NCBI GenBank assembly: GCA_964035545.1
Contig: CAXIUT010000203.1
Span: 1-21,049, forward strand
Length of the DNA stretch: 21,049 nucleotides
Direction of reading: 5' to 3'
Origin: Bugula neritina
Taxonomy: Eukaryota > Animalia > Bryozoa
The stretch's first letter is position 1, and each line of letters begins with the position of its first letter. Positions 1 to 21,049 of this stretch are shown here, piece by piece. The position numbers and the translations under genes are program-made. Under the pieces are notes generated by a model. That model had not been told where the DNA came from. It was given only the letters and a program-made list of their open reading frames with translations, and did no database searches.

Positions 1-1
1 T

Positions 2-364
2 GATTATCAATCATATCTCCAAGGCGAGGTACTAGTTGTACTCAAAGGCCCGGGGAGAGGGCAATTCCGCCCATTTTCTTACGGCCAGTCAAGTATTGGA
101 CGAGGTGAAGATCAACGTATACAAGTCAATTTTGGGGATGAGCACATATCAAGAAGCACGCACGCCACAATCATTTATGATGAGAAAACCCGCAGATATT
201 TTATTGCTCAAAGCGGCAAAGCTAATTTAGTTCGCCTCAATGGCTCTGTGTTAATCGAATCCCAACCATTAAAGGCAAGAGATAAAATTAGTATCGGCCA
301 GACGACCTTCCAGTTCGTACCTTTTTGCGGGCCGGATTTTGACTGGTCGGATAAATCGCTATGA
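2..364 (+). CDS. FHA-domain protein, 3' part (5' end outside window)
   Basis: Not in ORF track. My frame-2 translation is open from the window start: ...VLVVLKGPGRGQFRPFSYGQSSIGRGEDQRIQVNFGDEHISRSTHATIIYD...KANLVRLNGSVL...ISIGQTTFQFVPFCGPDFDW...*. It has the FHA motifs IGR, SRxxHA and N..NG. Stop TGA 362-364 overlaps the next ATG (ATGA). Confidence 0.9.
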   Translation, partial: DYQSYLQGEVLVVLKGPGRGQFRPFSYGQSSIGRGEDQRIQVNFGDEHISRSTHATIIYDEKTRRYFIAQSGKANLVRLNGSVLIESQPLKARDKISIGQTTFQFVPFCGPDFDWSDKSL

Positions 365-477
365 GTGGCTCATTGCAACTATCCAGTGATGAGACTATCG
401 GTGATCGTAAGGTTCAGCAAGACCGATTATTAATTGAAAGTATTACTGTTTCCGGTATTCCAGCAAAGTTAATTGTT
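361..477 (+). pseudogene. PP2C/PPM Ser/Thr phosphatase, N-terminal fragment (interrupted by mobile element)
   Basis: MSGSLQLSSDETIGDRKVQQDRLLIESITVSGIPAKLIV contains PP2C motif 1 (GxRxxQQD). It joins in frame to VADG at 2880. Confidence 0.85.
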
Positions 478-561
478 GGACGAAGCCGCTACGCGGAGAA
501 CAGCACAGCGCGTCTGATCATCTAGAATGTAACCTCACCCCTCCCGCAGGAGGGACATTCC

Positions 562-1495
562 ATGACGAATATGAGGTTACTCCCCATGAAACCATCTCCC
601 CATGAAAAATTCAACCAGGATTACCACTCTCACCTTAAACACCTAAAACTGAAAGGGCTGCAACCGAAGACGATTGATGCTTATTCGCGTGCGATTCGGT
701 GTTATTTGGCGAGTATTTTTCTTATCAGATTGACGCACTTTCTGAGCAGCAGCTAACCGATTATTTTTATCAGCGGCTTGAGACCCATTCCTGGAGTTCG
801 GTTAACCTGGATTTATACGGGTTAAAATTCTATTACCGCCACGTTTTACGAATTCCCTGGACGCATATTGACCTGATCAAGCCACCTACAGTCAAACGCC
901 TGCCGGATATTGTCACGGTTGAAGAAGCCAACCGGTTATTTCAAGCGACGCACCAACTCAGCTACAAGGTGTTCTATTTTGCGTTGTATAGCCTGGGCTT
1001 GAGGCTGGGCGAGGGGTTACGGCTAGAGGTTGGCGACATTGATGCTGCCCGCCAGCGTGTGCATATCCGCAACAGCAAAGGCAATAAGGATCGTCTGGTG
1101 CCTTTGCCCGACACGACACTCGTCGTTCTCCGGCGCTTTTGGTCAGTTCACCGCCATCCGCACCTCTTGTTCCCGAATCGTAAGGGCGGTGTGAAGCAGG
1201 CTTATAACGCCAGCACGCCACTGGATCGGGGTGGTGTGCAGAAAGCCCTTCGTCAAGTGGTGGCTGACTGTGGGATAAAAAAAAGATTACGCCGCACAGC
1301 CTGCGGCATAGCTATGCTACCCACCTGATTGAAGCCGGGGTGGATTTGCTGGAAGTCCAGAAAATCCTCGGTCACCGCAGTATTTTAACCACCAGCGGCT
1401 ATACCCAGCTCACCTCACACACGACTGACAACGCTAGCACCCAGCTTAATTCTCTGATGCGCCGTTTCAGCATTGACTGGGGGACGGTGCGATGA
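562..1495 (+). CDS. Tyrosine recombinase/integrase with N-terminal SAM-like domain; read across frameshifts at ~700 and ~1283
   Basis: Pieces: 562-~700 ([17 protein letters not shown]), 699-1283 ([20 protein letters not shown]), and -1 frame 1283-1495 ([43 protein letters not shown]). The catalytic R-K-H-R-H-Y set is complete. Start may be ATG 586. The stop overlaps the transposase ATG. Confidence 0.9.
1277..1307 (+). promoter_or_regulatory. Putative programmed -1 frameshift signal in the integrase gene
   Basis: Slippery A_AAA_AAA (1277-1283, within an A8 run), a 7-nt spacer, then the hairpin GCCGCA-cagcc-TGCGGC (1291-1307). The -1 frame encodes HxxRH and the catalytic Tyr. Confidence 0.6.
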
Positions 1496-2579
1496 TCTTA
1501 CTGTCCTCGCTGGTTCAACAGTTCAAACAACCTCTCCTTGAGCAGTATCAGGATCAATTGCTGCCTTCCCACTATAACGCGCTGAATGCGCTGGAAAAAT
1601 GCCGTACTTCTGCCAGCCCCCTGATGAAGGCCTGCTGCGATGAGTGCCAACACCCGGCTTATCTACCGCATTCCTGTGGTCACCGCTTGTGCCCTCACTG
1701 CCAACAGCATGAAAGCCAACAATGGCTGGAACGCCAGCCAGCTACAGAAACAAGTACCTGCCGATTATTTTCTAATCACGTTTACCCTGCCTGCTGAATT
1801 ACGCAGCTTGTGCTGGCACCAGCAACGCACCGTCTATCCGTTGTTATTTGAATGCGCCTGGGCGACGTTATCCGACTTCAGCCAGAATGATAAGGTCTTA
1901 AAAGGCAGGCCCGGTGCCATTGCTGTCCTGCACACTCATTCACGCCGCCTGGATTACCATCCTCATGTTCACATCGTCATGCCCGCCGCAGCGATTGATC
2001 AAACGCAGCGCTTATGGCGGGAGAAAAGCGGCCAATTCCTGTTCAGCCACAAAGCCCTGGCCAAGGTGTTTCGGGGCAAAATGCTGGCCGCAATCACGCG
2101 GGAAAATCTGTGTTTACCCGCCGGTTATCCCAAACAATGGGTGGTGGATTGCCAATGGGTCGGTCAGGGTGATAAAGCCCTGTTGTATCTGGGGCGCTAT
2201 TTATACCGGGGCGTGATTCAGGAAAAAAGACATTCTCCGCTGTGAAAACGGCCAGGTCACTTTCCGCTATCGGAACAGTAAAACCCGGCAGGATGAAATC
2301 CGAACGCTACCGGGCGCTGAGTTTCTGTTCCTGCTGCTGCGGCATGTCCTCCCGAAGGGATTCAGACGGGCGCGTAACTATGGATTCCTACACCCCAATA
2401 GTAAACGCCTGCTCGCCATCCTCCAGCGTGTACTCGGCTTTGATTCGCAAGCGATACTGGCAAAGCTGAAAAAACGTCCGCCGATACGTTGCCCGTGTTG
2501 TGGCGGGCAAATGCGTATTGTGAAAACACAGATTCCGGCCAATTCATTCAGCAACGACTGTCAGGTCGCTCTGGAATAA
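1492..2579 (+). pseudogene. IS91-family (Y2 HUH) rolling-circle transposase with N-terminal zinc-binding domain; two frameshifts
   Basis: Zn domain CRT..CDEC..HSCGHRLCPHCQ, then ITFTLP, HUH motif HPHVH, Y2 motif YLGRY, and C-terminal HVLPKGFRRARNYGFL and CPCCGG in a third frame (2229-2579). The shifts are at a duplicated CCAG (~1734-1741) and an A6 run (2223-2228). Confidence 0.88.
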
Positions 2580-2828
2580 GGCAAGGAGAAATGACGGTTA
2601 TGTAGACGGTACTTGCCAGGCTAGCGAGGCAGACGGTGGCGAATGGGGTCAAGGGGCTGACTGGGCCGGAAACCGGGGAGTTGATGTCAAATTTAGACGA
2701 AGCACTGGCTGTACCACACAAACGTTGAAATAGGGCTTCTATAAACTAGACAGCATGTCCTGTCAGGGCTGAGCAGCAAAAAGCTATTTTCATAGCAAAA
2801 CCACTCACTGTGCCAAGAGAACGGGCTT

Positions 2829-2883
2829 GTCCAACAAACGGTTCATATCGCGGCTGGGCGCGATATAACCTTATTCGTTGTGG
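2829..2883 (+). other. attC-like recombination site (55 bp)
   Basis: R'' GTCCAAC (2829-2835), 5-nt spacer, L'' GTTCATAT (2841-2848), CGCG-gctggg-CGCG, L' ATATAAC (2863-2869), 7-nt spacer, R' GTT (2877). L'' pairs with L' leaving one extra C (bottom-strand extrahelical G). Confidence 0.8.
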
Positions 2884-3701
2884 CTGACGGTGTTGGAGGC
2901 CATCAAGCAGGCGAAGTTGCCAGTACAACGGCCTATAAATCATTTAGAGATAGTATGGTGATGTCTGCAAATGAGCCAATGCTTGAGTCCAGGCTGGAAG
3001 ATGCTACACGCGCTGCTAATTCTGCAATAAGACAAGCCATTGAAGATAATCCACGACTCAAGGGTATGGGAACCACAATTGTTGCTGCAGTCATTTGTGA
3101 AAGCAGAGTTTCATGGCTCAGTGTAGGCGATTCTTTATTGCTGGTCTTACGTAAGGGGTATAGTGAGACTAAACGTCTGAATGCAGATCATTCAATGGCG
3201 GCTGTACTGGATTCACAGGTTAAACAAGGAATCGTTAGTGCTGAAGAGGCGGCAACCTCACCTAATCGCAATACACTTACATCCGCTCTTGCAGGAAGCA
3301 AGATTAATAAAGCCGATCTTCGGATTGATGGTCATATGCTTGAACCTGGTGATACTTTAGTCGTTGCCAGTGATGGTATTTTGACATTAAAAAGTATAGA
3401 AGTCGCTGATATTGTTAATAGAGCCATCTTACATGGACATCAATCTGATAAATTGGCACAAAAACTTATCAAGGCTGTTGTTGATAAGAATATCAGCGGT
3501 CAAGACAACACAGCCATTGTTTGTGCCCACTATCCTGGGTACAAACAAAAAAATCTCCCAGTTAATAGGGGTGCAAATAAACTTCAACCTACAAGAAAAA
3601 AGTTTAGCCCTCTAATCTTACCGATTATTTTTATATGCCTCCTTGCGGGAATTTATTTTTCTTATAATTTTTACAAGAACTCGATATCTGAGAGCCTTTA
3701 A
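2880..3701 (+). CDS. PP2C/PPM Ser/Thr protein phosphatase, C-terminal part, with C-terminal transmembrane helix
   Basis: Motifs VADGVGGH, GMGTT, SVGDS, DHS, ASDG and GQDN, then hydrophobic PLILPIIFICLLAGIYFSY. Motif 1 is missing here and lies at 361-477. Confidence 0.93.
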   Translation: MADGVGGHQAGEVASTTAYKSFRDSMVMSANEPMLESRLEDATRAANSAIRQAIEDNPRLKGMGTTIVAAVICESRVSWLSVGDSLLLVLRKGYSETKRLNADHSMAAVLDSQVKQGIVSAEEAATSPNRNTLTSALAGSKINKADLRIDGHMLEPGDTLVVASDGILTLKSIEVADIVNRAILHGHQSDKLAQKLIKAVVDKNISGQDNTAIVCAHYPGYKQKNLPVNRGANKLQPTRKKFSPLILPIIFICLLAGIYFSYNFYKNSISESL

Positions 3702-3970
3702 TGCCACAACGAATATGCACCTATATGTCAATGACAGAAGATTCTATTGGTACGAGAATGGCTGGTTCAAAGAAAGAATCCTACTGTTATAGTCCAGAAG
3801 AGTTTAAGGAAAGAGCTGAAATCATGATAGCGGCGACTAATACTGAAATAGTTACTCTTAATAATAAATACAACGATTTGAGTATGAAATATAAGAATAT
3901 TGAGGGAAAATATCAAGCTATTCTTAATGGAAATAAAAAACCAACAGCAGAATCCGAAAAAAATCGATGA
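3701..3970 (+). CDS. Hypothetical protein with coiled-coil-like segment (possibly a frameshifted C-terminal tail of the PP2C)
   Basis: 89-aa ORF with TAATG overlap to the PP2C stop, filling the gap before the kinase. Heptad-like stretch IVTLNNKYNDLSMKYKNIEGKY. Confidence 0.55.
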   Translation: MPQRICTYMSMTEDSIGTRMAGSKKESYCYSPEEFKERAEIMIAATNTEIVTLNNKYNDLSMKYKNIEGKYQAILNGNKKPTAESEKNR

Positions 3971-4047
3971 AAAAAGATTCAGGTTATTTTTAAAGGTTTA
4001 AAAAATCATATGGATTTTAAAATAACTAGTAATAAAGGTGAGTTTTC

Positions 4048-6453
4048 ATGAATCAAAGCCCCGGGGCGCTTCCTATTGGAACCATCGTTGATAATTATAG
4101 AATTGATAGTATCCTTGGCCAAGGTGGTTTCGGTATTACTTACCTCGCGCATCATATAAATCTCAATAGCCGTGTCGCAATTAAAGAAAGTTTTATTAGC
4201 GCTTTATCCATTAGGAATACCAATAGAATAACAGTCCATCCAAATCCGGATGGAAAAGACGCTTTCGAGAAGGCTACAAATAGATTTCTTAATGAGGCCA
4301 AGAGGGTTTGCGAGTTAAAACACTCAAATATCATAAAAGTTAGTAATTTTTTTAGAGCCAATAATACCGCCTATATGGTGCTTGAGTATATTAACGGTAT
4401 TACACTAGAGGATTGGCTTAATAAGCTTGATCGCCCACCAACCAGACAAGAAATAAAAAATATTACTGTGCCATTACTTGATGCATTGGAGTACATGCAT
4501 AGCCAAAAAATGCTGCATCGTGATATTGCACCAGATAATATTATCATTCGACCTGATAATGACCCTTGCTTAATAGATTTTGGTTCTGCTCGTTATTTTA
4601 CTGCCAGAAACAGTCATTTGTTAACAGCTATAGCAAAACCAGGATATTCTCCTCCTGAACAATGGGTAAGCAAGAGTGGGGCACATGGGCCATGGTCTGA
4701 TATTTATGCTTTTGGCGCTACACTTTATCGCGTAATCACTGGTGAAAATCCATCTTGTGCAACTGTTCGTACAGTGAGCATTGGAGAAGAGGGGACTGAT
4801 AGTCTTCTTCCTGCAAGCAGTTCGGTTCCTCATGATATTTATCAACAACCTTTTCTTGATGCGATAGATAATGCCTTGATGTTGAGGCGTGCTGATCGTC
4901 CCCGGAGTATTGATGCATGGCGGAAACAGTTATTTACAGGGCATACAGAGAAGGAGGAGTCTAAGTGTCAAACTGAAAACACACAGTCTGATGAAGCAGC
5001 TCCAGATGAAAGCACTCTAACGGATACCCTGCCGCTAGGTACCATCGTGGATCGCTACAAGATTGAAAAGGTACTGGGCCGAGGTGGTTTTGGTATCACT
5101 TATTTAGCACGTCACATTGAGCTGGGTACTAAAGTGGCATTAAAAGAAAGTTACCCAACAGCTGTGTCTGGCCGTGATACCACTACCAGCAGGATTTACC
5201 CAATTCAAACAAAAGAATTTGAGAAAATAACAAAGTGGTTCAAAGGCGAAGCTGACACCTTAAGAAGATTCAATCATCCCAATATTGTTAAAGTCACTGA
5301 TTTTTTTCATGCTAATGATACAGCTTATATGGCAATGGAGTTTATTGAAGGCTGTACGTTTGAAGAGTGGCTAAATAAACTCAATCGACCACCAACACAG
5401 GAAGAATTGGATAAAATTACAGAGCCGCTATTGGATGCATTGGAACAAGTGCATAAAGAGATATTGCACCGTGATATTGCACCAGACAATATTATCATTC
5501 GACCTGATGGTACGCCTTGTCTGATTGACTTTGGTTCGGCTCGGTTTTTCACTGCGGGTCAATCTAACCTTCTCTCTGTAATCGTAAAGCAAGGTTATTC
5601 TCCTCCTGAACAAATTGTTAAATATAGTAAAGCCCATGGCCCATGGTCTGATATTTATTCTTTTGGAGCGACACTTTATCGTGCTGTAACTGGGAATGTT
5701 CCGTTGGGGGCACAGGATCGTTCTGATGAAGATGGGGATAGTCTTGTGCCTGCTGTTGAAGCGGCTCCTAAAGGTATGTATCGGCGTGAATTTTTGCAGG
5801 CTATTGATCAGTCTCTGAAGCTTGTGCGGACGAAGAGACCACAAACTGCAACAGAATGGGGGGGCGAGTTATTTAGGGTAAAAGAATTTGTGAGCCAATC
5901 TGTTCTACCTTCTGGTTTTCAGTTTTCGGCAGAGCAGCTATTCTGGGGGGCAGCTGGAATTTTTTCAGGGGTGTTGATTCATTTGACATCTACAAGCGCC
6001 TTGGCTTCTCTGGGAGTATCTTTATTATCAGTAATCTTTTTTATTAAATATTTTGCAAAGGAGAGTTGGTGGACAGCTTTAGCCTTGATTTTCAAATTAA
6101 TATTAATAACGTTGCCCTATAGTATTTTTTTTCTACCAATAACTGGCTCTGTTGAATTGGAAATATACAGCATTGATGACTGGGCGTTTTTTGCATCCTT
6201 ATATCCACTGTTATATTTTCCACTAATATTTTCGATGATAATTACCTTTTATAGAAAAAAGAAGGTGTTTAGCTTGAGCTTGTTAAAATTTTATGCAATA
6301 TCTTTTTCTGTTGCTGCATTATGGTATCTTATCTTAGGCCCTCTCCCTTCTTTTTTTGATGAAGTGGAAATAAATTTAAATGCTTTTTACCCTGCATCAG
6401 TCTTTTCTATCTTATGGGTATTTACAGTTATTTTCCTAAAAAAAAGAGGTTAA
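4048..6453 (+). CDS. Membrane-anchored Hanks-type Ser/Thr kinase with two tandem kinase domains
   Basis: Two copies each of LGxGGFG, VAxKE, HRDIAPDN, DFG, GYSPPEQ and WSDIY. About six hydrophobic segments at the C-terminus. AAAGGTGAG RBS-like sequence upstream. Confidence 0.95.
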   Translation: MNQSPGALPIGTIVDNYRIDSILGQGGFGITYLAHHINLNSRVAIKESFISALSIRNTNRITVHPNPDGKDAFEKATNRFLNEAKRVCELKHSNIIKVSNFFRANNTAYMVLEYINGITLEDWLNKLDRPPTRQEIKNITVPLLDALEYMHSQKMLHRDIAPDNIIIRPDNDPCLIDFGSARYFTARNSHLLTAIAKPGYSPPEQWVSKSGAHGPWSDIYAFGATLYRVITGENPSCATVRTVSIGEEGTDSLLPASSSVPHDIYQQPFLDAIDNALMLRRADRPRSIDAWRKQLFTGHTEKEESKCQTENTQSDEAAPDESTLTDTLPLGTIVDRYKIEKVLGRGGFGITYLARHIELGTKVALKESYPTAVSGRDTTTSRIYPIQTKEFEKITKWFKGEADTLRRFNHPNIVKVTDFFHANDTAYMAMEFIEGCTFEEWLNKLNRPPTQEELDKITEPLLDALEQVHKEILHRDIAPDNIIIRPDGTPCLIDFGSARFFTAGQSNLLSVIVKQGYSPPEQIVKYSKAHGPWSDIYSFGATLYRAVTGNVPLGAQDRSDEDGDSLVPAVEAAPKGMYRREFLQAIDQSLKLVRTKRPQTATEWGGELFRVKEFVSQSVLPSGFQFSAEQLFWGAAGIFSGVLIHLTSTSALASLGVSLLSVIFFIKYFAKESWWTALALIFKLILITLPYSIFFLPITGSVELEIYSIDDWAFFASLYPLLYFPLIFSMIITFYRKKKVFSLSLLKFYAISFSVAALWYLILGPLPSFFDEVEINLNAFYPASVFSILWVFTVIFLKKRG

Positions 6454-6459
6454 AGCTAT

Positions 6460-6573
6460 ATGGCCAAAGAAAGTATTCAATTTATTCTTTTCGATAAAAA
6501 TTCTGATGCGCAAAAAGTTATGACTCGGAGATTACCTCTAAAAATTGGTCGCCACCCTAAAGGAGAAAGTATA
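6460..6573 (+). pseudogene. 5' fragment of a probable second FHA-domain gene truncated by IS630
   Basis: ATG 6 nt after the kinase stop: MAKESIQFILFDKNSDAQKVMTRRLPLKIGRHPKGESI. LPLKIGR resembles the first FHA motif. The frame stops inside the IS end (TAG 6601-6603). Confidence 0.55.
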
Positions 6574-6606
6574 AGTACCGATGTAGAAGTTTTCAGAGAT
6601 TAGTGG

Positions 6607-6615
6607 TGGTATAAT
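6607..6615 (+). promoter_or_regulatory. Extended -10 promoter candidate for the IS630 transposase
   Basis: TGGTATAAT matches the TGnTATAAT consensus, 37 nt upstream of ATG 6653. Confidence 0.5.
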
Positions 6616-6652
6616 GATCGGCACTATTTTACCGACATTCTGACCCCAACTA

Positions 6653-7685
6653 ATGAAATTTGTCTCTCGTCTCAGTGCAGAAGTTAAGCTGACTTTGAGT
6701 GAAGCACAGCAGCATCACCCATCCTCCCGCACGCGTCAACGTGCTCATGCCATACAGCTCAGTAACAAAAGTTATACACTGTCACAATTAGCGGATGTGT
6801 TTAGTGTACGTAGCCATACCATCAGCCAGTGGATTGATGCCTGGGAAGCCTCGGGAGTGGTTGGCTTGTTTGACCTGCCGAGGAGTGGGCGACCGGCGAC
6901 TTTAACCGCTGATGAAGTCGAGCGTTTTCGGCATTATCTTGATAAGAATCCGCATCAGCCCAAGAGCGCTATCGCTCTGTTGGAAGCAGAGACGAATAAG
7001 ACTGCCAGTGATGACACCTACAAACGCTGTTTGAAAAAAATTTTACCGTTGGAAACGACTACGGACTTCCAGCAAGGAGCAACGTGACGAAGAGACCTTC
7101 CGTAAAGACCAACAGGTGATGATCTATCTACAAGAGAAGGAAGACGCGGGTGAGATTTGCTTGCGCTACTTTGATGAAGCTGGCTTTAGCCTCACCCCCA
7201 GCGTCCCTTATGGATGGCAAAAGGTGGGAGAAACTTGTCGTATCCCGTCTCAAAAGAGCAAACGTCAGAATGTACTCGGATTTATGGGCCGTCAGGGTGA
7301 GTGGTTTTATCAGGTTAAAGAAGGCTCAGTGACCACAGAGACTGTGATTGAAGCTTTCGATGCATTCTCGCAGAAATACTACGAAGAGGAGTTTTTGAAA
7401 ACGGGCAAGCTGTGTTTTGTGGCCATTGATAATGCATCCATGCATACCAGTGCTGCCTTCAGGGCACGAATGGAAGACTGGCTCTTGCGTGGTGTCATAC
7501 CACGTTACCTTCCGACCTATTCACCGGAATTGAATTTAATCGAAATTTTGTGGCGGAAGATAAAGTACGAATGGCTACCTTTGCAGGCATTCAGAGACAC
7601 TATCCACTTCAAATATTGGTTGAACAAAATTCTTGAATCGATAGGTGATGAATATCAAATTAATTTTGCTCAAACGGCAAAGTGA
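6653..7685 (+). CDS. IS630 transposase, split at an A7 tract (7034-7040) into an HTH ORF (6653-7087) and a DDE ORF (to 7685)
   Basis: N-terminal HTH and PRSGRP motif. The +1 frame continues KKFYRWKRLR..., with DDE motifs YFDEAGF, IDNASMH and YSPELNLIE. Confidence 0.9.
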
Positions 7686-7813
7686 GCATTATACGGCCAC
7701 GAAATTGCGAAAACTTTTGCGGAGGTACTTATCGCTTCAGCTTACCGCAAAAGCCCCGCTAAGTTCGGGTCAAGTTAATGAGGCGTTAGGCATTAAGGCA
7801 AAAAAAGACTTGA

Positions 7814-7822
7814 TGGTATAAT
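7814..7822 (+). promoter_or_regulatory. Extended -10 promoter candidate upstream of the decayed vapB
   Basis: TGGTATAAT consensus upstream of an AAGGGA RBS and ATG 7876. Confidence 0.4.
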
Positions 7823-7875
7823 GATCCCACACTAAATCATGCATAATTACCAAGAAATCTGCATAAGGGAAAATC

Positions 7876-8022
7876 ATGAGAACCACCTTAGACCTACCAG
7901 AAGACTTAATCATTAAAGCAGTCGAAGGCCTTGTCAGAAAATCTAAAATCGAAGGCACAAAAGACTTCAAAGGGAAAACTGACCTTGATATCGACTTGAA
8001 TTCTCTTAGAAAACGCACATGA
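7876..8022 (+). pseudogene. vapB: VapB-type antitoxin, 48 aa, probably internally deleted
   Basis: Not in ORF track: MRTTLDLPEDLIIKAVEGLVRKSKIEGTKDFKGKTDLDIDLNSLRKRT*. It has an RHH-type MRTTLDL start and a typical G..DLDIDL..LR tail, but the first helix seems missing. ATGA overlap with the next gene. Confidence 0.65.
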
Positions 8023-8156
8023 AAGTGCTGGTCGATTCATCCATATGGATTTCTTACTTCAGGTCAGGCCACAGAGAAGGCGCTCTTGGTTTTCTTATTG
8101 CGCTCAGGCAAAAAGTTGCGCCCCTGGAGTCTGAACACCATCACCCTAAACGTTAA
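8019..8156 (+). pseudogene. vapC: Truncated VapC (PIN) toxin
   Basis: MKVLVDSSIWISYFRSG is a classic PIN N-terminus. Similarity is lost after ~18 aa and the ORF stops at 45 aa. Confidence 0.7.
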
Positions 8157-8162
8157 GGCTGC

Positions 8163-8564
8163 TCACAGCTCAACATCCTTCAACGATTTCGCAATCAACG
8201 GAAACTCAGCAACAATCTTCTTATCCATCGTAAACAGCTTAACCCCAAGACTCATAGCCAAAGCAACATACTCACAATCATAAGCAGAACAATTACTCTG
8301 ATTCACAAGCGATAGAATACTCAAAGACTTAACATCATATTCATTACCAGCCATCAGCGTTTCAGCCTCATCCTGAATTTGCAACGCCTTCTCATAAGTA
8401 ATAAGCCCTTTCCGCAGATACAAAGCCAAAACATTCCTGAATTCACTACGCCAAAGATAAGGCGCAACCCACACAGATTCTTCTTCAAGTAGCTTCTCAG
8501 CTTGTGGGGTGTACCTGGTCGGCAGGTATAAATAAACCAGTACATTCGTATCGACAACAATCAT
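8163..8564 (-). CDS. vapC: VapC/PIN-domain toxin
   Basis: MIVVDTNVL, SEFRNVL, SAYDCEYVALA and LFTMD supply the PIN acidic residues. 133 aa, overlapping the upstream antitoxin by 4 nt. Confidence 0.93.
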   Translation of the reverse strand: MIVVDTNVLVYLYLPTRYTPQAEKLLEEESVWVAPYLWRSEFRNVLALYLRKGLITYEKALQIQDEAETLMAGNEYDVKSLSILSLVNQSNCSAYDCEYVALAMSLGVKLFTMDKKIVAEFPLIAKSLKDVEL

Positions 8565-8803
8565 GCTCTGCCTTCATTGATAGCATCTTGAATATCATCA
8601 ATATCAATCAAACTGGCATCAATGTCATTACGTAGCTCTCTGGCGCGTTGTAAGTGTTCTGATGGCGTCACTCGCTTAGGCAGGAGCATCTGCTCAAGGC
8701 AATGAATCAGCTCACTGTTTATACTTCTACGGTGGGCAGAAGCCGCCTCCTTAAGCCTGCTGTAAAGTGGATCAGGTATGTTTTTAACGGTAATCGCTGC
8801 CAT
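8561..8803 (-). CDS. FitA/Arc-like ribbon-helix-helix antitoxin
   Basis: MAAITVKNIPDPLYSRLKEAASAHRRSINSELIHCLE is a typical RHH antitoxin N-terminus. It lies immediately upstream of the PIN toxin. Confidence 0.9.
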   Translation of the reverse strand: MAAITVKNIPDPLYSRLKEAASAHRRSINSELIHCLEQMLLPKRVTPSEHLQRARELRNDIDASLIDIDDIQDAINEGRA

Positions 8804-8833
8804 AGATAACCTCTGGAATATTAAACAGGTTTC

Positions 8834-8862
8834 ATTATGGTTGCAAAATGCAATACAATCAA
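8834..8862 (-). promoter_or_regulatory. Sigma70 promoter of the TA operon with palindromic operator
   Basis: Minus strand TTGATT (8862-8857), 17 nt, CATAAT (8839-8834). The inverted repeat TTGCA-aaa-TGCAA (8841-8853) sits in the spacer. Confidence 0.65.
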
Positions 8863-8881
8863 GTCAATAAGGAGGCGGCTC

Positions 8882-9220
8882 ATGACACTTCAATCTTTTG
8901 GTCGCGCAACACCCACTCAAATGGATATGCTTGCACTTGTCGGGTATGAATTTACGCAGAGGGATATGGAGCCTGCCACAACGCCGGAGGCGCGTAGGCG
9001 TACAATGAGGTTAGGCCGTGATAATCTCCGGAAAGCGACGGAAGTAGACTTTGGGTATGATGTTGCTGCCTGGCGGGAACTTCTGATCGAATTTAGTGAT
9101 GAGTTTGGGTATACGCATCCATATGCGTTTAACGGCGTTGATAGTGCGGTTCAGGCCGCAATGGATGACTCCGGGGTGATTGCGGCACTTGAATGGCTTG
9201 CGACAGACTTAGCTTCCTGA
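8882..9220 (+). CDS. Hypothetical protein (112 aa)
   Basis: ORF 8837-9220. A strong AGGAGG RBS (8870-8875) favours ATG 8882. No recognisable motif. Confidence 0.7.
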   Translation: MTLQSFGRATPTQMDMLALVGYEFTQRDMEPATTPEARRRTMRLGRDNLRKATEVDFGYDVAAWRELLIEFSDEFGYTHPYAFNGVDSAVQAAMDDSGVIAALEWLATDLAS

Positions 9221-9263
9221 GAAACGGAGTTGTCTGTTTAGCATATGGGATAGGTGATTTGTT

Positions 9264-10274
9264 TTGGTTGAGAATTACTCGATAGCAGATGCAGCAGAAG
9301 TAGGTTCTCTCGGTGTGCCTCACCTAAAAAGACTCTGGTCGGCGGCGATGGCAAGACGGCATGGAAGGGCCATTGACCGGCCCAATGAACAACACCGGGA
9401 TCAGACCGTTCTCAATGCGCTGGGTCTGGGCTTACATCAGACGATGCAGTTTTTATTCATGTCAGCGCCATCCTTCCCTGAATTCGAAGACTGGATTGTT
9501 GCCACCGCCGGGCAGCCTGATCCACTCAATGTGGAGCGTTTGCAGACAACAGTGAATGGCCAGTCGTATTCACCCCGCGTCGTCGATCGGTTGAGTGAAA
9601 TCGATAATATGCCTGCCGTTTTATCCGATCAGGATATTGAATTTTGGGATGAATATGGTTTTGTGGTGCTTAAGGATGCAGTTGCGGCGAATGACCGGTT
9701 TAATGCGGAGGCGGCGATATGGCGTTATCTTGGTGCGGAGCCGGATGCGCCGGAATCGTGGTATCGATGTCAGGGTGCTGATGGCATTATGGTGGAGCTG
9801 ATCCAGAACGCTGAATTGGAGGCGAATCGCCGCTCCAAATGGATTCACAAAGCGTTCGCTCAGCTTTGGGGAGCAGCCGATCTTTGGGTCAGCGCGGATC
9901 GTTGTGGTTTCCACCCACCACAACGCGAGGATTATCCATTTCCCGGGCCGGATCTACACTGGGATATAAATTTTTCACAGCCACTCACTTTTGGCACTCA
10001 GGGCATTTTGTATCTCACAGATACCCCGCCGGAACAGGGAGCATTGACGCTTGTCCCCGGTTTCCACAAAAAATTACCGGAGTGGCTCTCCCAATTACCC
10101 GCCGATACTGATCCACAACAACAAAATCTGCATGAACTTGGGGCTGAGCCGATTGGTGCTAACGCTGGCGACATGGTGATTTGGCATCGGTTTCTCCCGC
10201 ATGGGAGTCGGCCTAACCTTGGTGAAAACCCGCGCATTGTCCAGTATATTAACCTGTCACCCAGCGGGTTTTGA
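9264..10274 (+). CDS. Phytanoyl-CoA dioxygenase (PhyH) family 2OG-Fe(II) oxygenase with N-terminal extension
   Basis: FWDEYGFVVLK, HWD (HxD), QGILYLTDT, LVPGFH, AGDMVIWH..LPHGS..N...PR give the HxD...H triad and 2OG-binding Arg. Confidence 0.88.
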   Translation: MVENYSIADAAEVGSLGVPHLKRLWSAAMARRHGRAIDRPNEQHRDQTVLNALGLGLHQTMQFLFMSAPSFPEFEDWIVATAGQPDPLNVERLQTTVNGQSYSPRVVDRLSEIDNMPAVLSDQDIEFWDEYGFVVLKDAVAANDRFNAEAAIWRYLGAEPDAPESWYRCQGADGIMVELIQNAELEANRRSKWIHKAFAQLWGAADLWVSADRCGFHPPQREDYPFPGPDLHWDINFSQPLTFGTQGILYLTDTPPEQGALTLVPGFHKKLPEWLSQLPADTDPQQQNLHELGAEPIGANAGDMVIWHRFLPHGSRPNLGENPRIVQYINLSPSGF

Positions 10275-10308
10275 ACAGCTACGTGGATATTCGGATTCAA
10301 AAGCAGTT

Positions 10309-11927
10309 CTCGACAGTCATAAGTTAGTTCGCACGCCGAAGCGCACCATCTTCATTATACCAGTGATTACGACCCGCTTATGTGCTTGATTGAAGGTATT
10401 TTAGCCGGATACATACTCGTCAGGCTCTTCATCCCCCTGCAGCGCCTTCCGAATTTTCCCCCACATCGTATTTTGGCTAGTCTGCAATAAATGGCGTGCC
10501 AATAATGGCGCTAAAATTTGCCGAACAGTGTTTTCTGACGGCAATTCTCTGGAACGCGTGCGTAAATACAGGATTTGCTGTTTCCACAGCCCCTGATGAT
10601 AGCGTAGCGAAAACAGTTGCAATAATCCGGTAGCCACACTGGCACAGAATACAAACGTTTCCATAGCACGCCAACAGGCGACGACTTTCTCAACATGTTG
10701 AGGTTGAGGGTGTTTAATCTTCTTGTTCGATTTTGGTTGGCGGGAATGGCGTGGCAGATAACGCGTCCAGAAATGAAAACGAAAAGCGCCCAGTTTGTTT
10801 TTCAATACATCAAATAGTATTTCAATTCTGACCCGGCGACAGTAGAGCATCAGCACCTGTTCGGGTGGGGCGGTTAAGTCAGAACACATCAGTACGATAG
10901 GGCCTCGCGAGGTGATGGCCCAGACAAACTGGAGGTAATCACCCAGCGGTCGCCACAATAAACAGGCGGCCATCAGCTGAACGGTTTCCTGCTGACCATA
11001 AACCGTCATGTCTACCTCATGAAACAGGTCGGGATGATCAAAAGCCTCCCAAACGGTCATTTTATCACCGTACTTTCGTGTTCGACCCCGCTGCCCGGGC
11101 CGTCGGGGTGGCGGTGGAAAAAAGGCCACATAGTTCTTTTTTGCCCGTGCGACGACATGGAGATAGGGCTGTTTCAATGCCACGGAGTATACGGAACGGG
11201 CCAGCTTAAAGACGGTGCTCACCGCGAAGAACGCATCGACCACCAGCCAGGCCGGTTTGTCATGAGCGACGGCAACATTCAGGGCCATTCTCACTGGCCT
11301 TTCAGCCATTGAGTCATCCGGATCGTTAATCCCTATATGCTGAAAGCCCTGATGGATTTGCAGGGTAAGCGGGAGACAAAAACAAGCGGGCAATGACCCG
11401 ACCAGTACACCGATGGCACCCCAACATTGACCACGAAAATAGCTCGGTTTACTTTGAGTCTCAGAGGTTTCCCGGCGAGAGACTACACCGGGCATTCGAC
11501 CACCGTCCTTCACCACATCGGTATGATCAGCCAGCATTACCGGACGACCCAGTACCTCTACCAGAGTAACCCGGCTGAAAACATAGCGGTGCCAACAATG
11601 CCGTAGCGAATCCAGGTCATAAGACCCGGCACGAAAAAAAATGGAGCAACCGATGGTAGCCCTGTTCATTTGATAACCAGTAACGACACATCGACGTTAC
11701 GCCTATCATCTCTGTCGCGGCCAGAAAGCTAAGAATGATGGCGCAGAACAATAACCAGCTACGTTCGCGAGAAAATTCGCTTCTAAAATTGGTGAGGGCG
11801 TGGTATAGATCGGGAAGCATGGAATTCCTTAGGTTCGTGTGTTTAGTCGCCACTGACTGTAAGGGATTCCATGCTTCTCTGCTGGAAATTATGGTTAAAC
11901 GACACGACAGAACTTATGACTGTCGAG
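10309..11927 (-). mobile_element. Insertion sequence (IS701/IS4-like DDE), 1619 bp
   Basis: Perfect 17-bp TIRs CTCGACAGTCATAAGTT (10309-10325) and AACTTATGACTGTCGAG (11911-11927). 7-bp direct repeat AGCAGTT at 10302-10308 and 11928-11934. Confidence 0.93.
10401..11820 (-). CDS. DDE transposase (IS701/IS4-like), frameshifted at a T8 run (11634-11641)
   Basis: The N-terminal ORF MLPDLYHAL...YHRLLHFF joins FFRAGSYDL... if one T is removed. Motifs ADHTDVVKDG..MPGV, VVDAFF and YCRRVRIEILF (YREK-like). Family assignment is from memory of motifs only. Confidence 0.82.
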
Positions 11928-11969
11928 AGCAGTTGGATGCTGATTATTCCAAAGGAAGAGGCGAATTAG

Positions 11970-13001
11970 ATGCGATCAAGTAAAGTCATCCATATGGTGT
12001 CCTGCCATGCTGAAGGCGAAGTCGGCAATGTCATTGTTGGCGGAGTGGCTCCACCGCCGGGCGAGACCTTATGGGAGCAGTCCCGCTGGATCGCACAAGA
12101 TAATACGCTGCGTCAGTTTGTGCTGAATGAGCCGCGTGGCGGGGTGTTTAAGCACATTAATTTGCTGGTGCCACCGAAAAACAAGGAAGCTGCATTTGGC
12201 TGGATTATTATGGAGCCGGAACACACGCCGCCCATGTCCGGTTCTAATTCCATGTGTGTATCAACGGTGTTGCTGGATACCGGGTTGATTGCAATGCAGG
12301 AGCCAGTGACCGAATTTGCGCTGGAGGCACCGGGTGGTGTTGTGCAGGTCAGGGCGCATTGTGCAGATGGCAAAGCACAAAGTATTGAAGTGCAGAACGT
12401 ACCTTCATTTGCACACCGGCTTGATGCCCCGCTGGAAGTTGAAGGTATTGGTACGCTGATGGTGGATACGGCTTATGGTGGCGATAGTTTTGTGATCGTG
12501 GATGCGCGGGCGCTGGGGTTTGAAATTGTGCCGGATGAAGCGCGGGAGCTGACCGAAGTTGGGGTGAAAATCACGGCGGCGGCGAATGAGCAGCTGGGTT
12601 TTACGCATCCGGCGAATCCGGACTGGGATTTTATTTCTTTCTGTCAGTTTGCAATGCCGGTGACGCAGGAGTCCGGTGTGTTGACCGGTCGCAATACGGT
12701 GGTCATTGATCCCGGTAAGCTGGATCGCTCGCCCTGCGGTACGGGTTGTTCGGCACGGATGGCGGTGTTGCATGCTAAGGGCGAAATGCAGGTGGGTGAC
12801 CAGTTTATTGGGCGCTCGATTATTGATTCGCGCTTTGATTGCTCGATTGCGGCGACTACCAATATTGGCGCAGTGCAGGGCATTGTGCCGACGATTCGTG
12901 GTCGGGCGTGGATTACGGGGACGCATCAGCTGATGTGTGATCCGGACGACCCGTGGCCCTTGGGGTACCGGTTGACAGATACCTGGCCTGCGATGCTCTG
13001 A
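11970..13001 (+). CDS. Proline racemase superfamily enzyme (trans-3-hydroxy-L-proline dehydratase-like)
   Basis: [23 protein letters not shown] and DRSPCGTG motifs. The catalytic pair is Ser/Cys. Confidence 0.9.
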
Positions 13002-13016
13002 AAGTATGTTCCCGTT

Positions 13017-13036
13017 CCCTGAGCGGAGTCGAAGGG
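13017..13036. repeat. Single REP-like imperfect palindrome between convergent genes
   Basis: CCCTGAGCGGAGTCGAAGGG abuts the RT stop codon. It resembles the CCCTGAGC..GTCGAAGGG type of dispersed repeat I recall from other bacteria. Confidence 0.5.
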
Positions 13037-14311
13037 CTATCCCAGTTTCCGCAACATCTCCATCCCCAGCTCACGCTCCGTCATCGCTATATAAGCCGCA
13101 TAGCCCCGCAGGCGCTGTAAACTCTCGCCTTCGGGTAATGGCTTGCCCTGATTCAGGTTATGAATCGCTGCCCGCATCTGACGTTTTAGCTTACGGCTCA
13201 CCCGTGGCCCGTGCTGCTCATTGACGATTAGGCCGGTAACGTTTTGGGTGCTGCCCTGGCGAATGATGCGGGTCTTTTTGGTGTTCACCTGAAAACCCTC
13301 ATCGCGCACAATAGTCTGCACACTGCCGAGTAGCTGACTAATTGCCGGTTCGCCTTTGCTTTTGACTGGTAAGCTGAAGGTTAAGTCATCCGCATAACGT
13401 GTATAACGCCAGCCCAGTTTATTTGCCAACCCACTCAGTCGCCGATCCAGTTTCAGGCACAGCGCATTGGTCAGTGCCGGACTGGTCGGTGCGCCCTGTG
13501 GCAGACAACGATCACCCAGCGCAATAAAATAAGTTTGCCCATTATTTTCTACCACCTCACGCGGCGATTCAGTGCAAAGCAGTGCCAGTAATGTGGCAAT
13601 TTGCTCGCCATAACCCGCTTTGCGAAATACACCGCGCACCCGTTTCCAGCTCACCGTCGGGAAGAAGTCAGCAATATCCATCTTCACTAAAACACGGCTA
13701 GCGCTATGTTGCGCAGCATTCGTGGCAGTAGAGCGCCCGGCGAGAAAGCCGTGAGCGGCACCATGTACTAACAGACGCTCCAGGATATTATCCAGAATCC
13801 AGCGTTGCGCCTGTTTCAGCTGTGGGCGTGGTGCCCAGATAGCACGACTGCCGCCGGAACGTTTGGGAATCTCAAAGCGGGCATAATGCGTTTTGGTGGC
13901 AGCCTCACGCTGATAACACAGGTGACGCAGTTCGGCGACGGATAGCGCCAGCGCCTTGGCCAATTGAGAAGCTTTGCTCATCACCGGTAGATGATTTTCC
14001 AACAGGCGTTTCTCCGCATCCTGTAAGTCCCACTGGTCGCCCGCCATTTCATCGTGCCAGTAAATACCTTCGCCAAGGTGAACGATGTGCGTCGCTTTAT
14101 ACGCCTGCCATGCTTCCTGTTTGATCTTACGCTTTTCCGCCGCCTCTTTTTTCAGCTCGGCCTTATAACGTTTGAGTGCGGAAGCTGACATTTTGTCTGT
14201 TGCTTTACGCTCGACCATAAAGCCACGTTCTTTGAGCTGTTGGTTAACGTACCGATTAATGCCACCGGCCTGTTCAATAGCTTCCCAGCGTTTCTGCCAT
14301 GTCATTGTCAT
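13037..14311 (-). CDS. Retron-type reverse transcriptase (Mx162-like, type XIII) with N-terminal extension
   Basis: IPKRSG, AHGF, region X NAAQH, DIADFFPT, LPQGAPTSP, YTRYADDLTFS and region Y VTG (QNVTGLIVN). The N-terminus W.AI..AGG...KATHIVHLGEG resembles myxobacterial retron RTs. Likely start is ATG 14311 or 14305, after AAAGGA. Confidence 0.93.
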   Translation of the reverse strand: MTMTWQKRWEAIEQAGGINRYVNQQLKERGFMVERKATDKMSASALKRYKAELKKEAAEKRKIKQEAWQAYKATHIVHLGEGIYWHDEMAGDQWDLQDAEKRLLENHLPVMSKASQLAKALALSVAELRHLCYQREAATKTHYARFEIPKRSGGSRAIWAPRPQLKQAQRWILDNILERLLVHGAAHGFLAGRSTATNAAQHSASRVLVKMDIADFFPTVSWKRVRGVFRKAGYGEQIATLLALLCTESPREVVENNGQTYFIALGDRCLPQGAPTSPALTNALCLKLDRRLSGLANKLGWRYTRYADDLTFSLPVKSKGEPAISQLLGSVQTIVRDEGFQVNTKKTRIIRQGSTQNVTGLIVNEQHGPRVSRKLKRQMRAAIHNLNQGKPLPEGESLQRLRGYAAYIAMTERELGMEMLRKLG

Positions 14312-14347
14312 GATTGTAATATTGTCCTTTAGCTGTCTGAGAACCAA

Positions 14348-16228
14348 TTAAGCGGTGGTGTCCATAAAGCCGCTGTTTTCCAGCTGCTGAATTTTGGCGA
14401 GGTAAGCGCTACGCGCCTCAGCGATGGAGTTGAATGCGAACTGCTGTTGGCGCGGTCGCTGTGCCTTTTCCCATTCCATTACCAAACGCTGCTGATTGAG
14501 CGTGAGGCGATACTGTTCTTCACGTGTCTGGCGGCGGCGCGAATAGGTGCGGGTTTCCTGGGTGATTTGGCTGGCTGTGCGCCCGGCCTGTTGCTCGGTA
14601 TAGGCTAAACGTAGCGCAATGAGATGGCTGCACGGGCCATGACTCAGGCCATGTTTCATAATCTGGTGGCAACTACATTCCGCTTTGGCGACATGGCCTT
14701 CTTCATTCAGGCGCAGGCGAGCCAGATAAGTGCGGCGGTCTTCTTTGACTTTGATCTCAGCGCTGATTTCCACGCCTTCGCCGTGAATCATGCGGGTTTC
14801 CAGTTTCCCCAATGCCTGTTGTCGTTCGATTAAATCGAAGGCCAGTTTCTCGGCGGGCTGGCGAAACTGAAACAGCGCCATGTCCAGCGGTTCCTGCGTT
14901 AACGGTCGATAGCGGTATTGCTCCGTCGCTAAGTCAAACATCAGCAATCCCTGCTGACAGGCTTGTTGCAGCGCAGCACTACAGTCTTTGCGGCTGAGCT
15001 TAGTGGCTTTGCTGATTTGTGCCAGCGTGGCCCGCTGTTCCTGTTGCACATACTTGACGACACTTTCCAGTGTATCGGCACTATCAGCGCGCCGTGGCAG
15101 CATAAGATCAAAATTCAGTGCCTGTGACCAGTTGCTGGCCGTAAAGCCGGTAATCGCCAACGTTAAGCAAATACCCTTACCGCGTAGTATCCAGAAACTC
15201 GGCATACCGTTACCCAATAACGCCACTTCAATGCTGTCGGTATAAGGTAGAAAGCGCTTGAGTAAAGCCAGCCGCCGCCGACCCCAAAGTCGAATAATCT
15301 GCGCCTGTTTACCGACATAAGCTGCTGCTGAGCTGGTGATCACGGTGTCGTCCGGCTCCAGCACCAGTAAGGGCTGTTCTCCCGGTACTAATTCAATACG
15401 CAGACCACGACGCTTGCCTTTAACATCCGCGTGCATGCGCAGATGATGTAGCGCGTTGTACAGGTCAATCGGTTTGAGCTGGAACTGTGTGCTGGGAAGC
15501 TGCGCTGAGGACTGTACCTGTAAGAAGCCACGTAACCAGCTGGTGGGAACATTGATCTGCTTTTCCAGTACATCAGCGTCTGGTAGGTCGGGCGCGGTTT
15601 CGGTTTGCAAGCTAACCGCTTCCTGTCCGACCGAAAAGCGTGTGGCCCGCTGGCTGCGAATTTGCTCAATGCCCTGCGCGAGTGCATCGCTGAAATCTAT
15701 ATTGGTAGTGCCACACTGTACCTCGCCTTCAATGTCAAAAAAGCTATGATCAAAGCTCAGCATGGCGTAGCTACCTTCGTCTTTGCTGAATACTTCGAAG
15801 CTGATTTGATCCTGCTGCACGTTAATCACCGGATCGAGAATTAGCCATGCCTGTGGGTCATTCTTTAATAACCAGTCAAAGTAGGCACACTGCGCTTTCA
15901 TTAAGCCCTGGTTCTCGCTATTACGCCGCATGCGCATAAACGCGGTGTAGGCGGTACGATCCTTCGGCACATAGCGGTAGTCGCTGCTGACGACGGCGAA
16001 TAAGGTTGCCATTGCTTCGCGAAAGGCTATCGGTTGCTGCACGCTGGCGTTAAAGCGAACGGCTTCGCGGTTGAGGTGGCTGAATAATTGCAGATGATCC
16101 TGTTGGAATTCACTGGGCTGCTGATAACGCAGGGTTAGTGCAACGGCATTTTGGGCTGTTGTTACGCCCATTGTTTCGGTCGCCGTGTTGGTATCCTGCT
16201 GTTGCGCGGGCTGGTTCTTCTGGCTCAT
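14348..16228 (-). CDS. SWIM zinc-finger protein with wHTH-like segment and degenerate C-terminal WGR-like domain (retron-associated)
   Basis: SWIM CxC-x12-CxH: AECSCHQIMKHGLSHGPCSHLIAL. wHTH-like TLAQISKATKLSRKDCSAALQQACQQGLL. C-terminal YRLTL..LVMEW...QQQFAFNS..EARSAY...L...GF. LDPV..V..D.I.FEVFSKDE block. Confidence 0.85.
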   Translation of the reverse strand: MSQKNQPAQQQDTNTATETMGVTTAQNAVALTLRYQQPSEFQQDHLQLFSHLNREAVRFNASVQQPIAFREAMATLFAVVSSDYRYVPKDRTAYTAFMRMRRNSENQGLMKAQCAYFDWLLKNDPQAWLILDPVINVQQDQISFEVFSKDEGSYAMLSFDHSFFDIEGEVQCGTTNIDFSDALAQGIEQIRSQRATRFSVGQEAVSLQTETAPDLPDADVLEKQINVPTSWLRGFLQVQSSAQLPSTQFQLKPIDLYNALHHLRMHADVKGKRRGLRIELVPGEQPLLVLEPDDTVITSSAAAYVGKQAQIIRLWGRRRLALLKRFLPYTDSIEVALLGNGMPSFWILRGKGICLTLAITGFTASNWSQALNFDLMLPRRADSADTLESVVKYVQQEQRATLAQISKATKLSRKDCSAALQQACQQGLLMFDLATEQYRYRPLTQEPLDMALFQFRQPAEKLAFDLIERQQALGKLETRMIHGEGVEISAEIKVKEDRRTYLARLRLNEEGHVAKAECSCHQIMKHGLSHGPCSHLIALRLAYTEQQAGRTASQITQETRTYSRRRQTREEQYRLTLNQQRLVMEWEKAQRPRQQQFAFNSIAEARSAYLAKIQQLENSGFMDTTA

Positions 16229-19200
16229 GCGGCAGCTCCCTGTGAGTCGTTAGTGGTGCTGGCTTTGGCGCTTGTTTTGGTTTGCGCACGTTGGCTGCGG
16301 CGTAAGGCGCGGAATGCAGCGCGGGCGATGTCTTCATCCATGTCTGCTTGCTGGTGAATTTCCTGTAGACAGGCTTCAGCATCCGCGTTGCGTATCCGGC
16401 CCAGTCCTTCAATTGCCCCAATGCGGCGTGTTTCATCTGCTGTTGCATCGTGCGCAATGGCTTTGAGCGCTTCGGTATTTTGCTGACGTACCAGTATGGG
16501 TAGGGCGCGGGCCTGGCGTTCATCGTTGGCCGCAGCGGACAGCGCTGGCGTAAAGTTCTTTTCTGCCAGAATCTGTGGCTGGTGTAAGAAGCTTTCCCAA
16601 TCAAAGTCGTCTTTGCTGGTGCCGTGCTGGCGGATGGCCTGTTGAGCTAGTTGGCGTAACTGGTGTGCCGGGCTGTCCAGTAATTGGCGCACCGCTGTTA
16701 GCAGATCGGTATCTGTGCATTTTTCCAGCCGTAATAGTGCCTGTAATATCGGCTCATGGAACAGCTGTAAAGCAGGTTCAGCACTCAGTAGTGTGTCAGC
16801 GAGCAATGGCGTTTTCACCTGTTGCACAACAGCGGCCCGCAATAAATTGCTCACTGTGGTTTGGCGCATAGTGCGCTGTTCCAGTAGTGCCTGATGGTGT
16901 GGGTTATAGCCGCTGCGATTTGCTGAACGCTGTGTTTCAGTCCAGCATGTATGCCACTGTGCCAGTTGAGTTTTCAGCGCCTGTTGTAGTGCGGTTTGAA
17001 TGCTTTTTACCGGCTTAGGCTGGAGCGCGGCGAGGTGTGCGATTATGCCCACCGTTTCAGTGCGTTCGGCGGCCAGGCCCTGTGCAATATCGCCGGGCTT
17101 GTGGTCGTCTTTGAGTAGCAGCGTGCGCTGTAACTGGGCGCGAATACCGGCGTCATCCAGTTGCATATTGCCGGTCAGTAATTCCAGTAGCTGTGCAGTA
17201 GTGGCGTATTTGAGGATACGTTCCAGCATTTTTCTGTCGCCAAAGTGCTGATGCGAGTCGGCAAAGTGGCCCTGCATAAAGGCGAGGTCGATTTCGCTGA
17301 CCTGATCGCTGGCGGGCTGCCACAGGTAAATGGCACTGTCGATAGCTTCTTCGACTTCGTCCCAATCGTCGCTTTCACGCAGCATCTTCAACAGTAAGGC
17401 GCGACTTTGGGCATGATCCCAATAACGCAGCTGTTTAAGCGCAAATGCGCGTGAATGGCTGTAGCGCTCGTTATCAGTAATGAAATCACATAGCACTTGC
17501 CAGCTCGCCAGCGTATTAAACCAGCGCAGTCCGCTAATCGCCCGTTCATTCATATCGCTCCAGCTATCGGCGTTTTTCAATGCCTGTTGCAGCAATTTGA
17601 GAATCTTCTCGGCATGTTCACTATCACCCAAATGACCGATGGCCTCAATCGCGGCTTCATTGAGCGCGTGCTCGCTATCCGTCGCCAAATCCAATAGCTT
17701 ATCCAGCACGTTAATATCGCCGGATTCGCCCAGCGCAATCACTGCTCGCTGGCGTTCATCTATATCGTCCAGAAATTCCATCGCGGCCAACAACACATTA
17801 TTGCCCTGCGGATGTCCGCTACGGCCCAAACCTTCGGCGGCGCGGAACTGTATCTCTGCGTCTTTATGGCCGAGTTGATTGAGTAAGGCTTCCACTGAAC
17901 CGTTGCGGCGACGGGCGCGGGTACTAATGGTTTGCAATATCTCTGCCAGAAAGTCATCGTTAGCAACATTGCTTGCATCAGCTAATGCCTCATCTACCGC
18001 TGGATTAGCGGCCATCCAGACCATGCCTTCCAGCATATCGGCGGCGTACTTGTGCTGATCGCAGTTGATTAGTGTATTGAAATGGCGGATCGCAATCCCG
18101 TCATAGCGTGGCTGTTGTTTGTCCAGCCAGCTGCGGTCTGCGGGTTCTTCCTCGTCATCGTCCATACTGTACGGGATATCTTGGTCATAACCGCTAATAC
18201 AGGTGAGCGCCTGATTTAAAGCATTGCGCAGTTGGCGACTCATGTCCTTACGGGCCAAACGCTCCAGCAAAGTGTCAGCTACGGCAGTGTCACGCGTCTG
18301 TCCAATACGGTGATAAACCGGCTCCGCTGTAGTCTTTAGTGTTTCCCGGTTTTCAGTGCAGGCCGCGAGGAACGTTGCTAACCCGCTTCCCTGCCAGGCA
18401 CCACCGATATTCAGCAGTGTTTGTTGCTCACGTTCACTTTCACTGCTGTGCCACAGTGTTTCCAGTGCCGCGAGTGCTTTGTCATGCTGATGTTGCATCA
18501 GGATGCGTAGAGCCTTTTCCGCTACCTTGCGTGCCGGATTGTTACAAGCTGTTACCAATAGCTCCGCCACACCTTTGCGTGCATACTGTTCGCCCAGCTC
18601 AGCTACACAGCGTCGCCCGACAGAGGCGGTATAAGATTGCAGCGCCAGCGGTGCGATTTTGAGCAGGTTTTCGACCCGTTTGGCTGTATCCATTGTATCA
18701 GCTGTATCAGTTGCTTTATCACCACCTGCTGTTTTATCACCGCCCGCATTTAGCAGTAACTCATAGGCTTCCGTCGCCAACACCGGAGAGCCTGTGACCA
18801 ACATATCTTCCAGCAGTTTACGTGATTGTTTCAGTGGCGTGTGTTTAACCAGAAGCTGCAAGCCAGCGGTCGCAATATCATCATGGCGTGAGGTAGTAGC
18901 GGCATTACCCAGTGCGTCCGGTTCGACTTCCAGTGTGAGCAGGTCATCAAAAGCTTTCTGGCGAATCGGCTGCTGATCATGGTTAAGCAGTGTCATTAAG
19001 CAGCTCACCACACCCGCCCGCAGATTCTTGTCACCCTGCTGAGCTAAGCGCTGTAGTCCCTGCATCGCCTGTGTGCGCAGGTTCATGGTGGCGGCATAAC
19101 CACCCTGTTCGTGCTCAGTGCGCAGCAGGCCAAGGTAAGCACCAAACGCCGTCTGCCAGCGTTGCGGCTGGGTTTTGTTGCTGGCGGTTTGTGGTTTGGA

Positions 19201-21049
19201 CTGTTTTTCTGCGGCCTGGATCAGCGTGTGGTAACGCTGTGCGAAAGCCTGATAGCTGGCCTGCCACAGTTCTTTACCGCCGCGCCCGTCGAGTGCAATG
19301 ATCGAGATAAAATCAATCAAACGCGCCCGCAGGCGGTTGTCGCCATGTACCAGAATTGCCGCAATCTGGCGCAGTGTTTCTGCGGCCAGCGTCCATTCCT
19401 GTTTATCTGCCCGCACTAAGCGACGACTAAACCAGCGTTGCAGATAGGCCCAGCGCGCAGCATCGTCATGATACAGGCTTAACACATCGGCACAGCGGCG
19501 TTGCAGGGAAGGGATGTCCAGCGCTAAAGCACGCAGACTGAGTTCAGGCTGTTTGCCGTGTAATAGAAATTCATGGCTGAATAAAGCCAGCACACTGGTG
19601 TTAGTAACAGCGGCATTGCGTAGCGATGAATGTAATGCCTGCACGCTGAGCGTGGTGTCGCTTAGTGTGACGGCCAGCCGGGCTTGTGGTGTCAGTTTGT
19701 CACGCAGCTTCCTATCGCGCAGTGCCTGTTGTCCGCGTGAGTCATTGAGTAGCGCTAAGGCATAAGCTGCCTGCGCCCGCATCACTATGTATTCATGGCC
19801 CAGTAATCCGGCCAGTGTTTCGGTGTGTTCGGAATGGCTAACCCAGGGTAGGGCTAAGGCGGCTTCGTCTGCCAGTTTGCTGTCACTGTGCTGTAATAGC
19901 GGCGCAATATGCTCAAAAGCACGACTATCTTCCAGCAGCCCCAGACCGCGCAGACCGTAAACGACATGCGTATGCCATTCCTCATGGTCTTTCTTGGACT
20001 GCGGCTTCTCCCGCAGAATCAGCTCAAGCAACGGCTCATAAGCCTGAGTCAGCCCAAGCTGAGCGCAGGCAATCGCGGCCTGGGTGCGCACATCGGTATA
20101 GTCACTATTGAGTGCCTGTTCCAGCGCCTCGGTGCGCTTGGTGAGCATAATCGCCTGTAGCGCATTGAGGCGTAGCTCCGGCACGTTGTCCTGTAGCAAG
20201 GTTTCCAGCAGGACATGGTCTTTTGCCGTTGGCTTTTTCGCGACCTGTTTAAGTACAGTCTGGCGCATATCTTCGAATGGCGAAGCCACGGCCTGTAGTA
20301 ATATTTGCTGACGATCGAAGCGCTTCTTCTCCTTTAGCGCCTGTCGCAAGGCTTCCAGCCGGATGGCAGTAAAGTTATCGGCAAATAGCTCCGGCAATAA
20401 GGTCTGCGCCCAGTCCTCTTTCAGCGCAGCGAGTGTTTCATTCAGTACTTCACGATGAATATTTTCATACTGACTGTTGAGTAACAGACGCAAAGTGGCG
20501 GGCAGGTCGCCGCCTAACTGGCGATTGCGGCTGACTTTAAACGCTTCCTGACGCACATCCTCAAATGGATCATTGAGTGCCTGTGTCAGTAATTCAACGC
20601 CTTCCTGCGCAATGTTTTTACCTTTACCCAAATGATCAAGCAGGGTTTTTAATGCGCGCTTATGGATATTCTCGTGCTGAGCTGCAAAGCCATAGCGTAC
20701 CAATGTCCACGGCTCGTCTGCTAATAAGGCTTCCAGCGCACTGAAAGCTGCATCACGCACGGCATCACTGCCGTCACTGAGCAGGAAATCGAGTTGCTGC
20801 ATCGCATCCGCCTGTTGTAACAGCGCGAAGGCCCGGCACACACCAACCCGAATGGTGTCGTCTTTTTCCTGACTCAGGAGTAGTAATAAACCGAAGGCGC
20901 GCTGGTCCTGTAATACCGCCCAACGCAAACGCTGATGCAAAACAAATGTCGGCGTGTTTACTGGTCATGCCCTGTAATAAGGGGGGCGTAATCGGCGTGC
21001 TGTAATTTTTTCAGGCTTTCCGATGAAGGTGTCGTGGTTGTGGTTGTAC
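16225..21049 (-). CDS. Giant HEAT/ARM-repeat protein (>1600 aa, 5' end outside window; two apparent 1-nt insertions near the window edge)
   Basis: Repeated HEAT/PBS-like units (L.D....VR..A..AL). The frame extends past 20940 as ...SLKKLQHADYAP/LLQGMTSKHADICFASAFAL/AVLQDQRAFG if one base is removed at G6 (20981-20986) and C3 (20919-20921). The stop overlaps the SWIM ATG by 4 nt. Confidence 0.88.
18683..18748 (-). repeat. Short in-frame tandem repeats within the HEAT gene
   Basis: Three ~9-bp units (GCTGTATCC/ATTGTATCA/GCTGTATCA) and two ~18-bp units, encoding AGGDKTAGGDKATDTADTMDTA. Confidence 0.6.

Follow-up and report, generated by a model that had tools for sequence, protein, structure and literature searches.

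Elements of the IS91 family with an upstream tyrosine recombinase are already catalogued, and an upstream 'phage integrase' ORF is listed in ISfinder for the members ISShvi3, ISSod25, ISAzo26 and ISWz1. IS91 itself inserts with no target duplication, bears a constant tetranucleotide at its upstream end and a variable one, supplied by the target, at its downstream end, has subterminal palindromes and carries a small upstream ORF that overlaps tnpA (PMC13181058). Its transposase alone excises and integrates the element, and IS91 offers a precedent for a bottom-strand circle combined with such tetranucleotide logic (PMC13181058). The recombinases borne by IS91-family elements have been placed in an 'integron-like' subgroup (bioRxiv 10.1101/542381). 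Besides that classification, our literature search for 'IS91-attC' returned only a remark on ISShvi3 (PMC9229058).

Two other kinds of elements, the IS1111-attC group and the group IIC-attC introns, home to the attC sites of cassette arrays in a fixed orientation, which for the introns is antiparallel to the cassettes, as in the element family described below (PMC9229058, PMC3001079). They differ from it in relying on a DEDD transposase and on a ribozyme with a reverse transcriptase, respectively, and in having no attC-like terminal fold. Lastly, in CTX-phi and other IMEX an HUH enzyme (Rep) makes a single-stranded circle and a Xer-type recombinase (XerCD) integrates the folded strand at dif by one-strand exchange, tandem copies being formed as well; in these systems the host supplies the recombinase, dif serves as the target and the mobile DNA is that of a phage.

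The window analysed in this work is a stretch of 21,049 nucleotides from a Bugula neritina assembly (contig CAXIUT010000203.1). It harbours a decayed copy of a widespread IS91-family subgroup encoding a tyrosine recombinase and an overlapping Y2 HUH transposase. Sequence inspection places the element at positions 475-2876 (2.4 kb), followed by a common GTT (2877-2879, plus strand) that belongs to both element and target, the crossover lying inside this triplet or at its edge. The initial annotation had extended it from 475 to 2883; the start stands, while the element proper stops at 2876 and 2877-2883 are target DNA. As had also been noted there, GTT(G) is the sole repeat at the junctions, its fourth base coming from the target on the right and from the element on the left. 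The insertion interrupts the gene of a PP2C-type phosphatase: the 5' part (361-474, plus strand, 38 codons) ends in the target DNA ...AATT, and the frame of the 3' part (2880-3701, plus strand) runs on from it through one GTT. When 475-2876 is excised in silico, a single GTT remains and the PP2C gene is in frame; a homologue reads LAVVADGMGGH at the insertion point. The boundaries 475-2879 were reproduced by an independent collapsed contig that spans them, obtained from public read runs. No second copy was found in the window's own assembly, and no DNA nearly identical to the element in the plasmids or E. coli genomes searched. Neither circle nor empty-site joints were seen in the contigs of four public runs, such contigs being uninformative on rare forms.

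Domain and profile matches bear out the pairing of a tyrosine recombinase with an IS91 Y2 transposase. The transposase gene (1492-2578, plus strand; Zn_Tnp_IS91 and Y2_Tnp) encodes the motifs HPHVH and YLGRY. Its N-terminal zinc-binding and Y2 HUH domains are recognised by PF14319 (4e-19) and PF04986 (2e-23 and 6e-14), and NF033538 matches the central piece with 190 bits (cutoff, 125). The recombinase gene (562-1495, plus strand), whose stop overlaps the tnpA start in ATGA at 1492-1495, is IntI/Xer-like: profile and sequence comparisons put it nearest to Xer and IntI, and TIGR02249 is the best match for the window piece, but under its cutoff (81 versus 265 bits). The additional domain specific to IntI is absent, 17 aa standing opposite 57 aa of IntI4; in IntI, this insertion is the helix that reads the extrahelical bases of attC.

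Both genes are broken in the window: the recombinase has gained one nucleotide at 703 and another at 705, and in the transposase four nucleotides are duplicated at 1733 and an A has been added at about 2223. Only these lesions are copy-specific; collapsed contigs cannot separate real ones from assembly errors, and the multicopy consensus in the reads is free of the window copy's indels. With three copy-specific frameshift sites, the window copy is probably inactive. A further frame change, by -1, occurs at a run of eight A (1277-1284, plus strand; A_AAA_AAA, then G) and has another nature. A run of this kind (A7-A9), accompanied by a change of frame, is present in about 27 of 38 distinct elements, and the site is unchanged in all read runs; it is a recoding site conserved throughout the family. 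We therefore rejected the explanation of all four frameshifts as decay. The sequence downstream of the frameshift is conserved in the new frame, so that the full-length recombinase is under selection, and the gene is retained in every member across phyla.

With respect to its junctions, the element follows exactly the logic of IS91 (PMC13181058), contrary to the earlier proposal of a cassette 'rather than a classical IS91'. It shares with the family (IS91, IS801, IS1294) the Y2 HUH transposase, the absence of a target duplication, tandem and circle-type junctions and an upstream ORF with its stop codon overlapping the beginning of tnpA. A target tetranucleotide lies beside the tnpA-downstream end, and an element-borne one with a palindrome at the upstream end. 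The fourth base on the right varies even among identical copies, the left GTTG is constant, and subterminal palindromes (oriIS and terIS, as defined in PMC13181058) are found at both ends. There are also clear differences. IS91-family elements use GTTC, CTTG or CTCG, while the element uses YAAC/CAAC, read on the bottom strand; the upstream ORF of IS91 is Orf121 and not an IntI-like recombinase; and the preferred target of our family is attC (see below). The repeats of IS91 and IS1294 lie directly at the termini, whereas the right repeat of the element lies 48 nt inside with a bulged hairpin in between; canonical IS91 and IS1294 ends are devoid of this fold of subterminal box and hairpin.

The left, terIS-like end (475-500, plus strand) consists of an R'-like box, GTTGGAC (475-481), and a small GC hairpin, CCGC-TAC-GCGG (486-496), and the motif GTTGRAC[GT]AAGCCGC-loop-GCGG is kept in all homologues. 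On the other side, a non-coding right arm (2579-2828, plus strand), conserved in part in the solo right end of L040 (3070-3180), precedes the end structure. The latter starts with an inner inverted repeat (2824-2835, plus strand; GGCTT-GTCCAAC), in which the R''-like box GTCCAAC (2829-2835) is, as first read from the letters, the exact reverse complement of the left-end GTTGGAC. Terminal inverted repeats had been judged absent; however, GTTGGACGAAGCC at the left end forms, with the opposite-strand reading of the inner box, GTTGGACAAGCC, an inverted repeat of 12-13 nt, which reaches the terminus on the left and lies 48 nt inside it on the right. A spacer, AAAC (2836-2839), separates GTCCAAC from an imperfect, L-box-like hairpin (2840-2870, plus strand). 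Its 5' arm is composed of GGTT (2840-2843), a bulged C at 2844 (G on the bottom strand) and the stem ATATCGCG (2845-2852); after the loop (2853-2858), the 3' arm, in full CGCGATATAACC, comprises CGCGATAT (2859-2866) and AACC (2867-2870). The right terminal spacer, TTATTC (2871-2876, plus strand), is nearly invariant across the family (CTTATTY).

Taken as a single copy, the window hairpin folds modestly better than its shuffles (z of -1.3 on the plus strand and -2.5 on the minus strand), and the plus-strand value, no better than shuffles, would agree with a resemblance due to chance, or with an artefact of assembly, hairpin and box complementarity then having no function. We regard this explanation as refuted. 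Every complete homologue examined has the same architecture, which therefore cannot be due to chance; it holds in more than 60 homologous loci from many phyla, including Gamma- and Betaproteobacteria, Desulfobacterota, Cyanobacteriota and others. In the hairpin alignment, 90.4% of the cells are paired, as against 28-44% in slid controls, and compensatory double changes affect 9 of the 12 stem pairs, a result that none of 500 shuffles equalled. The left-end and inner boxes covary as well, being GTTGGAC/GTCCAAC in most elements and GTTGAAC/GTTCAAC in six lineages; two mismatched box pairs could form G:T on the bottom strand only. Such covariation of the boxes would also be expected if one protein simply bound both of them. 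The bulge is a top-strand C (bottom G) in the core family and an A (bottom T) in the copies from Vibrionaceae. The exact boundaries recovered in the independent contig likewise speak against an artefact, and the end structure first observed in the window is confirmed as real.

The attC architecture that the initial annotation ascribed to the right end is present, conserved and covarying; the end is not recognised as an attC by a covariance model. In common with attC sites, the element has RYYYAAC...GTTRRRY boxes that are complementary (GTCCAAC with GTTGGAC), unpaired spacers of 4-6 nt on both sides, an L-box stem with an extra base (bottom-strand G) and the crossover within GTT; as in integron cassettes, the left end supplies the R' box once circularised, and the recombinase is the nearest relative of IntI. 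Its bulge aligns to an attC extrahelical column, the second extrahelical base of attC being absent, and the end further differs in its nearly invariant spacer and short loop. The covariance model (R1), which was built here from 17 real attCs and leans towards one attC type, gave the window end 8.5 bits (E of 4.2 over the 21-kb window), which is not significant, and a tandem junction 13.6 bits, versus 22-56 bits for real attCs unseen by the model. Judging from these scores, the right end is therefore attC-like and not a demonstrated attC. The CTTATTC spacer, being near-invariant, suits an HUH nick site better than the spacer of an attC. Nor is the window copy placed in the way of a cassette, that is, moved by IntI into the R' of a preceding attC or into attI, parallel to the array: it sits in a PP2C gene, and, unlike cassettes, the element carries its own HUH enzyme and inserts antiparallel in R'' as well as at many non-attC sites.

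The comparison of homologues revealed that the family homes to integron attC sites in a strict orientation, with a strong preference for the R'' box. Most relatives occupy genuine attC sites, which the first reading had not foreseen. This observation is new here, as we found no description of an attC-like end or of attC homing in the openly searchable literature. In at least 28 loci, an attC ends exactly on the left GTT of the element, always antiparallel to the cassettes, and all attC matches of the core family (57/57) are antiparallel and lie in the R'' box; one such copy, on an E. coli IncC plasmid, occupies the R'' of the aadA1 attC in a class 1 integron. The homologues behaved as the first reading had anticipated, starting with GTTGRAC, ending in a covarying hairpin and being inserted at GTT in 41 of 42 distinct sites (47/47 in one genome). 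The logo of these 42 targets has an invariant GTT, TT at -2/-1 in 33-34 cases and A or G at +4. Secondary TT|GTTR sites, that of the window copy included, are also used, and about three quarters of the insertion sites in the genome richest in copies lie outside attC. Across genomes, about half of the insertions seen are in attC, although attCs make up a tiny share of TTGTTR sites. One genome contains no fewer than 47 identical copies, together with nine or more head-to-tail tandems that share one GTT; the tandems are compatible with, and no proof of, a rolling-circle route via a bottom-strand circle.

How might such elements move? As in IS91, the HUH transposase would nick the bottom strand after the YAAC beside the right end and peel this strand off until it reaches the CAAC that the element itself bears on the left, so that a bottom-strand circle with the predicted junction CTTATTC-GTT-GGACGAAG results. 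Base pairing between the two ends joined in the circle, GTCCAAC to GTTGGAC, would enclose the bulged hairpin and yield an attC-shaped fold. The IntI-like recombinase might then take part, either by catalysing a single-strand exchange of the integron type or by guiding the transposase, and plain TTGTTR sites, such as that in the window PP2C gene, would be secondary targets. To this model, in which the transposase makes the circle and the recombinase helps it to find or join attC at GTT, we give an even chance of being right. CTX-phi and other IMEX are a working precedent for such a hybrid; this is an analogy alone, and the use of a similar route by the element is a proposal. A bolder version, which we find rather improbable, sees the elements as autonomous, self-made cassettes: the HUH enzyme would make the single-stranded circle, and the recombinase would carry out an integron-type one-strand exchange with the attC top strand. 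That the recombinase, rather than the transposase, integrates the element is an inference. In the self-made cassette version, the recombinase, which has no domain for reading extrahelical bases, would act between the element's attC-shaped junction and the resident attC.

A soberer explanation is that we are dealing with a classical IS91, whose Y2 transposase alone starts at the right end (oriIS), ends at the left (terIS) and inserts the bottom-strand circle into single-stranded targets after YAAC. The attC top strands would be favoured only in that their YAAC, spacer and imperfect hairpin mimic the element's origin, and the recombinase would be an accessory (an Orf121-like regulator, a resolver of tandems or a helper on double-strand circles) with no role in choosing or joining the target. 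The point-by-point fit to IS91 (no duplication, CAAC on the left, variable YAAC on the right, palindromes, an upstream ORF overlapping tnpA), the invariant terminal spacer and the frequent secondary TTGTTR sites all suit this reading. So do the failure of the end as an attC under R1, the missing IntI insertion and the A-run, at which most translation of the core-family recombinase would end before the catalytic His and Tyr. It is also favoured by an IS91-like relative without an integrase (L093) that has the same end layout. It sits poorly with a recombinase kept in every member and conserved in the shifted frame, with the share of insertions that fall in the few attCs, and with canonical IS91 and IS1294 ends having no such fold. 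In addition, HUH elements that target single-stranded DNA at replication forks show an orientation bias by GC skew. In the genome with 47 copies, local GC skew assigned 14 copies to the leading and 19 to the lagging orientation (p 0.49), so that this test, noisy in a rearranged and IS-rich genome, lends no support to fork-targeted single-strand insertion. Overall, the classical scheme seems to us a serious possibility, albeit one that we would not bet on.

The same integrase-less relative figures in one more explanation, namely a passive integron cassette whose attC-like end is moved by the host IntI, the element's own genes being cargo or relics. L093 occupies the exact position of a cassette, with the aadA2 attC on one side and the 3'-CS on the other, and an attC score of 26.7 bits was obtained for its end; two divergent members (L007 and L090) are parallel to a cassette and immediately upstream of it; and in a Shewanella study, ISShvi3 beside an attC was said to give 'a new gene cassette structure' (PMC9229058). 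We nonetheless consider a passive cassette highly improbable. The members of the core family are without exception antiparallel in R'', where IntI inserts no cassettes, one chromosome carries 47 or more identical copies dispersed over non-attC sites, the window copy lies within a phosphatase gene, and the ends score far under real attCs.

What these elements add to the IS91 family is a pair of ends that jointly form an attC-shaped fold, a recombinase with IntI as its closest relative and homing to attC in a strict orientation. Such features bear on the role of the upstream recombinase in IS91-family elements and on the origin of attC sites and cassettes, and they provide a concrete system for asking whether an HUH enzyme and an integron-like recombinase can act together on a folded single strand, and in what way elements of this type disrupt or reshape cassette arrays. 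The material is at hand in the genome that contains no fewer than 47 identical copies and in read sets that include intact ones. The class 1 integron occupied on the E. coli IncC plasmid is a clinical one. Were the self-made cassette reading true, the elements would be a third kind of attC-homing element, a source of cassette arrays or a parasite on them, and, with respect to the integron recombination module (IntI and attC), a living relative of its ancestor.

Finally, we would like to comment on the solo right ends. Two of them (L040 3121-3180 and L008) lie beside unrelated genes and were taken for remnants rather than cassettes. Another, of 240 bp, was found in Shewanella ANA-3 and is the only other trace of the E. 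coli relative, which is otherwise unique.

The window spans an entire 21-kb bacterial contig (C212) of the 216-Mb, 321-contig assembly, and its copy of the element is the sole one there, no second copy having been found in the 321 contigs. The gene order at the locus is an FHA-domain gene, a PP2C-type phosphatase gene and a large Ser/Thr kinase gene. The phosphatase reading frame is interrupted by the element after 38 codons (361-474) and resumes at 2880, the frame being restored by a single GTT (...LIVVADGVGGH); a homologue with 44% identity has LAVVADGMGGH at the insertion point. Since one GTT restores the frame, the element occupies 475-2876, while the GTT at 2877-2879 is assignable to either the element or the target. 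The FHA and PP2C genes are followed by a gene for an 801-aa protein (4048-6453), two stretches of which match the protein kinase domain model. These genes form an FHA/phosphatase/kinase signalling trio, in which the phosphatase is disabled by the insertion.

ISfinder includes IS91 members that carry an integrase gene upstream of the transposase gene. Using three-frame translation and profile searches, we found a tyrosine recombinase gene (562-1495; PF00589, SAM-like N-domain), whose stop overlaps (ATGA) the start of an IS91-family transposase gene (1492-2578; Zn_Tnp_IS91 and Y2_Tnp, NF033538, HPHVH and YLGRY motifs). The solved structures nearest to the recombinase are archaeal XerA, VchIntIA (IntI4) and XerD, and the best NCBIfam model for the window recombinase piece is the integron-integrase subfamily, with a score far below the cutoff. 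The alignment with IntI4 is broken in two, 17 residues facing 57 of IntI4, which indicates that the recombinase lacks the IntI-specific insertion. This agrees with a published classification, where recombinases of integrase-bearing IS91 members were placed beside IntI as an 'integron-like' subgroup without that insertion (bioRxiv 10.1101/542381).

The left end of the element reads GTTGGAC GAA GCCGC-TAC-GCGG, and the right end reads GGCTT GTCCAAC AAAC GGTT[C]ATATCGCG loop CGCGATAT AACC TTATTC, then GTT. An identical layout occurs in plasmid relatives from Photobacterium, E. coli and Salinivibrio at only 45-48% protein identity. It is also present in 80 loci retrieved by searching one-genome-per-species contigs with the recombinase, a search in which relatives made up 490 of the first 600 candidates. 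It is kept in Pseudoalteromonas members whose recombinase identity is as low as 26% and in Vibrio and Legionella copies; in these three genera the stem sequences are wholly different despite the same layout. Across 28 right ends, 90.4% of the stem cells of the hairpin are paired, with double changes in 9 of 12 pairs; none of 500 shuffles was as good, and slid controls were paired at 28-44%. The inner box tracks the left end, GTCCAAC accompanying GTTGGAC in most elements and GTTCAAC accompanying GTTGAAC in six lineages (one of these, L081, is otherwise core-type), and two mixed combinations leave a G:T pair on the bottom strand only. Family-wide conservation and covariation exclude a chance resemblance, and comparison of the sequences argues that the right-end fold is real and a family trait; the covarying attC-like fold that the initial annotation sought in homologues is present at their ends.

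Solo right-end fragments, devoid of genes and adjoining unrelated ORFs, were seen at two loci of relatives (L040, 3070-3180; L008, 3501-3740). They consist of the inner box, hairpin, CTTATTC and GTT, and probably represent remnants or the outcome of transposition that was not completed. In X6, one of the four public sequencing runs compared with the window element, one contig goes on at window position 2881 past ...CTTATTCGTTGT as ACGAAGTAACAC...; it is similar to a tandem junction (GTTGGACGAAGCC), yet is not one, and possibly represents a second, related element.

At 42 distinct insertion sites GTT is invariant, as had been predicted for relatives; TT stands directly before it in 33-34 of them, A or G follows, and farther upstream lies a signature that is the reverse complement of the attC L'' box. 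In many loci the reconstructed empty sites fold into complete attC hairpins. A covariance model built from 17 such attCs and neighbours gave 22-56 bits for unseen attCs (aadA2, cmlA1, aac(6')-Ib, blaIMP-6, arr, array neighbours) and placed an attC ending exactly at the left GTT of the element in at least 28 loci; in oriented loci, all 57 matches and the element are on opposite strands. In a class 1 integron on the E. coli plasmid RCS41_p, the element has inserted into the R'' box (GTCTAAC) of the aadA1 attC, dividing it. Thus, the core family homes to the attC R'' box, antiparallel to cassettes, and plain TT|GTTR sites, as in the window, are its secondary targets.

The complete chromosome of a Methyloprofundus MAG (G001, the genome of locus L051; loci L099-L135) carries at least 47 copies, 100% identical, with an attC at seven or eight of about 33 independent sites. 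At least nine head-to-tail tandems with one common GTT, and one triple, occur there, and eight copies lie in one repeated target (tttgtttccgctagaaaagcga/GTTGTGGATGGT), so that the element sits within another repeat. Orientation in this MAG showed no bias relative to local GC skew (14 vs 19, p 0.49). Members of a divergent subfamily with the left end GTTGAACTAAGCC (L007, 1822-4153; L090, 1841-4151) are located directly upstream of, and parallel to, a cassette (DUF4238 and arr, respectively) that has an attC after it on the same strand; this orientation is opposite to that of the core family. At locus L002, a group II intron reverse transcriptase/maturase gene (ltrA, 61-1533) is found 0.8 kb upstream of the Photobacterium damselae element copy.

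Both the IS91 and the attC descriptions fit the element's ends. IS91 elements produce no duplication, have a target tetranucleotide beside oriIS, carry at terIS a palindrome and an element-borne cleavage tetranucleotide, possess an upstream ORF overlapping tnpA and insert only as a bottom-strand circle (PMC13181058). In our family, the fourth base after GTT is variable at the right end, even among identical copies, and constant at the left; on the bottom strand this gives target-YAAC | element ... CAAC | flank, an arrangement that follows IS91 logic but uses another tetranucleotide. In contrast to canonical IS91 and IS1294, the element has its inverted repeat set 48 nt inside the end, and a bulged hairpin separates this repeat from the terminus; the attC model gave no match on IS91 or IS1294. 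Aligned with the same model on the plus strand, the element's end matches from the first position to the last, the bulged C falling on the attC extrahelical column; the window end scores 8.5 bits (E 4.2 across the window) and a natural tandem junction 13.6 bits. Compared with attC, the end has one extrahelical base instead of two and an almost invariant spacer, CTTATTC; given these differences and the low score, we call it attC-shaped and not an attC.

The anatomy of the element, its target rule and its family membership are established. Regarding the steps of the mechanism, we infer that the HUH transposase would generate a bottom-strand circle, as in IS91, that the two ends would pair around the hairpin into an attC-shaped junction, and that the IntI-like recombinase might help to recognise attC and join at GTT, either by catalysis or by guidance. 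We prefer this reading, giving it roughly an even chance of being correct. CTX-phi provides a precedent: its single strand is made by an HUH Rep, and its folded form is integrated by Xer recombinases.

The integrase-less relative L093 (2130-3593) bears on the alternatives. It is an IS91-like transposase gene on pKPI-6-type IMP-6 plasmids (11 records: E. coli pE033_IMP6 and 10 similar). Its left end has GTTGAAC and a small palindrome; its right end is made up of an inner GTTCAAC box, a hairpin and GTT, and scores 26.7 bits as an attC. It represents a true class 1 integron cassette (aac(6')-Ib, blaIMP-6, aadA2, the L093 gene, 3'-CS), flanked by the aadA2 attC on one side and the 3'-CS on the other and oriented like the array. 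The layout thus can exist without a recombinase encoded by the element, although in this instance a host IntI1 is available. The main rival is that the transposase carries out every step, the recombinase being accessory, which we consider quite possible though doubtful: it would account for L093, the invariant spacer, the many non-attC sites and the missing IntI domain, but accounts less readily for the conservation of a full-length recombinase across phyla and for the fact that attC, a minute share of TTGTTR sites, takes about half of the insertions. A passive cassette would also fit L093, but misfits the antiparallel, R''-directed core family and seems very improbable to us.

Each of the two genes in the window copy has two frame changes. 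In run X6, the depth of the element is about 10x that of its flanks, and a collapsed contig covers exactly 475-2879; the consensus of this and the three other runs lacks one base each at 703, 705 and 2223 and four bases at 1733, where the window has a CCAG duplication. These indels belong to the window copy alone or arose in its assembly. The remaining frame change, in an A8 run at 1277-1284, is the same in all the runs. About 27 of 38 distinct core-family elements likewise change frame at an A7-A9 run situated between the KDR and HSLRH motifs, and a -1 slip on A_AAA_AAA in the window recombinase yields a product collinear with single-frame relatives. The A-run looks like programmed frameshifting or transcriptional slippage, and we read it as a putative conserved recoding site that may hold down the amount of full-length recombinase. 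We found no description of this recoding site, of the attC-shaped junction and its covariation, or of R''-directed antiparallel homing in the openly accessible papers that were searched. At the A-run (same place in loci L011-L078), A8-G copies shift by -1 and several A9-T copies by +1, and in the Vibrionaceae and E. coli relatives the recombinase is encoded in one frame.

Follow-up and report, generated by a model that had tools for sequence, protein, structure and literature searches.

A truncated type XIII retron operon, probably of Thiolinea-like origin, with a SWIM protein modelled as a PCNA-like clamp

The window, by which we mean the whole 21,049-nt (21-kb) stretch of DNA analyzed, carries three packed minus-strand genes that encode a HEAT/ARM giant, a SWIM protein and a retron reverse transcriptase (RT). 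Retrons are bacterial RT systems that are regarded as anti-phage defenses. By every sequence criterion tested, this locus is a bona fide member of published retron type XIII. The explanation that we favor, and consider probable as a whole, is that the region represents the 3′ two-thirds of a type XIII retron operon, truncated in the window, from a Thiolinea-like gammaproteobacterium whose contig was assembled together with a bryozoan-type genome, and that the msDNA of this system would be held by the SWIM protein within a large scaffold. The genes correspond to minus-strand open reading frames at 16225-20940 (1571 aa), 14348-16228 (626 aa) and 13037-14347, which we delimit as follows.

16225-21049, minus strand: HEAT/ARM giant HEAT2, C-terminal ~1,615 residues; main frame 16225-20919, gene cut by the contig end
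14348-16228, minus strand: type XIII SWIM accessory protein, 626 aa; PADLOC SWIM_XIII, 1.5e-183
14312-14347, minus strand: spacer between the SWIM and RT genes, 36 nt; 28-30 nt in relatives
13037-14311, minus strand: retron RT, 424 aa; ATG at 14311; NAAQH, YADD and VTG; ~110-aa N-terminal extension

PADLOC places all three genes in type XIII, with E=0 for HEAT-ARM_XIII and 9e-169 for RT_XIII alongside the SWIM_XIII match. The RT_XIII match scores 560 bits over residues 13-434, against 307 bits for the runner-up, RT_other. Pfam identifies RVT_1 (7e-24), and the best solved relative of the protein is the Ec86 RT (2e-41). The true start is the ATG at 14311, and the Thiolinea orthologue has equal length. 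The retron signatures NAxxH, YADD and VTG, which a preliminary description had reported, are all present in the translation, the first as NAAQH, and the N-terminal extension is typical of type XIII. Further traits of the type are also found here, namely a partner with the DEDE motif, winged helix and SWIM finger, and a preceding HEAT/ARM gene. The same description had called the locus a type XIII-like candidate; the type holds by PADLOC, but the qualifier undersells a standard member whose layout the profiles cover. As a locus it is routine, and either PADLOC or DefenseFinder would annotate it as Retron_XIII. In the classification of Mestre 2020 (PMC7736814), type XIII corresponds to RT clade 10, which includes Retron-Mxa1/Mx162, Mxa2/Mx65, Sau1/Sa163 and Nex2/Ne144. 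Few retron types match type XIII in abundance and spread, and it ranks third in the SPIRE survey (PMC13712802).

The open reading frame coordinates bear out the tight, co-oriented packing noted earlier: the HEAT and SWIM genes share 4 nt (16225-16228), and the 36-nt gap lies between the SWIM and RT genes. Co-occurrence of the three genes elsewhere, on which the preliminary description had staked its reading, was also found, with the same gene order in many genomes, including loci L002, L003 and L004. Loci L005-L008, with RTs 25-39% identical, were left out because phmmer detected no SWIM homologue nearby. The relatives nevertheless correct the view of a three-gene operon. Their full unit runs promoter, msr-msd ncRNA, HEAT1, HEAT2, SWIM protein and RT, that is, four protein genes plus an ncRNA. 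HEAT1 is ~1,080 aa long and carries a BRCT domain (NCBIfam, 9e-15; also Atlas), while HEAT2, at ~2,100-2,200 aa, combines an N-terminal WD40 propeller with a HEAT solenoid; relatives match the two PADLOC HEAT-ARM profiles over their full length.

The HEAT gene of the window is incomplete by this standard. HEAT2 matches Pfam HEAT_2 (1e-41) and the PADLOC HEAT-ARM_XIII profile PDLC02919 over profile positions 571-1971 of 1972 only, and its BLASTP alignment with a 2094-aa Verrucomicrobial orthologue begins at orthologue residue 602. A weak PADLOC match to HEAT_CxxC_PDDEXK (E 0.0024) covered HEAT repeats alone and was rejected as an indication of a nuclease. Because the ncRNA, HEAT1 and ~615 N-terminal residues of HEAT2 (the WD40 end) are missing, the window copy is not a complete three-gene system. 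Retrieval of the upstream sequence, which had been suggested, was precluded because the window spans the entire contig, and the rest of the 216-Mb assembly contained no match to a HEAT1 profile, to the Thiolinea ncRNA DNA or to the ncRNA motif. Its ncRNA and HEAT1 fall outside the contig, so that this particular copy is at best putatively functional.

A Thiolinea-like origin is supported by relatives from Thiolinea at 86-88% protein identity. The RT is 88% identical to that of a Thiolinea metagenome-assembled genome (MAG), and the SWIM protein has more than 2,100 homologues, the nearest of which is from Thiolinea and 86% identical. A proline racemase gene downstream of the retron is syntenic in the Thiolinea MAG and 88% identical. 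Compared with Thiolinea, the three genes are under strong purifying selection (dN/dS 0.04 for the RT and the SWIM protein, 0.07 for HEAT2). Little of the sequence of the Thiolinea-like bacterium is present in the assembly. The retron neighborhood is island-like, with transposases, VapBC and a PD-T4-6-like kinase, as well as integrase and transposase fragments.

The ncRNA was characterized in the relatives. In this subclade, the msr-msd is ~235 nt long and lies upstream of HEAT1, where a conserved element with near-identical blocks recurs in three phyla-level lineages. The motif was found at 35 metagenome loci. At 19 metagenome loci it adjoins HEAT1, upstream and on the same strand in most; at these 19 loci, HEAT2 or the SWIM gene follows wherever the sequence extends far enough. 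RNAalifold assigned 66 pairs to the alignment, 43 of them compensatory, after L020, L032 and L049, which are motif matches without the shared ncRNA, had been left out. Of the cells, 96.8% were paired and the covariation score was 0.65; slid controls gave 35-41% and ~0.1, respectively. The element follows the standard retron plan: msr hairpins and a long msd hairpin accompany the a1/a2 stem, and the branching G lies in a UAGC context. The msd stem, of 30 bp, is hypervariable even among closely related loci, every one of its pairs covaries, and it is sometimes duplicated. The position of the ncRNA and this covarying stem define exact constructs for msDNA and binding experiments, and some carriers are available in culture, among them Thiolinea disciformis and Thiofilum flexile.

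No msr-msd was found in the window by Rfam, motif search, inverted repeats or a sliding MFE hairpin scan; Rfam, run over the full window at E≤1, returned one chance miRNA match only. The 36-nt and 35-nt spacers were considered and rejected as too short to hold an msr-msd. We likewise rejected the idea that the ~80 codons by which the SWIM gene extends past the PADLOC profile conceal an ncRNA, as they encode a WGR domain conserved at the protein level. As neither the window nor the rest of the assembly contains an ncRNA, the copy is incomplete as assembled. The lack of an ncRNA contiguous with the genes is explained by its expected site, which lies beyond the contig end, and is not evidence against type XIII.

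Sequence and structure-model searches support the composition proposed earlier for the SWIM protein (SWIM, winged helix-turn-helix and WGR modules) and add a fourth, N-terminal module. Its predicted architecture is as follows.

15122-16057, minus strand: PCNA-like two-domain clamp fold, residues 58-369 (AF2 model), holding the DEDE motif (LDPV...FEVFSKDE block)
14909-15076, minus strand: winged helix-turn-helix (wHTH), residues ~385-440; Pfam HTH_24, 0.0034
14582-14893, minus strand: SWIM zinc-finger domain, residues ~446-549; CxCx12CxH
14351-14575, minus strand: WGR-fold domain, residues ~552-626; VIA-align

Residues 58-369 are modelled by AF2 as a PCNA-like clamp, at a pLDDT of 71 that is lower in the first domain, which also carries a helical insertion of ~45 residues (~84-131). 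The best Foldseek matches listed for this model are all sliding clamps (E about 1e-7, probability 1.00), and VIA-align superposes it on archaeal PCNA with a Z of 15.9 and an rmsd of 2.9 Å over 220 of 245 residues. At the sequence level, phmmer and profile searches of PDB sequences, as well as Pfam, gave no clamp homology. Several wHTH families match across the SWIM protein homologues in Pfam. The SWIM finger is formed by C518, C520, C533 and H535, which are invariant in 28 homologues, 24 of which match Pfam SWIM weakly; the modelled region resembles ZSWIM8 (Z 9.1) and Shu2 (Z 5.4). The C-terminal domain superposes on the N-terminal domain of 2ra8 (Z 11.1, rmsd 1.8 Å) and on the WGR domains of PARP-1 (Z 8.0-8.3) and PARP-3 (Z 7.8). 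Its WGR triplet is degenerate here (WEK), as it is in the Thiotrichaceae lineage, and reads RWG in Verrucomicrobial relatives.

No catalytic domain was recognizable by sequence in any type XIII component examined. The earlier observation that the partners show no toxic enzymatic motif is extended by Pfam, PADLOC and NCBIfam searches, which detected none, including in the HEAT1 and HEAT2 proteins of relatives; the complete operon brings in BRCT and WD40 modules and no enzyme. In line with the earlier remark on the effector mechanism, the literature searched contains no report of a structure, trigger, effector activity, phenotype or mechanism for type XIII, nor of anti-phage activity of any type XIII retron, and nothing relevant on SWIM, WGR or HEAT proteins together with a clamp, or on a retron together with PCNA.

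From the domain content, we infer the following roles for the components, their complex and its output. The RT would prime from the 2′-OH of the G in a conserved GUCUAGC beside the a1/a2 stem and copy the msd into an msDNA of ~140-160 nt, with a ~45-bp hairpin of hypervariable stem and conserved loop. Through its nucleic-acid-binding modules, the SWIM protein would hold the msDNA hairpin and the RNA-DNA branch, with the clamp and wHTH on the duplex and the WGR domain contacting an end or junction, as it does in PARP. This assembly would sit inside a very large scaffold of HEAT, WD40 and BRCT domains. Phage factors acting on the msDNA, whether by degradation, modification or binding, would then release or rearrange the complex, as in characterized retrons, and the clamp-like, end-binding complex would contact DNA or partners in the replisome and stall replication, or would recruit a host enzyme. 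As no enzyme is present, the output would most likely be stoichiometric. One specific version of this scheme, which we hold to be quite improbable in its details, is that type XIII is an enzyme-free immune or surveillance machine: the clamp protein would load on or cap its own msDNA hairpin within a scaffold of more than 3,000 HEAT/WD40/BRCT residues, phage attack would free the clamp-like complex to act stoichiometrically on the replisome or DNA ends, and the msd stem would serve as an evolving bait.

Alternatively, the system might not be primarily an abortive-infection defense. It could be a vertically inherited module of DNA metabolism or damage response, in which the msDNA and a scaffold of clamp, BRCT and WGR domains sense or mark ends or nicks for the benefit of the host. 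The accessory domains are all of the DNA-repair adaptor type (PCNA-like, BRCT, WGR, SWIM), no toxin domain was found, orthologues occur across genera of the Thiotrichaceae (Thiolinea, Thiofilum, Cocleimonas and Ca. Thiocaldithrix), and there is synteny with the Thiolinea MAG. Mestre 2020 (PMC7736814) reported a moderate correlation of type XIII with host 16S, which suggests vertical inheritance and possibly a non-defense role, and WGR/DUF4132 proteins have been reported in DNA-damage regulons (PMC8533742), a lead only. Against this, the neighborhood is island-like (transposases, VapBC, PD-T4-6-like kinase), and the hypervariable, sometimes duplicated msd stem shows the pattern expected under diversifying conflict. 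The system is also spread over several phyla with near-identical conserved ncRNA blocks, and, to our knowledge, all functionally characterized retron types are anti-phage. We therefore regard a host-serving module as unlikely, and return to the msDNA-holding scaffold as the preferred reading.

The acidic block of the SWIM protein raises the question of whether this protein is itself a toxic effector. The LDPV...FEVFSKDE block, which the preliminary description had taken for a possible cryptic active site, is the DEDE motif published in Mestre 2020 (PMC7736814), where a nuclease- or transposase-type role was proposed for the protein. An effector of this kind would be a nuclease- or transposase-derived enzyme with the block as its metal-binding active site. 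Conservation is what such a site would call for: D132, E145, D150 and E151 of the block, together with E222, are invariant in 28 homologues down to 51% identity, D178 and E188 are nearly so, and the motif Dx7[D]x4E... agrees with the published pattern. In the AF2 model, however, the motif region forms the first domain of the PCNA-like clamp, with the acidic residues between 132 and 222 in its strands and loops. The best fold matches listed, drawn from at least 500 that were significant, comprise sliding clamps throughout, and no RNase H-like or nuclease fold is among them; for the acidic block, no RNase H-like or transposase match emerged from the fold matches listed, Pfam or PDB sequences, and the SWIM protein as a whole has no nuclease or transposase match in Pfam, NCBIfam or PDB sequences. 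The modelled combination of clamp, wHTH, SWIM and WGR domains counts against the nuclease or transposase idea and for a DNA-holding role. An effector enzyme hence appears very unlikely to us, although a metal site may be grafted onto the clamp fold at the acidic residues.

At the contig end, the TTG start at 20940 is an artefact, as the reading of the HEAT gene goes on to 21049 in two other frames. A tblastn search with the Thiolinea orthologue finds this end of HEAT2 in three frames, offset by two one-base homopolymer frameshifts in the last 130 nt, one at a C6 run (20981-20986) and the other at GGG (20919-20921), 19 bases upstream of the main frame. These shifts, the integrase and transposase fragments among the neighbors and the failure to find the ncRNA and HEAT1 anywhere in the assembly could point to a decaying remnant, a pseudogenised retron in an IS-rich region that is not part of a working system; we find this highly doubtful, because each shift adds one base to a homopolymer no more than 130 nt from the contig end, the upstream part is absent simply because the contig ends inside HEAT2, and the other 7.9 kb holds three uninterrupted open reading frames (1,564, 626 and 424 codons) that retain every motif and have a dN/dS of 0.04-0.07. 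Contig ends are where assembly errors concentrate.

Compared with the characterized retrons Ec86/Eco1 (II-A), Ec78/Eco7 (I-A), Eco8 and Kva2 (IX), the system shares a homologous RT and the standard ncRNA plan. It differs from them in having no recognizable enzyme in ~4,300 residues of accessory protein; the characterized retrons have an identifiable effector enzyme, such as an N-glycosidase, an ATPase-nuclease, an OLD nuclease or HEPN. With respect to PCNA and other sliding clamps, modelled residues 58-369 superpose on a whole protomer, covering both domains, a likeness that concerns a single-protomer fold model. Identity is 8-14%, with no relationship at the sequence level, and the helical insertion and the fusion to wHTH, SWIM and WGR domains set the protein apart. 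The C-terminal 180 residues match the WGR domain of PARP and the SWIM domains of ZSWIM8 and Shu2 at the fold level, and WGR and SWIM domains both mediate nucleic-acid or partner recognition. In contrast to those proteins, there is no PARP catalytic domain, cullin or Rad51-paralogue context, and the W-G-R triplet is degenerate. Within type XIII, the RT_XIII match, the N-terminal RT extension and a partner with DEDE, winged helix and CxCx12CxH SWIM (cluster 114_1) are shared, as are the preceding HEAT/ARM genes, a two-HEAT-gene variant being mentioned in Mestre 2020 (PMC7736814). Unlike main cluster 216_1, in which the WGR domain is N-terminal on the HEAT/ARM protein, here it is fused C-terminally to the SWIM protein. 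Finally, the Mx162 msr-msd lies immediately upstream of the RT, whereas the ncRNA of this subclade lies upstream of HEAT1, ~11.5 kb from the RT.

Three long open reading frames (ORFs) occupy the minus strand between 13037 and the end of the contig:

16225-20940, minus strand: HEAT2, apparent ORF of 1571 aa
14348-16228, minus strand: SWIM gene, 626 aa
13037-14347, minus strand: RT ORF, of 424 aa from its true start, the ATG at 14311; the closest orthologue has equal length

HEAT2 and SWIM overlap by 4 nt (16225-16228), and 36 nt (14312-14347) separate SWIM from the RT, as the preliminary description had stated; the RT motifs that it named (NAAQH, YADD, and VTG) are present in the translation. 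Pfam matched RVT_1 to the RT and HEAT repeats to the large protein; for the middle protein, its sole match was a weak wHTH. PADLOC, which that description had put forward as a check, unambiguously placed all three genes in type XIII (RT_XIII, 9e-169; SWIM_XIII, 1.5e-183; HEAT-ARM_XIII, PDLC02919, E=0). Of the proteins with solved structures, the Ec86 retron RT is the best relative of the window RT; sequence searches found none for HEAT2 or the SWIM protein. The operon belongs to retron type XIII as a new, standard member, and the earlier label of a type XIII-like candidate is too cautious: the two-HEAT-gene layout is already in Mestre 2020 (PMC7736814) and in the PADLOC profiles, whose HEAT profiles relatives match end to end. 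The observation holds up, but it is an ordinary one and concerns a fragmentary copy.

The operon of three relatives comprises HEAT1 (about 1,070-1,090 aa, PDLC02921), HEAT2 (about 2,100 aa, PDLC02919), SWIM, and RT. The three-gene operon first proposed shares this gene order but is incomplete, as the relatives carry four protein genes and the window holds a part. Window HEAT2 covers the HEAT-ARM_XIII profile only from position 571 of 1972, and its alignment to a 2094-aa Verrucomicrobial orthologue begins at orthologue residue 602. HEAT1, the HEAT2 N-terminus, and the ncRNA were not found in the window or in any other contig of the assembly. With Thiolinea HEAT2 as the tblastn query, residues 617-642, 638-658, and 659 onward fall in three successive frames of the window; this search ruled out the TTG at 20940 as the HEAT2 start. 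The frame shifts lie at a C6 run (20981-20986) and a GGG (20919-20921), each with one extra base relative to the orthologous reading. That the window copy is a decaying remnant remains an alternative. Assembly error is the likelier source of the two shifts, because both fall within about 130 nt of the contig end, where two such homopolymer-length shifts suggest poor consensus quality. Elsewhere HEAT2 is open, as are SWIM and RT; their dN/dS values against Thiolinea are 0.07, 0.04, and 0.04, respectively, at saturated dS, and on these ratios all three are read as being under strong purifying selection.

The window spans the whole of its contig, one of 321 in the animal-sized, 216-Mb assembly. 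The contig is bacterial: it is densely coding and carries integrase and transposase fragments, a VapBC pair, a proline racemase, and a PP2C and tandem-kinase pair. Proteins of a Thiolinea sp. MAG are 88% (RT) and 86% (SWIM) identical to those of the window; members of the SWIM family are frequent among Thiotrichaceae (Thiolinea disciformis, Thiofilum flexile, Cocleimonas, and Ca. Thiocaldithrix); and the proline racemase, convergent with and downstream of the RT, is kept at 88% in the Thiolinea contig. By these three observations, the contig is not animal DNA but a piece of the chromosome of a Thiolinea-like bacterium associated with the animal.

A low-GC island (2880-6453, plus strand; 35-43% versus about 53%) holds three genes, and a further gene pair follows:

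2880-3701, plus strand: PP2C phosphatase, low-GC island
3701-3970, plus strand: small ORF, low-GC island
within 2880-6453, plus strand: 801-aa protein with two Ser/Thr kinase domains (PADLOC PD-T4-6, 4.7e-88; mad6, 1.2e-95)
8163-8803, minus strand: VapC-like PIN toxin, 133 aa, overlapping an 80-aa upstream ORF

The 801-aa protein beside the retron is a candidate kinase-based anti-phage gene, and the 8163-8803 pair is a probable VapBC toxin-antitoxin. An IS-rich stretch borders the retron, with mobile-element debris at 699-2245, 6653-7685, and 10401-11669 (a truncated tyrosine integrase, a Y2 transposase fragment, an IS630-like element split into HTH and DDE_3 ORFs, and a DDE transposase).

The SWIM protein was modeled with AF2 from a 28-sequence alignment (pLDDT 71, pTM 0.67). 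Searched against the PDB, the model gave at least 500 significant matches, and all among the matches listed are sliding clamps. VIA-align superposed archaeal and human PCNA on model residues 58-369 (Z 15.9, rmsd 2.9 A, 220 aligned residues). Domain 2 (225-360) is confident, and domain 1 bears a low-confidence helical insertion; as modeled, residues 58-369 form a PCNA-like half. The last 187 residues, modeled separately (pLDDT 80), matched ZSWIM8 (Z 9.1) and Shu2 (Z 5.4) in the SWIM region and 2ra8 (Z 11.1, rmsd 1.8 A), PARP-1 (Z 8.0-8.3), and PARP-3 (Z 7.8) in the WGR. The WGR triplet reads WEK in the window and is still RWG in Verrucomicrobial orthologues. Together, these matches and the orthologues' RWG bear out the SWIM-wHTH-WGR content noted earlier, to which the clamp-like half is an addition.

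The LDPV...FEVFSKDE block, previously suggested as a cryptic active site, is the DEDE motif (Dx7[D]x4E...) that Mestre 2020 (PMC7736814) read as a possible sign of descent from a transposase. Its residues are invariant among 28 homologues, and a cryptic DEDE nuclease remains a rival reading; however, the block lies in strands and loops of the clamp fold, and neither fold nor sequence revealed nuclease or transposase similarity.

Two domains are known from relatives' loci:

L014:4719-7952, about residues 624-729: HEAT1 BRCT, in a part absent from the window
L004:1794-3600, about residues 107-300: HEAT2 N-terminal WD40 beta-propeller, in a part absent from the window

The BRCT was matched by NCBIfam at 9e-15 (BRCT-bearing pol III epsilon and LigA models) and also by Atlas, and weakly by Pfam. 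No catalytic domain was found anywhere in the system proteins.

No retron RNA was detectable in the window by Rfam, inverted-repeat, and hairpin scans, and the gaps flanking the RT measure 35-36 nt. In three relatives, a block of ~240 nt lies 5' of HEAT1, and its conservation spans both Gammaproteobacteria and Verrucomicrobia. A search with a 20-nt motif of this block retrieved 35 metagenome loci; HEAT1 adjoins the motif in 19, with HEAT2 and SWIM downstream wherever the available sequence extends that far. RNAalifold on 27 sequences predicted 66 pairs, 43 with compensatory changes. By direct count, 96.8% of cells are paired, versus 35-41% with partners slid, and the covariation score is 0.65, a value that no shuffle reached, versus about 0.1. 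The predicted structure follows the canonical retron plan: an a1/a2 stem (GUCUA with UAGAC, plus flanks), a conserved UAGC context whose G, right after a1, is the putative branching G, two msr hairpins, and a long msd hairpin with a 30-bp segment variable at every pair and a conserved loop at its tip. The alignment column span would give an msDNA of about 140-160 nt.

In four loci the ncRNA is tandemly duplicated, 350-975 nt apart (L023:2015-3274, L027:5755-6512, L028:3636-4272, and L050:5580-6216). The msr parts of the two copies are almost the same and their 30-bp msd stems differ completely, so that a single RT may serve two different msDNAs there. At L027, L033, and L034, phmmer found no HEAT1 homologue near a good ncRNA copy, and the same RNA may be paired with a different accessory set. 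A sublineage with divergent ncRNA, seen in three distinct loci (L022:8914-9198, of which L042 is a duplicate; L029:1071-1355; L043:10377-10661), has AUUUAGC for GUCUAGC at the branch site. Its ncRNA lies on the strand opposite HEAT1 and would be transcribed divergently, and therefore outside the operon transcript.

Taking membership, gene order, selection, ncRNA structure, and folds as established, we propose as the most likely working that one transcript would carry the ncRNA and four genes, and that the RT would make an msDNA with a long hairpin. The clamp-wHTH-SWIM-WGR protein would hold the msDNA and its branch or ends inside a HEAT/WD40/BRCT scaffold, and phage interference with the msDNA would alter the complex. 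Because no enzyme is present, the output would be stoichiometric, engaging DNA or replisome partners, or would use a recruited host factor. A vertically inherited role in DNA damage or DNA metabolism remains a rival to this defense model; it draws support from the kinds of domain present, the occurrence of the system throughout the family, and the correlation with host 16S in Mestre 2020.

Within the literature searched, we found no report of a structure, trigger, or phenotype for type XIII, or of any link between the type and a clamp fold. In a 2026 preprint, type XIII is listed with those types for which no msr-msd has been identified; Mestre 2020 (PMC7736814) reported four type XIII RNA families, each specific to a lineage. 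For this unsolved retron type, the analysis adds three modest new leads: the clamp-like fold, the domain set with no enzyme in it, and the mapped ncRNA. The WGR belongs to the HEAT/ARM protein in Mestre's main cluster and is fused to the SWIM protein here; by gene-fusion logic, this suggests that the HEAT/ARM and SWIM proteins work in contact.
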